Under the pieces are notes generated by a model. That model made no database searches and was not told the DNA's origin. It worked only from the letters and a program-made list of their open reading frames with translations. Positions 1 through 64,000 of a DNA stretch of 64,000 bases are shown in pieces (within the stretch, counting starts at the first letter, position 1; each line of letters starts with the position of its first letter). Both the position numbers and the translations under genes were made by a program. The DNA is from a virus, in IMG/VR virus record IMGVR_UViG_3300023178_000019, positions 34,564 through 98,563 of that record. One strand, given 5' to 3'.

Positions 1-3000
1 ATTTTATCATTTGGTTCAAAGATATATGGCTTCGCAAGTTGATTAAGTTGGCTACGTAAATAAACTACTAATCTTGCAACGTTAATTCTGTCTAGCGAAC
101 TTGCGCCTCTAGCACGAGTTTTCTGTCCAAAGTTAACAAGTCCTGCACCTGTAATAAACGTAATTGGGTTTACACCTTGTGCATATAATGTATCTCTTTG
201 TCCTTCATTTAGTGGTGTGCTTACAAATTCTCCTTCGCTGTTAATAAAGCCAGTTGAACTTGCATTGTTAATGCCGCCACGTCTTGTACCTGCTGGTGCA
301 AACCATGGATAGCTAACTTGGTCACTTAGTGCAATAGTTCTTAGCATCATGTGGCTTGGCGGAACAACAACATTGTTACCAAAGTTGTCGCTTGTAAAGC
401 CCCATGGATAAAACACACCTAAATATTCGTCATTAGTAACAAGACCATCGTCATTGTCTTCTACTGCTGCACGAACGTTTGTTGCCCATTCATTTAATGA
501 AGTAGCATCTGGTGTTAATCTTGCTGGCGAATCGCCAACTACAAATGCTGTTAATCCTCTATCAGCGTTAAGTGTTACTAGTTCGCCAATTAGTTCTGGA
601 TAACCTGGGCAAGATATTAAGTTAAATCTACGTGCATCTTCGTTGCGTATTTCGTCGTTTGAATTAACAACTGCTTGTAGTTTTTGTACAACAACTTTAC
701 GCTGTGCGTTGCGCCCAAAGCTGCCTGAACCATCTACATTGTTTGCACTTTCAGTTACCCAACGATCAGCAGCATAGTTTACCATCGATTCGTCACCAAA
801 GCGTAAGTTAACGTCTGTTGTATCAACATAATTCTTTTCGAAACGCTTAACATTAAATCCACTTCTGCGTGTATTGAATAGCAATGTTCCGCTTGGATAC
901 AATGCTGGATCTGGACAATCAGGATCTACATAATTTACTGCAAGCAAATCTGTAATATCTGCTGCTGTGTTTCCTGTTGCTCCACTTGACCCATAACGTG
1001 CATCTGCAAAAACAATACCGTTTTCTGTTGTTTGATCACCGTTGTCTACTAAAATCCAACGATCAGTACTTTTACGATATTTGTAAATTACTGGATAGTT
1101 TTCTAAGTCTGAAGTGTCAATCCATAAATCGCCTTCTACTAATGCACTACTACCATCTGATTGTGTAGTTGGTTGTGATGCACTTACAATAGGCCCGTTA
1201 GCATCTGTGCTATTGCTTAATGAATAAACTGGGCTGTCCGGATGTCTATATCCAACCCATTTGTTACCGTCATTGATCATAATGTCAACTTCATCAACAA
1301 TTGAGTTATACCATAGTGTTCCTGTTTCGGCAGTATTTGTTGGTTCGTTTTCTGATGCTGTGTAACTTAGTACTTCCCAATTACTTACTCTGTACTGAAC
1401 AGGATTACCTAATGAATTATCAATTCCTGGTTCGTCTGATACAAAGCGTGTTGAAGTACTAATACCTAATGCAGTAAGCATTGGCGCAAAACTACTTGCA
1501 ACATCAACAAATTTCATTTCGCCGCCTTGGCTATGTTTAATAACAACTGCATTGTTTTCATCAACTGATGCACTTACATACGGAATGTTTGCACTTGTAA
1601 TTGCTGCTGCAATAGCAATAGCAGTATCAGCTGCTGTTGACTGTGCTTCAACTTCAATTAGTCCTGGAACATCGCTGCTGAACACTGCTGAACCTGGTGA
1701 AGTTGCAGTAATTAACATTTTGTAAGTTTCACCATCTGTGAAGTTTGATAGTGTAATTGGTTGTGAAGAAACTTGAGTATTTCCAACTGTGCCTCTTTTA
1801 AATATTTTAAATGTACCTAACGGATCACTGTCTCCTGCAACATTTGATTGTACATATAAATCACCTATTTGTAAATTTGATCCGCCACCTGTTCTGTCTA
1901 GTTCAACTAGAGCAGATTCATTTGTTGGATAAATCGGTGCTTCAATAGAATCCCATAATTTAGTATCGTCATTCCATTGTCTAACTCTCCAGCGAGCACC
2001 ACCGTTTGGTGTAGTTGTTTTAAGCCATACACTTCCTGTTGGACGGCCATTATATGCAGTTCCTACTTTAAATGTGTCTGGAATTTGTGTGTGCTTACTA
2101 ATTTGTACTGCTGGAATTAAATAAGTTCCTGCATCAATATTTAAGAACTCTAAAACCGCTGTAGATGCATTTGAACCTGCTGCAAACTCTAATGATGTTG
2201 TTGAACTACCATCATTGTAAAATGCAATCTCTCCGCTTATTACGGCTGCTCTTATACCCGGAATTGATAGTCCGTTAATTGTTGCTGCTATGTCTGTAAC
2301 AGTTTCGCCAGTAGTAACAGTAATAACAGTTCCATTTAATACAAAAACGTCTGAGCCTTCATCTGTTGAATCGTCGCCAAATGTTGTACTTGTTTTGCTA
2401 CTAACTACAGTTGGAACGGCATCCTTCCAAGCAGTTGAACCTAGCTCAACCCAACCTGCGCTTGCTCTATACCAAACTTTGTTAAGAGTAGTTACAGCAA
2501 CGACTGCATAATCTCCAACTGAGCCAATTGAGCCTAGTGGTGTATAATCTTCGTTTTCGTAATCTATAACGTCTGATTGACTTGTAATAACAATAGGTGT
2601 TTGTGTTGTAAATGATTGTCCGCCTGTTATAGTTTCACTTGCATTATTCCATTCCTGGATACCAAATGCACTTGAACCAGTATCTAACCAATATGTTCCT
2701 GCATCTGGAAATGCTGTTGGAACTGATGATTGAGGAACTAGTTGTTTTAAGTCTATGTCGGCTCTTACAACCCATGCTCTGTTGCTTACACCTAAATATG
2801 AATAAGCTGCTTGTAATCCGTATTCACTTAATTCTGAACCGTGAATTGGATTATTGCTTGCATCAATTTGGAAAACTGGGTCGCCAAATGTTTCAGCTAG
2901 GTCACGTTGCGATGTCATTAAATAAGGCTTACCGGCATTTTCTGCTAGTGTACCTATCGCTGTTCCTGATCCTGAAGCATTTAGTTTGTTCTCTTGCGAT

Positions 3001-3095
3001 GCAACAAAAATTACTGGTACAGTTCCTGGTTCAGCGGGAGTGTAAAAACTCTCGTCTACTACGCTAACCTGTACACCTGGTGATACTAATGCCAT
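1..3095 (-). CDS. gp18: Contractile tail sheath protein (T4 gp18-like), 3' end beyond the window
   Basis: Not in the ORF track because it runs off the window edge. ATG at 3095 after AGGAG. Begins MALVSPGVQVSVVDESFY. Near position 1 it reads YPWGF...VPPSHM...WFAPAG..RGG...RINVARLVVYLRSQLNQLAKPYIFEPND, the typical sheath C-terminal motifs. More than 1030 codons. Confidence 0.93.
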   Translation of the reverse strand, partial: MALVSPGVQVSVVDESFYTPAEPGTVPVIFVASQENKLNASGSGTAIGTLAENAGKPYLMTSQRDLAETFGDPVFQIDASNNPIHGSELSEYGLQAAYSYLGVSNRAWVVRADIDLKQLVPQSSVPTAFPDAGTYWLDTGSSAFGIQEWNNASETITGGQSFTTQTPIVITSQSDVIDYENEDYTPLGSIGSVGDYAVVAVTTLNKVWYRASAGWVELGSTAWKDAVPTVVSSKTSTTFGDDSTDEGSDVFVLNGTVITVTTGETVTDIAATINGLSIPGIRAAVISGEIAFYNDGSSTTSLEFAAGSNASTAVLEFLNIDAGTYLIPAVQISKHTQIPDTFKVGTAYNGRPTGSVWLKTTTPNGGARWRVRQWNDDTKLWDSIEAPIYPTNESALVELDRTGGGSNLQIGDLYVQSNVAGDSDPLGTFKIFKRGTVGNTQVSSQPITLSNFTDGETYKMLITATSPGSAVFSSDVPGLIEVEAQSTAADTAIAIAAAITSANIPYVSASVDENNAVVIKHSQGGEMKFVDVASSFAPMLTALGISTSTRFVSDEPGIDNSLGNPVQYRVSNWEVLSYTASENEPTNTAETGTLWYNSIVDEVDIMINDGNKWVGYRHPDSPVYSLSNSTDANGPIVSASQPTTQSDGSSALVEGDLWIDTSDLENYPVIYKYRKSTDRWILVDNGDQTTENGIVFADARYGSSGATGNTAADITDLLAVNYVDPDCPDPALYPSGTLLFNTRRSGFNVKRFEKNYVDTTDVNLRFGDESMVNYAADRWVTESANNVDGSGSFGRNAQRKVVVQKLQAVVNSNDEIRNEDARRFNLISCPGYPELIGELVTLNADRGLTAFVVGDSPARLTPDATSLNEWATNVRAAVEDNDDGLVTNDEYLGVFYPWGFTSDNFGNNVVVPPSHMMLRTIALSDQVSYPWFAPAGTRRGGINNASSTGFINSEGEFVSTPLNEGQRDTLYAQGVNPITFITGAGLVNFGQKTRARGASSLDRINVARLVVYLRSQLNQLAKPYIFEPNDK

Positions 3096-3208
3096 TTTAA
3101 TCTCCTGTTGGATAGTGTATTGTTTATTACATGTATTTACCAATTAAAAGAAAAAACTCTGTGCAAATACCCCCGAAAAAGGGACCGAAAAGGTGAGGTA
3201 AATACAGT

Positions 3209-3544
3209 ATGCGACCATTATGTAAATGCGGACAGCGTCCGGCAGCTATAAATTATAAAAAAGGAAACAAAATTTACTATCGTAAATTGTGTGAGACGTG
3301 CCTACGCAACGGATTAGGACACGGAATACCAAAATGGAAGCAAGCAGGATATATTAAAAAAGATACTTGTGAAAAATGTGGTTATACAAGCAAGCATCAA
3401 GAACAGTTTAACGTGTTTCATATTGACGGCAACTTAGAAAATTGCCGTCCTAGCAATTTAAAAACAGTGTGTGCTAACTGTCAACGTATTCTGCAAAAAA
3501 CTGGGGTGCAGTGGAAACAGGGAGACTTAATCCCTGATTTTTAA
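3209..3544 (+). CDS. Small Zn-binding HNH-like protein
   Basis: Several CxC/CxxC pairs and VFHIDGNLENCRPSNLKTVCANCQ, an HNH-like motif with the last His replaced by Gln. TAAATA lies 4 nt upstream of the ATG. Confidence 0.7.
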   Translation: MRPLCKCGQRPAAINYKKGNKIYYRKLCETCLRNGLGHGIPKWKQAGYIKKDTCEKCGYTSKHQEQFNVFHIDGNLENCRPSNLKTVCANCQRILQKTGVQWKQGDLIPDF

Positions 3545-4034
3545 AAATAGTACGCATTAGCATTGCTACATTCTTTTCTAGACGCTTTAGATCGCCGTTG
3601 TTGTCAATTGTGTAATCACACATCCATTGTTCAATTGTCATTGAATTGTTATCTTCATGCGGCAAGTGGTCTGAACGATCTACCCAAATAGCATAATCAA
3701 AAATTTCTTCGTTTTGCATTGCAAAAAATTCACGTTTGTTGCGAAGTCCGCAGTATATGTCATGTTCTGCAAATAAATTACGTCCTAGTCTAGCAAGATC
3801 ATCTTTACAATAATCATGTATCATGTCATACCATAGTTTACGATGATTGTGCCTATCTGCATAACATTCTTCTTCGTCAGTATAACTGTACTTGTCTTTT
3901 AATTCATCAAAAATAAACAATTCACTACAAAATTTAGAACTAGACTGAAATGAATATCCGTAAAGTTCTAGCATTTCGCAAACAGTGTCTTTGCCGTGTC
4001 TGCCGTGTCCTACAACAAGTAGTTTAGGTAACAT
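3474..4034 (-). CDS. P-loop deoxynucleoside monophosphate kinase-like protein (T4 gp1-like)
   Basis: N-terminal P-loop GHGRHGKDT, C-terminal DYTIDNNGDL, GGAG RBS and its own sigma70 promoter. Confidence 0.72.
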   Translation of the reverse strand: MLPKLLVVGHGRHGKDTVCEMLELYGYSFQSSSKFCSELFIFDELKDKYSYTDEEECYADRHNHRKLWYDMIHDYCKDDLARLGRNLFAEHDIYCGLRNKREFFAMQNEEIFDYAIWVDRSDHLPHEDNNSMTIEQWMCDYTIDNNGDLKRLEKNVAMLMRTIFKNQGLSLPVSTAPQFFAEYVDS

Positions 4035-4061
4035 TAATTAATCTCCACATAGTATAATTTT

Positions 4062-4090
4062 ATTATATGTTATTAATGATATTTTGTCAA
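4062..4090 (-). promoter_or_regulatory. Consensus sigma70 (early) promoter for the kinase gene
   Basis: Minus strand TTGACA (4090-4085), 17-nt spacer, TATAAT (4067-4062). Confidence 0.85.
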
Positions 4091-4096
4091 CCTATA

Positions 4097-4309
4097 TTAC
4101 CACTTAGCAACACTTTTCAACCGTTTTTGTGAACGAATAGCATCCATAATACGAAGTATTTGTTTCTTTTTATTGCCAGGGCGATCATAATGATTTTTTG
4201 ATGCCCAAGTTTGATCTGCTTCTAGTTGTTCAGCAAACTTTTCACCTAACAACTTTTCTAAGTACGATAAGTCCTCATTACTTAGGTCTTGTATCTTCCG
4301 TGAAACCAT
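4097..4309 (-). CDS. Hypothetical protein (70 aa; start re-called from 4411 to 4309)
   Basis: MVSRKIQDLS... preceded by GGAGAG. The longer start would overlap the upstream gene extensively. Confidence 0.6.
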   Translation of the reverse strand: MVSRKIQDLSNEDLSYLEKLLGEKFAEQLEADQTWASKNHYDRPGNKKKQILRIMDAIRSQKRLKSVAKW

Positions 4310-4499
4310 TCTGTCTATCTCTCCATGCTTGTTCGAACTGTTCTGCATAGTCGTACAAAGGTGCACCATTGCAACCGTCATACCATAGACGTTTGAAATA
4401 ACCTTCTGCACTTGCTACTACTGTTTCTGGGGTGGCGTCAAGGTGGCCCTTGACCATGTAAAATAATCTGTACTCTTCTTTAAGATCATTTCTTAACAT
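4278..4499 (-). CDS. Hypothetical protein (73 aa)
   Basis: Plausible phage-like sequence. Minus-strand TAAATA lies 4 nt before the ATG. Confidence 0.65.
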   Translation of the reverse strand: MLRNDLKEEYRLFYMVKGHLDATPETVVASAEGYFKRLWYDGCNGAPLYDYAEQFEQAWRDRQNGFTEDTRPK

Positions 4500-4547
4500 A
4501 CAGTATTTACATTACTGTTACATTTAGTGCGCTAACATTGGGGTATT

Positions 4548-5297
4548 TTAGCCGATTGTAAATCCGTAACCTACGCCACCAGCAACTTGCTGAATTACAT
4601 CTTGCTCTAGTTTTTCCATTTCTTGCATTGCTTCATTTTTAAGATCATTACCATTAAGGGTTGACCCACCTTGTGGTCCTGCAATAGTAGCAAACTTTGA
4701 ACGTGCTTCGCCTAACATATATTTACAGTTTGCCAAAGTATAATCTTTAATCCACTGCTTTGCTAGATAATCATCAAGTAGTTGCTCGTCTGGACGATAA
4801 TTGTACGCCATGAGCATTAGTGTTTCGTCTGTTCTCGGACGCTGTAATAATGTAAGTTTATGTGTTGTAGGATTCCATTTGAATTCGATGAACGATCCAA
4901 ACATACGTCCTACAAGTTCTTGGTATTGGCTAAACAAATCATATGTTGCTAGTCCTCCCATATTAGATGAACTTAACAGATATGTGTTAGTGTACGCAAG
5001 GTTAAATGGTTCAAACAAAGTGCCGCCGTCTCCGCCGCCTGTTCTTGATCCAATTGATCTACGAAAGATTCTTCGAACTTCAATAACTTCGTTTGGAAGT
5101 GTGTATTCATTTGTATCTTCCATAGTTTCCATAAACAAATACGATTCTTCTACACTGTTATCTGAACGCTGTCTAAATTTAGTTAATGATTTAACTAAAG
5201 CAGTTTCATAATGGATAGGATCTAGTTCGACATCGACCATGCCGCCGCCTAGCATTGCGTGGACGTAGTCAAATATTTCTTGTTTTTGTGTAGCCAT
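4548..5297 (-). CDS. gp13: Neck protein (T4 gp13-like)
   Basis: LGGGMVDVELD at the N-terminus and WIKDYTLA..KYMLGEARSKF...GPQGG..LNG near the C-terminus. Adjacent to gp14/gp15-like genes. Confidence 0.8.
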   Translation of the reverse strand: MATQKQEIFDYVHAMLGGGMVDVELDPIHYETALVKSLTKFRQRSDNSVEESYLFMETMEDTNEYTLPNEVIEVRRIFRRSIGSRTGGGDGGTLFEPFNLAYTNTYLLSSSNMGGLATYDLFSQYQELVGRMFGSFIEFKWNPTTHKLTLLQRPRTDETLMLMAYNYRPDEQLLDDYLAKQWIKDYTLANCKYMLGEARSKFATIAGPQGGSTLNGNDLKNEAMQEMEKLEQDVIQQVAGGVGYGFTIG

Positions 5298-5343
5298 ATA
5301 TAAAGTTCTCCGATATAGTATTTATCTTTCGATAAATATGTGT

Positions 5344-6447
5344 ATGCCAAGACTTAGCTTATATAAACCCGAACGTGGTAACGATTTTAACTTCCTAGAT
5401 AAACAAATTCTAGAGATGTTTACTGTTGGTGGTACAGACATACATGTATACAAATATATCGGTACTGATGACGGAACAACCGTTAAAGATCATACTCAAA
5501 TACAAGATTTAATGTTTCTTGAAAATCGAGATAGAAAATACGATCAAGATATTTACAGACTTAGAGGCATATACAATGTACAAGATCAAGATTTTGATTT
5601 AAGTCAGTTTGGTTTGTTTTTAAGCAACGACACATTGTTTATGACAGTTCATATACGCAGCAGTGTTGAAACTATTGGTAGAAAAATTATGCCTGGTGAT
5701 GTATTTGAGTTGCCGCATTTAATAGATGAATATGCAGAAAATGATGCCAGTGTTGCTCTTAAAAGATTCTACGTTGTAGAAGATATTAATCGTGCTGCTG
5801 AAGGATTTTCACAAACATGGTATCCGCACTTATATCGTGTAAAACTAAAACAAATATACGACGGACAAGAATATAAAGATATTTTAGATTTACCAGCAAG
5901 TGAAGATGCGCCCGATGGAGATACTTTAAGAGATATATTATCTACATACGAAAGAGAAATGAATATTACTACAGGAGTAATACAAGAAGCAACAGAAGAA
6001 ACTCAAAAAAGCGGATATGATATCAGTCATTACTTTTCAGTATCCGTTGACGACAACGGTATAGTAGAATTAACTGAAACAAAAGACGCAGACGGTTTAT
6101 CCGAGATGGCGCCGCCTGATAGAGCAGGATACAAAGGATATATTATTGGTGATTCTATTTCACCTAATGGAGAAGCATTTGGCTTTGGAGTTCAGTTTCC
6201 GGCAGAGCCAGAAACTAATGATTATTTTTTAAGAACAGATTTTTTACCTAATAGATTGTTTCAATTTAGAAATAATAAATGGAACAAAATTTACGATGTT
6301 AAACGTGCATTTGTTTACGGTGCAGATGAAACTAATACCCAGCGTGGCACATTTATTAATAATACCAATACTAATAATATAGGTGGCGAAGTAACCGAAG
6401 AAAGACAAAGTATTTCTCAAGCACTAAAACCTAAGGCGGATAACTAA
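5344..6447 (+). CDS. gp14: Neck/head-completion protein (T4 gp14-like) with C-terminal extension
   Basis: FDLSQFGLFLSND..F....PGDVFELPHL motif and position between gp13 and gp15. Start placed at MPRLSLY, 5 nt after TAAATA. Confidence 0.7.
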   Translation: MPRLSLYKPERGNDFNFLDKQILEMFTVGGTDIHVYKYIGTDDGTTVKDHTQIQDLMFLENRDRKYDQDIYRLRGIYNVQDQDFDLSQFGLFLSNDTLFMTVHIRSSVETIGRKIMPGDVFELPHLIDEYAENDASVALKRFYVVEDINRAAEGFSQTWYPHLYRVKLKQIYDGQEYKDILDLPASEDAPDGDTLRDILSTYEREMNITTGVIQEATEETQKSGYDISHYFSVSVDDNGIVELTETKDADGLSEMAPPDRAGYKGYIIGDSISPNGEAFGFGVQFPAEPETNDYFLRTDFLPNRLFQFRNNKWNKIYDVKRAFVYGADETNTQRGTFINNTNTNNIGGEVTEERQSISQALKPKADN

Positions 6448-7871
6448 TGCAACATTTTTATGATGGACAAATACGTAGATATCTTACACAAATAGTTAGA
6501 TTGTTTGGACAATTTAGTTATAAAGACGGTAAGGGTAGACTAGTACAAGTTCCAGTTACATACGGCGACTTAACAAGACAAGTAGGAAGTATCCTTAGAG
6601 ATAATTCTGAAAATAAAATTCCTAGCGCACCAAGAATGGCTGTGTATATAACCGGACTAGAAATGGATACTTCACGTCTAGCAGATAGCAGTTATGTTAA
6701 TAAGCTAAACATTAGAGAACGTGCATATGATGTAGACGGCCAAGAATATTTAAATAAAGCAGGTAAAAATTATACAGTAGAACGTATAATGCCAACCCCT
6801 TATACTCTTACTGTAAACGTAGACATATGGACTACTAATACGGATCAAAAATTACAAATACTTGAACAAATTTTTATGTTGTTTAATCCTAGTTTAGAAA
6901 TACAAACAACAGACAATTATATCGATTGGACTAGTTTAAGTGTTTTAAATATAGATAACATAAACTTTAGTAGTAGAAGTATACCAACTGGTACTGAAAG
7001 TGAAATTGATGTTGCTTCGATTAGTTTAACAACACCTATCTTTATTAGTCCTCCTGCAAAAGTTAAAAAATTAGGAGTTATTAGTAAAATAATTACAGCA
7101 GTATTTGCAGATCACGGATTAGAAGTTAATATAGACGAAACTGCTTACACACAAAGTTTAGTTGAACAAAAAATTAAAGAGAACGAAGAAACAGACAAAG
7201 TTAATAGTCAACCAGATGAAGCATTGACTAATGAAAGTGCATTAGTAGTAACTACATATCAAGATTATGGATTAGAAGTGTTTGATGGTGTTGCAAGATT
7301 ATTAAAGAATGGTGTTAATCGAAACGATACATGGACTGCTTGGAACATTGCGCAACCATTTACATTTGAACCTGGAATTACACAATTACGATTACAACGT
7401 GCAAACGGTTTAGAAATAGTATTTACTATTGATAGTATTGATACTACAGACGAAACACGACTTATACTAAATGCTCCTGATGCAGAAACATTACCAGCAG
7501 ATTCTGTTATACCAGGTCCTGCTGGTGACAAAACATATGTTGATTATATTATAGATCCACTAAGATTTGATCCAATGCAATCGCAATCAAATAATAGACT
7601 TTTATTATTAGGTAGTATAGGTGATCCTAATAATACTAATGGCGCTCTGGCATGGAAGAATTCAGATAACTCAGATTTTGTAGCAAGTGAAAATGATATT
7701 GTAGAATGGGACGGTTCACGCTGGCACATTGTTTTTGATGCTAGTGAAGAAACTAACGAAGCATTTGTAACTAATCTAAACACACAAACACAATACAAAT
7801 GGACAGGCGAGTATTGGATACTCTCTTATGAAGGAGAATATCCAAATGGCTCTTGGAGGTTTACATACTAA
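6447..7871 (+). CDS. gp15: Tail sheath stabiliser/tail terminator (T4 gp15-like) with C-terminal extension
   Basis: MQHFYDGQIRRY, VPVTYG, PRMAV, PTPYTL.V.VDIW, QILEQI..LFNP. Start overlaps the upstream stop (TAATG). Confidence 0.8.
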   Translation: MQHFYDGQIRRYLTQIVRLFGQFSYKDGKGRLVQVPVTYGDLTRQVGSILRDNSENKIPSAPRMAVYITGLEMDTSRLADSSYVNKLNIRERAYDVDGQEYLNKAGKNYTVERIMPTPYTLTVNVDIWTTNTDQKLQILEQIFMLFNPSLEIQTTDNYIDWTSLSVLNIDNINFSSRSIPTGTESEIDVASISLTTPIFISPPAKVKKLGVISKIITAVFADHGLEVNIDETAYTQSLVEQKIKENEETDKVNSQPDEALTNESALVVTTYQDYGLEVFDGVARLLKNGVNRNDTWTAWNIAQPFTFEPGITQLRLQRANGLEIVFTIDSIDTTDETRLILNAPDAETLPADSVIPGPAGDKTYVDYIIDPLRFDPMQSQSNNRLLLLGSIGDPNNTNGALAWKNSDNSDFVASENDIVEWDGSRWHIVFDASEETNEAFVTNLNTQTQYKWTGEYWILSYEGEYPNGSWRFTY

Positions 7872-7884
7872 GATAATTATTAGT

Positions 7885-8316
7885 ATGAAAGACATTATTT
7901 GTAGTGGTGCATTAATTTATTCTCTAAAGTCTAAAATGTTTCTATTTCTGCATAGAGCAAACGGAAGCCGTAATAATGTTTGGGGCTTAGTTGGTGGAAC
8001 TAACGAAGGTTTAGAAACACCCTGGGAAGGTTTGCGCAGAGAAATTGAAGAAGAAATAGGCTCTATAAATATAAAGAAAACTATTCCTTTAGAAACATTT
8101 GTATCTAACGATTCTAAGTTCCAGTTCCATACATATCTTTGCGTTATCGAAGATATTTTTATTCCTAAACTTAATAACGAGCATGACGGATTTGCTTGGG
8201 TAGAATTTAGTAAATGGCCGAAACCTTTACACTCAGGTTTGCAAAGCACTCTCAATAGAAAAAGTAATATTACTAAATTAAAAACAGTAATCGAAGTAAT
8301 AGATTTACTTGACTAA
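7885..8316 (+). CDS. NUDIX hydrolase
   Basis: Nudix box GGTNEGLETPWEGLRREIEEEIG. Start re-called to MKDIICSG (7885). Confidence 0.85.
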   Translation: MKDIICSGALIYSLKSKMFLFLHRANGSRNNVWGLVGGTNEGLETPWEGLRREIEEEIGSINIKKTIPLETFVSNDSKFQFHTYLCVIEDIFIPKLNNEHDGFAWVEFSKWPKPLHSGLQSTLNRKSNITKLKTVIEVIDLLD

Positions 8317-8337
8317 TAATCATAAAGGTAGTATAAT
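8309..8337 (+). promoter_or_regulatory. Near-consensus sigma70 (early) promoter for the heptose operon
   Basis: TTGACT (8309-8314), 17-nt spacer, TATAAT (8332-8337). The hldE ATG follows 5 nt later. Confidence 0.8.
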
Positions 8338-8342
8338 AAATT

Positions 8343-9485
8343 ATGTCTAAAGTATTAGTTATTGGTGATTTAATAAATGATAGGTATATTTTTGGTTCTT
8401 CGACTAGGTTAAGTCCTGAAGCACCTGTACCTATTGTAAGTCAGGATCGTATAGAAGAATTTCTTGGTGGCGCAGGACTTGTTTATAACAACTTAAAAAG
8501 TTTAGGCGTCGATGCAACTTTATTAGAATACGACGATCCAAAAAGTGAAAAAACTCGTGTAATCTGTGATGGCCATTATGTTACAAGAATAGACGACGAT
8601 CGTTATGCTAACGGATTAGATATTTACAATGATATTAAAAAATTAGATTTATCTAATTTTGAATATGTTATTCTTAGCGATTACAATAAAGGTGTATTAG
8701 AATATTCAAAAGATATTATTGCACATCTTAATAGTTTTGATTGTAAAGTTATTGTAGATCCTAAACGCCACGTTAGTTGTTATGACGGGGCTTGGTTAGT
8801 AAAACCTAATTACAAAGAATACAAAGAATTAGGGTTTGAAAAATGGGACGGTAATATAATTGTCACTAATTCTAGTAAAACTACTACTGCTGAATTTGAT
8901 TTAAAACGTTATGTTTCGCAACCTGAACCTTTAGAAGTTAATGATGTAACCGGAGCCGGAGATTGTTTTCTTGCTGCATTTGTTTATGCGCTAACTAAAG
9001 GGTATGATTATCAAAAAGCATTAGATTTAGCAAATAGAGGATCAACTGAAAGTGTAAAACACGTAGGTACATATATTCTTACTGAAAAAGACTTGAATAA
9101 ACGTATTGTTTTTACTAACGGATGTTTTGATGTATTGCACAAAGGTCATCTTACATTACTAAAAGAAGCTCGCAGTTTAGGTGATAAACTTGTAGTAGGA
9201 CTGAATAGTGACGGTAGTGTAAAACGCTTAAAGGGAGACAACAGACCGTTTAACGATCTTGAAACAAGACGAGAACAATTAGAACTTATTCCGTATGTAG
9301 ACGAAGTTATTGTATTTCATGAAGATACGCCATATGAGCTTATTAAAGAACTAAAGCCAGACTTAATTGTTAAAGGTGGAGACTATACTGTAGAAGAAAT
9401 TGTAGGACATGATTTAGCACCTGTGCATATTGTACCTACAGTACAAGGTTACAGTACAACAAAAATTTTAGAGGCGTCTGTATGA
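8343..9485 (+). CDS. hldE: Bifunctional D-glycero-D-manno-heptose-7-phosphate kinase / heptose-1-phosphate adenylyltransferase
   Basis: PfkB kinase domain (RLSPEAPVP, LSDYNKG, DVTGAGD) fused to a cytidylyltransferase-like domain (FTNGCFDVLHKGH, GLNSD.SVKRLKG..RP, KGGDY, STT). Confidence 0.93.
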   Translation: MSKVLVIGDLINDRYIFGSSTRLSPEAPVPIVSQDRIEEFLGGAGLVYNNLKSLGVDATLLEYDDPKSEKTRVICDGHYVTRIDDDRYANGLDIYNDIKKLDLSNFEYVILSDYNKGVLEYSKDIIAHLNSFDCKVIVDPKRHVSCYDGAWLVKPNYKEYKELGFEKWDGNIIVTNSSKTTTAEFDLKRYVSQPEPLEVNDVTGAGDCFLAAFVYALTKGYDYQKALDLANRGSTESVKHVGTYILTEKDLNKRIVFTNGCFDVLHKGHLTLLKEARSLGDKLVVGLNSDGSVKRLKGDNRPFNDLETRREQLELIPYVDEVIVFHEDTPYELIKELKPDLIVKGGDYTVEEIVGHDLAPVHIVPTVQGYSTTKILEASV

Positions 9486-10300
9486 AAATTTTAATTACTG
9501 GACACAAAGGATTTATTGGACAAAATCTAACTCTTAGATTACAAGACGAACACGAGCTATCAGGATATGAATGGCAAGCTGATTATTTGCCTGAAGTTGA
9601 AGGCTATGATTGGGTTATTCATTTAGGTGCTATTTCAAGCACAGCTGAACGTAATGTTGATAAGATCATGTTACAAAATTATGAATTTTCAAAATGGTTG
9701 TTTAATCAATGTAATCTAAAAGGTGTAAATTTTCAATATGCATCTAGTGCAAGTGTATATGGACCATACGAAAAGTTTAAAGAAGAAGATCCAAAACAAC
9801 CACAAAGTCCGTATGCTTGGAGCAAGTATCTTTTTGATAGATGGGTTACTGGACTCTCAAAAAGAAACATTATAGTTCAAGGATTTAGATATTTTAATGT
9901 ATACGGTCCTTTAGAAGACCACAAAGGACATCAAGCAAGTCCTATAACTAAATTTACTAATCAAGCAAAAGAAACTGGTACTATTTCTTTATTTGAAAAC
10001 AGCGACAAATACAAAAGAGATTTTATTTTTGTAGGCGATGTATGTGAAGCACATAAAAAATTATTATCTAGTGATGTTTCCGACATTTATAATATAGGAA
10101 CAGGAACTACTACAAGTTTTCAACAAATAGCAGACATTATTGCTAAAAAATATGATGCAAAAATTAAATATGTACCGATGCCGGATCATTTAGCAAATCA
10201 ATATCAAGAGTACACATGTGCAGACAATTCAAAATTAAGTAATATTGTAAAAATTAATTTTACAACAGTAGAGGAATATATAAATGGATCAGCCAACTAG
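9482..10300 (+). CDS. hldD: ADP-L-glycero-D-manno-heptose 6-epimerase
   Basis: Extended SDR: TGHKGFIG, HLGAISST, YASSASVYG, YAWSK, FRYFNVYGP.EDHKG..AS, YQEYTCAD. Confidence 0.9.
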   Translation: MKILITGHKGFIGQNLTLRLQDEHELSGYEWQADYLPEVEGYDWVIHLGAISSTAERNVDKIMLQNYEFSKWLFNQCNLKGVNFQYASSASVYGPYEKFKEEDPKQPQSPYAWSKYLFDRWVTGLSKRNIIVQGFRYFNVYGPLEDHKGHQASPITKFTNQAKETGTISLFENSDKYKRDFIFVGDVCEAHKKLLSSDVSDIYNIGTGTTTSFQQIADIIAKKYDAKIKYVPMPDHLANQYQEYTCADNSKLSNIVKINFTTVEEYINGSAN

Positions 10301-10670
10301 AAAGTCAGGTGTAGATCAAAAAGGTTGGGGCTACGAAATGATTTGGGCCACAAATGATTTATACTGCGGAAAAATTATGGTGTTTACTAGAGCTGGAGCA
10401 AAAACTAGTATGCACTTTCATAAAGAAAAAGACGAAACTTGGTTTGTAAACAACGGCAAATTTAAGGTTGCATACATTGATACAAAAAATTCAAAACTAC
10501 ATGAAAAAGAACTTAATGAAGGCGAAGTTTGGAGGAATCCTCCATTACAGCCACATCAATTAATTTGTCTTTCGAAAGAAGGAAGTGTTACAGAAGTTAG
10601 CACTCCAGATAGTGTTGAAGACAACTATAGAATTATTCCCGGCGACAGTCAAGTATTAAGCGAAGAATAA
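10284..10670 (+). CDS. Cupin-fold protein, putative sugar-phosphate isomerase
   Basis: KGWGYE..W, SMHFHKEKDETW, PPLQPHQL (cupin metal-binding His/Glu residues). Confidence 0.75.
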   Translation: MDQPTRKSGVDQKGWGYEMIWATNDLYCGKIMVFTRAGAKTSMHFHKEKDETWFVNNGKFKVAYIDTKNSKLHEKELNEGEVWRNPPLQPHQLICLSKEGSVTEVSTPDSVEDNYRIIPGDSQVLSEE

Positions 10671-10671
10671 A

Positions 10672-11370
10672 ATGTATAGCATAAACTGGAGCAATAAAAA
10701 ATCAGACAACACTGTATCCGATAAAAAAGAATCTGCGATTCGATACAGTACAGATAAAACAGAAGAAGAATATAATATTCCATTCTACGATACTGTGAAT
10801 AATATTGCACCAAAAGTTGTTGTAGGTTTAGATAGAGACGGTGTTATTAATGTTGATCGTGGAGACTATACCTACAAGGTAGACGACTTTGAACCGATCG
10901 AAGGTAGTTTAAAAGCAATAGCTAAAATTCGTAGACTAGGTCATAAAATTGTTATTATAACAAATCAAGGCGGTATAAGTAAAGGCATTTATACTCAAAA
11001 CGATGTTGACACTGTACATAATCATATGTTTAATTTATTAGGTGAAGCAGGCTGTGCAAGTATAGATGCTCTTTATTATAGCGAAACTAGTGCTAGATGG
11101 GACCAGTATGCAAAACCTAATACCGGTATGTTTAAAAGATGTGAAAAAGAATTTCCTTTTATTAAATTTTCAAAAGGATTTTATGTAGGCGATAAAATAT
11201 CAGATCTAAAAGCTGCTTTTAAAATGGGAGCAAAGCCTGTACTAGTAAAAACAGGCTACGGAAATGAAACGTTAAAAGAACTTAACAAGTTTTCTAATCA
11301 AAAAATTAAAAAGAAAACTATTGTTTTTGATAATTTATCTAGCTTTGCTGATTGGTTATCTCGTCGATAG
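10672..11370 (+). CDS. gmhB: D,D-heptose 1,7-bisphosphate phosphatase (HAD family)
   Basis: LDRDGVIN, ITNQGGI, KPNTGM, VGDKISD, LVKTGYG, in an operon with hldE and hldD. Confidence 0.88.
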   Translation: MYSINWSNKKSDNTVSDKKESAIRYSTDKTEEEYNIPFYDTVNNIAPKVVVGLDRDGVINVDRGDYTYKVDDFEPIEGSLKAIAKIRRLGHKIVIITNQGGISKGIYTQNDVDTVHNHMFNLLGEAGCASIDALYYSETSARWDQYAKPNTGMFKRCEKEFPFIKFSKGFYVGDKISDLKAAFKMGAKPVLVKTGYGNETLKELNKFSNQKIKKKTIVFDNLSSFADWLSRR

Positions 11371-11962
11371 CTATTCCAAAATTTGCACTAATAGTGGATC
11401 TTAATTCATCAGCCTTGTGTGTTGATACATAATGATCTAAACTAGCAGGAAAGAAAATAATATCCCCTTCTTCTAGCGGCGGCGTAACTCTTCTTCCCAT
11501 AAACGGTTTGTTTGTAAAGCATTGTGCAAGATGTACCGGAAAATGACTGTAACTAGAATCATAAAAAGAAAAACTTGCACTGTTTGGTGGTAACTTTAAC
11601 ATATATGCACAGCTAATTACTAAATTTCCACCACTATGGGAATGTACTTCTTGGTATTGTCCTTTTGTATATCTATTTGCCCATGCTTGTCCGTACATTT
11701 TTTCACATGCTTCTTGTGACAATCCTATAGAATATGCATATTCGTCTACTAAATTATAAACAGTTTTAAAAAACAAATGCCAAGGAAATAAACTATTTTT
11801 TTCATCATTTTGAATTGTTGTTCTACAGTCACAATCCCAAAATGTTGCTTGATCAAAATTATCTTCAGACTCAATAAAAGGAGTAAATCCTTTTAAAATT
11901 TCTTCGTGATTAGGCATTTTTGTTTTATATACAGGTGTGCCAAAAATTACATTAAGACTCAT
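11339..11962 (-). CDS. 2OG-Fe(II) oxygenase-like protein
   Basis: WAN...HSH...EGDIIFFPASLDHYV...RSTISANF, the pattern of putative phage 2OG-Fe(II) oxygenases. Confidence 0.8.
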   Translation of the reverse strand: MSLNVIFGTPVYKTKMPNHEEILKGFTPFIESEDNFDQATFWDCDCRTTIQNDEKNSLFPWHLFFKTVYNLVDEYAYSIGLSQEACEKMYGQAWANRYTKGQYQEVHSHSGGNLVISCAYMLKLPPNSASFSFYDSSYSHFPVHLAQCFTNKPFMGRRVTPPLEEGDIIFFPASLDHYVSTHKADELRSTISANFGIAIDEITNQQS

Positions 11963-13745
11963 TTTTTACCTTTACTAACTTTTTCTTTTCTGGCAAATAC
12001 AAATATTCAATTTTACTTTTTGCTAGTGTATGGAATGCATCTTCTAAAGTTTCAACTAGAGGATCGCCGCCTAAATTAAAACTTGTATTAAAAATAATCG
12101 GACAACCTGTCTTTTCTTTAAAGGCTTTAATCAAATCATAGTAGTTTGCATTTTGTTCTCTGTTAACAGTTTGAATACGGCAAGTTCCGTCTACGTGAAT
12201 AATAGCAGGAATCTTTTCTTCTACTCCGGGCTGACAATTAACAGCATACATCATTGTAGGAGAGTTTTTCATACCTCGCAAGTCAAACCATTCATGCACA
12301 TCTTCTTCTAGAATAGATCCTGCAAATGGGCGGAAATATTCTCTGTTTTTAACACGATTTACAAAATCTTTTCCGTCAGGATCTGTTGGATCATAAAGAA
12401 TACTTCTATTACCTAATGCACGTGGGCCGTTTTCACTACGTCCTTGAAATATTGTAACAATATTTTTGTTTGTAATTAAGTCGATAACATCTTCATTAGT
12501 AGCATCTGTAACTTCGGCAGAGTATTTTTTTGCTAGTTGTTGGATATCACCTTCTGTAATTTTATAATCTGGTCCTAGATAAACAGTTTCAGCTTGAGAA
12601 TCAATCGACATATCTTTAGTAAGACTTCTATGTAACCACAATGCTGCACCCATTGCAGTGCCGCCGTCATTTGAAACCGGCTCTACATAAAGATTAATAT
12701 CATTGTCTATCTCTTTTAAATAATGATAATTTGCAACACAATTCAACCCATATCCACCGCTTATAACAACATTTTTAATTCCTGTAGATTCAACAGCATG
12801 TTTTATTAGTTGAGTTACCGCTGCTTGAGATTCTACTTGTACTGCATATGCCATATCTCTTCTATTTTGGCATAGTGTTGCATCTTCTTCACCTTTGTCA
12901 ATCAAATAACTATATAAATTTTCGTTTAGAATAGAACCGTTTGGATATCTCGGAACAAATAAACTTCTATTACTTACTGGAATAGGCAAATCAGTATATG
13001 GATCAAATACCGGAGGAATTAAATCATTAGGTTTACCATATGGAAATAATCCCATAGTTTTTCCAGCTTCAATGGCATCCCAGCCACAGTATTCTGTTAC
13101 ACCCTCATAACACTTAACAATGCCTGCTCTATCAGATAACGAAGTTGAAAATTTACCTATTTCTTTACCAAAAATATCTTGATCAGGTGCTGTAAGTTCT
13201 GCTGTTGGCAGATAGTCTCTACAACCCATAGTTTTAAAAAGAGTTTGTATATTGTCTGGATATGTACATTTATATAATGTTTCAGTTTCCCACATATGTT
13301 TTATAGATCCGTCAACTTCTAAATCAAAACAAGTCCCAGCACCGTCAACAATAACTGCTACTGCTTCTTCAAAGCCACTTCTATAAAATGCTAAACTGGC
13401 ATGCATTTTATGATGTAGTTTAGATACATCGATTACTTGTGGATGCGGATCCCAAGGCGGAGAATACTCTATTAGACCTACTTTTCTAGCAAGACCTGTG
13501 TAAATATCCTCAGCAGTATAATCAACTCTACCAGCTGTTTCTGCAAGAGTTTGTGTATGCGATATTACCATGTAATCAAGTTTGTCTGTATACTCTAAAA
13601 TTTTTAGAATTGACGCTAACGGTCCTCCATCGTACTTTTTACGAGTAAGTCTTTCTTCTTCAATAGAAAAAACTATTTCTCCATCTTTTAATAAGCATAC
13701 TCCAGCATTGTGTCCTCTAGCAAGTCCTGCTATCCACATACTCAT
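11952..13745 (-). CDS. O-carbamoyltransferase (NodU/CmcH family)
   Basis: GHNAG..L...EEERLTRKK, HHKMHA, VDGAG, GKTMGL, SGGYGLNC.AN, GRSENGPRALGNRSIL, REYFRPFA, HVDGTCRIQTV, NTSFNLGGDP. Confidence 0.92.
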   Translation of the reverse strand: MSMWIAGLARGHNAGVCLLKDGEIVFSIEEERLTRKKYDGGPLASILKILEYTDKLDYMVISHTQTLAETAGRVDYTAEDIYTGLARKVGLIEYSPPWDPHPQVIDVSKLHHKMHASLAFYRSGFEEAVAVIVDGAGTCFDLEVDGSIKHMWETETLYKCTYPDNIQTLFKTMGCRDYLPTAELTAPDQDIFGKEIGKFSTSLSDRAGIVKCYEGVTEYCGWDAIEAGKTMGLFPYGKPNDLIPPVFDPYTDLPIPVSNRSLFVPRYPNGSILNENLYSYLIDKGEEDATLCQNRRDMAYAVQVESQAAVTQLIKHAVESTGIKNVVISGGYGLNCVANYHYLKEIDNDINLYVEPVSNDGGTAMGAALWLHRSLTKDMSIDSQAETVYLGPDYKITEGDIQQLAKKYSAEVTDATNEDVIDLITNKNIVTIFQGRSENGPRALGNRSILYDPTDPDGKDFVNRVKNREYFRPFAGSILEEDVHEWFDLRGMKNSPTMMYAVNCQPGVEEKIPAIIHVDGTCRIQTVNREQNANYYDLIKAFKEKTGCPIIFNTSFNLGGDPLVETLEDAFHTLAKSKIEYLYLPEKKKLVKVKNES

Positions 13746-14722
13746 ACATTTTCTCCGAAATTTTCTTTTGGTTGTTTAGGTGCAGTCTTAATAGACTTAC
13801 CTACAGTTTGTTTAATTGATTTTACGATATCATTAATATGTTCTTTGCTCATATTCATTGCTTTATCGTTTAATCTATCTGGTTCTTCTTCAGTACTTAC
13901 ACGTATAGGACTATAAACTCTTCTACCGTCTCCTATATCAAACACTGTTATATCTTTGTCATTTAGATAAGTTGTGTTGATAGGAAAAGTACTTCCTGTA
14001 ATTACAGTTGCTTGTTTTCCTAAAGATTTTGCAATATGTTGTCCTACACTGTCACAACCTAAGAAATGATCAGCTGCTTCTATTACACCTGCCCATATTC
14101 TAATATCCGGTATTTGAGGTTGTGCAAGCGGAGTGTTATCGCCGTCTTCATTATAAAATGGTAAGGGAAGTTCACTCATAATAATAACACCATAATCTTG
14201 TTTCAGTTGATTAGCAATATCAAGCATATCTTCTGCTCTAAAACTTCTAGATGTTTGGTCTATTAAACTTTCTTCAACACCTCGGCCAAATGGTTGTATT
14301 ACAATAACTTTATTAAATCCAGTAACATCTTTTACTTCTTGTACTACTGATTTTCCATTATGCTGTTCTGATTTATTAAGATATATGTTAGGTATAGGTA
14401 CTTCTCTTATGCCTTGTTTATTAATTTCAATATCAAATGCTTGTGCAAGACTACATTTTTGATTATAATATTCCCATATACGATATGGTTCTGGACTTAC
14501 ACAATTTCTATCTTTGATATATTGTTCAAATAATCCTTTATGCCATACATCGTATGCACGTCTATGAAGTGTAGGATGTCCTTTATAAAAGTCAGTTCCG
14601 CCTTCGCAAACAATAATAAAATCGTCATTTGGATTTTCTTTTTCATATAGTTCAAGTGCTGGAATTGAGGTTATAACACGACCGGCACCGCCGTTAATAA
14701 AGAATGCTGTAGATCTAGTCAT
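13742..14722 (-). CDS. Glycosyltransferase family 9 (heptosyltransferase-like)
   Basis: GGAGRVITSIPAL (GT9-like N-terminus), IQPFG, and ADHFLGCDSVGQHIAKSLGK matching the GT9 DS..xH.A..LG signature. Confidence 0.72.
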   Translation of the reverse strand: MTRSTAFFINGGAGRVITSIPALELYEKENPNDDFIIVCEGGTDFYKGHPTLHRRAYDVWHKGLFEQYIKDRNCVSPEPYRIWEYYNQKCSLAQAFDIEINKQGIREVPIPNIYLNKSEQHNGKSVVQEVKDVTGFNKVIVIQPFGRGVEESLIDQTSRSFRAEDMLDIANQLKQDYGVIIMSELPLPFYNEDGDNTPLAQPQIPDIRIWAGVIEAADHFLGCDSVGQHIAKSLGKQATVITGSTFPINTTYLNDKDITVFDIGDGRRVYSPIRVSTEEEPDRLNDKAMNMSKEHINDIVKSIKQTVGKSIKTAPKQPKENFGENV

Positions 14723-14748
14723 TAAGATACCTTTTTGTAATTACAAAA

Positions 14749-14756
14749 TATTTATA
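14749..14756 (-). promoter_or_regulatory. T4-type late promoter TATAAATA for the GT9/carbamoyltransferase/oxygenase operon
   Basis: Exact TATAAATA on the minus strand, 26 nt upstream of the GT9 start and downstream of a terminator. Confidence 0.75.
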
Positions 14757-14792
14757 GTACACTTGATCCTATAATTACAAAAATGGTTTCAT

Positions 14793-14823
14793 AAAAAAAG
14801 GCTGTACAAATATACAGCCTTTT
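14793..14823. terminator. Intrinsic terminator (bidirectional form) after the tail-fibre operon
   Basis: AAAAAAAGGCTGTA-CAAATA-TACAGCCTTTT. Confidence 0.85.
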
Positions 14824-14841
14824 AAGTTTTATATGTAACAG

Positions 14842-15681
14842 TTATTCACCGTATGGGTTATTAGAATCATAGCCTTCAACGCCATACTCTTCATTTAGTT
14901 CATCACACTCTGGCCAACAAGAATCAACAAAGATTAAATCAATTCCTGCATCTTGCATTACTTGCGGAAAGTCTCTAAGACGTTGCTTGTATGTTTCGAT
15001 GCCTGCGGCTCTGTCTGCATCTACGCTTGAAAAAACCATTGCCGGTGCATCTGCTTCGGCAAGTCTTTGGTTTCTCTCAACTTTTATCATAGGCCATGTC
15101 TGAGGTAGTCCCATTACATCTACGTTTGAATTTTTATATAGGTCTAACGAATTAGTTTCAAAGTTCCATATAGATTTTTTATCATCGTATAACTCGTCTG
15201 GATGAATTGGATATTCGTATGAAAAATGTCCATACCCTTCAATCGGAGTTGCAGGGATTGTTTTTTCACCAGGAGTTTCCTCCCAATCTTCTAAATCTTT
15301 ATAATTATCATGATAATCTGATAAAACTTCAGCACCCAATGGATCTACAGTAGCATCGAGTTTAATAAGTTCTACTTCTTCTGGAATTTGACTAAAATCT
15401 TGTGTGATTTCTCTTGCTTCAAATTCTCTCCATACAGACTCAAATGATCCTACAGGATTTGCTCCTTCCGTATCCTTCCAAGCATAAAAATAAAGATACT
15501 TAGGTCCTTTATATGTCATACTAATTGTTTCTGTTGTTTCACCGTCTAGATAATTATCATTAGGACAATCATATGTATAATTTACCTCAACCCACTCAGT
15601 ACCGTGTTCATCAGTATCTGTTATAGTACGATAATCAACTACTTCGCTTTCTAATTCATCATTTAAATTGTCATCAGCCAT
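14842..15681 (-). CDS. Acidic protein with a tail-fibre assembly chaperone-like C-terminus
   Basis: IKVERNQRLAEAD...YKQRLRDFPQ...WP resembles phage tail assembly chaperones. Lies downstream of fibre genes. Confidence 0.6.
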   Translation of the reverse strand: MADDNLNDELESEVVDYRTITDTDEHGTEWVEVNYTYDCPNDNYLDGETTETISMTYKGPKYLYFYAWKDTEGANPVGSFESVWREFEAREITQDFSQIPEEVELIKLDATVDPLGAEVLSDYHDNYKDLEDWEETPGEKTIPATPIEGYGHFSYEYPIHPDELYDDKKSIWNFETNSLDLYKNSNVDVMGLPQTWPMIKVERNQRLAEADAPAMVFSSVDADRAAGIETYKQRLRDFPQVMQDAGIDLIFVDSCWPECDELNEEYGVEGYDSNNPYGE

Positions 15682-15684
15682 TAA

Positions 15685-16548
15685 TTATCTCCAAGTAATT
15701 CTTACTAGTCCAGGATTTCCAGGTGTACCTCTACAGTTTCCTAAATCCTGTCCACACGTTGCTTTAATTAGATTTGACCCTGCCTTGGCAATTTGTCTAA
15801 ATCCTTTACAACAATTTGTACAACCGCAGTACTTAGTACCTGTCTGCATAGCATATTCGTGTCTATTTTTAATACCCCATGATTCTGATGTAGCACTTGC
15901 TCGTGAACCACAGTTCATGTTTGATCTGTATCTGTTAAAATAAGATTCGTTACCTAAGTCAACAAAATCCCATTTACAACCAATACATAGTCCTAAGTTA
16001 CACATGCCTTCACTTCTGTTACCTTGGTTGATACAGAAGCATACACAATATAGATTGTATCCGCCTCTTCCGCCCGGTACACATCCGCAACATATACCCG
16101 ATCCGCTAAACCAACTACCACATCCTCTTGGTGCATCACAACAAGCCGTAAAACACCCACAACCGTTATTGGTTGTACCATTGCCGCCTGCTCCTACACA
16201 GTAGTTGTAACTACATCCTGGTACAAACTGTCCATCAATTCTTCTAATAGTCTTCCGACCATAATATCCAGCATAAGCGCCACAACTTGCAATGTCGCAG
16301 AAACAGTTTCTACAACATTGGCCTGCTCCCGAGCCGCCGCCACTCCATACTTCAAATGTTATCTCTGATGCACACGTTGGTGCCGACCAACTTCCGCAAC
16401 GTCCGCAGTGCGCTCGACATCCGTGCGGACCGTTACACACTGAGCATGTATTAAAACATTGAAACATGCCCCCAGAGGTAACACCTTGTGTTCTTTGGCA
16501 CGTTCCGTCTGGAAATCTAATACCATCTGCGTATAAACAAGTTGCCAT
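15685..16548 (-). CDS. Cys/Gly-rich tail-fibre-associated (adhesin-like) protein
   Basis: About 37 Cys in 287 aa (hand count). FEVWSGGGSG and C-terminal GNPGLVRITW resemble glycine-rich fibre-tip proteins. Confidence 0.6.
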   Translation of the reverse strand: MATCLYADGIRFPDGTCQRTQGVTSGGMFQCFNTCSVCNGPHGCRAHCGRCGSWSAPTCASEITFEVWSGGGSGAGQCCRNCFCDIASCGAYAGYYGRKTIRRIDGQFVPGCSYNYCVGAGGNGTTNNGCGCFTACCDAPRGCGSWFSGSGICCGCVPGGRGGYNLYCVCFCINQGNRSEGMCNLGLCIGCKWDFVDLGNESYFNRYRSNMNCGSRASATSESWGIKNRHEYAMQTGTKYCGCTNCCKGFRQIAKAGSNLIKATCGQDLGNCRGTPGNPGLVRITWR

Positions 16549-18753
16549 TTATTCCTCTCCTTTTAAACTATTTATTTCTGCTTTTAGTTCTTTGATTGCT
16601 TCAACTAATAATGGTACAAGTCTTTCGTATTGCAATGTTATGTAGTCATTGCCTGAAATACTTTCACCTTCTTCTCCTCTATCAAATGGAGCATCGTGAA
16701 TCACTTGAGGAAGAACTTTTTGAACCTCTTGCGCTATTAAACCTACTTCTTCGACTTCAGCACTAAATCCAGCTTCAATGGCTGTTTCATTCCAGTTATA
16801 TGTTATACCGTTTAGTGACATAACTTTATCTAATGCACTGTCAATGTTTTTAATATTTGTTTTAAGTCTTGCATCTGAAGTATTTGAAATAATATTTTCA
16901 GTAGCAGTAATACGTCCTGCAACGTTTGGATCTGCTGTGTTAACACCAATACAACGTACACTTGTAAGATTTTTGCTTGAGTCAAACAAATCATTGCCTG
17001 CCATTTTAATAGCACCAACGTTTACGTTAATACCTGTATCGTCTAAAATTTGGAACCAAATTTTATTTGAATCTTCTGGTTCTTTAAAGTCTAATCCTTC
17101 AGGTGTTGCAAGTATTTCACAGTCAACGCCTGAGTCACTTGAACCATTAAATGTAATACCTGGATTAGTAGTACCGTATAAGTTTATTTTACCGCCGTTA
17201 TTATTAATAGTACCGTTAATAGTATGTGAGTCACTTGTTGCATTACCTAGTGTGCCGTTACCGTTATAACTAAAGTTACCACTTGCACTTAGACTTGTAA
17301 ATGCACCTGAACTAGCACTACTTGCACCGATTGACATATTGTTAATTGTACCACTACCCGGGTTAAGTGTTAGTGACCCTGCTGGTGATATAGTAACTGT
17401 ACCTGTACCACTTGGTGACATAGTTACGTTAGCATTATTTGGTGAAAATGTAACTGTTGAGTTAGCATCGAGTGTTGTAAACTGTCCAGTACTTCTTGAT
17501 ACGTTACCAATTGCGCCTACAAAGCCGCCTCCTGAATAAACACGTTTAGCAATACTTGCACCACCTTCACAACGTAACTGTCCTGTGTCACCTGTTGCAT
17601 TTGTTGCTTCACCTGTGCCTGTAATATCTACTACACCACTTGCTGTTACACTTGTAAAAGTACCTGTATTGCTACTTACGTTACCAATTGGACCTTGGAA
17701 ACTACCTGAATAAAGTGCTCCGCTTACACCTAATCCGCCTGTTATAACTACTGTACCTGTTGTAGTATTAGTTGATGCTGTATTTGCTGTAAATGTTGTT
17801 GCACCGCTTGATGTTAGTGTAGTAAATGCACCTGTATTAGCTGTACCGCTGCCAACTGGCCCATTGATTCCGCCTGCGTAGATTGATCCACCTACGCCTA
17901 CACCACCTGTTACAACTACTGCACCGCTTCCTGTTCCTGAACTTGCTGTTGCAGAGCTAAGTGTTACATTACCACTTGCGTTAAGTGTTGTAAATCTACC
18001 AGTTCCTGGTGTTGTAGCACCAATATTCATGCCATCTATTGTACCTGCACTGTCAGAACTAATTGTTACTGTAGTACCTGATCCTATTACTACTGGACCA
18101 TCTGGATCTATAGTAACTGCTGAACCTGCATCTGTTGGAGAAATTGTAACAGTTTGTCCTGACGTTGTAAATTCAATGTTACCTGGAAAACTTGTAGTTT
18201 CTCCTGCATCACCGATTGATACTGTACCCGTACTAGAACTTAAATTTAAGTTTCCTGCAGGACGAATAGTTGCTTGTCCGCCTGGCTGTATTGAGACGGA
18301 GGATTGCGGACTAATGTCAACTGTTCCTGTTCCTGTTGGTTTAATTTGTATGTTTTCATCTGCAGGATTAAGTTCTACTGGACCATCTGCATTTAGTACA
18401 TCATTAAATGTAACTGGTAATTCAAATACTGTAGTACCTGCTAACGCACTTGTTAGAACGTAATTAGTACCGTCTGATGTTAAAGTATAAGTTGAGTTTG
18501 TTGGAATATCAATCTCAGTACCTAGTGTAACACCGTTACCAGTAATTTGTCCTGCTGCTGTACTAAGAGTAATCATATCAGCAGTAGCATTATAAAATGT
18601 TTGTTTGCTACCAGGGAAAAATACAGGACTTACCATTTCAACTGTATATCCCGGAGTTCCGGTTAAACTGATAATTCCACCTGTAAACGCATAGGTAAAT
18701 TCTGTTGCTCCGGTTACTTCTAGCGTTTGTGGTGCTGTATTATAACGTGCCAT
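16549..18753 (-). CDS. Tail fibre with C-terminal intramolecular chaperone (peptidase S74)
   Basis: Ser/Thr/Gly-rich shaft (GAFTTL repeats) and C-terminal SDARLKTNI...GLIAQEVQKVLP...YERLVPLLVEAIKEL. Confidence 0.88.
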   Translation of the reverse strand: MARYNTAPQTLEVTGATEFTYAFTGGIISLTGTPGYTVEMVSPVFFPGSKQTFYNATADMITLSTAAGQITGNGVTLGTEIDIPTNSTYTLTSDGTNYVLTSALAGTTVFELPVTFNDVLNADGPVELNPADENIQIKPTGTGTVDISPQSSVSIQPGGQATIRPAGNLNLSSSTGTVSIGDAGETTSFPGNIEFTTSGQTVTISPTDAGSAVTIDPDGPVVIGSGTTVTISSDSAGTIDGMNIGATTPGTGRFTTLNASGNVTLSSATASSGTGSGAVVVTGGVGVGGSIYAGGINGPVGSGTANTGAFTTLTSSGATTFTANTASTNTTTGTVVITGGLGVSGALYSGSFQGPIGNVSSNTGTFTSVTASGVVDITGTGEATNATGDTGQLRCEGGASIAKRVYSGGGFVGAIGNVSRSTGQFTTLDANSTVTFSPNNANVTMSPSGTGTVTISPAGSLTLNPGSGTINNMSIGASSASSGAFTSLSASGNFSYNGNGTLGNATSDSHTINGTINNNGGKINLYGTTNPGITFNGSSDSGVDCEILATPEGLDFKEPEDSNKIWFQILDDTGINVNVGAIKMAGNDLFDSSKNLTSVRCIGVNTADPNVAGRITATENIISNTSDARLKTNIKNIDSALDKVMSLNGITYNWNETAIEAGFSAEVEEVGLIAQEVQKVLPQVIHDAPFDRGEEGESISGNDYITLQYERLVPLLVEAIKELKAEINSLKGEE

Positions 18754-18768
18754 TCTTTATTCCCCTAA

Positions 18769-19089
18769 TTACGTTGTAGATGTTTCAATGCCGTACACAG
18801 TAACTCCAACATTTGATGCATCTGTGTTTACTACTATATTTAGTCCACCTTGCATAACTAAGCCTGTGCGTTCAAACACACCGTTTGGAATAATAATTGT
18901 ATTCCATTCGATCCATTCTTCATCATTTGGCACGCCTGTAGTTGCCATTGCTAATTTCATTGAAATAGCGTTTTGGTTTCTATTAGTAATTGAAACGTTT
19001 GCTACTGCATATGTACCGACCGGAACAGTATATACAGTGGTGTCTGTATTTAATGTTAAGTCTTGTACTCCTAGTCTTCCTGTTGCCAT
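18769..19089 (-). CDS. Small beta-rich virion-associated protein (paralogue 1)
   Basis: 106 aa with GGAG RBS. Similar in pattern to 38630..38959 and 49599..49946. Confidence 0.65.
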   Translation of the reverse strand: MATGRLGVQDLTLNTDTTVYTVPVGTYAVANVSITNRNQNAISMKLAMATTGVPNDEEWIEWNTIIIPNGVFERTGLVMQGGLNIVVNTDASNVGVTVYGIETSTT

Positions 19090-19105
19090 TTTTAATTCTC
19101 CGTCC

Positions 19106-22100
19106 TTATCTGCTTAAGAAGTATCCAAGTGCTACTGGAGCTCCATCAATACCACCTGTAAAATTCATTTTTGCTTTAATATTTAGCTGTCCGCCACTTG
19201 TAGTTGTTATTTCATCATTTGCAATGAATACAACACCTGCTGTAAGTGTGTTAACGTTCAAGCTACTCTGACCGCCACCAATCTGTGCTGTAATGTAGCT
19301 CTTAATTGCACGTTGCGTTGGAACAATACTATCACTATTTTCAGTAAAGAATGGATCTGTACTGAACTGTGTAATAATTGCTGATCCAATACCAACAGCA
19401 ATACCACCAAGTTGCAATGACTGCAAGCCTGCTAAGTTAAACGCATCAGCATCCAACGTCGCAGTACCTGTTGACTGTTGAACTCCAAACAGTCCGCCAA
19501 CGTTAAAGTTACCATCTTGGTCAGTACTTGTAAAGAACACTCGACCACCGCCACTACTTAATTGTTGTCTATTAATATCTGCTGTAGTAATATCAACAAA
19601 TGGATAGTTCGTTTTAGCTTGGTTTCCTGTACCAATATACAAGAAGTCATGTCCAGTTAGTCGTACTTGTGAGTATTTGTTAGTTGTAACAACTCTTGTA
19701 CCATCTTTTGGTGCATTTAATGTTACTAGTCCTGGACTAATTTGGAAAGTTGCTGTATAACTTCCAGGTTGTCCTATAACATTACTAATTGTAACTAGTT
19801 TGTAATATGATCCAGGAATATTATCAAACTCAACATTTGATCCAGGTTCTGGTAATTCAAACAAGCCTCTTAGTGCAATAAATGTGCTTGGTTGATACAA
19901 GTCTGCGTTACCGTCGCCGCCTAGCTCTGCTGTTGCTGTTGTATAACCTGCACCTCTATTAGTAAATGTTGGGTTAGCTAACGCACCATTTCTAATTCTC
20001 GAATTAACAGCTACATCGATAGTTGCGTTCGGATCGCCAATTGTTGCTTTTGGACTTCCTGCAAATGTTGCTGTACCTATAGCAGTTGGTGCTACAGTTT
20101 CAATATCAAAACTTGCTCCTCCATCAAGTAAGCTAATTTCTATATCTGTTCCAGCTATTGCCGAAATGTAGTACTTGACTTCGGAATCAATACCAATTGC
20201 TGCTAAACCGTCTCCGTCAAAGTTGATAGGTTGTCCTACAAACAAGTTAGACACTGTGTTTAGTTCAATTGTGTTTGGTGCAGTTGTACTTACAATAGAA
20301 CCTTGTGTAAATCCTGAACCCGGTTCTCTTAATGTAAATGCTACAATAGAATCTGTATCTACATAAGTTCTACCATTTGGTCTAGCACCAGTTTCAATCC
20401 ACTTTGCACCATTGCTGCCGCTACTAGTAACAGCAGCCCAGATTGGAACATTACTTGGATTACCAAATGCTACCGCTGCAAACCCAGCAGTATCACCTGT
20501 AGTTCTATCTGTCCAAATAACACCGTCTTGTGAAGTTGCAAAAGTACCTCCAATTGGTCCTGATGCTAAAAATAGTCCTTGACCATATTGTACATCACTC
20601 CATCCTGATGAACTAATATTAGCAAGTGATGTTGATCCTGCTGACCAGTTTTGACCAAAGTCATAACTTATAGCCTGTTCACCTGCTGAACCAATTGCAA
20701 CAAAACGTCCATTACCGTATGCAACCTTCATCCAATTAGTTGAAGAACCAGGTAATGCGCCACCTACAGTCCAAGTAATACCGTTTGAGCTATAAGACGT
20801 ATATCCGTTATCGTTAATAGCAACAAATGTTGTACCACCATATGCTACACTTACAAAAGTACCTGCAGGTGGTGTAGTATTATCACGTGATACCCAGTTT
20901 TCGCCGTCTGTTGATGTTCCTGCTGATCCTGATCCGCCTGTACCACCAACTACAACCCATACACCGTTACCAAATGCAATATCATTAAAGTTTGAATTTG
21001 GTAGTGCTGAACCTGCTGCCCAAACAGCGCCAGGAGCATCTGTTTGTGTTAAGTATGCATTATTAGTTGATCCAGGAGCAATAGCAACCCATCTAGCATC
21101 TTCATCAGTAATTGTTACTGTTGGTTGTGAAGTATAACCGGAACCTCTAAGTAAAATACCATCATTATCTTCGTCAATAGTAATAGTTGCTACACCTCTG
21201 TTATCAAGTGTTGCAGTTACTTCAGCTTGTACTGAAGCTCCTCCGCCTGTGATAGTTACAGTTGGAGCAGTTAAGTAGTTATTACCTTTTGTGTCAACAA
21301 TAATTTCAGTAACCTTGTCTGTTTCAGCAGTTACTGTCGGTGCTTGTGAATAACCTGCACCAGTACTTGTAATGATAATCTCTTGGATAATACCGTCTTT
21401 AACTGTTGCAACAGCACTTGCGCCGCCGCCACCTGCTGTTGGCGTAAACACAATAGTCGGAGCAGTTACAAAACCAGTGCCGCCATTAATTACATTTACT
21501 CTTGCAATCTGTGTCGGACCTGGTAAACCAATACTATTAATTTCACCTAGCTCTGCTTCAAGTATTGCACCTGAACCACCTAGTCCGCCGATAACTGCTG
21601 TTGCTGTTGCTCCTGTGCCGCCGCCAAATGCGCTTGCACTCCAGTTACCTGTTGCTGGTAATACACCAGCTTGTACCCAAGTTTTACCATCTAATGAGTA
21701 ATCAGTTTGTGTACCATTATTTGGTAATGCTATATATCTACCCATTGCAAAATCAACTCTATCAAAACCAATAGCGTCTGCTGTAGTAGTATTATTTGCA
21801 GTAAATCCTGGCTCTGTATAATGTACTGACGGTTCAATAGTATAACCAGTTGTTAAGTCTAGCCCTGCTACTGCTGCTTTACCTGGAATAACATTATCCC
21901 AACCAGCTGTATACATTGCAACACTTTGACCTGTTGTAGTTATTAGTGTTGCTGCTGCTCCTCCAACGGAATCACTTAGCTGAATAGTGCCGTCTAAGTT
22001 ATTTGTAATAACGTAGTAAACATTGCTAGGTGAATTACCTTCATCTAAACCGCCTACACTTGCATTTAAGTAAACTGGATCATCTACGCTAAGATGCTCA

Positions 22101-25100
22101 TAGTTTCCAGTTATAGTAACAATGTTTGTCGTTGCAGTTGTAGCAGTAATTGTAAATGGCTCAATGCTTGGTTTATAAACAGTTGCATTTTTAGTACCAT
22201 TATTAAATCGTAATATCTTAGCATACTGTCCTACACCTGAACCTGCTGTAATTTGTACATTCATTCCTGAATATGCATTACTTAGAGCAAAGTCAGTAGC
22301 AGCTAGTGTGATATATGTTGGATCGCCGCCTTGCGCAACGTTTTGAGCAGTTACATAATCCTCACCGCCGATACCGTTGCCATCGTTTAAATCGATGATA
22401 CGTGTTTCAACAACAGCACTATCTCTAAATTCATCATCGTCTGCTGCTGCATTAAATCCTGTACCACTGATTGCAAATTCTGCATTGGTGTAATCTCTAC
22501 CAGCGTTGCTGAACTCAAATCCTAGAACTTCTTCTTCTCCGTCTGTTGCTACACTATATATTGTTGCTTCTTGTGATAAGTTATCAACTATTGCTGTAAT
22601 TGGTTCTTCACCTGTGTCAGTACCTTCAGCAATAACACCATATGTACCATAAGATGAGTTACCATTTGTAGCACGAATACGTCCGCCAAAGTCTGCTAAG
22701 TAACCTGAATAGTTATAGTATGCGAACACAGAAACAAGTTCTGTTAATGAGTTGTTACCGCTACACCATACGCCAATACCATCACTTAGTACTTGTGTAA
22801 AGTCGTTTGAAACAATAGATCTGTTACCGCCTGCGTGTAACGCACCGTCAATTTTACAACCAACACAACCAACACCAAATGTTGTTACGTTTTGTACATA
22901 ACAAGATTTGTTAGTTACCCATGCTTCGGTATCATTTGGACCAAACCCTGGATCAAGTGATACATAAGAGCCTGCTGTTGGACGTCTTGTTCCAAAGTCA
23001 TTAAGTTCTGTTAAGTTTCCACGTAGTCCATTAACTGTTTGGTTACGTACACCAGTTGCGTTTCTTACATGATACATATCTGATTTTTCAGAACCATTAA
23101 CCGCATTTAAGTATAGCTCACCTGCTTTCCAAACTTTGTGATTTCCTGGATATTGTAAATCGTATACAATAGCATCAATATAACGCTCCATGTCTCTACG
23201 GCATAGAGCAGGATCATATGCATATCTAGCAACACTAGATCCAGAAGCTACATCAAGTACTAGAGGTTCGCCGCCTCTGGTATCAGAAATTTCAACACCT
23301 GTTGTATCTACAATAGATGAAACATAATAAGTTTGTCCTGCTACTAGTTCGCCAAATGCATTTTCGTCAAACACAATAGGATCGTTAACTATTAAGTTGT
23401 GGGCACTAGTGAATCTAATAGTTCCTGGAGAACCTTCAATGTCAGTTACAGTTCCACCATAACTTTGTGTGATCCAAGCTGTTGCCTCGTTTGCTAAGAA
23501 GTTTCTATTTGCTTTAAGTATATCAACAGCATTGATTGTTTCTGTATCACCGAAGTACGTAATAGTTCCATGAATTTCTGGAGTGTTTCCGTTACCTTTG
23601 TCTAGCATATTAATAATAATATCCATTAACGAATTAGTACGCTTTTTAGCTAATGCACTACCGTCAATGTATGTAGCAATTACATTTTTTAGTTCTCTAT
23701 AAGATTGTACAGTAGCATTCTTTTGCGCTCCTAAAACTAAGTCTGCTTGTGTACCTCTATAGTATGCCTGTGCAACAATTTGTGTTAAGTAGTTGGTGTT
23801 ATTCATCATATCTCTACCAACTGCTTCTACAATATAACCTACATCTCTTTCACACTTAGCTACATCATAGTCAAGTGTTGGATACTTATCTGCAATAAAT
23901 GATGTAATAGCTGCCTTAATTGAAGATAAAGAACCAGTTAAGTTTGTGAACTGCTGTTGTAATGTTCCAGAAACACCAGTAATGCTACCTGTTTGATAAA
24001 TGTATGCAGTAGCAATTATATCGTTTTGATCATCTGCTTCATAAGTAGGTCCATTAAAGTATCCTGACAAAGTAAACGTTGTTGGATTAACAATGGACTT
24101 AACATAGTATGTTTCAAAGTCTTGGAACTCGTCTAAGAATTGGACAATGTCGCCTACACGTAAGTTGTGATTAACGTCACAAATAAACCCATTACTAGAT
24201 ATGCCAGTTACTGTAACACGAGGTCTTAATTGTTGATCGTTTATGCTATCATAAACTATTGTCATTAATTCTTCAACTTTAGCTAAAGATCCGGCATCAC
24301 CTACTGGCTGAAGTGAATCTCTTATTACTGGTTCAACATATCCTTGTAATGGTCCTGGACTTACGGCACTGTTTACTGCTAATCCAGTAACAATTTGTTT
24401 TGCATAATCATATGCAGCAAGTGTAGCAGTTTTCTCATCTTCGCTAATAACTAATTCATTATCACCGTTAATGTCTTTCTGATAGTAAAATTCTGCAAAT
24501 TTTACTGATGCATAATTACTGTTATAAGTTAAATCATATCTTAATGCATCAACTAACATTCCAACATCTCGTTCACACTTGGTTTGATTATATGTTAGTG
24601 ATGGATACTCTTGATTTAAAAACTCAATTACTTCAGCTGTTACATATGCTTTATTTTCCCAAATAATGCTTGCTGCTGCAACATCTGCTGTGTCAGCATC
24701 ACTAGGTTCAACCCATTTAGCAACTGGAATTTTGCCGCCGTTAATGTAATTTGTTAAGTCTTCAATTAATAAGTTTACTGAAGCGTTTGCTGATACTGTT
24801 GCAACACGTCTTACTTTTTGTGCCATAAACTCCATGCTACCAACAGTTGCATATAGTTCATTATTAACAACTTCTAAAGCAGATGCAATAAGTCTATAAT
24901 AACTCATTCCAGCTTTTGTAGTTGCAAAGTTTGATCCGGTATATAAATCTCTAGCAAGTGCATCAACAATTAACCCTGCATCACGTCTGCAAGTATCTTG
25001 ATTGTATTCTAGTTCTTGATGGAATTTTTCTACCCAAAACACAACATCTTCAACAATTTCATTTTTACGATTTAAAATTCTATTATACGCTGTTGTTGTT

Positions 25101-28100
25101 TCAATTTGCTGCCAACTATTTGCAATTTCGATAGCAGTGTTTGCTTCGCCGTTGTTAATATAGTCAAGTACATCTTGTACTCTATCTTCAGCAAATTCAA
25201 TTGATGCTGCGTTACCCGGAGTACCGCTTGTATCTTGTACTTCTGTTACACCTGGGCTAGTAGTTACAGTAGTTTCTGCAATGACTTCTGCAACAACAAC
25301 TTTTAATCTTGCATACGCTGCAAGAGTTGCTGGAAGTTCGTTTGCACTAATTGTTAGTACAAAGTTTGAATAGTATGCGCTACCTGCAATCTCTGACTGT
25401 GTATTACCGCCATATGTTAAATCATAACGTACTGCATCAAGTATATAACCTACATCACGGATGCAACGATCTTGTCCGTCAGCACTAATAGATCCCCATA
25501 TAACATCGTAACCGTTATTAGAATCTTCTAACCAATGACGTATTTCATCTTGGATAAATGCATGGTTAGCAACAATTTGCGCTGCTGCATCACCGTATGT
25601 TGTAGTAACACCAGTTGTGTTTGATGCTGTAGCATAAGCAGTATCACTAAAGTCTACTGTATTGTAACCCGGTGCTGTTGGAAATACAGTTGGCGGTAAT
25701 GCTGCTAAACCGTTTTGAACAATGGTGTTCATATCTTTAATTAGTTTGTATGCACGATCGCCATCTTTTCTAGTTCCAGGTTCGGATATAACTCCGATAG
25801 TAAGTTCTGTTATTGCTGAATTTAAGAATCTAACAGTTGATAGTGTTTCTTGTAGTTGACTATTTAGAACTAGTTCTGTTGATACTGTACCTCTACGATA
25901 TGCTATAGCATTTTGTACTGACAAGTAATTACTATCAAAAATTACGTCATAACCAATACCGTCGATCATATAACCAACATCTCTTTTGCAAAGATCTTTG
26001 TTATATGTTAAAGTAGGATACACAAAATCAATATAATCAACTAATGCATCTTGTATAACCGGAGTTCTTTCTGTTAACACATTTTTTAATTTTTCTAAAG
26101 CATTGTCAGTCCAAGCAGTTGAAGGCTTAATTAATGCTGGAGCTAATGCAGTGTCAGCAGTATTATAAATTTCTTGTGTTCTGTCTTGAGCAAATGTACC
26201 TGCACCAAGTGAACCTGCTGTTCCATTAGTATCCTGTGTATCGGCATTACTTGTAGATTTTGTAATTGCATTACCTTGTGCAATATCTGAAATAATATCT
26301 ATAAGTCTTTGCTGTGCATCAAGTGTTTCGGTTTTTTGACTTGCACCTCTTACAAATGCGCCGTCTAAATCATAAAATAATCTAGATTGAATAATAGTTG
26401 CTAAGTTACCTCTATATGTTAAATCATATTTTACTGCTTCAATCTGTTCATCTAAATCTTCTAACCACTGTGCTTTTGAATCTGAGTCTAAACCTACCCA
26501 GAATGCACCATGGTTATCTGTCATATATGCATCTATTTCAGAAATGATAAAGTCTTTGTTAGCAGTAATAAGTCTACGTGCATTAAAGAATCCTGTATCA
26601 TAGTTTGTTGGATCAGTGTATGTATAACTAGTTGGAATTGAACCTGATCCGTTTTCTAAAATATCTATAATTAAGTTTGTACTTTCATCTACTTTTGCTG
26701 TTCTAGTTGAGTAATACTTAATTCTATCTCTCGTATATTCAATTGTTCCTAGTGTTGGTTCTAGTTGACTATCAATTACAAGTTCTGCAGAACTAATTGC
26801 TCTACGATAAGACATGCCTGCTTTTAGTGAACGGAATGTACTTCCAAATAAAACATCATATTCTAAAGCGTCTACAATATAGCCAATGTCTCTTTCACAC
26901 TTAGCTTGATCATAATCTAGATCCGGATAATTTTCATTAACCCAGTTAGTTGCACCTGTTTGAATACTAGATTTTACATTAGTAAAATCTGTAACTATAG
27001 ATTGTACAACAGTATCAGTCCAGCTAGTATCTGGAAGTATCGGTGTTGGTAATGTACCGTCTGTGTCAATAGTATCATAAATTTCTTGAATACGTGCATC
27101 TGCAAATGTTTCTGCACCTGCACTACCTGCTGTTCCTGAAGTGTCTTGAGTTTCAGTATTTCCTGCTGTCGGAGTAATTGTTGTTTCAGTAATTACATCT
27201 CCGATAATTGATTTTAAATGTGCGTATGTAGCAAGCGTTTCTGCTTTTTTACCAGTACCGTAAACTGGGTTACCATTTACAAAATAACTTCTTGCTGCTA
27301 CTGTAGTTTCTAAATTACCGCCATAAGTTAAATCGTAACGTAGTGCATCGATAATATATTTTGTGTCTCTTTCACAGTTTGCAGTATCAAATGTAAATAA
27401 TGCATCAAATGGTGCAATAGTATTATCAACTTGGAATTGAATCCAGGCTGTTTGTTCTGCTACTATGAAATCTCTGTTTGCTTCAAGTTGTGCAACAGCG
27501 TTTGCAAATCCCGCATCGCTTGCGTTGTTTGTACCGCTTGTAGGTGTTGGACCAACTTCTGGTAAGTCTGGTACAACTTGTAACCCATTTGCAAGTACAT
27601 CAGTTATAACTTCAACGCCATTGTTTAGTCTGTTTGTTGAAGCTGTGTTTCCAGCATATCCGTTTACATACTGCTGATCTACGTTATTTCCAGTAGTCTT
27701 AGCAATCTCAACATTTTGTAAAATGTCATCAGCTACGTCTTTAATTCTGTTTAATGCACTAGTTGTTTTGTTTACATCATTTGCTAATTCTGGTATTGCT
27801 GTTTGAGGTTGTACAACACTTGTACGTAGTTCGTCTCCTACTACCGCAGTATATTCCGGAAGAATCATTGGAAGTACTTCGTTGTATGTACCTGTTTTAA
27901 TAAACACTGTAGTATTTGGAAGAATAGGTAATGCAATAGCAGTGTTAGAACCTGCAACAATACCGTTTACAACAATGTCTAATAATTCATTTGCTTTTGC
28001 TGCGCCAACTTCTTCAGCAGTTAAATTAAAGTCGATAACTTGCTGGGCTCTATCTTCTAACTCAATTCCAATTAATGACTGATAACTAACTGGAGATCTA

Positions 28101-30328
28101 TTATTAAGAACTGTTGAAACAAACTCTTTTAATTTTGTATAAACCTCTTCGTTAATTTTTTTCTGTTCTTGAACTTCTTGAGAAACATAATTGTTACTTT
28201 CAACACTAAATGTGTAAGTATTTACATAATACAAGTTAGTTGCTGTTGTGGTTTTTAATGTGCCACCTCTTGAAATATCGTAGATTAGTCCGTCAATAAT
28301 AGTAGCGCAATCTGCTTCTAGATTATCAAAGTTTACAGATGCGTTACCTTCCATAGTACCTGTATCATCTGTAAGTATTAATGATATACCACCTTGGGTG
28401 TCACTAATTCTAAATTCTGTTGAACTTACAATAGCATCAACATAATATTGTGTTCCAGCTGTTACGCCGCCTAATGTTCCATCAAATACAATTGGTATGC
28501 CGTCACGTAATTTTTCTGTGCTATTACATGTAAAAGTACGTGTACCACTTGCAGAAGCAGTTATAGTAACTTTATAATTATTCTTTACCCATGCTGTAGA
28601 TTCTTTAATTAAGAACTGTTTGTTATTTTTTAGAATATCTCTAGTTTGAGGGTTTAAATAACCTTCTCTAATTTGATCTAGTGCATAGCGTACACTTGCC
28701 CAAGGTTTGTCGATTGTTAATCCAGATTCTGGTGCAGGCGTATCTGTACCTAAAGGACCAACATAAACAACATTATCAATTAGTCCATAGTTTGCCCAGT
28801 CTGGGAAACCATCTGTTGCACGAAGAATCTGACCATCAACACCGATTGGTAATCTTGTTGGACCGTTGTTACCAAAGTAAACTAAATCACCTTCTGCTTC
28901 GAGTGCTAGTGCTTCAGACCCGATTGTTAAGATATTCCAATAATCTGCAACTAGATCGTTATCTGGTCTGTTTGCAGTTTCTGATGTGTGTTTTTGTGTA
29001 CAAATAAATGAACTTGCACCATAAATTACAACATCTCCTACATGATAATCGTTAGCAGGTACCCAAGTAGATGAATAACCAGTATGTGTAACTGTGTCAA
29101 TGACACCGCCTGTTTCGCCTGTTACAGTAACTACAATGTCGTTTGCAGGAGTTGTTCCTCCAACATCTGCACCTGAAATAGTTATAACATCATTGTCAGC
29201 ATAACCTGTACCAGCATATCCTGTTGATATACTGACTGTGTAAACTGTATTTGACTTAACAACATCAAAACGTGCTCCTGAACCACTGCCTGATTCGTTA
29301 GTACCAGAAACTTGTGAGAAAGACTCAGTACTTCTTGTCCAGTTAATACCAGAGTTTAGTCTACTCCAGTAAGTATCGTTCGGTGGTTCAAAATCTAAAC
29401 TATCTGCAATAGCTACATAGGTATTACCGCCAAGTCTTACTACATCACCAACTTTATAAGAATCTAATGAGCTCCAATCACCTTGGAATGCAAATCCTGA
29501 TGTAAATACTTCCCAATCATCTGGGCTTGCAGTTGGCTGTGCATTTGTATTGTTTGTTTTAGCAACATATACATAGCCACCGTATGTAACTGTGTCTCCT
29601 ATTTGATAGACTGTAGAATTATCCCAGCTATCTTCAAATTGGAAGCCTTCGATAAAGACATCCCAGTTTACTTCGTCTGAAATAAAATCATTTGAAACAT
29701 GCGGTGCAGTACAAATGAAAACGTTTCCGCCGTATTTTACAACATCATTAACACGGTAACGAGTTGTAGTTACCCACTCGCCTAAATATACAAGTCCGTC
29801 GCTGAATAACGTCCATTTACCTTGATCGGCTTCTAAGCCTAATGCTACTGTGGCAGAAGAAACGTGAGCAGTGTTACATACATAAACATAACCGCCATAT
29901 CTTACTAGGTCATTAATTTTATAACGGGTATTTATTGTCCAATCACTTTTCCAATCAAAAGATGTAGCAAACGGTGTCCACTTATCTAAGTCTGCTTCAA
30001 GACCTAAATAATCAGGATCTGCAAATGTTGCTGATGTATGTCCTGTTTCAGCAATATAAACAATAGCACCATAACGTACAACGTCACCTGGTGCATATGT
30101 AAATTCTGGTTGCCAATCACCTTGCCAACTTGTACCATCTGATACAATATCCCATTTTGGAATTTCGTTATCAAAATCTGCTTGGAAATCTGTTGATGCA
30201 GTATGGTTTCTAATACATATGTATGATTTACCGCCAAAACTTACAACATCGTCTGCGACATATGCTCGTTCTGCTGCCCAGTCACCCTGCCAAACAAATC
30301 TAATTCTACCTAGTTTAAACTCTGCCAT
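19106..30328 (-). CDS. Giant virion structural/fibre protein (3740 aa)
   Basis: N-terminal W..Y..GDVV.YGG..Y.C repeats (CBM5/12-like), a beta-helix-like core, CxRDxGY helical repeats, GxGYT.APTVT repeats, S.DG..W propeller-like repeats. Late motif GATAAATA at 30353-30360. Confidence 0.8.
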   Translation of the reverse strand: MAEFKLGRIRFVWQGDWAAERAYVADDVVSFGGKSYICIRNHTASTDFQADFDNEIPKWDIVSDGTSWQGDWQPEFTYAPGDVVRYGAIVYIAETGHTSATFADPDYLGLEADLDKWTPFATSFDWKSDWTINTRYKINDLVRYGGYVYVCNTAHVSSATVALGLEADQGKWTLFSDGLVYLGEWVTTTRYRVNDVVKYGGNVFICTAPHVSNDFISDEVNWDVFIEGFQFEDSWDNSTVYQIGDTVTYGGYVYVAKTNNTNAQPTASPDDWEVFTSGFAFQGDWSSLDSYKVGDVVRLGGNTYVAIADSLDFEPPNDTYWSRLNSGINWTRSTESFSQVSGTNESGSGSGARFDVVKSNTVYTVSISTGYAGTGYADNDVITISGADVGGTTPANDIVVTVTGETGGVIDTVTHTGYSSTWVPANDYHVGDVVIYGASSFICTQKHTSETANRPDNDLVADYWNILTIGSEALALEAEGDLVYFGNNGPTRLPIGVDGQILRATDGFPDWANYGLIDNVVYVGPLGTDTPAPESGLTIDKPWASVRYALDQIREGYLNPQTRDILKNNKQFLIKESTAWVKNNYKVTITASASGTRTFTCNSTEKLRDGIPIVFDGTLGGVTAGTQYYVDAIVSSTEFRISDTQGGISLILTDDTGTMEGNASVNFDNLEADCATIIDGLIYDISRGGTLKTTTATNLYYVNTYTFSVESNNYVSQEVQEQKKINEEVYTKLKEFVSTVLNNRSPVSYQSLIGIELEDRAQQVIDFNLTAEEVGAAKANELLDIVVNGIVAGSNTAIALPILPNTTVFIKTGTYNEVLPMILPEYTAVVGDELRTSVVQPQTAIPELANDVNKTTSALNRIKDVADDILQNVEIAKTTGNNVDQQYVNGYAGNTASTNRLNNGVEVITDVLANGLQVVPDLPEVGPTPTSGTNNASDAGFANAVAQLEANRDFIVAEQTAWIQFQVDNTIAPFDALFTFDTANCERDTKYIIDALRYDLTYGGNLETTVAARSYFVNGNPVYGTGKKAETLATYAHLKSIIGDVITETTITPTAGNTETQDTSGTAGSAGAETFADARIQEIYDTIDTDGTLPTPILPDTSWTDTVVQSIVTDFTNVKSSIQTGATNWVNENYPDLDYDQAKCERDIGYIVDALEYDVLFGSTFRSLKAGMSYRRAISSAELVIDSQLEPTLGTIEYTRDRIKYYSTRTAKVDESTNLIIDILENGSGSIPTSYTYTDPTNYDTGFFNARRLITANKDFIISEIDAYMTDNHGAFWVGLDSDSKAQWLEDLDEQIEAVKYDLTYRGNLATIIQSRLFYDLDGAFVRGASQKTETLDAQQRLIDIISDIAQGNAITKSTSNADTQDTNGTAGSLGAGTFAQDRTQEIYNTADTALAPALIKPSTAWTDNALEKLKNVLTERTPVIQDALVDYIDFVYPTLTYNKDLCKRDVGYMIDGIGYDVIFDSNYLSVQNAIAYRRGTVSTELVLNSQLQETLSTVRFLNSAITELTIGVISEPGTRKDGDRAYKLIKDMNTIVQNGLAALPPTVFPTAPGYNTVDFSDTAYATASNTTGVTTTYGDAAAQIVANHAFIQDEIRHWLEDSNNGYDVIWGSISADGQDRCIRDVGYILDAVRYDLTYGGNTQSEIAGSAYYSNFVLTISANELPATLAAYARLKVVVAEVIAETTVTTSPGVTEVQDTSGTPGNAASIEFAEDRVQDVLDYINNGEANTAIEIANSWQQIETTTAYNRILNRKNEIVEDVVFWVEKFHQELEYNQDTCRRDAGLIVDALARDLYTGSNFATTKAGMSYYRLIASALEVVNNELYATVGSMEFMAQKVRRVATVSANASVNLLIEDLTNYINGGKIPVAKWVEPSDADTADVAAASIIWENKAYVTAEVIEFLNQEYPSLTYNQTKCERDVGMLVDALRYDLTYNSNYASVKFAEFYYQKDINGDNELVISEDEKTATLAAYDYAKQIVTGLAVNSAVSPGPLQGYVEPVIRDSLQPVGDAGSLAKVEELMTIVYDSINDQQLRPRVTVTGISSNGFICDVNHNLRVGDIVQFLDEFQDFETYYVKSIVNPTTFTLSGYFNGPTYEADDQNDIIATAYIYQTGSITGVSGTLQQQFTNLTGSLSSIKAAITSFIADKYPTLDYDVAKCERDVGYIVEAVGRDMMNNTNYLTQIVAQAYYRGTQADLVLGAQKNATVQSYRELKNVIATYIDGSALAKKRTNSLMDIIINMLDKGNGNTPEIHGTITYFGDTETINAVDILKANRNFLANEATAWITQSYGGTVTDIEGSPGTIRFTSAHNLIVNDPIVFDENAFGELVAGQTYYVSSIVDTTGVEISDTRGGEPLVLDVASGSSVARYAYDPALCRRDMERYIDAIVYDLQYPGNHKVWKAGELYLNAVNGSEKSDMYHVRNATGVRNQTVNGLRGNLTELNDFGTRRPTAGSYVSLDPGFGPNDTEAWVTNKSCYVQNVTTFGVGCVGCKIDGALHAGGNRSIVSNDFTQVLSDGIGVWCSGNNSLTELVSVFAYYNYSGYLADFGGRIRATNGNSSYGTYGVIAEGTDTGEEPITAIVDNLSQEATIYSVATDGEEEVLGFEFSNAGRDYTNAEFAISGTGFNAAADDDEFRDSAVVETRIIDLNDGNGIGGEDYVTAQNVAQGGDPTYITLAATDFALSNAYSGMNVQITAGSGVGQYAKILRFNNGTKNATVYKPSIEPFTITATTATTNIVTITGNYEHLSVDDPVYLNASVGGLDEGNSPSNVYYVITNNLDGTIQLSDSVGGAAATLITTTGQSVAMYTAGWDNVIPGKAAVAGLDLTTGYTIEPSVHYTEPGFTANNTTTADAIGFDRVDFAMGRYIALPNNGTQTDYSLDGKTWVQAGVLPATGNWSASAFGGGTGATATAVIGGLGGSGAILEAELGEINSIGLPGPTQIARVNVINGGTGFVTAPTIVFTPTAGGGGASAVATVKDGIIQEIIITSTGAGYSQAPTVTAETDKVTEIIVDTKGNNYLTAPTVTITGGGASVQAEVTATLDNRGVATITIDEDNDGILLRGSGYTSQPTVTITDEDARWVAIAPGSTNNAYLTQTDAPGAVWAAGSALPNSNFNDIAFGNGVWVVVGGTGGSGSAGTSTDGENWVSRDNTTPPAGTFVSVAYGGTTFVAINDNGYTSYSSNGITWTVGGALPGSSTNWMKVAYGNGRFVAIGSAGEQAISYDFGQNWSAGSTSLANISSSGWSDVQYGQGLFLASGPIGGTFATSQDGVIWTDRTTGDTAGFAAVAFGNPSNVPIWAAVTSSGSNGAKWIETGARPNGRTYVDTDSIVAFTLREPGSGFTQGSIVSTTAPNTIELNTVSNLFVGQPINFDGDGLAAIGIDSEVKYYISAIAGTDIEISLLDGGASFDIETVAPTAIGTATFAGSPKATIGDPNATIDVAVNSRIRNGALANPTFTNRGAGYTTATAELGGDGNADLYQPSTFIALRGLFELPEPGSNVEFDNIPGSYYKLVTISNVIGQPGSYTATFQISPGLVTLNAPKDGTRVVTTNKYSQVRLTGHDFLYIGTGNQAKTNYPFVDITTADINRQQLSSGGGRVFFTSTDQDGNFNVGGLFGVQQSTGTATLDADAFNLAGLQSLQLGGIAVGIGSAIITQFSTDPFFTENSDSIVPTQRAIKSYITAQIGGGQSSLNVNTLTAGVVFIANDEITTTSGGQLNIKAKMNFTGGIDGAPVALGYFLSR

Positions 30329-30360
30329 TTTTTATATAACTCCGTGTTCTTATATTTATC

Positions 30361-33300
30361 CTATTGCAAATCACCGCGTGTAGGATCGACAAATGTCTTA
30401 AAGAAATAAGCCATTGCAAGTCCGTCTCCTGCCCAAGCTGCTGTTGGTCCTTCTACCATTGCTTTGGTTCCGATTTTAACTTGCCAATCTTCACCACCTT
30501 CAGGTATTGAAGATGTAATTTCGTCTGGTCCGCCTACTTTAACAGTACCTGCTTGTAGCAAACCTGTAAATGTGTCTGAACCACCTTGTGACAACCTACT
30601 TGCTAAGTAAGTTCTAATTGCCCTCTGTGTTGGTACAATATTATTTGAGTTAGCAACAAATGTACCGTCTGTGCTAAACTCTGTAATAACAGTAGGTGAT
30701 CCGCCAAGTGCAACACCACCGATACTCAATTCTGTCAGACCTTCAAGTCCAAACTCTGATGCACTCAAAGTAACAACACCAGTTGCCTGCTCAACTGCAA
30801 ACAAGTCACCTACTCTAAAGTTACCATCTTGGTCTGTGCTTGAATAAAACACACGACCGTTATTTGTCTCTTGGACTTCATCCTGTGGCTCTAGTCCTGT
30901 ATCTACTGGTAAGTTAGGATAGTTAGATTGTATTTCGTTACCAAAACCAATGTTTAGGAAGTCGTGGTTAGTAATACGACATTGACTAAATCTTGAACGT
31001 ATGGTAAACGGTGTATCATTTTCAGGGGCTGTTTCTTGTGTAAGTTGTGGACTAATTGATATTAATGCTTCTAGATTTGGAACTTCTGTTCCTCTTAATC
31101 TAGTTGCACTTGCAACTCTATAAATTTCTGGATTCCCGTCAAACTGTAAATTATCACCTGGAGCAGGGAATCTAGTAATTCCTTTTGCAATAAATTCTAA
31201 TCCAGTTTGGAACGAATCTGAGAAGCCATCACCTCTAATCGCAATAGCAGTAGATGTTGAATTATACCCACTACCTTGACTTATAAATGTTGGAGCTCCT
31301 AGTGTTCCGTCGCCAATTCTTATTTGTATAAGAGCTTCTTCTGAATTGTTAGGGTCTGTAATAGTAACTCCAGGGCCAAAACTGTCATCAGTATAACCAG
31401 AACCTGTTTCTAATAAACTAATTCCAGTAATTCTAGCATTACTAACAGATGCTCTGCCAAATGCTTTACATCCTGCTCTAGCTTTATATGCAGAACTGCC
31501 GAATTCATCTATAGTCATAAACCAACCTTTGTTAGTATTTCGATCAATGCCAAAAGCACAAACATCATAATCGCCGCCGACTGTATCTGTTTCTTGATCC
31601 CAGGTATAACCGTCTGGCGATGTATAACAGATTCCTGTATCTGGGTTAATCACTACAAAAACGCCTTGACCATATTTAATAAATGATCCGCTAACATCTA
31701 CATTAGAAGCATACCAATTTATGCCATTAAAGCTATATGCTGAAGGTCTGTCGTCTCTAGATATTGCTACAAATCTTCCGTTTCCAAATTCAACACTGCT
31801 CCAGTTGTCAATAGTACTTCCGTCGCCATCTTCTCTTAGAGTCATTCCAATCCAAGTAACGCCTCCGTCTGTAGAATATTTTCCAATGTCGTTTGATCTA
31901 GAAATAACTACAAATGTTTCTTTACCATAAGTAATATCGATCCAGTCTTCGTCACCAATAGCTGGTGAAACTACACTAGTCCATGTAATACCATTGTTAT
32001 TACTATAAGCAATTTGTGATCCGCCGTTTGCTACAGCAACAAAAGTTCCGTTACCGTATGTTACCGCTGCATAGTTTAGACCACCTAAACTAGGTAAGTC
32101 TACTGATAACCATGTTAACCCATCAGCTGCTGAAACTAGACAATCTGTTCCATCAGCTGACAAAATAAACCAAGTGTTATTGCCGTAACACGCATCTACC
32201 CAACCGCCATTAGTACCAGGAGTGCCTGATATAGGTAATGTATAAACTTCGTCCCAGTCAGTATAATCACTAGTTCCTAAAACAGTATCACCCTGACGAG
32301 GTATTGCAAGCATTTTATATCCGTCACTTACAATAGCACAGAATCCTAAGCCGTCGCCGCCTTGTATAGTTGGTAGTAACTCAACATAAAAGTTTGGTTT
32401 ATCAAATGTAATTCTTGGTTCAATAATATAAACTGATGTAGAGTCAAACTGTGTAACTAAAGGAGTTCCTGCATTAATGTGATCCCAACCAACTTCGTTG
32501 ATTTGCATAGAACCAGTTTCGTCAATTAATGTTACATCTGGGCCGCCTTCTGTTTCAGAAATTGTAATTTCGTATGATGAATTCGTATCAGTTTTAGAAG
32601 TTACAAAATATTTTGTTCCTTCTACGATGCCGCCAAATATTTCTGTAAAGAATGATCCTTCCATTGCATCTCTACCAGCTTCTAATACTAGTTTAGTGCC
32701 AGTTGTTTGGCCGTTCATTGTTCCTGTGGTTGTAGTTAACACAATTTCGTCTAATACCGTAGTAACAATTACATTACCGACTGCTGTTGTTAATGGAACG
32801 GCTGCGCCTCCTGGTGTTTCGGAAATTGTAAATGATGTAGCATCGTTAACAACCTGTATATAGTAAACTTCATCATTATCAAGTTGTCCAAATGTTACAC
32901 CTGTAAACTTAATAGGAGCATTTACAATAAATCCGGCTGTACTATCAACTGTTATAAGGTTTGATATGCCTTCAGTTGCTGTTGCTGTAGTTGTAATTAT
33001 ATCACTTGCTAAGGTAAAGTTTGTCCCATTTAAAATACTATTAACATAATATTTTGTTTTTTCTTGTAAGCCGCCTAGTATGGTTCCTTCTTTAAAAATA
33101 ATAGGGTTTAATGAATTTAAGCCTGAAGTATCAGCAATAGTAAGACTGTTATCAACTGCACTAGATGCTGTTACTTCAATCGGTAATAGTGCTTCTGAAA
33201 TTGCAAACTCAGTATCATTATAAACTTCATGAATATAATAGGTAGCACCTAGTTCAACGCCGCCGATTGATTTACCTGTAAATTGTATAGGAAGTGTTAC

Positions 33301-36300
33301 CTCCATATTAGCAGTTGTATCTGCTTCTAAGAAGCTAGTTTGATCTGGATAGTTTAATGTAAATGGCGGAATTTCTCCTGTTAATACAATCGGAGAATCA
33401 TCTGGATCCTCAATGTTTACGTTTGATAACGGCCATACAGCACCGCCTAGTGATGTCGAAATTTGGATTGTTCTGTCGTCAATTACGTCAATAATATAAT
33501 AATCAAAACCAACAATAACGCCGCCAAATGTTGTACCACTAAAGTTAATTTTTTGTCCTATACGTAATCTAGCAGTACTGTCAACGTACATGTAGTTATT
33601 TAAATCTCCTAATGTACCTAAAACATTTACTCCGCTTTGTGAAGAACTTAGTACGTCTATATTATAAAATGTAGGTGTAAATTCTATTTTTTGTCCTACA
33701 AAAATTCCATGAAAATCTGTATTAGGTCCAAATATAAGAGTATTATCAGCAGTGTTTACTGCTACAATTTCTTGCTGATCAAAAGATTCTTTAACAACAG
33801 ATGCATACTTAGTAACTGGATCATAATTTGAAATAATACCATATTGACCAGCTCCAATACCTGACTGTACAACTAATCTCATACCTTCATATTCTGTTGC
33901 TGTTGCTACTTCTGATTGTGCTAATATTAAAAGTTCTGTGCTGCCGCCTTGAGCATTATTTGACTGAATATTGTAACCTAAACCGCCTAATCTAACTGTT
34001 TCGCTTTCAAGAATTCTTGACTGGAATATTGATCCAGTTCTTACTTCGTCTGCAATTACTTTAACTCCTGTACCAGCACCTGTTATATTGATATTGGCAT
34101 GTACCGTTGGTGTACTGTCAGTATTTTCTACAAAATAATCTGGAGTATCGCCTATTAATATTTGAGCTCCGTAAAAATTTGTATACCCAGCAATACCGTC
34201 AATTCCTCGAGGATAAACTCGCATTGTTAAATTTGTATTTTGTGCTGTTTCGTCAAATATTGAATATGAAAGTCTCCACCAACCGTCTTCTAAGAAGTCG
34301 GCTCGAAGATCAGTTGGGTCATTTAAATTTCCTAATTGAGATAATGTTGTAAATTCCTCTGTATCAAAATTAAAACGACAACTATATGTTTTTTCTTCTC
34401 CTGGTGTAGGCGATCCACTAAAAATTCCTTCTAAATCAAAATAAGCAGTGTCTCCTTTTTTAGCATGAATACTAACATTATATTTTAATGCAGATCCTAA
34501 AGGAACTGTACCTTCATGATTAATTCCAGAAATTGCTGTAATACTCAAATCTTGCACTGTAACCGTAATATCATTTTCTGGTGATCGTCCGCCGAAATTT
34601 CGACCGTCTATTTGTATTTGATTACCAATAACATAACCGCTGCCGCCGTTATTAACTGTTACCTCATAGCTTTCAGCAAGAACTTTAACATCAAATGTTG
34701 CTTCAATACCAGAACCGCTAATATTTGTTCCCGCAACATTTGTATAAGTTCTTCCTTGAGGTCCAATACCAATTTGTTGTTCAAAATATGCACTGTCAGT
34801 TAGAGAAGTATTTGCAGTTACTCTCCAAGCAAATTCGTTTTCATAAGGAGTAGTATTTGCACGTATAACACTAATATTTGAGTCATTGGTCCAAACAGAA
34901 TCTAATAGATCGTTTGTATAAGTTAATAAGTTTGTGACCTTTTTAAAGTATTCTGATCCGCCATGTGTATATTGTATTTTTAATATTTCAGAATTTGCAC
35001 CTAACGCAGAAACTGCTTCAGCTGTTGCTTCTCCTGATTTGTTGTTAATTATACCAGTTGCAGGAGTTTCTGAATCGTCAAATCCTTCTGAAATAACACC
35101 AAAAGTACCATAAGATGAGTTACCATTTGTTGCACGAATTTTTGCTCCGTCTTCTGCAAAGTAACCTGCATAGTTATAATAAGAGAACACAGAAACACAT
35201 TCTGTTAATGCATCGCCACCTTTACACCAAATACCAATACCATCTGAAATAATTTGTGTAAAGTCGTTTGATACCATTGAACGATTTCCGCCATTGTGTA
35301 ATGTTGAGTCAATTTTACAACCAGTACATCCTTTACCGAACGTAGTTACGTTTTGAATATAAGGAGATTTATATGTAATCCAGGCTTCAGTATCGTCTGG
35401 TCCTTTGCCTGGATCAAGTGCTACATATGCACCTCCAGTTGGACGTCTTGTTAAGTATTCGTTTTCTTCTGTTAATGTACCACGTAAACCTTTGACAGTT
35501 AAATTTCTAATACCTGTAGCGTTACGCACACGGAACATATCTTTAAGAGCATTACCTCCATATACATACATTCCGCCAATGTTTGTTTGTAATTCAACAC
35601 TTGGTCCGTCTGGTACTTCAGAAACACTGAATGTTGTATCAGTAATCGAGTCGCCAATAACATAATAAGTTTGTCCTGCAACAACATTACCAATTATAGT
35701 ACTAATTTCGTCAATTGGATTTAATGAAACAAATTGTACCGGAGAATTATGTACCATATTACGTGTTGATCCTACAGTAAACACATTAATATCGCCTGTT
35801 GTTCGTGTACATAAAGTATTAATAGGATTAGCAGGTTGTATTGTTGTACCACGTAGTTCGTCACCATTAATTGCTGTGTTAGCAGGAACAACAATCGGAA
35901 GTTCTTCAAGATATGTTCCAGATTTTACATTAATTGTACAGTATGCTCCTTCGTTTGCAGACGGAATGTTATCAGGTGATCCTGCAACAAATGATTCTAC
36001 ATATATTCTTTCAAGTGCTCTGACTATTGTAAGTGTATCGCTTTCTAATGTTAAACTACTATTAATATATTGTGTTACAATGCCATTGTCTAATGGCCTT
36101 CCTAGTCTATCAGATTCTAGCTGTTGATAACTTGTTGACGACAGTGTGTTTGTAAGAGCTTTTTCAATATTATTAAATAATTCTACAAAGTAAACTATAA
36201 AATAAGGTGCTTGTGCTGCAATTTCTTCGTTAGTAAACTTGTTTGTACTTTCTAAATCAAAATAAGAAAGGGCTGCTGCAACAGTTTGAGAGTTGCCACC

Positions 36301-38211
36301 TTTTTTCAAATCTTTAACTACTGCGTCAATAATTTGACGAGTATCTCTTATAACCTTATCATTATCAAAGTTTACAGAATCAGCAAACGGCTCGGTTCCT
36401 TGGTTTTGCTGATACAAGAACCAGTAAAAAGTTTCTTGTGTAATCCACTCTTTGTTTCTTTCTATTAGCTCTTTAGCATTTTGTTGTAAAGTTCCTTCTA
36501 AAACTCTTTCACATGCGTACTTAACAGTTTTCCATGCAGTGTCAGGTGTTGTTCCGTATGTTGGTACATCTAAACCGTTTATTGCAACATAATAAACATT
36601 TGTAGTAAAGTTAATGTCACTCCAAGTAGGCAATCCATTTACAACTTTTAAAATACTTGCTTCGTCGCCTATTGGTAGTGCAATGTTTCCTTCGTTGCTA
36701 TCAAATGTAACTAATTCACCTGGTTGACTTAAACTATTTCTTTGATCATGTTGTAAATAAATTACCCAATAATTAGTTTGAAAATCTACATCAGGTCTAT
36801 TAACTAAAGCCGAAGTGTGTTCTCTAATAGCTCTGTATGTTGCATTTCCGTAATATACAACATCGTCAATATTATATAGAGATCCTTCAGCCCAACGACC
36901 TTCCCAGTTAAATCCTGGTATTAACAGTTCCCAATATGCAAAATTAGTACCTACAAAAGTTAACACAGCTTCGTCAGATATTGTGCCGTCTGGCGCATAG
37001 TTTAATGTTACTGTAATTAATTTTGTTTCTTCGTCAACACTAACAGTTTCAACTTGTTGTCCACTAGCAAATCCTTCGCCGATAACTGTCATACCAACTG
37101 TTATAGCACCTAGATTCACAGAATCTTCTGCGTTTAAAACTAGAGTAGTGCCTGACGATCCTTCTGCTTCAAATGGTATAGTAACTTCAAAGTTTCCAGG
37201 ATTTTGACCTACGCTGTCTGTTAGTGCAACATATAAATCTCCGCCATAATTTACAATACTACCGATTTTATATTCTTTGTCTACTACCCAATCACCTTCA
37301 ATATCGTATGCTTGTGTAATAACTTCCCAAGCATCGGTAGAATCTTCACCGTAGTTAGTTGAAGGACGATTTCCTAAGTTATTAATAATTTTACTTTGGA
37401 ATAGATAACCACCATATAATACAACATCACCTGGTTGATAGAATGTGTCAACATCCCATACATTATCAAAGTCTAACCCTGGAAGCCATAATTCCCAGTA
37501 CTCACTAATAAATGTATCTGCAAACTCTGTGTTAACTGAATCGTCAAATCCAATTCCTGGTGCATGTCCCCAAATGCATTTATATAAACTAGGACCGTAC
37601 TTTACAACGTCATTTAATTTGTATCTAACTGTTGCGCTATCTTCTGAAAATGTAGTATATTTTCCTCTGTACTGTACACCATACTGAGATAACTTCCAAT
37701 ATCTTTCAGTACTATCTTCAATGTCTGTATAATCAGCTTCTAATCCTTCTAAATCTGTTGCAGCAGATACATGAGCAATAGTACATTCGTAAGCTGAACC
37801 GCCATAGTTTACAATGTCGCCCGGACCATATGTTGTATTAGATGTCCATTCACTTTTCCAAGTTTTAGACTCCGCATATACGTCCCACTTGTCAATGTCT
37901 GGATCAATTATACTTGCACTAAGATGTTCTTCATTACATTTATAAACAACACCACCGAAAATTACAATATTATCTAATGCATATCTTTTAAACTGTTCCC
38001 AAGGTCCTTTCCAGGTTTGCCCTGTCATCATTAGTTCCCATCTAGGTTCAACAGCGTTTAAATCATTGTTAAATCCATTTGATGTATGAGGAATCAAACA
38101 AACATATGCTTTACCTTCGTATTGTACAATTTCGTCTTTGTTATAAACGTATTGATCTTGCCAGGGGCCTACCCAACTAAATCTTAATCTGCTAATTTTA
38201 AATTCTGACAT
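30361..38211 (-). CDS. Giant virion structural/fibre protein (2616 aa), paralogue of the 3740-aa protein
   Basis: Same N-terminus (MSEFKISRLRF), shared QNVTTFG.GC.GCKID..LH.GGNRS.VSNDFTQ core and shared C-terminus (HDFL.IG.GN, STDQDGNF). Confidence 0.8.
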   Translation of the reverse strand: MSEFKISRLRFSWVGPWQDQYVYNKDEIVQYEGKAYVCLIPHTSNGFNNDLNAVEPRWELMMTGQTWKGPWEQFKRYALDNIVIFGGVVYKCNEEHLSASIIDPDIDKWDVYAESKTWKSEWTSNTTYGPGDIVNYGGSAYECTIAHVSAATDLEGLEADYTDIEDSTERYWKLSQYGVQYRGKYTTFSEDSATVRYKLNDVVKYGPSLYKCIWGHAPGIGFDDSVNTEFADTFISEYWELWLPGLDFDNVWDVDTFYQPGDVVLYGGYLFQSKIINNLGNRPSTNYGEDSTDAWEVITQAYDIEGDWVVDKEYKIGSIVNYGGDLYVALTDSVGQNPGNFEVTIPFEAEGSSGTTLVLNAEDSVNLGAITVGMTVIGEGFASGQQVETVSVDEETKLITVTLNYAPDGTISDEAVLTFVGTNFAYWELLIPGFNWEGRWAEGSLYNIDDVVYYGNATYRAIREHTSALVNRPDVDFQTNYWVIYLQHDQRNSLSQPGELVTFDSNEGNIALPIGDEASILKVVNGLPTWSDINFTTNVYYVAINGLDVPTYGTTPDTAWKTVKYACERVLEGTLQQNAKELIERNKEWITQETFYWFLYQQNQGTEPFADSVNFDNDKVIRDTRQIIDAVVKDLKKGGNSQTVAAALSYFDLESTNKFTNEEIAAQAPYFIVYFVELFNNIEKALTNTLSSTSYQQLESDRLGRPLDNGIVTQYINSSLTLESDTLTIVRALERIYVESFVAGSPDNIPSANEGAYCTINVKSGTYLEELPIVVPANTAINGDELRGTTIQPANPINTLCTRTTGDINVFTVGSTRNMVHNSPVQFVSLNPIDEISTIIGNVVAGQTYYVIGDSITDTTFSVSEVPDGPSVELQTNIGGMYVYGGNALKDMFRVRNATGIRNLTVKGLRGTLTEENEYLTRRPTGGAYVALDPGKGPDDTEAWITYKSPYIQNVTTFGKGCTGCKIDSTLHNGGNRSMVSNDFTQIISDGIGIWCKGGDALTECVSVFSYYNYAGYFAEDGAKIRATNGNSSYGTFGVISEGFDDSETPATGIINNKSGEATAEAVSALGANSEILKIQYTHGGSEYFKKVTNLLTYTNDLLDSVWTNDSNISVIRANTTPYENEFAWRVTANTSLTDSAYFEQQIGIGPQGRTYTNVAGTNISGSGIEATFDVKVLAESYEVTVNNGGSGYVIGNQIQIDGRNFGGRSPENDITVTVQDLSITAISGINHEGTVPLGSALKYNVSIHAKKGDTAYFDLEGIFSGSPTPGEEKTYSCRFNFDTEEFTTLSQLGNLNDPTDLRADFLEDGWWRLSYSIFDETAQNTNLTMRVYPRGIDGIAGYTNFYGAQILIGDTPDYFVENTDSTPTVHANINITGAGTGVKVIADEVRTGSIFQSRILESETVRLGGLGYNIQSNNAQGGSTELLILAQSEVATATEYEGMRLVVQSGIGAGQYGIISNYDPVTKYASVVKESFDQQEIVAVNTADNTLIFGPNTDFHGIFVGQKIEFTPTFYNIDVLSSSQSGVNVLGTLGDLNNYMYVDSTARLRIGQKINFSGTTFGGVIVGFDYYIIDVIDDRTIQISTSLGGAVWPLSNVNIEDPDDSPIVLTGEIPPFTLNYPDQTSFLEADTTANMEVTLPIQFTGKSIGGVELGATYYIHEVYNDTEFAISEALLPIEVTASSAVDNSLTIADTSGLNSLNPIIFKEGTILGGLQEKTKYYVNSILNGTNFTLASDIITTTATATEGISNLITVDSTAGFIVNAPIKFTGVTFGQLDNDEVYYIQVVNDATSFTISETPGGAAVPLTTAVGNVIVTTVLDEIVLTTTTGTMNGQTTGTKLVLEAGRDAMEGSFFTEIFGGIVEGTKYFVTSKTDTNSSYEITISETEGGPDVTLIDETGSMQINEVGWDHINAGTPLVTQFDSTSVYIIEPRITFDKPNFYVELLPTIQGGDGLGFCAIVSDGYKMLAIPRQGDTVLGTSDYTDWDEVYTLPISGTPGTNGGWVDACYGNNTWFILSADGTDCLVSAADGLTWLSVDLPSLGGLNYAAVTYGNGTFVAVANGGSQIAYSNNNGITWTSVVSPAIGDEDWIDITYGKETFVVISRSNDIGKYSTDGGVTWIGMTLREDGDGSTIDNWSSVEFGNGRFVAISRDDRPSAYSFNGINWYASNVDVSGSFIKYGQGVFVVINPDTGICYTSPDGYTWDQETDTVGGDYDVCAFGIDRNTNKGWFMTIDEFGSSAYKARAGCKAFGRASVSNARITGISLLETGSGYTDDSFGPGVTITDPNNSEEALIQIRIGDGTLGAPTFISQGSGYNSTSTAIAIRGDGFSDSFQTGLEFIAKGITRFPAPGDNLQFDGNPEIYRVASATRLRGTEVPNLEALISISPQLTQETAPENDTPFTIRSRFSQCRITNHDFLNIGFGNEIQSNYPNLPVDTGLEPQDEVQETNNGRVFYSSTDQDGNFRVGDLFAVEQATGVVTLSASEFGLEGLTELSIGGVALGGSPTVITEFSTDGTFVANSNNIVPTQRAIRTYLASRLSQGGSDTFTGLLQAGTVKVGGPDEITSSIPEGGEDWQVKIGTKAMVEGPTAAWAGDGLAMAYFFKTFVDPTRGDLQ

Positions 38212-38240
38212 TTATGCGGTTCCTAATTTATTTTACATAT

Positions 38241-38618
38241 TTATGTGACTATCTGTGATGGCAAATAATTGTAAGCCTGATTAATTCTAACTACTAATTC
38301 GCCTTCGTCGTTAACATAATAATACATATTTTTGTTATCCCAGCGATATTGATCCCATTGTAAATTTGTGTACGGACGACTATGATCTTCTTCTAGACGA
38401 CCGTCAAAAAAGTCAACACCATATTCAAACTCAGTAAAATCATCTGCTGACTTTCCTGGATTATTAACTGTAATTGTATCAACGTCCTTTAACTGATCAA
38501 TTTTTGCAAAAAACAAAGTACCGTCCTCTGTTCTTCTTAAGGCATAAAAGTATCTAGGTTGACCTACGCCTAGTAATTCTGTTATACTTGGTGTTCCACC
38601 TACGTAAAATGCTGACAT
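38241..38618 (-). CDS. Hypothetical virion-associated protein
   Basis: 125 aa, GGAG RBS, inside the structural operon. Confidence 0.65.
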   Translation of the reverse strand: MSAFYVGGTPSITELLGVGQPRYFYALRRTEDGTLFFAKIDQLKDVDTITVNNPGKSADDFTEFEYGVDFFDGRLEEDHSRPYTNLQWDQYRWDNKNMYYYVNDEGELVVRINQAYNYLPSQIVT

Positions 38619-38629
38619 ACTTTATCTCC

Positions 38630-38959
38630 TTATACAATCTCTACTGTACTCATAATAACATCGACGCTATCGTCTACGTTAGAAGTAACATACAAATTAT
38701 TCTCTGGAGTAAGAATTAATTTTTCTCCTCCATTTAGTACTCTTAAACTAGCATTTGGCGGCAGTACAATTTCTTTAGCATAATATCCTGTAGTACTAGC
38801 TTCGTCTCTTAATTCAACATCTACTAGTACAGTTCCGCTTGTGATATTAGCTAAACTAAATCCTACTACTGTTACTCTTGCGTTTTCGTTAGTTGCAAGT
38901 ACTTCTGTTCTTTGTGTTCCTATGTTAGGTACTACTTTGTTTTTAAATGTTGTTGCCAT
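38630..38959 (-). CDS. Small beta-rich virion-associated protein (paralogue 2)
   Basis: 109 aa. VVGFSLAN...LPPNASL...EKLIL pattern shared with the other two paralogues. Confidence 0.65.
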   Translation of the reverse strand: MATTFKNKVVPNIGTQRTEVLATNENARVTVVGFSLANITSGTVLVDVELRDEASTTGYYAKEIVLPPNASLRVLNGGEKLILTPENNLYVTSNVDDSVDVIMSTVEIV

Positions 38960-38963
38960 ATCT

Positions 38964-41900
38964 TTATCCTAATACCAATACTGTTGCTAGTGCAATTTCT
39001 TCTGCATCACCTCTAGTAATACCTGCTCCAGAACCCGCAACAGATACCCAGTTACTTCCGTCAAATATTTCAACACGACTATCGTCAGTATTAAAACGCA
39101 TTTGTCCTACTTCAACAAATCCTGCAGGAGGTCTATCAACGCTTGCACCTACTGGAATAACAACACCATATGTGCCGTCAAACTTTACATAACCGTTTCC
39201 AGTATTTTCAAATAATGTAACACTGTCACTTACTGTGTTTGTAATTGTAGAACTTTCAAATGCAAAATTGTCAAATCTTACTCTACCTGCACCGTTTGCA
39301 GACAAACGCAAATCAGTGTCAACTGTGCTAGTTGTTATAACATTGCCGTCGATTTCAACATCGTCAACAATCACTTTCGGTGCGTTTAATCCAGAATCGT
39401 TAACAGTTACAATAGTACTACCTTGAACATCAAATCTAATTACACCGTCATTAGCTCCTTCAGTTAACTCAGCAGTAACTTTTGTATCGCCGTCTAAATC
39501 TTCTACACCTTTTAGATTAATCCAATTTGTTCCGTTATAACCTTCAAAGCGTGATAAGTCTGTATTATAACGAACTTGTCCTGTTACTTCTGCAGGACGT
39601 TCTAATGTTGTACCTGCAGGTAATTTTAATGCACCTGTACCATTAATTATAATATTACCGCTACCAGGTGTTAAATTTAAATCATTAGTTGTAGTAATAG
39701 TAGATCCATTAACATCAAAATCATCAATAATAATAGATCCGGTTCCGTTTGCACGTAGTTCTAAATTACTATTACTTAATGTAGTAGTAATAAAATTGTC
39801 ATCAATTAATATATCACCTGTTGAAAATGAATTAGACTGTATACTATTTGAAACGTTAATATTTTGAACTGAAACTGTATTACCTACTGATAAATTATTT
39901 TCAATTAATAAATCGTTTTCAGGGATATAAACATTTCCTGTTCCGTTTGCACGTAGTTCTAAATTACTATTACTTTCAGTTGTAGTAATTTTATTACCGG
40001 TAACTTGTATATCTTCAAATTGTATAACACTTGCGCTAATAATAACTTCACCAGTTACATCTAGGTTACCAGTTAAATTAATATTACCTGTTTGAGTAGT
40101 ATTACCGGTATGTGTTACATTTCCTACAATATTAGTAGTTTTTAAATTAGTATTACCATTTACAGTTAAATCGTTTTCAATAACAACATTATTGCTCGGA
40201 ACAACTACTTCGCCAGTTCCGTTAGCACGTAATTCTAAGTTTGAATTAGTTTGAGTAGTTGTAATAAAATTATCATCGATTAATATATCGCCAGTACTAA
40301 ATCTGTTTGCAGTAATTGTTCCTGCACTATTAATATCTCCAACAGTAATTGTTCCTTCAACAATTAAATCGTTTGATATAACTAAATCATTATTAGGAAT
40401 TAATATTTCACCAAACTGTGTAGCTCTTAATTCTAAATCCGAAGTGCTAATTGTTGTAGTAATAAAATTATCATCAATTTGAATATTTTCAAATTGTGCA
40501 GCATCGGAAATAGTAATATTTCCAGTAATACCTAAGTTACCAGTTAAATTAATATTACCTGTTTGAGTAGTATTGCCTGTTTGTGTTACATCTCCTACTA
40601 TAGAAACACTTTGTAAACTTGTTGTTCCTTTAACTGTAAAATCTTCGTTTGCAAGTATATCATTATTAGGAATAAAAACTCGTCCAGTTCCGTTAGCACG
40701 TAAATCTAGATCGCTATTTGATTGAGTAGTTTCTATATAGTTGTCTTGTATTAAAATATTATCTGATGCAAAGCTGTCAGCTGTAATTTGTCCAACTAGT
40801 GTAAGATTATTAGCAGTAATATCGTTGCTAACTGTTAAATCATTTGTAATTTCTACATCATTATTTGGTACAAATATTTTTCCAGTTCCACTAGCACGTA
40901 ATTCTAAATCTGCATTTGAGCTAGTAGTTGTAATATAGTTGTCATCAATTAATATTTCTTCAAACTGTGCTGCACCAGTTATATCTACGTCTTGAGTTAC
41001 TGTAAGATTGCCATCAACAGTTGTATTGCCAGTTTGATTTAAATCGCCTACTAGAGTAAGTGTTCCGGTAACACTTGTATCTGACAAGGTTGTTGTTCCA
41101 CTTACTGTTAAGTTATTATCAATTTGTACATTATTACTTGGAACAACTACTTCGCCAGTTCCGTTAGCACGTAATTCTAAATCGCTATTAGATAAACGTG
41201 TTTCAATGTAATTTTCACGTATTTGAATATCGTCTACATTAATTTCATTTATGTATAAATTTTTCCAAGTTTTAGTTACAGTACCTAAACTATAAGTGCT
41301 TGCAGTTTTTGGAATAATGTCTGAGTCAATACCTGCAATAATTTGAATAGTGTCAGTTGCTTCATCACCAATTGTAATATTGCCTCCGATAGTAACATCA
41401 CCTGTTACATCAAGACTTCCAGTAACATTTACATCAGCATTAAGATTAATTTCACCACTACCTGCTGCAAAGTTAGCATCTTGTGTTAATGTTTCTACAG
41501 TGTTGCCGCTTATGCGCCAATCACCTGTTTCAATCTTAGTACCGTCAACAAAAGTAGTATCGCTTCCTGTAACAAATGTTACACCATTGTCTGTATTAAT
41601 TTCAAAATCACTTACTGCAAATGTTACACTACCGGTTTCTTGATTAACGTAGAATAAGTCTCCAACTCTAAAGTCGCCTTTGTGATCAACTGAGTTATAA
41701 CGTATTTTTGCACCTTGTGATTCAACAACTTCGTTTGCTTGGATAACAGTCTCGGTGTCATTAGTAACTTCTTTACCGTTGCCAATGTAAGCAAGGTTGT
41801 GTCCAATAGCATACATAATAACACCCGGACCTTGTCCAACAAGTCCAAAGTTACCGTAAACTGATGCAGAAGCAATTAAGCGTACTTCTGCACCAAATTC

Positions 41901-43697
41901 ACGTAAGTCAAAACTATCAATTGTTGTTGCTGTTGCTGTGCCGTCTGTAATGCTTTGTGGTGTTAAATCAAATCCGTCTAGTTCTAAATAATTGCTGATG
42001 TATAAGTCATTGCCGTCTACTTCATCAATTGTACCTATTAGCACAGTTGATGCGTCAGTTGAAGTAACTGTAAGCGTATTACCTTGTGTAAATGTACCTG
42101 TAACGCCGCTTAGTGTGAGTTTAGTTCTACCTGCTAGTCTACGTCCGTCTTTGCTATCGTAAGCGTACATAGAACGATTAGCAAAGTATGTGAAGCTGTT
42201 TAGCCACTCAACTCTAGCACCGTTAGTCATTGTAATTGCATCAACGCCTGGTGTAATAAATGTTGCTGAGTGGAATAGCATTGCAGTGTTTACGCTAGTT
42301 GCGCTACCATAAGCACCATCAACATAAGCGCCTTTACCTGCATCGCCTGCATTAAATCCTCTAGGATCTTCAACAGTTGTAGTGCTACCGTTTGTAATTA
42401 CAGTAATGTTTCTAATGTAAGGAGAACGACTTGATGCTTCGTAATCTGTTGCATAACGGAAGCCGTATCCGTTGTCTGGGAACGTTCTAGTGTCATTGTT
42501 GCAGCTAAATGTTAATCCGCTTAAGAAAACATCATTACCGATATTTGCTGTGCCACCTGCGTGTGTAATTTGTAGTACACCAGTTGTTTCATTGTAAGTT
42601 GCACCGGTTATGTTATAGTTAGCACCAAGTATTTCAATAGTTCCGCCACTAACATAAGTATGAGCAAAAGGAGCAGTACCAACATTAACAGTTGTAGTTC
42701 CTGCTGATGCACCTGTAACTTCAAAGTAGTTGCCTCCGCTATAAAAACCAGTTAGTGTTAAGTCTTCAACAGTAGTTTCGCCGTTAAGTAAAATAGCGTC
42801 ATTGTAACGTGTTTCTGTAGTTGGGCGAATAGATACACTACGAATACCTTCGCCTTTTAGTGTAACACCTTGTGGAACTGTTAAAGGAAATTCTTCTGTG
42901 TAATCACCTGGTGAAACAATAATAGTATCACCTGTAACAGCTACGCTTAGTGCATGTTTGATGCTTGCAAATGGAGCAAATAAATGATCACCTTGAGAAG
43001 CGTCATTACCATTTTCTGCAACATAATATACATTTCCGTGTACTAGGTTAAAATCAATATTACTAATATTAAGTTGATTAGAACTAACACTAGTAGCAAT
43101 TAAGTTTCTTGTCCAAACGTCATTCCATTGCTTATTAACATTTCCTAATGAATATGTATTATTCTGATCTGGAATGATGTCTGATGCAACTTCTGCATTA
43201 AAAATAACATTGTCTGTATCTGCATCACCAATTGTAATATTACCGTCTGCTGTAATATTACCTGTCGCATGTATGTTACCGTCTACATTTAAATCACTAT
43301 GTATTTGAACAATACCTGTTCCGTTTGGACGAATTTCTAAATCAGCATTTGAACTATTTGTTGTAATAGCATTGCCTTCAATATCAATACTATCAATGCG
43401 AATCTTGTTTAGTGAAACAACAGTATCTAGTGTTGCTAAGTTTAAATAAGGTTGTGTAGTACTAATAGTGTTACCTTCAATAGTAACGTCAGCTAGGTCA
43501 GCTCTATTAGTAACAATTAAGTCTGTGGTTTTAGTGGTTCCGTTAACATCTAACTCGTACTGAGGTGCAGTTGTCTTAACGCCGATACGCTGATTATTAA
43601 CATCTAGATATAGTAAGTCTGTCTCAAAGGCTAGATCGATCCCATTACGGATCAAGTTAGACTTTAAGAGCGGACCTGATATGCGACCAACAGCCAT
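38964..43697 (-). CDS. Large fibre-like virion protein (1577 aa) with SNxDLELRANGTG repeats
   Basis: About 9 repeats of DDNxITT..SN.DLELRANGTG, a beta-helix-like domain (YYVAENGND...PFASIKHAL...SPYIRNITV) and P.G....RP...G..R.NT motifs. Confidence 0.78.
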   Translation of the reverse strand: MAVGRISGPLLKSNLIRNGIDLAFETDLLYLDVNNQRIGVKTTAPQYELDVNGTTKTTDLIVTNRADLADVTIEGNTISTTQPYLNLATLDTVVSLNKIRIDSIDIEGNAITTNSSNADLEIRPNGTGIVQIHSDLNVDGNIHATGNITADGNITIGDADTDNVIFNAEVASDIIPDQNNTYSLGNVNKQWNDVWTRNLIATSVSSNQLNISNIDFNLVHGNVYYVAENGNDASQGDHLFAPFASIKHALSVAVTGDTIIVSPGDYTEEFPLTVPQGVTLKGEGIRSVSIRPTTETRYNDAILLNGETTVEDLTLTGFYSGGNYFEVTGASAGTTTVNVGTAPFAHTYVSGGTIEILGANYNITGATYNETTGVLQITHAGGTANIGNDVFLSGLTFSCNNDTRTFPDNGYGFRYATDYEASSRSPYIRNITVITNGSTTTVEDPRGFNAGDAGKGAYVDGAYGSATSVNTAMLFHSATFITPGVDAITMTNGARVEWLNSFTYFANRSMYAYDSKDGRRLAGRTKLTLSGVTGTFTQGNTLTVTSTDASTVLIGTIDEVDGNDLYISNYLELDGFDLTPQSITDGTATATTIDSFDLREFGAEVRLIASASVYGNFGLVGQGPGVIMYAIGHNLAYIGNGKEVTNDTETVIQANEVVESQGAKIRYNSVDHKGDFRVGDLFYVNQETGSVTFAVSDFEINTDNGVTFVTGSDTTFVDGTKIETGDWRISGNTVETLTQDANFAAGSGEINLNADVNVTGSLDVTGDVTIGGNITIGDEATDTIQIIAGIDSDIIPKTASTYSLGTVTKTWKNLYINEINVDDIQIRENYIETRLSNSDLELRANGTGEVVVPSNNVQIDNNLTVSGTTTLSDTSVTGTLTLVGDLNQTGNTTVDGNLTVTQDVDITGAAQFEEILIDDNYITTTSSNADLELRASGTGKIFVPNNDVEITNDLTVSNDITANNLTLVGQITADSFASDNILIQDNYIETTQSNSDLDLRANGTGRVFIPNNDILANEDFTVKGTTSLQSVSIVGDVTQTGNTTQTGNINLTGNLGITGNITISDAAQFENIQIDDNFITTTISTSDLELRATQFGEILIPNNDLVISNDLIVEGTITVGDINSAGTITANRFSTGDILIDDNFITTTQTNSNLELRANGTGEVVVPSNNVVIENDLTVNGNTNLKTTNIVGNVTHTGNTTQTGNINLTGNLDVTGEVIISASVIQFEDIQVTGNKITTTESNSNLELRANGTGNVYIPENDLLIENNLSVGNTVSVQNINVSNSIQSNSFSTGDILIDDNFITTTLSNSNLELRANGTGSIIIDDFDVNGSTITTTNDLNLTPGSGNIIINGTGALKLPAGTTLERPAEVTGQVRYNTDLSRFEGYNGTNWINLKGVEDLDGDTKVTAELTEGANDGVIRFDVQGSTIVTVNDSGLNAPKVIVDDVEIDGNVITTSTVDTDLRLSANGAGRVRFDNFAFESSTITNTVSDSVTLFENTGNGYVKFDGTYGVVIPVGASVDRPPAGFVEVGQMRFNTDDSRVEIFDGSNWVSVAGSGAGITRGDAEEIALATVLVLG

Positions 43698-43840
43698 CTC
43701 TTCTCCTCAATACGGGGATCCTGTCCCTCTAGCCTAAATTTTCAGCTTGCGCTCTTTGCTGGCTAACCACAGTTTGACCCTGCAAGTATGGTCGTACTTT
43801 GCATTAATAGTATTTATCGTATTGAGAAAATAAGTGCTTA

Positions 43841-46800
43841 TTACCCAAAGATTAGAGTATATTCTAAGATAAGATCATCCATTTCTTCGGGACTAATAGA
43901 TGCGCTTGTACCTGCTGCACTTACAAAGGTACTGCCGTCCCATGCTTCTAGAACTTGAATGTCAGTGTTCCATCTCATCATACCAACTTCTGGTGTAAAT
44001 CCTGGTTGCTCTGCTGTAGTACCTGAAGGAATTTTTAATGCACCAGTAGTATTAAATTTTGTTCTGCCGCGGCTTGTATTTTTAATAGTTAATACATTTC
44101 CTGATGTGTTTTGTATCAATTCTCCGGACAAAGTAATATCGTCAATAACAAGATTTCCTGTTCCGTTAGCACGTAGTTCTAGATCTGCATTTGAATTTAT
44201 TGTTGTAACTATATTGCTATCTATAAAAACATCGTCAACAGTTAATCCACTAATGGTTATATTATCATTATTTACAGTTGCACGAAGATTCCCTCCAGTT
44301 ACTAATGTAATTGTATTGTCCGTAGGATGAGCTGTAACGCGAGTACCTCTATTATCAGAATAAATACCACCAAATGAAATATTATTTTGATTATATCCTT
44401 CAAAACTTGATGTTATACTATTATAACGAATGCTATAATCTATATTTGGTCTTTCAGTAGACAAGCCAAAAGGTAGTTGTATTGCTGATGTACTAATTAT
44501 ATTAATATTATCTGTTGCCAAAGTTATATCAGTTAAGCTAGTTGTCAAGGTATCAGAATTAAACAATAATTCTTGTAATTCTATATTACTGTTATCAAAA
44601 GTTCTTAACTCTAAATTAGAGTTGCTTTCAGTAGTTCTAATAACATTGTCAAAAATTTCAATATTAGAACTTATCAAAGCATTATTAAACTCAAAATTAG
44701 ATCCTATAACTATATTACTAGAAGTTAAATCAGTTGCTTGTAAATTATTAGTAACTTCTAAGTTATTTGTTACTATATTACCAACACCATTTGCTGATAG
44801 TTCTAAATCACTGTTTGAGTCTGTAGTTTCAATAAAATTATCGTTAAACAAAATGTTATCAAATTGTATTTCACTTTCTATATTTGTTGAACTTACAGTA
44901 ACATTACCTATAACATTTAAATTACCTTGTTGAGTTGTATTTCCTGTTAGTGTTATATCTCCAACAATGTTTGTATTTTTTAAATTTGTTATTCCATTAA
45001 CAGTTAAATTGTTTTCAATAACTACATTTTCTGGCAGTCGAACTATTTGGTTTTCCGAAGCACGTAATTCTAAATTTGCATTTGATATTGTAGTAGAAAT
45101 AAAATTATCGTCAATTTCTATAATGCTGTCAGTAATTACAATTTCATTAAGATTTAAATCTTGTTGTACTGTAATGTTGTTAGAAATAATACTAGCTGCA
45201 AATAAATCTTGTTTTGCTCGCATATTATTATTAGGTACTAAAATGTTTGCTGTTGAGTTTGCACGTAATTCAAGATTTGGACTATCATAATCGCCAAAGA
45301 ATAAAACTGGATTAAAATATCCAGGAGTAGCATTTTCTAACGAAAGAATTTCTTCAGTAATAGGTTGTATAAAAGCATTATATTCAGGATCAGGAGTCTG
45401 ACCATTTACAACATACTGCAACCAAGCAATATAATCTGTAGTAGTTAATGTTCCGCTTTGGTTAACATCTACATAATTATTGTTTATAAAAAAGTTTACA
45501 AGATTTTTGTCTTGTTGATCTGTATAATCTGCTGCTGTTGCTCCGTTAACTATTGATTGTATAATTTTAGGAATAGAAGAATTATCTGAAGATTCTGTTG
45601 ATAATCTTAGGCCTTCTGCTGTATTTTGTAGTATATTATTATCAATAGTTACTACAGGACCGATAAAATCACCTGTAGCTGTAAGTCCTCCAGCAACAAC
45701 AGTATTTCCAGTTTGCGTTATATCTCCTGTTTGAGTTATATTGCCCGTTAAGTTAACATCAGTATAGTTAACATCAACAGGAGTAAAGGCAGTAACAAAT
45801 CCGATATCTTCAAATGCAGAAATATTGTCCCATTCAACAATAGTATCAACAGCACGGAAAATAATATCAATAGATGTAGTTTGTGGAACAAATGATGCTG
45901 TTAGCAATTGATCTGCAACTAGACCAGTAGTTTCATTCCATTCAAATAATGTACCAACACCAGATTCGAATATTCTTAAATAAAATGCATTTGCATTTGA
46001 AACACTTCTAAACTGTGCTTCAAAGTCATATGTTTTTCCAGGTTCGACTACAATCTCTTGTGATACGTTACGTGCAGCACCTGTAGCATCAATTCTTAAG
46101 TTTCCGTTAACAGATGAAGCAGTGCCGCCACCTGCTTGAGCCCAACCATTTACATTTGTATTAAATGTTCCGTTAATTACAAGCTCTGGGCCGTACTCAT
46201 ATGTTGTTGCACCATTTTGTAAAAAGGTGTTTTTATTAACTACTAAATTATTTTCTAAATAAGCAGGACTTTCGATGTTTATAAATCCAGTTCCGCTTGC
46301 TCTTAGTTCTAAGTCTGCATTAGAAATATTTGTAGTAATATAATTTTGTGTAATGGTTATATCGGTTAGATCTGCATAATTAAATGCTGTTTGTAATGAA
46401 ACATTTATATTATTGCTAGTAATATCATTAACTAATAAATTATTATTAACTTCCACATCATTAGGTATTAATACTTTGCCAGTACCGCTTGCACGTAATT
46501 CTAAATCTGCGTTTGAAGTAGTTGTAGTAATTACATTGCCATCAAATAATATTTCTTCAAATTGTACTGCACCAGTAATGTCTAAATCTCCATCAACATA
46601 AAAGTTTGTTGCAGTTCTATTACCGGTTTGATTAAATGTTCCTGCAGAATTAAAAATTCCTTGAAAATTTGTTGACTGTAAAGTAGTAAGACCATTAACA
46701 TTTAAGTTATTATCAATTTGTACATCGTTACTAGGAACATAAATTTCTCCAATTCCACTTGCACGTAATTCTAAATTTGCGTTTGATGTATCAGTTGTGA

Positions 46801-48880
46801 TAACATTTCCATCTATACTAATGTCTCCAACTTCTGTTTTGTTTAACCAAGCATTTAGCCAAGGACGCTGTACTTCTCCTAAACTATGTACAGTATGTTG
46901 ATGAGGATTAAAATCTTGTTCAAATTCCACATTGAACACTAACCTGTCAGCAGCAGTATCTCTACCAGGTTGATCACCTGCAATATTTAATGTGCCACCA
47001 AAACTAAAATTATTAATAATATTTAAATTGCCGTTAACATTAGTATTATCGTTAAAATTAATAGTGTTTGTTCCGGCATCTAAATTTAATTCGTCAACTA
47101 CACTTACAATTTCGTTATCTGATATTCTTATATTTCCGGTTGTTATATATGCGCCATCAATAACACTTGTTCCGCCGGGTGTATTAACAACTAACCCAGA
47201 CAACGTTTCAATATCACCTGTATTAATGTTTAAACTTGTATTACCTGTTTCAAAATTTACAAAGAAATTATCGCCAACTCTAAAGTTACCAACTTGGTCT
47301 GTGCTTACATAATGAATTTGTCCTGAGTTTAATTCTACTACTTCATTTGCTTGTACAACTAAATCTAAATCGTTTGTTCTATCAGATCCTGCACCTATAT
47401 ACGCAAAGTTATGCTGTATCAGATACATTAGAGTATCAGCACCGTCTGCTACTGCACCGTATGTGCCGTAAACGTTTGCTGACCCAATTGAGCGCAATTC
47501 TGCACCATATATTACTGTGCTGCCATCTTCACTTGTTCTGCCAGTTGCACCATTAAATGCATACAATCCTCTGTTTGCGAAATATGTAAAACTGTTTAGC
47601 CATTCTACTCTAACACCGTTTGTCATATTAATAACATCAGCATTAGGTGAAATAAATGTACAACTATGAAATAGCATAGTAGCATTAGGACTTGCAGCAT
47701 TTAATTCTGCACCGTCTATCCAAGCCCCTCTACCTGCATCTCCGTCTCCTGGATTTGTTTCTTGTGTTAGTACCGTTACATTTTGAATATAAGGACTGCG
47801 TTCGCTCATTACAGCATTAGGTGCAAATCTAAATGCATATCCTTTATTGTTTACATTGTCATAGTAATGATTTTGAATAGTTAAATTAGCAATATTAGTT
47901 TTATCATTTAAATGAAAAACATCTTCACTCTGACTACTGGTATCTGGGGTGATAATAACATTACGTATGTCAGCACCAATAACAGATACATTAGATGGAA
48001 CAACCAAAGGTAATGCTTCTTGATACTCTCCTGGTGATACTATAATTGTAAATGGCTGATCTCCACTAGCTTCTGCTTTAGAAAGTGCAGCCGAAATAGT
48101 TGCCATCGGATCAAGATGATGATCACCACTATTATCGTCATTCCCTTCAACTGCAACAAATATTATGCCTCCGTGTTTTGTAAGAAGATTAACTCCGTTT
48201 AGGAAATATGCTTGTGTTCCTACTAATTGTCCGTTTAATAAATTTGTATATATAGAATTCCATATTTTTTGATCAGCACCTAAATTGTAAGTATCTGTAA
48301 TATCAGGAATAATATCAGAGTTAATGTCAGAATTAAATGTTACATCATCTGATGCTTGATCACCTAGTGTAATAGTTCCTTCAAAGGTAATATTACCCGG
48401 AGTATGCATATTACCAAAAACTTGTAAGTCTGCTTTTGTATCTGTAGTTGAATCATCATTTAAAAATCCATTACCGACTCTAACAGTTCCTGTTCCGTTA
48501 GGAGTAATATCTATGTCAGCATTTGATTCTACAGTTCTAATTGCATTATCATTAATTCTTATAGTACCATTATCTAATGTACTAAAAACAACAGCATCAG
48601 CTGCGTTTAAATAAAGATTACCTATTGTACTAAGTGTATTGTTATCAATAGTATATCCTGCTATATTAGAGAAATCGCTAATTAAATTTGTTGTTTGAAA
48701 AGTTTGAGATATTTCTAAATCAGTAGTTGGTGTAGAAGTATCAATACCAATCTTACTATTGTTAACATCTAGATATAAGAGCTGATTAGTATTAAGATCG
48801 TTGCGAAACGCAAGATCAATGCCATCACGCAATAAGTTATCTTTTAAAAGAGGACCGGATATTCTACCTACTTGTGCCAC
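43841..48880 (-). CDS. Large fibre-like virion protein (1679 aa), paralogue of the 1577-aa protein; GTG start
   Basis: Same MAxxGRISGPLLK start, same repeats and core. AAGGAG lies 8 nt before the GTG. Confidence 0.78.
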   Translation of the reverse strand: MAQVGRISGPLLKDNLLRDGIDLAFRNDLNTNQLLYLDVNNSKIGIDTSTPTTDLEISQTFQTTNLISDFSNIAGYTIDNNTLSTIGNLYLNAADAVVFSTLDNGTIRINDNAIRTVESNADIDITPNGTGTVRVGNGFLNDDSTTDTKADLQVFGNMHTPGNITFEGTITLGDQASDDVTFNSDINSDIIPDITDTYNLGADQKIWNSIYTNLLNGQLVGTQAYFLNGVNLLTKHGGIIFVAVEGNDDNSGDHHLDPMATISAALSKAEASGDQPFTIIVSPGEYQEALPLVVPSNVSVIGADIRNVIITPDTSSQSEDVFHLNDKTNIANLTIQNHYYDNVNNKGYAFRFAPNAVMSERSPYIQNVTVLTQETNPGDGDAGRGAWIDGAELNAASPNATMLFHSCTFISPNADVINMTNGVRVEWLNSFTYFANRGLYAFNGATGRTSEDGSTVIYGAELRSIGSANVYGTYGAVADGADTLMYLIQHNFAYIGAGSDRTNDLDLVVQANEVVELNSGQIHYVSTDQVGNFRVGDNFFVNFETGNTSLNINTGDIETLSGLVVNTPGGTSVIDGAYITTGNIRISDNEIVSVVDELNLDAGTNTINFNDNTNVNGNLNIINNFSFGGTLNIAGDQPGRDTAADRLVFNVEFEQDFNPHQHTVHSLGEVQRPWLNAWLNKTEVGDISIDGNVITTDTSNANLELRASGIGEIYVPSNDVQIDNNLNVNGLTTLQSTNFQGIFNSAGTFNQTGNRTATNFYVDGDLDITGAVQFEEILFDGNVITTTTSNADLELRASGTGKVLIPNDVEVNNNLLVNDITSNNINVSLQTAFNYADLTDITITQNYITTNISNADLELRASGTGFINIESPAYLENNLVVNKNTFLQNGATTYEYGPELVINGTFNTNVNGWAQAGGGTASSVNGNLRIDATGAARNVSQEIVVEPGKTYDFEAQFRSVSNANAFYLRIFESGVGTLFEWNETTGLVADQLLTASFVPQTTSIDIIFRAVDTIVEWDNISAFEDIGFVTAFTPVDVNYTDVNLTGNITQTGDITQTGNTVVAGGLTATGDFIGPVVTIDNNILQNTAEGLRLSTESSDNSSIPKIIQSIVNGATAADYTDQQDKNLVNFFINNNYVDVNQSGTLTTTDYIAWLQYVVNGQTPDPEYNAFIQPITEEILSLENATPGYFNPVLFFGDYDSPNLELRANSTANILVPNNNMRAKQDLFAASIISNNITVQQDLNLNEIVITDSIIEIDDNFISTTISNANLELRASENQIVRLPENVVIENNLTVNGITNLKNTNIVGDITLTGNTTQQGNLNVIGNVTVSSTNIESEIQFDNILFNDNFIETTDSNSDLELSANGVGNIVTNNLEVTNNLQATDLTSSNIVIGSNFEFNNALISSNIEIFDNVIRTTESNSNLELRTFDNSNIELQELLFNSDTLTTSLTDITLATDNINIISTSAIQLPFGLSTERPNIDYSIRYNSITSSFEGYNQNNISFGGIYSDNRGTRVTAHPTDNTITLVTGGNLRATVNNDNITISGLTVDDVFIDSNIVTTINSNADLELRANGTGNLVIDDITLSGELIQNTSGNVLTIKNTSRGRTKFNTTGALKIPSGTTAEQPGFTPEVGMMRWNTDIQVLEAWDGSTFVSAAGTSASISPEEMDDLILEYTLIFG

Positions 48881-48912
48881 TCATATTCTCCTTGACACAG
48901 TATTTATTGAAT

Positions 48913-49599
48913 TTACTTGTCGAAATTATGTAGTACTGTTACAGGTTTGTTTAAGTCTACTGCTGAAGTAAATTCTAAATAGTAGCCTGTGAGTCTTGCT
49001 AAACCTGTTGCATCAGCAGTTCCGGCAGATGCTGCTGTAAATGTTGTTCCAGGATTATTATCTGCTGCACCGTGTTCTGAAACATAGTCTGTTACACCTG
49101 TTGCAGTAATAATATATTCTTCACCTATAACAAAGTTTCCTGACTCAACTTCTTGTCCAGTTCCTGTTGAACTTGGATTTTGAATTAATGTATAGTTAGT
49201 AGTTGATATTTGAAAAACGTTTTCAACAAATACTAAAACGTTTTGTGCTGCTGCTGGTGCAGTATATATTGTATTAGGGTCTTGACTATCTAGTGGACCA
49301 AATAGTGTAATAGTAGCATCACCATTACCTAAGTTTTGTTGTACAATACCAGGATCGTTATTTGGCTCTTTGTATCTTACACTGCGCCATTCGCCTTCTG
49401 AACGTATTTCTAATTCATTTAAGTCAGTGTTATATCTCATGTGTCCGTCTACTGGAGTAGATATAAATTCCGCAGATGTGCCTTTTGGTACAAGCATAAC
49501 GTTTGTAGTATCCATTATAACTTGTCCATTTATATCGTACTTTACGCCTTTACCGTAGATGTTACGTAAATTTGTGTTCTGCGCTTTTAATAATCTCAT
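48913..49599 (-). CDS. Hypothetical virion structural protein
   Basis: 228 aa with the VPKGT...GHMRYNTD motif also seen in neighbouring fibre proteins. Confidence 0.65.
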   Translation of the reverse strand: MRLLKAQNTNLRNIYGKGVKYDINGQVIMDTTNVMLVPKGTSAEFISTPVDGHMRYNTDLNELEIRSEGEWRSVRYKEPNNDPGIVQQNLGNGDATITLFGPLDSQDPNTIYTAPAAAQNVLVFVENVFQISTTNYTLIQNPSSTGTGQEVESGNFVIGEEYIITATGVTDYVSEHGAADNNPGTTFTAASAGTADATGLARLTGYYLEFTSAVDLNKPVTVLHNFDK

Positions 49600-49946
49600 T
49601 ATACTTCCAAGTAACTAACTGACACTGCTAAGTTTGCTGCGTTTGTTGCATCTCCTACAAACGATAATTTTTCACCACTTTCTAATACAACTTTTTCACT
49701 ATCAAAAGTAAATGTTTCGCCTGCTGGCAAACTAAGTTCTCTAATAACACATGTTAATGCATTATTTAAAGGTTGATTATCTTTTAAGAAATGCATATCA
49801 AATGTAGCTGTTTCGTTTTCAGGTGATGCGCCGCTTGGTGAATATGTATTGCAAACCATTATACTTGTTATAGCATATATTTTATTCGCTGGTACAACAA
49901 GCACATCTGTTTGTGTATTTGTTAATGTTGCGTTTTCTAAAGCCAT
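49599..49946 (-). CDS. Small beta-rich virion-associated protein (paralogue 3)
   Basis: 115 aa, ITSIMVCN...LPAGETF...EKVVLE...VSYLEV. Confidence 0.65.
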   Translation of the reverse strand: MALENATLTNTQTDVLVVPANKIYAITSIMVCNTYSPSGASPENETATFDMHFLKDNQPLNNALTCVIRELSLPAGETFTFDSEKVVLESGEKLSFVGDATNAANLAVSVSYLEV

Positions 49947-49955
49947 TATATTTCC

Positions 49956-51242
49956 TTAAAATAACATGCTATAAAGCAATGCTCTACTTTTACTTATTAC
50001 TTCGTCTTGATAGTTATTTTCATTAACGAAGTATAACCCTGTTTTACCTGTTCCTTGTGCTTTCGAATATAATTTGATACCTTCTAACGGAGGATTAGGA
50101 TCTAATAAAATATCATCATCACCAGGTGTTTTAGTTATTTCTAATGTATCTTTAATTTTTACAGAACCGATACCAGAACTTGATAAAACTAAATCATCAT
50201 TACTTGACGATGTAAATATTTCAGTTCCTTTAATTTCAATATCTGCAAGATTTATTCTATTATTATAGAAATTAGTAATATTGTTGCCTTCAACGGTAAT
50301 AGATATTTCTGATTCAGCAGAAACAGTTCTTCCTGAATTACTTACATAAAAACTTTTATCTGCACCAATTGAATTTGCATCAAATTCAAAAGATGTTGAC
50401 GAAGGAACATCGGTAACTGTCCAGCTTCCTATTAACGATTGAATAATTGCGTCATTAGGACTTGATTGCACTCCAGTTATAGTTACTGTATCGTTAATAG
50501 CAAAACCGTGACTGTTTTGAGTTGTTACTAGTGTTCTAGGTCCAACTCCGATAATATTTAAAATTACGTTGTTTTTATCAACAACTTCAATTGATGAATT
50601 ATCTTCTTGGATTTTATCAATAACAACAGTTGCTAGACTATAATCAACAATATCTCTAACTGCTTTTGCATTAGGAATGTTATCATCGTCTTGTGTAATT
50701 TCATTAGTAATAGGATCTGGTGTAATAACACCGTTATCGTAATTCCAAATTTTTAGTTCATAATTGTTTGTGCCTGAAACACTTATAACTCCGTCATTAG
50801 TGTCAACATATAAATTATGATCTGATACTATACCCGAAGTCTTAATAGGAAGTATTTGTTCTGCACCGATATCTCCTTGGGTGCCTATCCAAGCACCTAT
50901 TCCTGTAACTCCGCCTAAGTCCCAACCAATGCCATCGTCATACACCCATCTTGAATTTGCTAGAGATCCTCTTTCAATTTCTATTCCTGAGCTTCTAGGT
51001 CTATCTAACGATACAGGTAATCCTGAAGATGTATTTCCTGCACTTAAAAGAAGAATGTTATCGTCTATAGTAGCTATAATCGATTCAATTGTAGTTGTAC
51101 CACCGTTTACTTCTAAATCACCTTTAACAACAACAGTTCCGCTCAAATTTCCTGTTGCGTTAGTTGTATCAAGAGTGATGGTTCCGCCGTCACCTGTTAT
51201 TATTCGATAATCTGTATCTGTGGTTCTTATAATCTTTGGCAT
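49956..51242 (-). CDS. Hypothetical virion structural protein (428 aa)
   Basis: GDLEVNGGTTTI and SGIEIERG motifs typical of phage fibre/baseplate-associated proteins. Confidence 0.65.
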   Translation of the reverse strand: MPKIIRTTDTDYRIITGDGGTITLDTTNATGNLSGTVVVKGDLEVNGGTTTIESIIATIDDNILLLSAGNTSSGLPVSLDRPRSSGIEIERGSLANSRWVYDDGIGWDLGGVTGIGAWIGTQGDIGAEQILPIKTSGIVSDHNLYVDTNDGVISVSGTNNYELKIWNYDNGVITPDPITNEITQDDDNIPNAKAVRDIVDYSLATVVIDKIQEDNSSIEVVDKNNVILNIIGVGPRTLVTTQNSHGFAINDTVTITGVQSSPNDAIIQSLIGSWTVTDVPSSTSFEFDANSIGADKSFYVSNSGRTVSAESEISITVEGNNITNFYNNRINLADIEIKGTEIFTSSSNDDLVLSSSGIGSVKIKDTLEITKTPGDDDILLDPNPPLEGIKLYSKAQGTGKTGLYFVNENNYQDEVISKSRALLYSMLF

Positions 51243-51253
51243 TCGAAATTCCT

Positions 51254-51275
51254 AAAAAGGGGCATTAAGCCCCTT
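51254..51275 (-). terminator. Intrinsic terminator
   Basis: Minus strand AAGGGGC-TTAAT-GCCCCTTTTT. Confidence 0.75.
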
Positions 51276-51278
51276 AGA

Positions 51279-51668
51279 TTAGATTGCAGTTAATACTAGT
51301 ACGTTTGCTGTTGAATCGTCAGTAACAGTCCATGTATAACGATTGTTATTAAAATCAAACATTGTACGGTTGTGTACTTTACGAATGTTTACAGCACTTT
51401 CTCCGGCTACAAAACCTTGTAGAACCATTTCGTTAGCTGCTAGTGATCCAATTGCTTTGTCAACTAGTGTACATACACCTGTGTTACCTGATGTTCCATC
51501 TGGATCATCGTGACAGTTAAATTTTGTTTCTGAGCGTTGTGATAAAATTACACCGTTGCCAACTGCTGCGTTAGCACCAATTTTACACATTACTGTTAGG
51601 TTATTACCTTCAGTACCTGCTGAACCTTCAGTAGCACCAAAGTATCTTTTGTTTAATGGGCGTCCCAT
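51279..51668 (-). CDS. Hypothetical late protein (129 aa), probably structural
   Basis: Strong AAGGAG RBS, own late motif (51760-51767) and terminator. Confidence 0.7.
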   Translation of the reverse strand: MGRPLNKRYFGATEGSAGTEGNNLTVMCKIGANAAVGNGVILSQRSETKFNCHDDPDGTSGNTGVCTLVDKAIGSLAANEMVLQGFVAGESAVNIRKVHNRTMFDFNNNRYTWTVTDDSTANVLVLTAI

Positions 51669-51774
51669 AATTATCTCCTTTGTTTAATCATTGCCGTTCT
51701 AGGGTCTACGCGGTGAGTTTCCGCATAAGTCCTCAATAGAGGCTCCTATATGACAATAGTATTTATCCAAAGAG

Positions 51775-51800
51775 AAAAAAGCCCGCACAGTGGCGGGCTC
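51775..51800 (-). terminator. Intrinsic terminator closing the candidate ncRNA
   Basis: Minus strand GAGCCCGC-CACTGT-GCGGGCTTTTTT. Confidence 0.85.
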
Positions 51801-51805
51801 TAAGA

Positions 51806-52022
51806 ATAAGCAAAATAGGTAGGACTCGGTTACACCTACAAGCCGCGGACCAAATACCATTTCATCTCCGCAACAACCTGCTTCCGCTCGGTAGAGCGAT
51901 GTGACACTGCCTGTTTCCAGTACAACGCCTGGGTACCACCCCTAAGCAGTCAAGTTCGACGCTCTGGTAAACGCCTCTTCCTTGCACTATAAACATTGAC
52001 TAGCTAAGTCTTTGTTGCTTAT
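51806..52022 (-). ncRNA. Candidate structured non-coding RNA (~217 nt)
   Basis: GC-rich intergenic block between a sigma70 promoter and a terminator. Its 5' and 3' ends are complementary (AUAAGCAA/UUGCUUAU) and it contains multiple hairpins, including a GAAA tetraloop. Confidence 0.7.
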
Positions 52023-52028
52023 GTTATT

Positions 52029-52056
52029 AATATAACATCTTTATAGTAAAAGTCAA
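52029..52056 (-). promoter_or_regulatory. Sigma70-type promoter for the candidate ncRNA
   Basis: Minus strand TTGACT (52056-52051), 16-nt spacer, extended -10 TG-T-TATATT (hexamer 52034-52029). Predicted +1 near 52022. Confidence 0.7.
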
Positions 52057-52138
52057 CCACTTTTTATAGAAAATTAATGATTTTCTGCAAGATTTTTTTT
52101 AAAAAGTGTGTTTAAATAATAGTTGAAAGGAGAGCATT

Positions 52139-52210
52139 ATGTGGACAAAACCTAGCTATACTGAAATGCGTTTTGGCTTTGAAGTTACAATGTATGTAAT
52201 GAACAAGTAA
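52139..52210 (+). CDS. pqqA: Pyrroloquinoline quinone precursor peptide PqqA (23 aa)
   Basis: Translates to MWTKPSYTEMRFGFEVTMYVMNK*, with the MW.KP leader, R.G.E and the E15-x3-Y19 core of PqqA. AAGGAG RBS lies 6 nt upstream. Below the ORF-track size cut-off. Confidence 0.93.
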   Translation: MWTKPSYTEMRFGFEVTMYVMNK

Positions 52211-52220
52211 AAATGTAGTC

Positions 52221-52258
52221 AAAAAAATAGGCCCCGTAGGGCCTATTTCTAGTTTTTT
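52221..52258. terminator. Bidirectional terminator between pqqA and the major capsid gene
   Basis: AAAAAAATAGGCCC-CGTA-GGGCCTATTT followed by a T-run. Confidence 0.85.
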
Positions 52259-52269
52259 ACAACTATAAC

Positions 52270-53445
52270 TTAGCTAAATGTTACGCCTGCGGCGATATCA
52301 ACTTTACCTAAGTAGTCAGCTGCGTTACCTAGTGATGACGCAGTGTTTGTAAGCTCAACATAACCATAACGTGTCATAAATGATACTGTTGGTTCGAATG
52401 TTGATGGATCTAGTACAACACCTGAGCTCATTAGTGGGATATATGGGCAGTAGAACGCTGCTGCGTCTGACTCGCTTGATCCTTTATAACCAATAAGAAC
52501 TGGTGCAGTATCTGATGCATATGTGTTAACATATACTTTCATTGCGTTGTTCAATGTACCAACCATTTTTGTGTTAGTTGGTGCTTCGAATGTACCTTCT
52601 GTTGTACGAGCGAACGCTGAAGTAGTTGCTGACTGTAGGATTGTTAGCGCGAATGGGCTAACAACTGCCCAGTTACCAGCACCACGTCTTGTACGCTGTG
52701 CAATCAAGTTTGATACTCTGTTGATTTGAACTGCTAGTGCAGCATGTTCGTCACCAACAAAAGTAGCTGTACCTGAAACGGCTGTTTGATCATAAGTTTC
52801 AGTAGCAGCGCCTGCTAGTGAACTTAGTGAGCCTAGTACTTCTTGGTCGATTTCAGCAGTAATCTCTTGAGCAAGTGCTGCCATGATTTCTGCTTCAACG
52901 TCAATACCGTGCTGTGATTGAGCATCTTGTGCCGCTTCGAATGTCCAGCGAGCTGATAGCTTTCTGGTTTTCGCTTCGACAGTTTGTTTCAAGATTTGGA
53001 TTGACATTCTGTTACCAGCCTGTCCTTCAAGTGCTGCTGTTGCCGCTGCGCGGTCAGTTGCTGCATCACCTGAATATCCTTCTGCAATCTTGAACGGTGA
53101 TAGTGCTTCTTCACCAGCAGTAGCTGAAGTGCCACCTGTGCTAGTAAAGTCGTCGCTATAACGTACTCTTAGTGTGTGGATTTGACCCACTGGACCTGTC
53201 ATTGGCTGAACACCAACCAACTCGTTTGCAATAACGGTTGGCATAACACGTCTGATAACTGGTAGGATAACTCTGTTTAGAGTTGCTACATTACCGGCAG
53301 AAGTTGCACCAGCTGTTGCTGATTCTGAAAGATACTTACGAGTATTTTCTAGAGTCGCTTCCATAACAGCTTTCTTGTTGCCTTTTAGGCCTTCAACAAG
53401 TGCAGTCTTAGTGTCCTGCCAGCGACTTTCTAATAGTTCTGACAT
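52270..53445 (-). CDS. gp23: Major capsid protein (T4 gp23-like)
   Basis: VGVQPMTGPVGQI, VEAKTRKLSARWT.E.AQD...HG.D.E.E, EI..EID.E, FYCPYIPL, FMTRYG. Confidence 0.96.
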   Translation of the reverse strand: MSELLESRWQDTKTALVEGLKGNKKAVMEATLENTRKYLSESATAGATSAGNVATLNRVILPVIRRVMPTVIANELVGVQPMTGPVGQIHTLRVRYSDDFTSTGGTSATAGEEALSPFKIAEGYSGDAATDRAAATAALEGQAGNRMSIQILKQTVEAKTRKLSARWTFEAAQDAQSQHGIDVEAEIMAALAQEITAEIDQEVLGSLSSLAGAATETYDQTAVSGTATFVGDEHAALAVQINRVSNLIAQRTRRGAGNWAVVSPFALTILQSATTSAFARTTEGTFEAPTNTKMVGTLNNAMKVYVNTYASDTAPVLIGYKGSSESDAAAFYCPYIPLMSSGVVLDPSTFEPTVSFMTRYGYVELTNTASSLGNAADYLGKVDIAAGVTFS

Positions 53446-53461
53446 TTTGATTTCTCCTATA

Positions 53462-54562
53462 TTATAATCCAGCTAGACGCTTAATGTCAATGACATTACC
53501 GTCTGCGCCTGCTTGTGAACTAACGTTAGTTTGCGAATATTCGCGGTTGCCTGTAACTTCTTTGCCTTCTGCTAAAACTGCCTTCTTCTTAGCCGGAGTA
53601 TTACCGTCGATTACCGCCGGTAGGTATTTGTCAAACGCAGACTGAAGTCTGTCTGTTTGTACTGATTCCAGTAAGTCTGTCATAATTTCACGTTGAGCTT
53701 TGCCTAATGGCGCAACTAAATCGTTCAATTTCTTTTCTCTCTTTGCAGATTCAATTAATACAGCTTTTTCTTTTACTGCTGACTCTGCAAGCACTTTTGC
53801 TTTGACAGCTAACGCTTTATTTTCATTGATCTGTTTATCTTTAGTTTCAATAACTTTCAATAATTTTGCAGTCTCTGATTTTTCGTTTAAGTAGCTGTTT
53901 GCATATTCTGAAGCAAAAGCTTCGAATACTTTACGACCGAAGTCGTTTTTACGTGCTGCTTCAATGTCATCTTTAAGTTGACTAATTTCTTTATTAAGAT
54001 TTTTACCAACTGTTTCTGACACCAAGTTTGCACTTTTAGCAACAAATTCTTTTTGAACTGCTGCAAATTTTTCTTTGGCTTCGCGTACAAGACGTACTTT
54101 AGTTTCAGCCAAGTCTTTTTTATCTTCGTAAAACTCTGCAATTTCTTTTGCAAGTGCTTCTACCACAAATTCTTCAAGTTGTGTGAACTTTTGTGCTACT
54201 GCTTTTTGATCTTCGTGAAGTTCGCTAACTTCTTTCTTTAGCGATTCTAATACAAAGTTTTTAAGTAGAGTTGCATTTTCACGTTGTGCAACAGCATATT
54301 TTGCTTTTGCTTCAGCTAGACCTTTACGATCTTCTGCAAACTCTGCAAGCTCTGAACTAAGACGCTCTTCTAATAGCTTGTCAATTGACTCTACCATAGT
54401 TTGTTTGTCATGTTCATATTTCTTTGCAAATTCTTCACGAAGTTCAGCTGTAGCTGCACGACGGTTTTCTTTAACCTTCGCGTTCCACGCTTCTTCGATT
54501 TCGTGACGCACTTCTTCTGAAACTACATCGTTTTCGAAAAGTGTTTTTAGTGCATCCAACAT
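53462..54562 (-). CDS. gp22: Prohead core scaffolding protein (T4 gp22-like)
   Basis: E/K/A-rich coiled coil between the protease and capsid genes; KVFEAF motif. Confidence 0.8.
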   Translation of the reverse strand: MLDALKTLFENDVVSEEVRHEIEEAWNAKVKENRRAATAELREEFAKKYEHDKQTMVESIDKLLEERLSSELAEFAEDRKGLAEAKAKYAVAQRENATLLKNFVLESLKKEVSELHEDQKAVAQKFTQLEEFVVEALAKEIAEFYEDKKDLAETKVRLVREAKEKFAAVQKEFVAKSANLVSETVGKNLNKEISQLKDDIEAARKNDFGRKVFEAFASEYANSYLNEKSETAKLLKVIETKDKQINENKALAVKAKVLAESAVKEKAVLIESAKREKKLNDLVAPLGKAQREIMTDLLESVQTDRLQSAFDKYLPAVIDGNTPAKKKAVLAEGKEVTGNREYSQTNVSSQAGADGNVIDIKRLAGL

Positions 54563-54577
54563 AATTAGTTTCTCCTT

Positions 54578-55210
54578 TTATTGGAGTCGGTTGATTATAT
54601 TAACCAACGATTCTTTTAAATATTTTTGTGCCTTATCGTCATGTTTTGTTGCCTGAGCTAATTCGTATGCCTTATACCCTCCACGGGCATTCATTAGATG
54701 CTCATAGATTGGTGTTGGGTATGCACCAGGGGCGCTTGGCTGTGCTACTGCGTCCACGGTGATTATTTCAAAATCAGAAACTTGGTTTTGACCGTCTTCT
54801 GATACATTACCTGATCCTCTTGATGAAACACCTAGTTTCACACCAGCTTCAAGCATAGTGCGAACTAGGTTTCCCATCGGTGTTGGTAAAATTTTAAGTT
54901 TACCGTAACCGTTTGGTCCATCCATCCACATTTCTGTGATCATATGGCTTACACGGTCTAGGTTGATGTTAAGGCCTTCTGGATGATCGACTTCACCGAG
55001 AACACTATATCCTCCTGCTATTTGATCATTGAGAGTTTTGACAGCCCTACCAATTTCATTTACAGGATATACACGTTGGTTTGCATTACGCACACCGCCT
55101 TGTATGCAGATGCCTTTCATATAAAGGTCTTTTCCGCCTGTAGCGTTATCAGTAGACTCAACAACCATTCCTGCCTGGTCGAATGTCAAATGCTCTCGTA
55201 AGTTTTTCAT
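54578..55210 (-). CDS. gp21: Prohead protease (T4 gp21-like)
   Basis: NANQRVYP, GEVDHP, RVSH, TPMG, GVSSRGSG, D.VAQPSAPGAY. Confidence 0.95.
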   Translation of the reverse strand: MKNLREHLTFDQAGMVVESTDNATGGKDLYMKGICIQGGVRNANQRVYPVNEIGRAVKTLNDQIAGGYSVLGEVDHPEGLNINLDRVSHMITEMWMDGPNGYGKLKILPTPMGNLVRTMLEAGVKLGVSSRGSGNVSEDGQNQVSDFEIITVDAVAQPSAPGAYPTPIYEHLMNARGGYKAYELAQATKHDDKAQKYLKESLVNIINRLQ

Positions 55211-55234
55211 TCAAACTTCCTTATATTATACTGC

Positions 55235-56245
55235 TTATTTTGCTCTTGTGCTTACGCCGTTAAGTGTGCTTTGAGCTGATTTGTCAGCAGTCTCAGGCTT
55301 TCCTTTTTTCTCTGCGCCATGACCTGGTTGTGTTTTACCAGCTTTTGCAGCTTTTCCGCCTGGAACATTGACGTTACCAGCATTATCTTCTTTTGCAGTT
55401 TGCTGATTTAGTGCATTACCTTTTACACTTGAACCTGCGCCTGCTTCTGCTACATCGCCTGTGTCGCTTTGTGCAATATTGCCTGCTGTTCCGCCCATGT
55501 CGTTTTTACCAGCAACTGCTGACTTAGTACCGTTAGTACCTGTGTCACCCATTGTTGCGGTTACCTTTTCGACATACTCACGCATTGTTTCACCTGCGCT
55601 TTTGTCTTCATCTTTCTTTTCTTCGACTTCTTCGTCTGATGCTTCGTCGACTTCTTCGTCTGCTGCTTCGTCTACTTCTTCATCATCTGATTCAAAAGCA
55701 AATGACTCTTCTTCAGCTTCGTCATCGTCGCCCATGTCCATGTCCATGTCCATTTCTGGCTCTTCGTCGCCTGGCTCTTCGCCGTCCATCATTGCATCAA
55801 ATTCTGCTTTTAGATCTTCTAGTGCATCTTCTAGATCCATTACACGATCTTCTAAATCTTCGTCGCCTTCGCCTTCGCCTTCGTCGCCTTCGTCGTCAGC
55901 TGGCATTTCAAGATCACCCATCATGTCATCGCCTGCGTCTCCGCCCATGTCCATTGGGTCAGCTTCAACTTCAAATTCATCAAGGTCGAAGTTTTCATCT
56001 AAATCTTCTTCGTCTGACTCATCTACTTCTTCATCAGTAGCTTCATCTACTTCTTCGTCTGACTCATCTACTTCTTCATCAGTAGCTTCATCTACTTCTT
56101 CGTCTTCTAGCTCTGCTTCAAGTAGGTTTTCATATATTTCACGTGATTTTTCTACCACGATTTCGTGGAAAAGCTCTTCCGCACCTGCTTTGTCTTCATT
56201 GACTAGGCGCTCAAGCATTTCTTCAAATTTCTTGTGATCTGCCAT
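55235..56245 (-). CDS. Highly acidic prohead-core-like protein (336 aa)
   Basis: Long D/E tracts, GGAG RBS, directly upstream of the protease where T4 has its small core proteins. Confidence 0.7.
   Translation of the reverse strand: MADHKKFEEMLERLVNEDKAGAEELFHEIVVEKSREIYENLLEAELEDEEVDEATDEEVDESDEEVDEATDEEVDESDEEDLDENFDLDEFEVEADPMDMGGDAGDDMMGDLEMPADDEGDEGEGEGDEDLEDRVMDLEDALEDLKAEFDAMMDGEEPGDEEPEMDMDMDMGDDDEAEEESFAFESDDEEVDEAADEEVDEASDEEVEEKKDEDKSAGETMREYVEKVTATMGDTGTNGTKSAVAGKNDMGGTAGNIAQSDTGDVAEAGAGSSVKGNALNQQTAKEDNAGNVNVPGGKAAKAGKTQPGHGAEKKGKPETADKSAQSTLNGVSTRAK
56005..56105. repeat. Perfect 45-bp tandem repeat (about 2.2 copies) in the acidic protein gene
   Basis: CTTCTTCGTCTGACTCATCTACTTCTTCATCAGTAGCTTCATCTA at 56005 and 56050; encodes DEATDEEVDESDEE. 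Confidence 0.9.
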
Positions 56246-56353
56246 TTTTTTCTCCTATAAAGTTTTACCTATGGTAAGGCTGTCATTATTATTTAACAAG
56301 AAAGAGAAAATATGCGTAGAAATAGGCTCAAAACGAGCCATTTTATTAAAATG

Positions 56354-57073
56354 TTAGGAAATGTTGAACATTTTTTTGAAATCTTCAACAATAATTGTTT
56401 TAAAATTACTAATATTATTTAGTTCTGGTGGTTGAAAGTTTTCTTGTGTTATAACTCTAAAATAGTTAATATGAGGAAATTCTTTTATTACTTTTGTAGT
56501 TTGTTTAAGCCAGTTTCCATAATATGTTGCTGTGTCTGTTGTTTTTTTGTAGTTAGGTGTCCCTGCATACATATTATTAATTAGTTTACCGTTGTCTAAT
56601 CCTTTATAGTCAAAGCCTAAAATAAAAATATTCTTATGTGCATGTTGACTTGCTAACAACAATGCCGTTGGACCGCTACTCCAACCTCTGCTAGGTTTAA
56701 AAAAATTTAAACCTTTTATATTTTTGTAGGCTCTATTAGGATTAGTCCAAACATTAGGATTTTGCTCTATGTATTTTTTATTTTCAAGTTCTAAAATCAT
56801 TTTTACATCAACAGCAATTAGATAGTCAGGATCAAACTGTCTATATAAGGCATTGCATCCGTATACTTTTCCGTACTGTTGAATTTGTTTTGGATCTATG
56901 TATTTTCGAGAAGTTCCGTTGCCTAAAACAAAAGCATAACTTTTTCCAGTATGTTCGTTAGGATAAATTTTTGGTTTAGGTTTTAACTGAGCTAGAGCTT
57001 TCTGCGTTCTACGCTCGGATAATATTTTTTGTATTTCTTTTTTAGTGTACTTAGACTTGTCTAACTTTGGCAT
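56354..57073 (-). CDS. Putative glycosyltransferase-like protein (Maf/sialyltransferase-like Rossmann motifs)
   Basis: VLGNGTSR, YGCNALYR, PDYLIAVD, SSGPTAL, IFILGFD. Confidence 0.6.
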   Translation of the reverse strand: MPKLDKSKYTKKEIQKILSERRTQKALAQLKPKPKIYPNEHTGKSYAFVLGNGTSRKYIDPKQIQQYGKVYGCNALYRQFDPDYLIAVDVKMILELENKKYIEQNPNVWTNPNRAYKNIKGLNFFKPSRGWSSGPTALLLASQHAHKNIFILGFDYKGLDNGKLINNMYAGTPNYKKTTDTATYYGNWLKQTTKVIKEFPHINYFRVITQENFQPPELNNISNFKTIIVEDFKKMFNIS

Positions 57074-57084
57074 TGTACACCATA

Positions 57085-57336
57085 TTAAATTCCGCCTGCT
57101 GCTGCTTGTTGTGCAGCAAGTCCGTACATTTGTCTAACAAACTCTAGTTCTTTAGACTGTTCTAAGGTGTGTACATCAGATGCTTTTCTAGCTCTGTTAA
57201 TTTGTCTTAATGTAAGTCTTGTTTTTCTTGTATCAGAACTTTTTACAATAGAGTCGTCATACTGAGGCTCATAAGCCATATCTTCTGTTGGCTCAAGTGT
57301 TTCTTTGTCGTAATAAAAAAGTTCTCTTAGTATCAT
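57085..57336 (-). CDS. Hypothetical head-cluster protein (83 aa)
   Basis: MILRELF...RKTRLTLRQIN. Minus-strand TAAATA lies 5 nt before the ATG. Confidence 0.7.
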   Translation of the reverse strand: MILRELFYYDKETLEPTEDMAYEPQYDDSIVKSSDTRKTRLTLRQINRARKASDVHTLEQSKELEFVRQMYGLAAQQAAAGGI

Positions 57337-57351
57337 GTTATTATTTATGCT

Positions 57352-59112
57352 TTATATTGTCTGATCATTTGCCGGCGCTGCTGCTGCGCCACCTATATCT
57401 TGTCCTGTTGCTGTTTCTGGTGGTGCTCCTTCTCCACCGTCTTCAGGTGCTGGTCCTCCAGCTGCAACATCTTCTGCACCGTCTAAATCGGAACTAATGC
57501 CTGCGCTGCTAATGCCTGCTGTTCTCATTTCACCTGCGCCATCTGTATCAGGTGTTCCTAGATTTTCGTCATTTTCTTCACGCCATAGTCTTTCATTCTC
57601 TGCAATCTCTTCAGCACTCATTCCTAAGAAGCGTTTCATTGCAAATCTGTTTGAAACATAAGGAATTGCACTCATTTGTGTAAACGTTGGAACTCTTGCA
57701 TTGTCTAGTTCTGACTGTCTATATGCTGCAAAGTTTTGCGGTGCTTGGAACTCAAGATCAAACATGTTAGTGTCAATGTTTACACCTTGTTCTAACAAAT
57801 AACGCTTAAAGTCTTGATTAAATTCTTCTGTAATTAAGCCTTGCAGACGTTCACAGTAGTTATTGAAGCGAAGTTCTTGAATGTATGCAGTGCCAACTCG
57901 TCCATCTTGAAATGAAGTGGCACCATCGTCAGCTCCAGTAGGTAAGTACGAAGATGGGATACGTAAGCCGCGTACCAACTTATTAGTAAAGTATCTAAGG
58001 TCATCAATTTCTCCTAGGTTAGTGCCACCTGGAAGCGTTTCAACTTTAGAGCCTCTACCTTCTGCGGTCTGTGGGAAGAAGTAGTCTTCGTTGATTGATA
58101 GAGGATTGTATGATGAGTCTATGACATTCTGACCGCCCCCTGTTGACGATGGGATCCTTCTCTGATGGATTTCCGTCTTAACACGTTCCACAAACTGCAT
58201 TGCCAAGTGACTTGGCATGTTACCCACATCAACGTAGAATACTCTGCGCTCCGGCGCACGTTGGACACGATAGATGATGATCGCATCCTCAAGCAGTTCT
58301 TTCTGCTTGTAAACTTTAAAAATGCTTTCAAGCAAACTGTTACCAAATGGATAGTTTTGATCAAGTCCTTCACTTAAACTTAAATGAACAACATGTTCTG
58401 CATTAATAGCAACTTCTCCGTCTTCGACATTAAATCTAGAACCTTGAAGTCCTTGCTGAGGTTGTCCAACCATTCCTCTACCACTTCCAGTAAAGTACCC
58501 GGTATTAGGATTGCCGCCGCCTGTTATGTTGCCTGTAGTTTGAAAAGGTGTTGTTGCTACTAATTCTTTAAAGTTTAAATTAAAATCTTTAATTATATAT
58601 TGTTCAGGAGTTTTTCCTTCTGACTCGTTAACAATAATTCTTGTAAGTTTAGCAGGATCAACATGATACCATTTTTTAGTTTCTGGGTCTCTTACAAATA
58701 TTGCATCTCCGTATTTAAATACATTACGGAAGATACGAAACATACGTGTTTCAAATTTTTGAACTTTGCACCATTGTTTTAAGTATTGCCCTAGAATTGT
58801 AATTTCTGAATTAGTTGCATTTTTAAAAAAATTAAATTTAAAATTAGTTCCGTTTTCGTCATTGATTTGTGTACAAAACTCTGCAAGAATATCTAATGCA
58901 GCGTTTACTTCACTGTCATTGTCCATGGTGTTGTATTGACCATAACGCTCAACACGATTAGGTGATCCAACATATACATCAGGAAGATATGATGAATAAT
59001 TAGAACGTGCAGGGCCTGGGCGGGCACCAGATGCTGTTCCGCTTAAAGGACTGTAAGTTCCGTTAATTGAGTTATCTGAACTCACAGGTGTAAAATATTT
59101 TTTCCAACTCAA
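57352..59112 (-). CDS. gp20: Portal vertex protein (T4 gp20-like), TTG start
   Basis: LEDAIIIYRVQRAPERRVFYVDVGNMP, EDYFFP..AEGRGS.V.TLPGG.NLGEIDDLRYF. GAGGAG precedes the TTG. Confidence 0.95.
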   Translation of the reverse strand: MSWKKYFTPVSSDNSINGTYSPLSGTASGARPGPARSNYSSYLPDVYVGSPNRVERYGQYNTMDNDSEVNAALDILAEFCTQINDENGTNFKFNFFKNATNSEITILGQYLKQWCKVQKFETRMFRIFRNVFKYGDAIFVRDPETKKWYHVDPAKLTRIIVNESEGKTPEQYIIKDFNLNFKELVATTPFQTTGNITGGGNPNTGYFTGSGRGMVGQPQQGLQGSRFNVEDGEVAINAEHVVHLSLSEGLDQNYPFGNSLLESIFKVYKQKELLEDAIIIYRVQRAPERRVFYVDVGNMPSHLAMQFVERVKTEIHQRRIPSSTGGGQNVIDSSYNPLSINEDYFFPQTAEGRGSKVETLPGGTNLGEIDDLRYFTNKLVRGLRIPSSYLPTGADDGATSFQDGRVGTAYIQELRFNNYCERLQGLITEEFNQDFKRYLLEQGVNIDTNMFDLEFQAPQNFAAYRQSELDNARVPTFTQMSAIPYVSNRFAMKRFLGMSAEEIAENERLWREENDENLGTPDTDGAGEMRTAGISSAGISSDLDGAEDVAAGGPAPEDGGEGAPPETATGQDIGGAAAAPANDQTI

Positions 59113-59113
59113 T

Positions 59114-61306
59114 TTATACGCTCCTCAACATATCTGTTCCTAAATTTCCAATGCCTCTTCTAATTTTATCTGAAGATTGTGCTGATCTTTGATTTACAGC
59201 AACTAGTTCTTCTAATTTTGGTACTAATGTATTATTCATTGCTTCTTCTAAAGGACCTCGTAACCTCATAGCCATATCTTGCATTGTTCTTTCAACTGTA
59301 TTAGTTTCTGTCGAACTTGGCTGTATACTTGCCATTTCAGTAGGTAAAGTCCTTATAGTATTTAACATTCCGTCAAGCATTCCGGTTGTATTTGTGGTAG
59401 TATCTGATAGACTAGCTGATAGTGATCTAATTGCACCTAGTGCAGAACTTTCAACAATGCTTGCCATTTGATCAGGAGTAACAACAGCTTCAAGCCCGTG
59501 CAAGTTTACTGCTGTACTTTTACCAAAGTTTTCGAATAATCTTCCAACAGTTCCTAAAGATCCAAAGTTTCTGTTTGGATTCATTTCTGACATCATATTT
59601 CTTATTTCTTCTAATTGTTCTGGACTTAACGAATTAGGATTTGGTGCAGAAGGATTTAAAGTAGAATTATCCATTATAGTTCTTAAGGCTGCTGTTAGTG
59701 TATCTATTTCTGATTTTAATGCAGTATTACTTGTGTCTCTTGCGTACTCTTGTGTTTTATTTGAAAGGTCATCGATTATGTTTGTCATTTGGTCAACATC
59801 AGTAGCTTCAAAACCTAATGTGTTCATTCTATCAACAAACAAAGAAGCATCTCTTTGAAGTTGAGTAGACGCTGCTACGGTTGCCATAACTTGACTGTTT
59901 GTATCGTGAAATGCTCTAGCTGCATCACCAATCGGACCTTCGATTGTAGCTAAAATATCTCCTAACACATCTCGGCCTTCAATAAATTGTACAAATCTAT
60001 CAGCCGCAGCAGTTAAAGTATTAAATATTCCGTTAACAACAGCTTCTTGCGCACTCATAGCTACTGACTGAAGTTGTCGTATGCCGCTTAAATATTGATC
60101 TAATAATTGTTGAGACTGAGAAGTTCTTGATGTTTGATTTCTTCTTTCTTCTGTGATAATTGCATCCATTGCTTGAGCAATCTGATCACCTGACAGATCT
60201 TCAGGTGCAGTTTCAGGAAACATTTCAAGTGCTTTTGCTCTAATTACATCTCCGCTTAGTGCTAGGCCACTACTAAGCTCAGTCATAATATTCATCGAAC
60301 CTTGAGAAATTTCAGTTGCACTACCTAGCATTGCTTGTCTAATCAAGAACTGATTGTTTCTAAGTTGTGTTGCTTCACCTAATGCAGCGTCCATTAACAT
60401 TTGTGCTCTTGTTTCATCGCCGTCTAAAAATGCTTGGCGAGCTTCCATTAGTGCATCTCTTAGTCCAGGTGCTGCTGCGTTTAATGCTCTCATTTCAGGA
60501 TCATCCATATTTGGAAATCCTCTTGTAAGAATATCAACTGCAAAATCTTTAACACTAGGTGCAACTTGTCTAAGTGCTAGTAATCCGTTATCAAGTTCGT
60601 CTCTTACATCTTGGTCAAGCATTTGTCCAAATGCAAATACATTACCTTGTCTAGATATTTCAGCTTGTTCTTCAGCAAGAGCATCTGTTTGTTTGCCTGT
60701 AAGTCTTGCCAATTCGTCAAGTGTTTTTGCATATTCAGCTGCTGCTAGATTACGTTCTCTTTCATTCATTCTAGACCTAATGCCTTGAATGGTTGCTAGT
60801 GAATCAAATGATGCAAACGTTTCGCTCAATGTTTGCGAAGTATAACCGAGACGTTCAAGTTCAATTCGTTGTTCATTGAACAACCCATTAGATTCGGCCA
60901 TAAACGCTGCTTGGGCTGATAAAAATGCTTGAGCACCTGCATTAGCAGTTCCTCCCATTGCAGCAAATTCTATATTATTTTGTTGAACAATTTTTGCAAA
61001 GTCTTCGATTCGAAGATTAGCACGACCGACCCCTAGGATCATTTGGTCTATTTCATTATTAAAATGTATACCAGAACGTGTAAGTCCTTGCCATATACTA
61101 ATGTATCCTTCAGCAAATGCCATTGAATCGGCAAACATCTTCATGCCAGGTGCTGCGGCCATAATAGGAGCCATAGCTTGAGGAGCACCGCGAACAATGC
61201 TACCGACCATGCTGCCTAAACCGTCAATGGCTTGATTTAATCTGTTAAAGGCACCAGTATTTCTGTTTACTGACTCAGTATTTTCATTTCTGGTTTCTTC
61301 TGCCAA
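59114..61306 (-). CDS. Tape-measure-like / baseplate hub tail-length protein, TTG start
   Basis: Long alpha-helical A/Q/M-rich protein with LHGLEAVVTP near the C-terminus. Divergent from the gp26-like gene. GGAG RBS. Confidence 0.65.
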   Translation of the reverse strand: MAEETRNENTESVNRNTGAFNRLNQAIDGLGSMVGSIVRGAPQAMAPIMAAAPGMKMFADSMAFAEGYISIWQGLTRSGIHFNNEIDQMILGVGRANLRIEDFAKIVQQNNIEFAAMGGTANAGAQAFLSAQAAFMAESNGLFNEQRIELERLGYTSQTLSETFASFDSLATIQGIRSRMNERERNLAAAEYAKTLDELARLTGKQTDALAEEQAEISRQGNVFAFGQMLDQDVRDELDNGLLALRQVAPSVKDFAVDILTRGFPNMDDPEMRALNAAAPGLRDALMEARQAFLDGDETRAQMLMDAALGEATQLRNNQFLIRQAMLGSATEISQGSMNIMTELSSGLALSGDVIRAKALEMFPETAPEDLSGDQIAQAMDAIITEERRNQTSRTSQSQQLLDQYLSGIRQLQSVAMSAQEAVVNGIFNTLTAAADRFVQFIEGRDVLGDILATIEGPIGDAARAFHDTNSQVMATVAASTQLQRDASLFVDRMNTLGFEATDVDQMTNIIDDLSNKTQEYARDTSNTALKSEIDTLTAALRTIMDNSTLNPSAPNPNSLSPEQLEEIRNMMSEMNPNRNFGSLGTVGRLFENFGKSTAVNLHGLEAVVTPDQMASIVESSALGAIRSLSASLSDTTTNTTGMLDGMLNTIRTLPTEMASIQPSSTETNTVERTMQDMAMRLRGPLEEAMNNTLVPKLEELVAVNQRSAQSSDKIRRGIGNLGTDMLRSV

Positions 61307-61332
61307 ATCTATTCTCCAGGTAAAACGTCAAT

Positions 61333-61361
61333 TATAAATAATAACGTATAATATATTTATC
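61333..61361. promoter_or_regulatory. Pair of oppositely oriented late promoters
   Basis: TATAAATA on + (61333-61340) toward gp26 and GATAAATA on - (61361-61354) toward the tape-measure-like gene. Confidence 0.7.
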
Positions 61362-61376
61362 CTAAGGATTATATGC

Positions 61377-62216
61377 ATGGAAAATACACAAAGCCCTCTT
61401 CAAAAATATAAGAGACAGCCTAAGTTATATATAGACTTACCAAGCCAAGGTGCTTGGTATAATAATGATATAGCTGAAAAATATGAAGAATTAGAAGTTT
61501 TTAGCATGACTGCTAACGACGAGATTCTAGCTAAAACACCTGACGCATTGATTTCAGGAAACGCAACAGTAAAAATTATACAAAGTTGTATTCCTTCTAT
61601 AAAAAATGCTTGGTTACTAACTAATGCTGATTTTGATTATGTAATGGCTGCAATTAGATTAGCTTCGTTTGGTGAAGCAATAACTTTAAGTTCGAAGTGT
61701 ACTAGTTGCGGCAATGACGATGCATATAGTTTATCAGTTCAGTCTTTATTAGATCACGCTGCTGCGTTTAAAGGTACATTTGAAACACGTATTGAAGATT
61801 TTACTTTTAGACTTAGACCGTTAACATACAAAGAAATGGTTGAAAATCAGCAAGTTTCAATGAGAGTTAGACGAGAACTTGCACAGATTATATCAAGAAC
61901 TGACATTGACCAAGATAAAAAAGATGAATTAATGAATTCACTTTACGAACAAATTAATACTCAAACTGAAAATATTATTTGTAATGTAATTGTTGATGTT
62001 GTTACTCCTGACGGCGATGTTGAATCAAACATGGAGTTTATTAAAGATTTTGTAATTAATAATGATAGTGTATTCTTTAACGGAATACAAACAATATACT
62101 CAACAAACAATCAAGAACTAGAGATGCCGGCTACTGAAGTTGAATGTAGCGAATGTCAACACAAACAAAACATTAAGCCAAACTTGGACTATTCGAGTTT
62201 TTTCTTGAAAGTTTAG
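61377..62216 (+). CDS. gp26: Baseplate hub assembly protein (T4 gp26-like)
   Basis: RQPKLYIDLPS.G, MTANDEI, D.DY...AIR.ASFGE, CxxC pairs and C-terminal SSFF. Confidence 0.78.
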   Translation: MENTQSPLQKYKRQPKLYIDLPSQGAWYNNDIAEKYEELEVFSMTANDEILAKTPDALISGNATVKIIQSCIPSIKNAWLLTNADFDYVMAAIRLASFGEAITLSSKCTSCGNDDAYSLSVQSLLDHAAAFKGTFETRIEDFTFRLRPLTYKEMVENQQVSMRVRRELAQIISRTDIDQDKKDELMNSLYEQINTQTENIICNVIVDVVTPDGDVESNMEFIKDFVINNDSVFFNGIQTIYSTNNQELEMPATEVECSECQHKQNIKPNLDYSSFFLKV

Positions 62217-62257
62217 TCTCACTCTCGGATTCTGAAATTTTAGAATTATCAAAAAGT

Positions 62258-62437
62258 ATGGAGAACGAAGTAAAGCAAATCAAACACGAAGTTTATAAAC
62301 TTTCTTGGTATATGCGAGGAGGAGTAAACTCAAAAGATTTGCTTACTGACACTGACATAGAGGATATCGAAATTTTAGGAAAAATTGTTAAAGAAAATAT
62401 TGACGCTACTAAAAGTTCTAAAATGCCGATGATTTAA
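62258..62437 (+). CDS. Small ORF (59 aa, gp51-like by position), probably the -1 frameshift extension of gp26
   Basis: MENEVKQIKHEVYKLSWYMRGGV...MPMI*. No SD. The -1 frame is open back to the slippery site at 62198. Confidence 0.7.
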   Translation: MENEVKQIKHEVYKLSWYMRGGVNSKDLLTDTDIEDIEILGKIVKENIDATKSSKMPMI

Positions 62438-63738
62438 AAATCATTAAGATTAAATTTTCGACGCTCTGTATTATTATTTTGAGGATTTATTTGTATAGGT
62501 TGCGCCGGGCCGCCGGCTTCTATTTCATCACCTGATGCAGATGTAGCTTTTCCAAACTCTTTTTCAAATTCAAGCCCTAGTCTTTCAATTGCATCTACTC
62601 TTTCCATTTCGCTTACAGTATCTCCAAATTGAGGTACTACTTTTGAATTCCATTGTTCAGTAATAAGATTGTCAACAAACTCTGCTCCTGTATAACCCCA
62701 CAATGCTAGTTGATTAACATAATCTTTTGCAATGAATCCCATAATTACTTTTTGTACATCTGGATTGCTTGTAGCTGCTCTAATAGCAAAATATATAGCT
62801 GCTTCAACAGCTATGAACTGTAACAAATTTTTAAAAGCCATCAGTGCTTGACCTGGCAGGCCGCCAACAAATGCAGCAATTTGACTTGCTGTCATGTTTG
62901 CCATATTTGCAGCTCTAAATATTTTAACTATAGAAGAAAGCAAAAGTCTAGTGCCTGCTCTTAGAGCACCTATTAAATCAGGAACTGCAAAAGTAATAAA
63001 CCAAGCGCCAAATAGTTGTCTCGAAGATACTGCAAAATTTTCTGCTGATGTTTGATCATTAACAGAAGCATACATATTAATTAACATATCTTTTAAAGTA
63101 TCATATGCTGCCATACTAACACCTGGACGGAAGGTAAATGGAAATAGACTCCTCATAGTAGATGAAGTAGCTTGTCTTAAGAAAGAAATGTTGTTACGTG
63201 CCCATCTTCTTGGATTCTTCTTAGCTTCTTCGTCCATGGTTAAAAGTTTTCCACGTTGTGCTTCAACATCTCGTGCTATTTGGGCTCGACGAGCGTTAGC
63301 TTGTTGTGTAAACGCTTCTATTTCTTGTCTTGTGTATCTATGGCCACCATGTTCAATGAATCCGTCGCGACGTAATTGAGCTTGAATGCTTCTAGGTAGT
63401 TTTCCGTTACGGTCTTTGAGATCATCCCATTCTAAAGGAGGTTTGTTTGTTGTAGTAGGAATTGCATTGTTTGGTGCCGGCGACCCCGAAGCTCTAGGAT
63501 CAAAACTAGAATTTCTTCGTATTTCTAAATTAATAGTGTTGTTGTAGTTTTGTGCTGCCTGTGCATTATCAAAAGTTCTTACAATATAATTTGGATCAGT
63601 AGGTCTTAATCTTGTATCAACTACATTATATCCCAAAGAGGTATTTCCGGTACTCATAATAGTACCACTTTCAACTTCAAAAACTGATTCAACAAGAAGT
63701 TTTGCTGATTCTACAAATATCTCATTAATAGCAACCAT
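62434..63738 (-). CDS. Hypothetical late protein (434 aa)
   Basis: AAGGA RBS, ATAAATA upstream near 63760, hydrophobic helices in the C-terminal half. Confidence 0.65.
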   Translation of the reverse strand: MVAINEIFVESAKLLVESVFEVESGTIMSTGNTSLGYNVVDTRLRPTDPNYIVRTFDNAQAAQNYNNTINLEIRRNSSFDPRASGSPAPNNAIPTTTNKPPLEWDDLKDRNGKLPRSIQAQLRRDGFIEHGGHRYTRQEIEAFTQQANARRAQIARDVEAQRGKLLTMDEEAKKNPRRWARNNISFLRQATSSTMRSLFPFTFRPGVSMAAYDTLKDMLINMYASVNDQTSAENFAVSSRQLFGAWFITFAVPDLIGALRAGTRLLLSSIVKIFRAANMANMTASQIAAFVGGLPGQALMAFKNLLQFIAVEAAIYFAIRAATSNPDVQKVIMGFIAKDYVNQLALWGYTGAEFVDNLITEQWNSKVVPQFGDTVSEMERVDAIERLGLEFEKEFGKATSASGDEIEAGGPAQPIQINPQNNNTERRKFNLNDF

Positions 63739-64000
63739 GATTATTCCTTAATTACAAAGTATTTATTCATTTTTAATATCTACTTCGTAGATATTAGTTT
63801 TCGCTATCGCTCAAACTATGCACTTCGTTTGTTGATAGAAGTAAATGATATAAAGATCAAATCGTTATTACGAAGTAATAACGTTTAAGCTTCATGTAGA
63901 TTGTTTCAGTCAGACGGAACCTGTTACGGTTCCATCTAATCTCAAAACTTCATGTGAGTTCGTCACAGCCGAGACTTGGAAGTAGGTGTTTTCTGCTGTA

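Follow-up and report, generated by a model that had tools for sequence, protein, structure and literature searches.

The stretch of viral DNA analyzed here in full ("the window," 64,000 nucleotides) carries on its minus strand, behind a gene for a gp23-type major capsid protein, a structured RNA of 217 nt that almost certainly belongs to the manA family (Rfam RF01745). Judged from the signals around it, this RNA is probably made as a free-standing transcript. That it forms multimers in vivo, which is argued by analogy with other family members, is a serious possibility but falls a little short of probable. The whole reading preferred here, a free-standing manA RNA behind an early-type promoter that assembles with itself by loop-loop contacts, is considered rather likely.

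The assignment to manA needs to consider the cutoff used for this family. A scan of the whole window with Rfam at the gathering thresholds gave no match. In E-value mode, positions 52009 to 51809 were aligned to the manA model over its full length (model positions 1 to 192 of 192), with 49.8 bits and an E value of 1.1e-11, or 3.4e-13 against the 98.5-kb source record, which was judged 28% complete. The RNA was missed by the default scan because its score is below the curated cutoff of 55.2 bits, which is an operational limit and not a biological feature. A copy in the cultured Pelagibacter phage Mosig, 77% identical to the window RNA with many compensatory changes, scored 64 bits and passed the cutoff, as did 9 of 15 sister loci (55.7 to 69.2 bits), which indicates that the subgroup straddles it; the classic manA RNA of Prochlorococcus phage P-SSM2 reached 181.6 bits. 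Covariation supports the manA helices of the window RNA, among them those of the four-way junction P4-P7 and of the hairpins P8 and P9, and the conserved GGUGGU loop (L5) and the ACC-containing loop (L7) are present too. Neither loop varies among the classic copies; in the subgroup their letters were fixed by the search pattern, and they are uninformative there for this reason. The RF01745 match, together with the scores of the Mosig and sister copies, makes the window RNA part of a divergent subgroup within the family, which was first described in 2010. A preliminary description of this DNA, made from the letters alone, had implied that the RNA was new; with the E-value-mode match and sister copies above the cutoff, this part does not hold. 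No RNA other than manA was matched by the flagged RNA in the Rfam scans.

Weinberg et al. 2010 (PMC2864571) described the family from marine metagenomes, T4-like cyanophages, and two gamma-proteobacteria. The alignment of 2010 already holds one copy that is followed by a predicted terminator and a tRNA, so that the free-standing layout of manA is under-appreciated rather than unseen. Helix names follow the supplement of Ren et al. 2026 (bioRxiv 10.64898/2026.07.01.735769), which uses P1, P2, P3a/b, a four-way junction P4-P7, P8a/b, and P9; their mapping onto the window RNA rests on the order of the helices, the sole GNRA loop, and the four-way junction. The features are collected in Table 1.

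Table 1. Features of the manA RNA and of its surroundings in the window, with positions in the direction of transcription
Feature	Position	Strand	Basis
gp23-type major capsid gene	52270-53445	minus	Pfam Gp23, E 3e-99
sigma70-type promoter, TTGACT-16 nt-TATATT with TG extension	52056-52029	minus	Predicted
manA-family RNA, 217 nt, helices P0-P9	52022-51806	minus	RF01745 match and covariation
P0, 5' strand, AUAAGCAA	52022-52015	minus	Pairs with P0 3' strand
P1, 5' hairpin, ACA..GACU-UAGCU-AGUC..UGU	52014-51994	minus	Helices 2-3 covary
P3a/P3b hairpin, CAAG..GGCGUU / AGCGUC..CUUG	51984-51951	minus	Helices 5-6, 95-100% paired
L3, loop of P3, UUUACCAGA	UACCA at 51969-51965	minus	Read in the sequence
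Four-way junction, P4 (A+CUGCUU/AAGCAG+U) around P5, P6, and P7	51950-51876	minus	Covariation
P5 hairpin, GGG-GUGGUA-CCC, loop L5 GUGGUA	51942-51931; UGGUA 51938-51934	minus	Rfam match and covariation
P6, long 11-bp hairpin with bulged A	51929-51903	minus	95.8% paired
L6, GNRA loop of P6, GAAA	51917-51914	minus	GNRA in 63/70 copies
P7 hairpin, UCGCUC/GAGCGG, loop L7 UACC	51899-51884; UACC 51893-51890	minus	100% paired
P8a/P8b hairpin, loop L8 AUGGUA	51874-51842; UGGUA 51859-51855	minus	Helices 11-12
P9 hairpin, GUAGG/CCUAC, 11-nt loop L9 UGUAACCGAGU	51839-51819	minus	Helix 13, 100% paired
P0, 3' strand, UUGCUUAU	51813-51806	minus	Pairs with P0 5' strand
Intrinsic terminator, AGAGCCCGC-CACUGU-GCGGGCUUU with U-run	51801-51772 (hairpin 51801-51778)	minus	-13.2 kcal/mol
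T4-type late-promoter-like motif before the next gene, GATAAATA	51767-51760	minus	Read in the sequence; putative promoter
Freshwater-2 RNA motif (RF02980), leader of the 129-residue ORF	51743-51666	minus	45.3 bits, cutoff 49.9, E 1.4e-5
129-residue ORF after the RNA	51668-51279	minus	ORF call

All elements that the preliminary description had listed, namely the promoter, the RNA of about 217 nt with its closing helix, the terminator, the internal helices from GACU/AGUC through GUAGG/CCUAC, and the two UGGUA and two UACC(A) loops, were found at the positions given for them when the sequence was read and promoter and terminator predictions were made. The hairpin loop L9 adds an ACCG at positions 51830 to 51827 and is thus a fifth loop, with ACC, that was absent from that description. 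Evaluation of the fold needs to consider that the energy of the single sequence was only slightly better than that of its shuffled versions (z of -1.9, with 7 of 200 shuffles as good), which is weak evidence. The GC content of the RNA stretch was 0.48 to 0.50 and that of its flanks 0.27 to 0.39.

Homologues were collected by a loop-based pattern search of IMG/VR, which yielded at least 115 phage contigs, and 70 distinct copies among the matches listed were aligned over the whole RNA. The structure tested comprised 72 base pairs in 13 helices, with partners slid by 1 to 3 columns as controls. In these 70 homologues, 90.4% of the cells paired versus 38 to 48% in the slid controls, 49 of the 72 pairs had changed on both sides, and the covariation score was 0.379 versus about 0.07 for the slid partners; none of 500 shuffles reached the observed values. 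As far as an alignment can tell, covariation strongly and indeed decisively supports the fold, as the preliminary description had proposed to examine; that proposal had also concerned the loop-loop pairs, for which no covariation appeared within the subgroup. P4 was 98.8% paired, with both-side changes in all seven pairs. P0, an extra outer closing helix that joins both ends of the RNA and is absent from the Rfam model, was 86% paired with both-side changes in six of its eight pairs. The outer pairs of P8 covaried strongly and its inner P8a aligned poorly, the inner half of GUUGCGGA/UCCGCGGC being the sole poorly kept stretch of the alignment. All 70 copies had the ACCA of L3, which the search pattern had left free, and the GG of L8 and the CC of L9 were invariant in the subgroup as well.

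The window RNA shares with the classic cyanophage type of manA, represented by P-SSM2 and the cage-forming manA_A0F1, the order of the helices, the alignment to the full-length model, the four-way junction P4-P7, the GGUGGU of L5, the ACC of L7, and a sigma70-type promoter directly upstream. It differs in the closing helix P2, which is AUAG/CUAU in the subgroup but GGGAG/CUCCC in the classic RNAs, in the added outer helix P0, and in the length of P6, which is 26 to 27 nt in the subgroup (27 nt in the window RNA) compared to 9 to 19 nt in the classic cyanophage type. Its loops are rewired as well, with UUUACCAGA in L3, GUGGUA in L5, UACC in L7, AUGGUA in L8, and UGUAACCGAGU in L9: L8 is CUGUA in the classic RNAs, L9 of the subgroup does not possess their UACAG, and the invariant UACCA of L3 is likewise unlike classic manA. 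With the Photobacterium type, on the other hand, the window RNA has in common a long P6 capped by a GNRA loop and an L3 complementary to L8, albeit with UCAGC/GCUGA in the former and UACCA/UGGUA in the latter. P9 has near-identical letters in both when compared by reading (GUAGGU...AGUCCUAC in Table S3 of Ren et al.). The Photobacterium-type copies are chromosomal in a gamma-proteobacterium, whereas the copy in the window is a phage gene.

With refolded RNA of other family members in 10 mM Mg, manA RNAs of less than 200 nt were seen by cryo-EM to form closed RNA-only assemblies in vitro. The pentamer is the building block of all of them, the octamers, the decamers, and an icosahedral cage (T=1, 60 subunits) of about 430 Å (Ren et al. 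2026). The cyanophage-type constructs A0F1 and 67AA used the intermolecular kissing loops L5-L7' and L8-L9', and the Photobacterium-type constructs A28C and A767, which have a longer P6, used L5-L7', L3-L8', and a contact of the GNRA loop L6 with P6' (Ren et al. 2026). In the window RNA, L3 and L8 are complementary over 5 bases and L5 and L7 over 4 to 5, and P6 is long and GNRA-capped, so that the sequence prerequisites of the three-contact network of the Photobacterium type are present. By our own numbering, the two pairs of complementary loops in the preliminary description would correspond to L5/L7 and L3/L8. The multimers joined "hand in hand" by loops, which were proposed there, match the cryo-EM results on other manA members and may by analogy form here too, with the loop partners as candidates.

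In the 75 classic copies collected, the L8-L9 helix was 100% paired and contained one covarying pair (CG in 66, AU in 9 copies); as an alignment-based pairing, it agrees with the structure of Ren et al. Among the 70 subgroup copies, the loops were conserved and none of five candidate pairings showed loop-loop covariation. L8 did change, from U to C in 17 copies and from U to A in 13, and these changes were uncompensated in every candidate partner, which means that the loop partners are not proven. Since UGGUA occurs in both L5 and L8, and UACC in both L3 and L7, the sequence fits more than one choice of partners. A covariation argument that sets the classic L8/L9 loops (CUGUA/UACAG) against the loops of the subgroup position by position fails, because the register shifts by one, and was dropped. 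A pairing UGGU/ACCG between the P8 and P9 loops was kept in only 80% of the copies, and for loops of these sizes a match of three to four bases is likely by chance.

According to the preferred reading of a free-standing, self-assembling RNA, the RNA polymerase of the host would transcribe the RNA from the phage sigma70-type promoter with a start near 52022. The transcript would fold into the closing helix, the 5' hairpin, P3, the four-way junction P4-P7, P8, and P9, and the terminator would release it at about position 51775 as a free transcript of about 250 nt that is not the leader of the next gene; for the latter, a separate late-promoter-like motif and a separate leader motif are present. 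Copies of the RNA may then bind each other by their exposed loops, as suggested by the cryo-EM structures of other family members. In such a network, the UGGUA of L5 would pair with the UACC of L7' of a neighbor, the UACCA of L3 with the UGGUA of L8', and the GAAA tip of the long P6 would contact P6 of a neighbor; the three contacts together could lead to pentamers and, from these, to decamers or larger shells. That an RNA-only shell or ring acts early in infection, be it as a scaffold, sponge, or compartment, and for instance traps a host factor or a small signaling molecule, is a speculative extension by analogy and appears improbable at present.

Alternatively, the RNA may stay a free monomer with intramolecular loop contacts, the compact fold of which binds a small molecule or a protein of the host or the phage as a decoy or sponge. 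This is rather unlikely. It would fit the free-standing layout, and invariant loop letters that do not covary agree with a recognition surface as well as with a kissing interface; a tentative intramolecular "pseudoknot?" was also drawn in manA (Weinberg et al. 2010, PMC2864571). The loop-loop contacts were nevertheless intermolecular in every manA structure with described interfaces (Ren et al. 2026), and no partner protein or ligand is known. The ribozyme and protein-decoy options offered in the preliminary description gained no support, as no evidence for them was found. A T-box-like or RNase P-like reading, with GG loops that bind the CCA ends of tRNAs, was considered on the basis that some copies adjoin tmRNA and tRNA genes, and it was rejected as nothing beyond the loop letters spoke for it.

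The position of the signals around the RNA bears on how it is transcribed. The gp23-type gene ends upstream in a two-way terminator, and the predicted promoter puts the transcript start at about 52022. Of the 67 distinct subgroup copies whose flanks were long enough, 60 had a promoter-like site, TTGAC..TAnnnT, at the corresponding position, and such a site was also seen upstream of the Mosig and P-SSM2 copies. Downstream, the RNA is mostly followed by a terminator in the subgroup but by a start codon in classic manA: a terminator was present within 60 nt in 42 of the 67 distinct subgroup copies (63%) compared to 18 of 70 classic copies (26%). In 35 of the 67 copies, the motif ATAAATA followed the RNA at a distance of no more than 150 nt; 30 of these also possessed the terminator. 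The freshwater-2 motif was above its cutoff (51 to 77 bits) at the same position in nine sister loci. The 129-residue ORF behind it had no match in Pfam or PHROG; its homologues come after the RNA in 28 related loci among the matches listed. The 5'-UTR position catalogued for manA, which is a typical context and not a structural criterion, was thus not found in the window, where the terminator, the late-promoter-like motif, and freshwater-2 all precede the next ORF.

A cis-acting riboswitch or leader that senses a metabolite and controls terminator read-through into the 129-residue gene is improbable at this locus, although the family has been rated cis-regulatory and a probable riboswitch (Weinberg et al. 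2010, PMC2864571). In P-SSM2-type classic copies and in Mosig, the RNA is located 15 to 25 nt ahead of a start codon; such a layout, with an ORF start no more than 60 nt away and no terminator, was seen in 42 of 70 classic copies, and 15 of 67 subgroup copies, Mosig among them, directly precede an ORF in the same manner, which indicates that the family is also used at the 5' ends of mRNAs. In the window, however, the terminator hairpin is wholly outside of the conserved RNA without overlap with P0 or P2, and no alternative pairing with it was found when the window sequence was read. An expression platform competing with the sensing domain was looked for and not found, the terminator being self-contained. 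The subgroup copies contain 32 different terminator hairpin sequences, none of which overlaps the conserved RNA; terminators that vary freely while the RNA remains constant fit a switching platform poorly and, judged by their sequences, look like plain ends of transcription units. Moreover, the next gene possesses its own late-promoter-like motif and the separate freshwater-2 leader, and no ligand of manA was reported in the literature found.

That the locus instead encodes the 44-residue peptide of ORF 51996-51862 is extremely improbable and this gene candidate was rejected: the frame is open in the window with an ATG start but has no evident ribosome-binding site and no match in Pfam and PHROG, 18 of 70 homologues retain the ATG and 14 to 16 of 70 the intact frame, 54 of the 70 copies have an ORF segment with a length that differs modulo 3, and the substitutions keep the base pairs. 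The preliminary description had named conservation of this 44-codon ORF rather than of base pairing as the outcome that would speak against it; the reverse was found, and its claim of a discrete, separately transcribed, structured and non-coding RNA stands as the probable one.

Among other RNAs that join by their loops, the pRNA of phi29, to which the preliminary description had compared the window RNA, is a phage RNA similar to it in size. Its copies form a ring by intermolecular loop-loop pairing, and small podoviruses use it as a component of their DNA-packaging motor. To our knowledge, T4-like phages package their DNA without RNA. The window RNA, unlike that motor part, is preceded by an early-type promoter, and no prohead-RNA family was matched in Rfam scans that covered the window and, at E values up to 10, the region. 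We know of no function for ROOL, GOLLD, and OLE. These are described in Kretsch et al. 2025 (PMC12286853) as natural non-coding RNA-only homo-oligomers and, in the summary given by Ren et al. 2026, as dihedral multimers of several hundred nucleotides. The manA RNAs are smaller (about 200 nt) and built from pentamers, and there is no homology to these larger, dihedral RNAs.

To understand the biological meaning, these data can be combined with the history of the family. Since 2010, manA has been an orphan "riboswitch candidate," and since 2026, it has also been the first short RNA of natural origin for which assembly into an icosahedral cage was observed, albeit in vitro only. Within one large group of giant marine phages, the locus described here and its more than 100 relatives present manA as a separate gene that has a terminator and an early-type promoter to itself and carries an extra helix by which its ends are joined. 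Such a layout argues for a free RNA particle over a gene switch. The gain is modest, as the family was known and the free-standing layout had been glimpsed in the alignment of 2010, but the locus provides natural sequences and the loop pairs L3/L8 and L5/L7 for tests of assembly and function, and Mosig offers a tractable system for this RNA. Should an early RNA shell or ring of the phage prove true, a natural RNA cage would for the first time have a biological role, with a small RNA gene that keeps its place beside the capsid gene.

The carrier is an uncultured giant T4-like marine phage. The capsid protein encoded in the window is closest (67 to 71% identity) to those of giant phages of about 290 to 470 kb, such as Vibrio phage 2.275.O, GAP32, and PA5oct. 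Among capsid-related cultured phages, Vibrio phage 2.275.O, Syn9, and S-PM2 had no manA match. In 76 of 111 loci among the matches listed, the RNA is situated 115 to 840 nt downstream of the gp23 homologue on the same strand, and the two are placed among late genes. In many sister loci, RNA elements are grouped as an island: gp23 is followed by a glutamine riboswitch, then by manA and freshwater-2, and finally by the next gene. The aptamer of this riboswitch (RF01739, 47 to 58 bits) was found between gp23 and manA in the sister contigs L004, L005 (positions 4919 to 4966), L014, L021, L052, and L059. The window carries at this place a pqqA gene on the opposite strand instead, an ORF of 23 residues (52139-52210, plus strand) that matched Pfam PqqA with an E value of 4.5e-12 and 46 bits. 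It possesses its own ribosome-binding site, shares the terminator with gp23, and is 82 to 91% identical in DNA sequence to unannotated stretches of the Methylophilales phages Venkman, MEP301, MEP401, MEP402, and P19250A.

A scan of prokaryotic genome bins for the loop pattern listed 120 matches, almost all of them chance matches in unrelated bacteria. Only two of those listed looked like real copies of the manA subgroup described here, L294 (a contig of a Magnetococcales MAG) and L363, and these may be phage contigs binned with their host. In Mosig, the manA copy is unannotated (L001:3001-3227, corresponding to 108165-108391 of MT647606.1), is preceded by a sigma70-type promoter, and is located 24 nt before a putative rubrerythrin gene. 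Some phage contigs with manA also contain genes for a permuted (alpha-type) tmRNA (L017:5282-5613, L024:6276-6575, and L050:2332-2666), and in one group of sister loci such a tmRNA is immediately followed by manA. In L017, manA starts about 10 nt after the end of the tmRNA and has neither its own promoter nor P0, which suggests that both are co-transcribed.

Follow-up and report, generated by a model that had tools for sequence, protein, structure and literature searches.

A stand-alone pqqA gene of 23 codons sits beside the major capsid gene of a jumbo phage and, judging from its sequence and surroundings, is rather probably an auxiliary gene which would provide the PqqB-E enzymes of the host with the only component that is consumed in PQQ synthesis. 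The whole stretch of DNA analysed, called here the window, comprises 64,000 nucleotides and corresponds to the final 64 kb of a 98,563-base IMG/VR virus record. In this window pqqA appears to form a self-contained cassette, with its own promoter-like box, ribosome-binding site and terminator, inserted in the variable gap that follows the major capsid gene. The elements of the cassette and of its surroundings are the following:

52139..52210, plus strand: pqqA coding sequence (23 codons and a stop codon), with the cross-link residues E15 and Y19 and matches to PF08042 and TIGR02107
52106..52133, plus strand: conserved 5' block made of the promoter-like TTTAAATA box, a leader and the ribosome-binding site, with 26 of 28 positions invariant in five contigs
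52127..52132, plus strand: ribosome-binding site AAGGAG, 6 nt 5' of the ATG, read directly from the sequence
52225..52258, no strand assigned: hairpin terminator between the convergent pqqA and major capsid genes, stem 52225-52234 / 52239-52248
52270-53445, minus strand: major capsid gene, converging on pqqA
52056-52029, minus strand: sigma-70-like promoter, divergent from pqqA
51809-52009, minus strand: manA-type RNA (RF01745), 49.8 bits for a gathering score of 55.2, E 1e-11
51801-51778, minus strand: terminator near the manA-type RNA
51666-51743, minus strand: freshwater-2-type RNA (RF02980), 45.3 bits for a gathering score of 49.9
5325, 14755, 16575, 30359, 38244, 48907 and 63766, minus strand: examples of ATAAATA boxes located 27-33 nt before structural and other genes

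The preliminary description, made from the letters alone, had pointed to a 72-nt ORF and to the peptide it encodes, and both are found exactly as described at 52139-52210 on the plus strand. As it had suggested, the 23-residue product was compared with the profiles of the PqqA family: PF08042 gives 46 bits (cut-off 21.1, E 4.5e-12, model positions 1-19 of 19) and TIGR02107 gives 47 bits (cut-off 20, model positions 1-21 of 21). Both scores exceed the curated cut-offs more than twofold, far beyond chance, and by this measure the peptide is PqqA. The E-x-x-x-Y pair that had been recognized, E15 and Y19, occurs in the motif G-F-E-V-T-M-Y. No second match to a PqqA profile occurs across the whole 98.5-kb contig. 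The gene also proves to be the lone plus-strand gene it had been taken for, since it is the sole credible one between 11339 and 61306, all other credible genes of this interval being encoded on the minus strand.

The contig has a GC content of 35.9% and is rated 28% complete by CheckV which, for a contig of 98.5 kb, leads to a genome of about 350 kb. On one side, pqqA is neighboured by genes for the major head protein (phrog_138), the head maturation protease and the portal, and on the other side by minus-strand ORFs that have homologues in related phage contigs. The DNA of the capsid gene is 68-70% identical to that of jumbo phages of 310-380 kb, e.g., PBECO4, CBB and fHe-Yen9-04. The carrier is a Rak2-like jumbo phage of about 350 kb, and the genome in which pqqA sits is truly that of a phage. 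On the minus strand, the sequence TTGACA-18 nt-TATAAT at 53461-53490 agrees with the sigma-70 consensus at 12/12 positions; it ends 16 nt before the capsid start codon and lies within the end of the upstream scaffold-like gene.

Family searches of the 98.5-kb contig find none of the four genes pqqB, C, D and E, nor any PQQ-dependent alcohol dehydrogenase. Because the TIGR02111 search had no positive control, the search for pqqB-E was repeated by tblastn, using as queries the PqqB, C, D and E proteins of the verified operon of Methylovorus (L277); these queries matched 14-19 host loci but nothing on the contig or at any viral pqqA locus. The stand-alone nature ascribed to the gene is thus borne out by both types of search, and the extension beyond the window that the preliminary description had recommended returned no pqqB-E across 98.5 kb, i.e., about 28% of the genome. 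The genes for the pqq enzymes or for a PQQ-dependent enzyme could be located in the other 72% or so. A genomic link to pqqB, C, D and E is absent from the 98.5-kb contig, as it is for many orphan host copies.

With respect to its expression signals, the AAGGAG ribosome-binding site reported 6 nt ahead of the ATG is present, and so is the terminator thought to be common to pqqA and the capsid gene (gp23). The stem of this terminator is a perfect 10-nt inverted repeat and is followed by a T run extending to 52258 (plus-strand terminator scan). On the minus strand, the A run at 52221-52227 becomes a T run, so that the hairpin is followed by T runs on both strands and can also terminate the convergent capsid gene, whose stop is at 52270. 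The late-like motif supposed to be used across the window was confirmed in part: TTTAAATA is present at 52111-52118 on the plus strand, but the motif that recurs before the genes of the window is not TTTAAATA but ATAAATA. As window-wide motifs, neither TTTAAATA (16 copies for 12.65 expected) nor TAAATAATA (5 copies for 3.0 expected) was retained. Nine of the 16 copies of ATAAATA occur within 8-60 nt upstream of same-strand start codons, at 27-54 nt, in a zone which represents 1.6% of the sequence, and six of them cluster 27-33 nt upstream of starts. ATAAATA, which resembles the T4 late box TATAAATA, is probably the late-type promoter of the phage.

Before pqqA the box reads TTAAATA, which departs from ATAAATA by one mismatch; it lies at the usual distance, 27 nt, and by itself shows no enrichment in the window. 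The TAAATA core of the pqqA box is located 26 nt 5' of the ATG, as it is in the ATAAATA boxes of the structural genes, and a late-type expression of pqqA is plausible from the position of this box. The box belongs to the 28-nt block 52106-52133, which reads G-T-G-T-G-TTTAAATA-ATA-N-TTGAAAGGAGA and whose invariance was measured over five contigs encoding capsid proteins about 84-88% identical to that of the window; both flanks of the block diverge. Among the host pqqA leaders, TAAATA occurs at the same distance in a single case out of 126. Since the host pqqA genes are devoid of the 28-nt block, the block represents an expression signal from the phage side instead of a relic of the capture.

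Structured RNAs occur on the minus strand next to the cassette. The manA-type RNA reaches values above the threshold at the syntenic place in related contigs, with 79.9 bits in L033, 78.5 bits in L343 and 56 bits in both L058 and L071. The freshwater-2-type RNA abuts the start of a 129-residue ORF (51279-51668, minus strand) and, because the motif is found with 52-77 bits at the same position in more than 10 related contigs, it is probably a conserved leader of the gene for this ORF. No RNA family of Rfam scores above noise over the pqqA ORF itself. In several relatives, a glutamine riboswitch aptamer (RF01739, 47-56 bits, gathering score 35) lies just past the terminator of the capsid gene (L046, 5234-5281; L343, 1309-1359; L336, 11452-11499; also L018, L033 and L071), followed in L046 by a small ORF; there is none in the window.

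The distribution of pqqA among the closest relatives was assessed from 80 IMG/VR loci encoding capsid proteins 82-95% identical to that of the window, 62 of which extend for at least 400 nt after the capsid gene. The gene follows the capsid gene in a single one of these 62 informative loci (L046), which makes it an accessory gene and not a core gene. Depending on the relative, between 146 and 1764 nt separate the capsid gene from the conserved gene that comes next, which makes this gap a hot spot of small insertions. A scan of metagenomes with the shared 5' block yielded six further capsid-clade contigs in which pqqA directly follows the capsid gene. Two of them, L337 (138 kb) and L340 (116 kb), exhibit the layout of the window, with pqqA converging on the capsid gene and a common terminator; in L343, in L336/L339, which are of the same type as L046, and in L338, the cassette is co-oriented with the capsid gene. 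Whichever the layout, pqqA is flanked by the capsid gene on one side and by a manA-type RNA on the other. Inverted repeats at 52001-52017 and 52260-52276 were considered as a possible trace of an inversion and discarded, their 82% complementarity, including 9 perfect nt, being about what chance would produce within 650 nt.

Compared with the pqqA of the window, L337 and L340 differ by one synonymous codon and L343 by three, the peptides being identical; L046 differs by five synonymous and two non-synonymous codons, and L338 by three and five, respectively. Retention of the ORF beside gp23 with a synonymous bias, which the preliminary description had singled out as worth looking for, is thus encountered in the six metagenome contigs, where the differences are mostly synonymous. 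Judged by the retained site, the mostly synonymous changes and the near-invariant 5' block, pqqA is kept under selection in related phages. The same phage group holds the gene at two different sites, since in the 44-kb contig G005 (L330-L332), which is syntenic with the first 30 kb of the phage contig (40-88% protein identity), pqqA occurs at another place, around 884-955, between the homologues of the genes located at 22749-24593 and 21625-22611 of the phage contig (G000). An 11-codon ORF, M-(H/Q)-R-L-L-E-T-Q-D-C-E, begins at most 5 nt after pqqA in two related jumbo contigs (L046, about 5532-5567; L115, in G005, about 960-995); its Arg, Leu and Thr codons differ synonymously between the copies, and neither the host loci nor the window contain it.

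Beyond this clade, IMG/VR was searched with a degenerate pattern for G-F-E-V-T-M-Y, and at least 119 contigs match, each with a complete PqqA-like ORF in which the start, the W-x-x-P leader and the stop are properly placed. Among the matches listed, 112 viral copies of 23 codons comprise 102 distinct nucleotide sequences, and the viral copies differ from that of the window by a pS of 0.59 and a pN of 0.18, codons fixed by the pattern being excluded; the invariant residues P5, R11, G13, V16 and T17 are each encoded by 4-5 different codons in the viral copies listed. Much of this signal of purifying selection among the viruses at large could date from the time the gene spent in hosts, before it was captured repeatedly. 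The flanks of the genes from the at least 119 contigs fall into about 21 unrelated genomic contexts, and tblastn finds no pqqB-E in the flanks of the 119 contigs listed. Most viral copies possess an AGGAG-type site at the same place, and many are followed by a hairpin terminator.

In GenBank, the peptide is found with 96% identity in Venkman, 87% in P19250A and MEP301, 83% in MEP401/402 and 73% in four Melnitz isolates, and it occurs also in an uncultured Manatee Spring virus and in an assembly named 'Acinetobacter phage'. Five types of cultured methylophages thus carry a stand-alone pqqA and, in these as in the at least 119 IMG/VR contigs, most copies are unannotated. The gene is unannotated in Venkman (L321, MT375522, 9977-10045), where it is antisense to the whole early block, and in P19250A (L323, KX815270, 28085-28153); in Melnitz (L322, MZ577097, 76140-76205), a hypothetical ORF of 31 codons is annotated over it on the opposite strand. 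Gene callers miss pqqA, which accounts for its absence from the annotation of the methylophage records examined. Another IMG/VR contig of 72 kb (G007), which at 20% completeness derives from another large phage, encodes a full-length PQQ-dependent alcohol/methanol dehydrogenase (608 bits, cut-off 480) at 34049-35731 (C1; L324/L325), about 6 kb away from its pqqA at 41886-41958.

A degenerate DNA pattern for the core E-M-R-F-G-F-E-V-T-M-Y-V, run against a set of prokaryote genomes in which each species is represented once, matches no fewer than 120 loci. Among the 80 matches listed, 69 titles name Methylophilaceae or Methylophilales, ten carry higher-rank labels only and one is an Acidovorax MAG; the core-bearing genera among the matches listed include Methylotenera, Methylophilus, Methylovorus, Methylobacillus and Ca. 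Methylopumilus, along with others. Residues 8-23 of the phage peptide (TEMRFGFEVTMYVMNK) are identical to those of the two commonest variants of Methylophilaceae PqqA, from which it departs only at positions 6-7 of the leader. A complete pqqABCDE operon was verified in Methylovorus MM2 (L277), a host with the same peptide type. The methylotroph host previously suggested by a Methylophilaceae-type tail agrees with a core which, among these at least 120 loci, is almost confined to this family, and the host is most likely a Methylophilaceae methylotroph, as far as the peptide tells. The core would accordingly be a convenient marker when hosts are to be predicted for phages that have not been cultured, this jumbo phage included. 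The GC3 content was tried as a gauge of the residence time of pqqA in phages and abandoned because the spreads overlap (0.39 in the window, means of 0.35 for viruses and 0.42 for hosts).

PqqA is the stoichiometric substrate of PQQ synthesis, one peptide being used per molecule of PQQ. It is bound by PqqD and the radical-SAM enzyme PqqE cross-links Glu15 to Tyr19, after which proteases, PqqB and PqqC convert the cross-linked dipeptide core to PQQ. Devoid of PQQ enzymes on its contig, the phage must depend on the PqqB-E of its host. For the timing of expression, the processing by host enzymes and the benefit to the phage, we infer the following sequence of events. Once the phage has taken over transcription, the short-lived pqqA message and its peptide would run out first, the enzymes being expected to persist. 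Transcription of pqqA from a phage promoter, probably of the late type, would then keep PQQ going to the periplasmic methanol dehydrogenases, and the respiration linked to these enzymes, being sustained, may supply energy for the building of virions. Dehydrogenase molecules that are already present hold their PQQ stably, and catalysis by PqqE and PqqC is slow, so that extra precursor may add little per infection cycle unless new apo-enzyme is made. Methylotrophs keep several orphan copies of pqqA, and in a high-PQQ mutant of Hyphomicrobium two such copies are expressed 3.5-4.3 times more (PMC9851590). These data fit with the dosage of precursor being important.

The gene might instead be passenger DNA, a host pqqA captured by illegitimate recombination into an intergenic hot spot and of no use to the phage. 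The variable gap of 146-1764 nt after the capsid gene, which gathers assorted small elements in the relatives, the lack of pqqA in most members of the capsid clade and its location at another site in the related jumbo contig G005 all agree with such a capture. It is nevertheless difficult to explain without selection why the gene is retained over some 21 contexts and in five types of cultured phages; the ORF is intact in all 119 pattern-matched viral contigs listed, the near-invariant 5' block of the capsid clade is not of host origin and the differences between clade members are mostly synonymous, all of which makes a useless passenger unlikely. The coding-type substitutions weigh similarly on a role exerted by the DNA or the RNA and not by the peptide, e.g., as host-homologous sequence used in recombination or integration, or as a small regulatory RNA or terminator module. 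An exact run of 48 nt common to the pqqA of the window and a host copy and the location of the cassette among manA-type and freshwater-2-type RNAs would suit such a role, but fourfold-degenerate codons vary freely at P5, R11, G13, V16 and T17, a strong ribosome-binding site has been retained, the gene is embedded in the head-gene module, flanked by the major capsid gene and by downstream minus-strand genes, and the ORF lies outside any above-noise Rfam family; this role is the least probable of those considered. The idea of an integration site was likewise set aside in view of the coding-type substitutions and of the lack of any integrase-like match among the ten neighbouring proteins scanned.

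The peptide could also act against the host as a decoy which titrates PqqD/PqqE, an idea already raised in the preliminary description, or undergoes abortive processing. The synthesis of PQQ would be lowered so that, e.g., SAM or reducing power is diverted or the metabolism of the host is shut down. A small ligand tightly bound by a chaperone could in principle compete with the host peptide. However, the phage peptide matches functional host peptides exactly at the two cross-link residues and throughout the core, so that it should be a competent substrate and not a dead-end ligand. Moreover, pqqA is paired with the full-length PQQ-dependent dehydrogenase of G007 (608 bits for a cut-off of 480) and with methanol dehydrogenase in Lake Baikal phages (PMC7678222), and these pairings favour the making of PQQ over its blocking; a decoy is, as a result, highly improbable. 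The supply of precursor to the PQQ enzymes of the host is the reading we prefer.

Combining all these data, we tentatively propose a broader picture, possible but less assured than the role of the individual gene, in which pqqA would be a near-universal and almost wholly unannotated signature of Methylophilaceae phages, from 35 kb to about 350 kb, that lacks pqqB-E in the copies examined. The rule would be that these phages bring nothing but the RiPP precursor that is consumed, the catalysts being left to the host. In the jumbo clade, domestication would have placed the gene under an invariant phage promoter block, at a constant location next to the capsid gene and with its orientation flipped among relatives, and the phage instead of the host would set the late supply of PQQ. 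Should host enzymes process the phage PqqA, phages would directly tune the supply of cofactor for methanol oxidation, the first carbon and energy step in abundant freshwater and marine methylotrophs, and pqqA would, if this is true, belong to the smallest type of auxiliary metabolic gene known, encoding in 23 codons a substrate and not an enzyme.

Viral PqqA is already published and widespread. Coutinho et al. (2020, Microbiome 8:163) described T4-like phages of Lake Baikal with 35% GC and predicted Methylophilaceae hosts, and proposed that these phage populations, which encode methanol dehydrogenase and PqqA, boost methanol oxidation (PMC7678222); for viral PqqA they put forward the role preferred here, an auxiliary gene raising the PQQ available to this oxidation. 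In a 2026 study of sediments, the phosphate-solubilising genes include viral pqqA, pqqD and pqqE. A search of the literature returned no published account of pqqA in cultured methylophages. With the idea in print since 2020, the window adds detail and not the concept; the new elements are the occurrence in a jumbo phage, the constant location next to the capsid gene, the conserved promoter/ribosome-binding block of the phage and the orientation flip among relatives.

The closest parallel is offered by the Baikal contigs VP_266 and VP_139 (PMC7678222), T4-like and of about 35% GC, on which PqqA occurs as it does on the 35.9% GC contig of the window with its T4-type head genes. They differ in that the Baikal contigs carry methanol dehydrogenase and one of them radical-SAM genes, neither of which is found on the 98.5-kb contig of the window, and the Baikal paper is devoid of any account of the signals of the cassette, of its post-capsid position or of its spread. 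Peptide deformylase was considered as a further tie to VP_266 and rejected, being absent from the contig of the window.

The orphan pqqA genes of Methylophilaceae chromosomes resemble the phage copy by their identical length and TEMRFGFEVTMYVMNK core. Just 19 of the 120 host loci listed have pqqB within the fetched stretch, and several genomes harbour multiple copies of pqqA. The phage peptide is distinguished by S-Y at positions 6-7, where most host copies exhibit A-A, and its gene by a phage-type 5' box, lacking in host copies, and by its location between phage head genes. The psbA gene of cyanophages encodes a structural protein of photosystem II with demonstrated expression and benefit. 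By analogy only, it resembles pqqA in that the phage would bring only a fast-turnover part of the energy system of the host and the host the rest; the product of psbA is a structural protein, whereas that of pqqA is a consumable peptide substrate whose expression and benefit in phages are predicted. The cultured methylophages Venkman, P19250A, MEP301, MEP401/402 and Melnitz share with the window a stand-alone peptide of 23 residues, 73-96% identical, without any pqqB-E, and in Venkman the gene is antisense to all of its neighbours, as it is here. These phages of 35-142 kb nevertheless belong to unrelated lineages and hold the gene in early or tRNA regions, whereas the pqqA of the window is carried by a Rak2-like phage of about 350 kb and resides next to the capsid gene.
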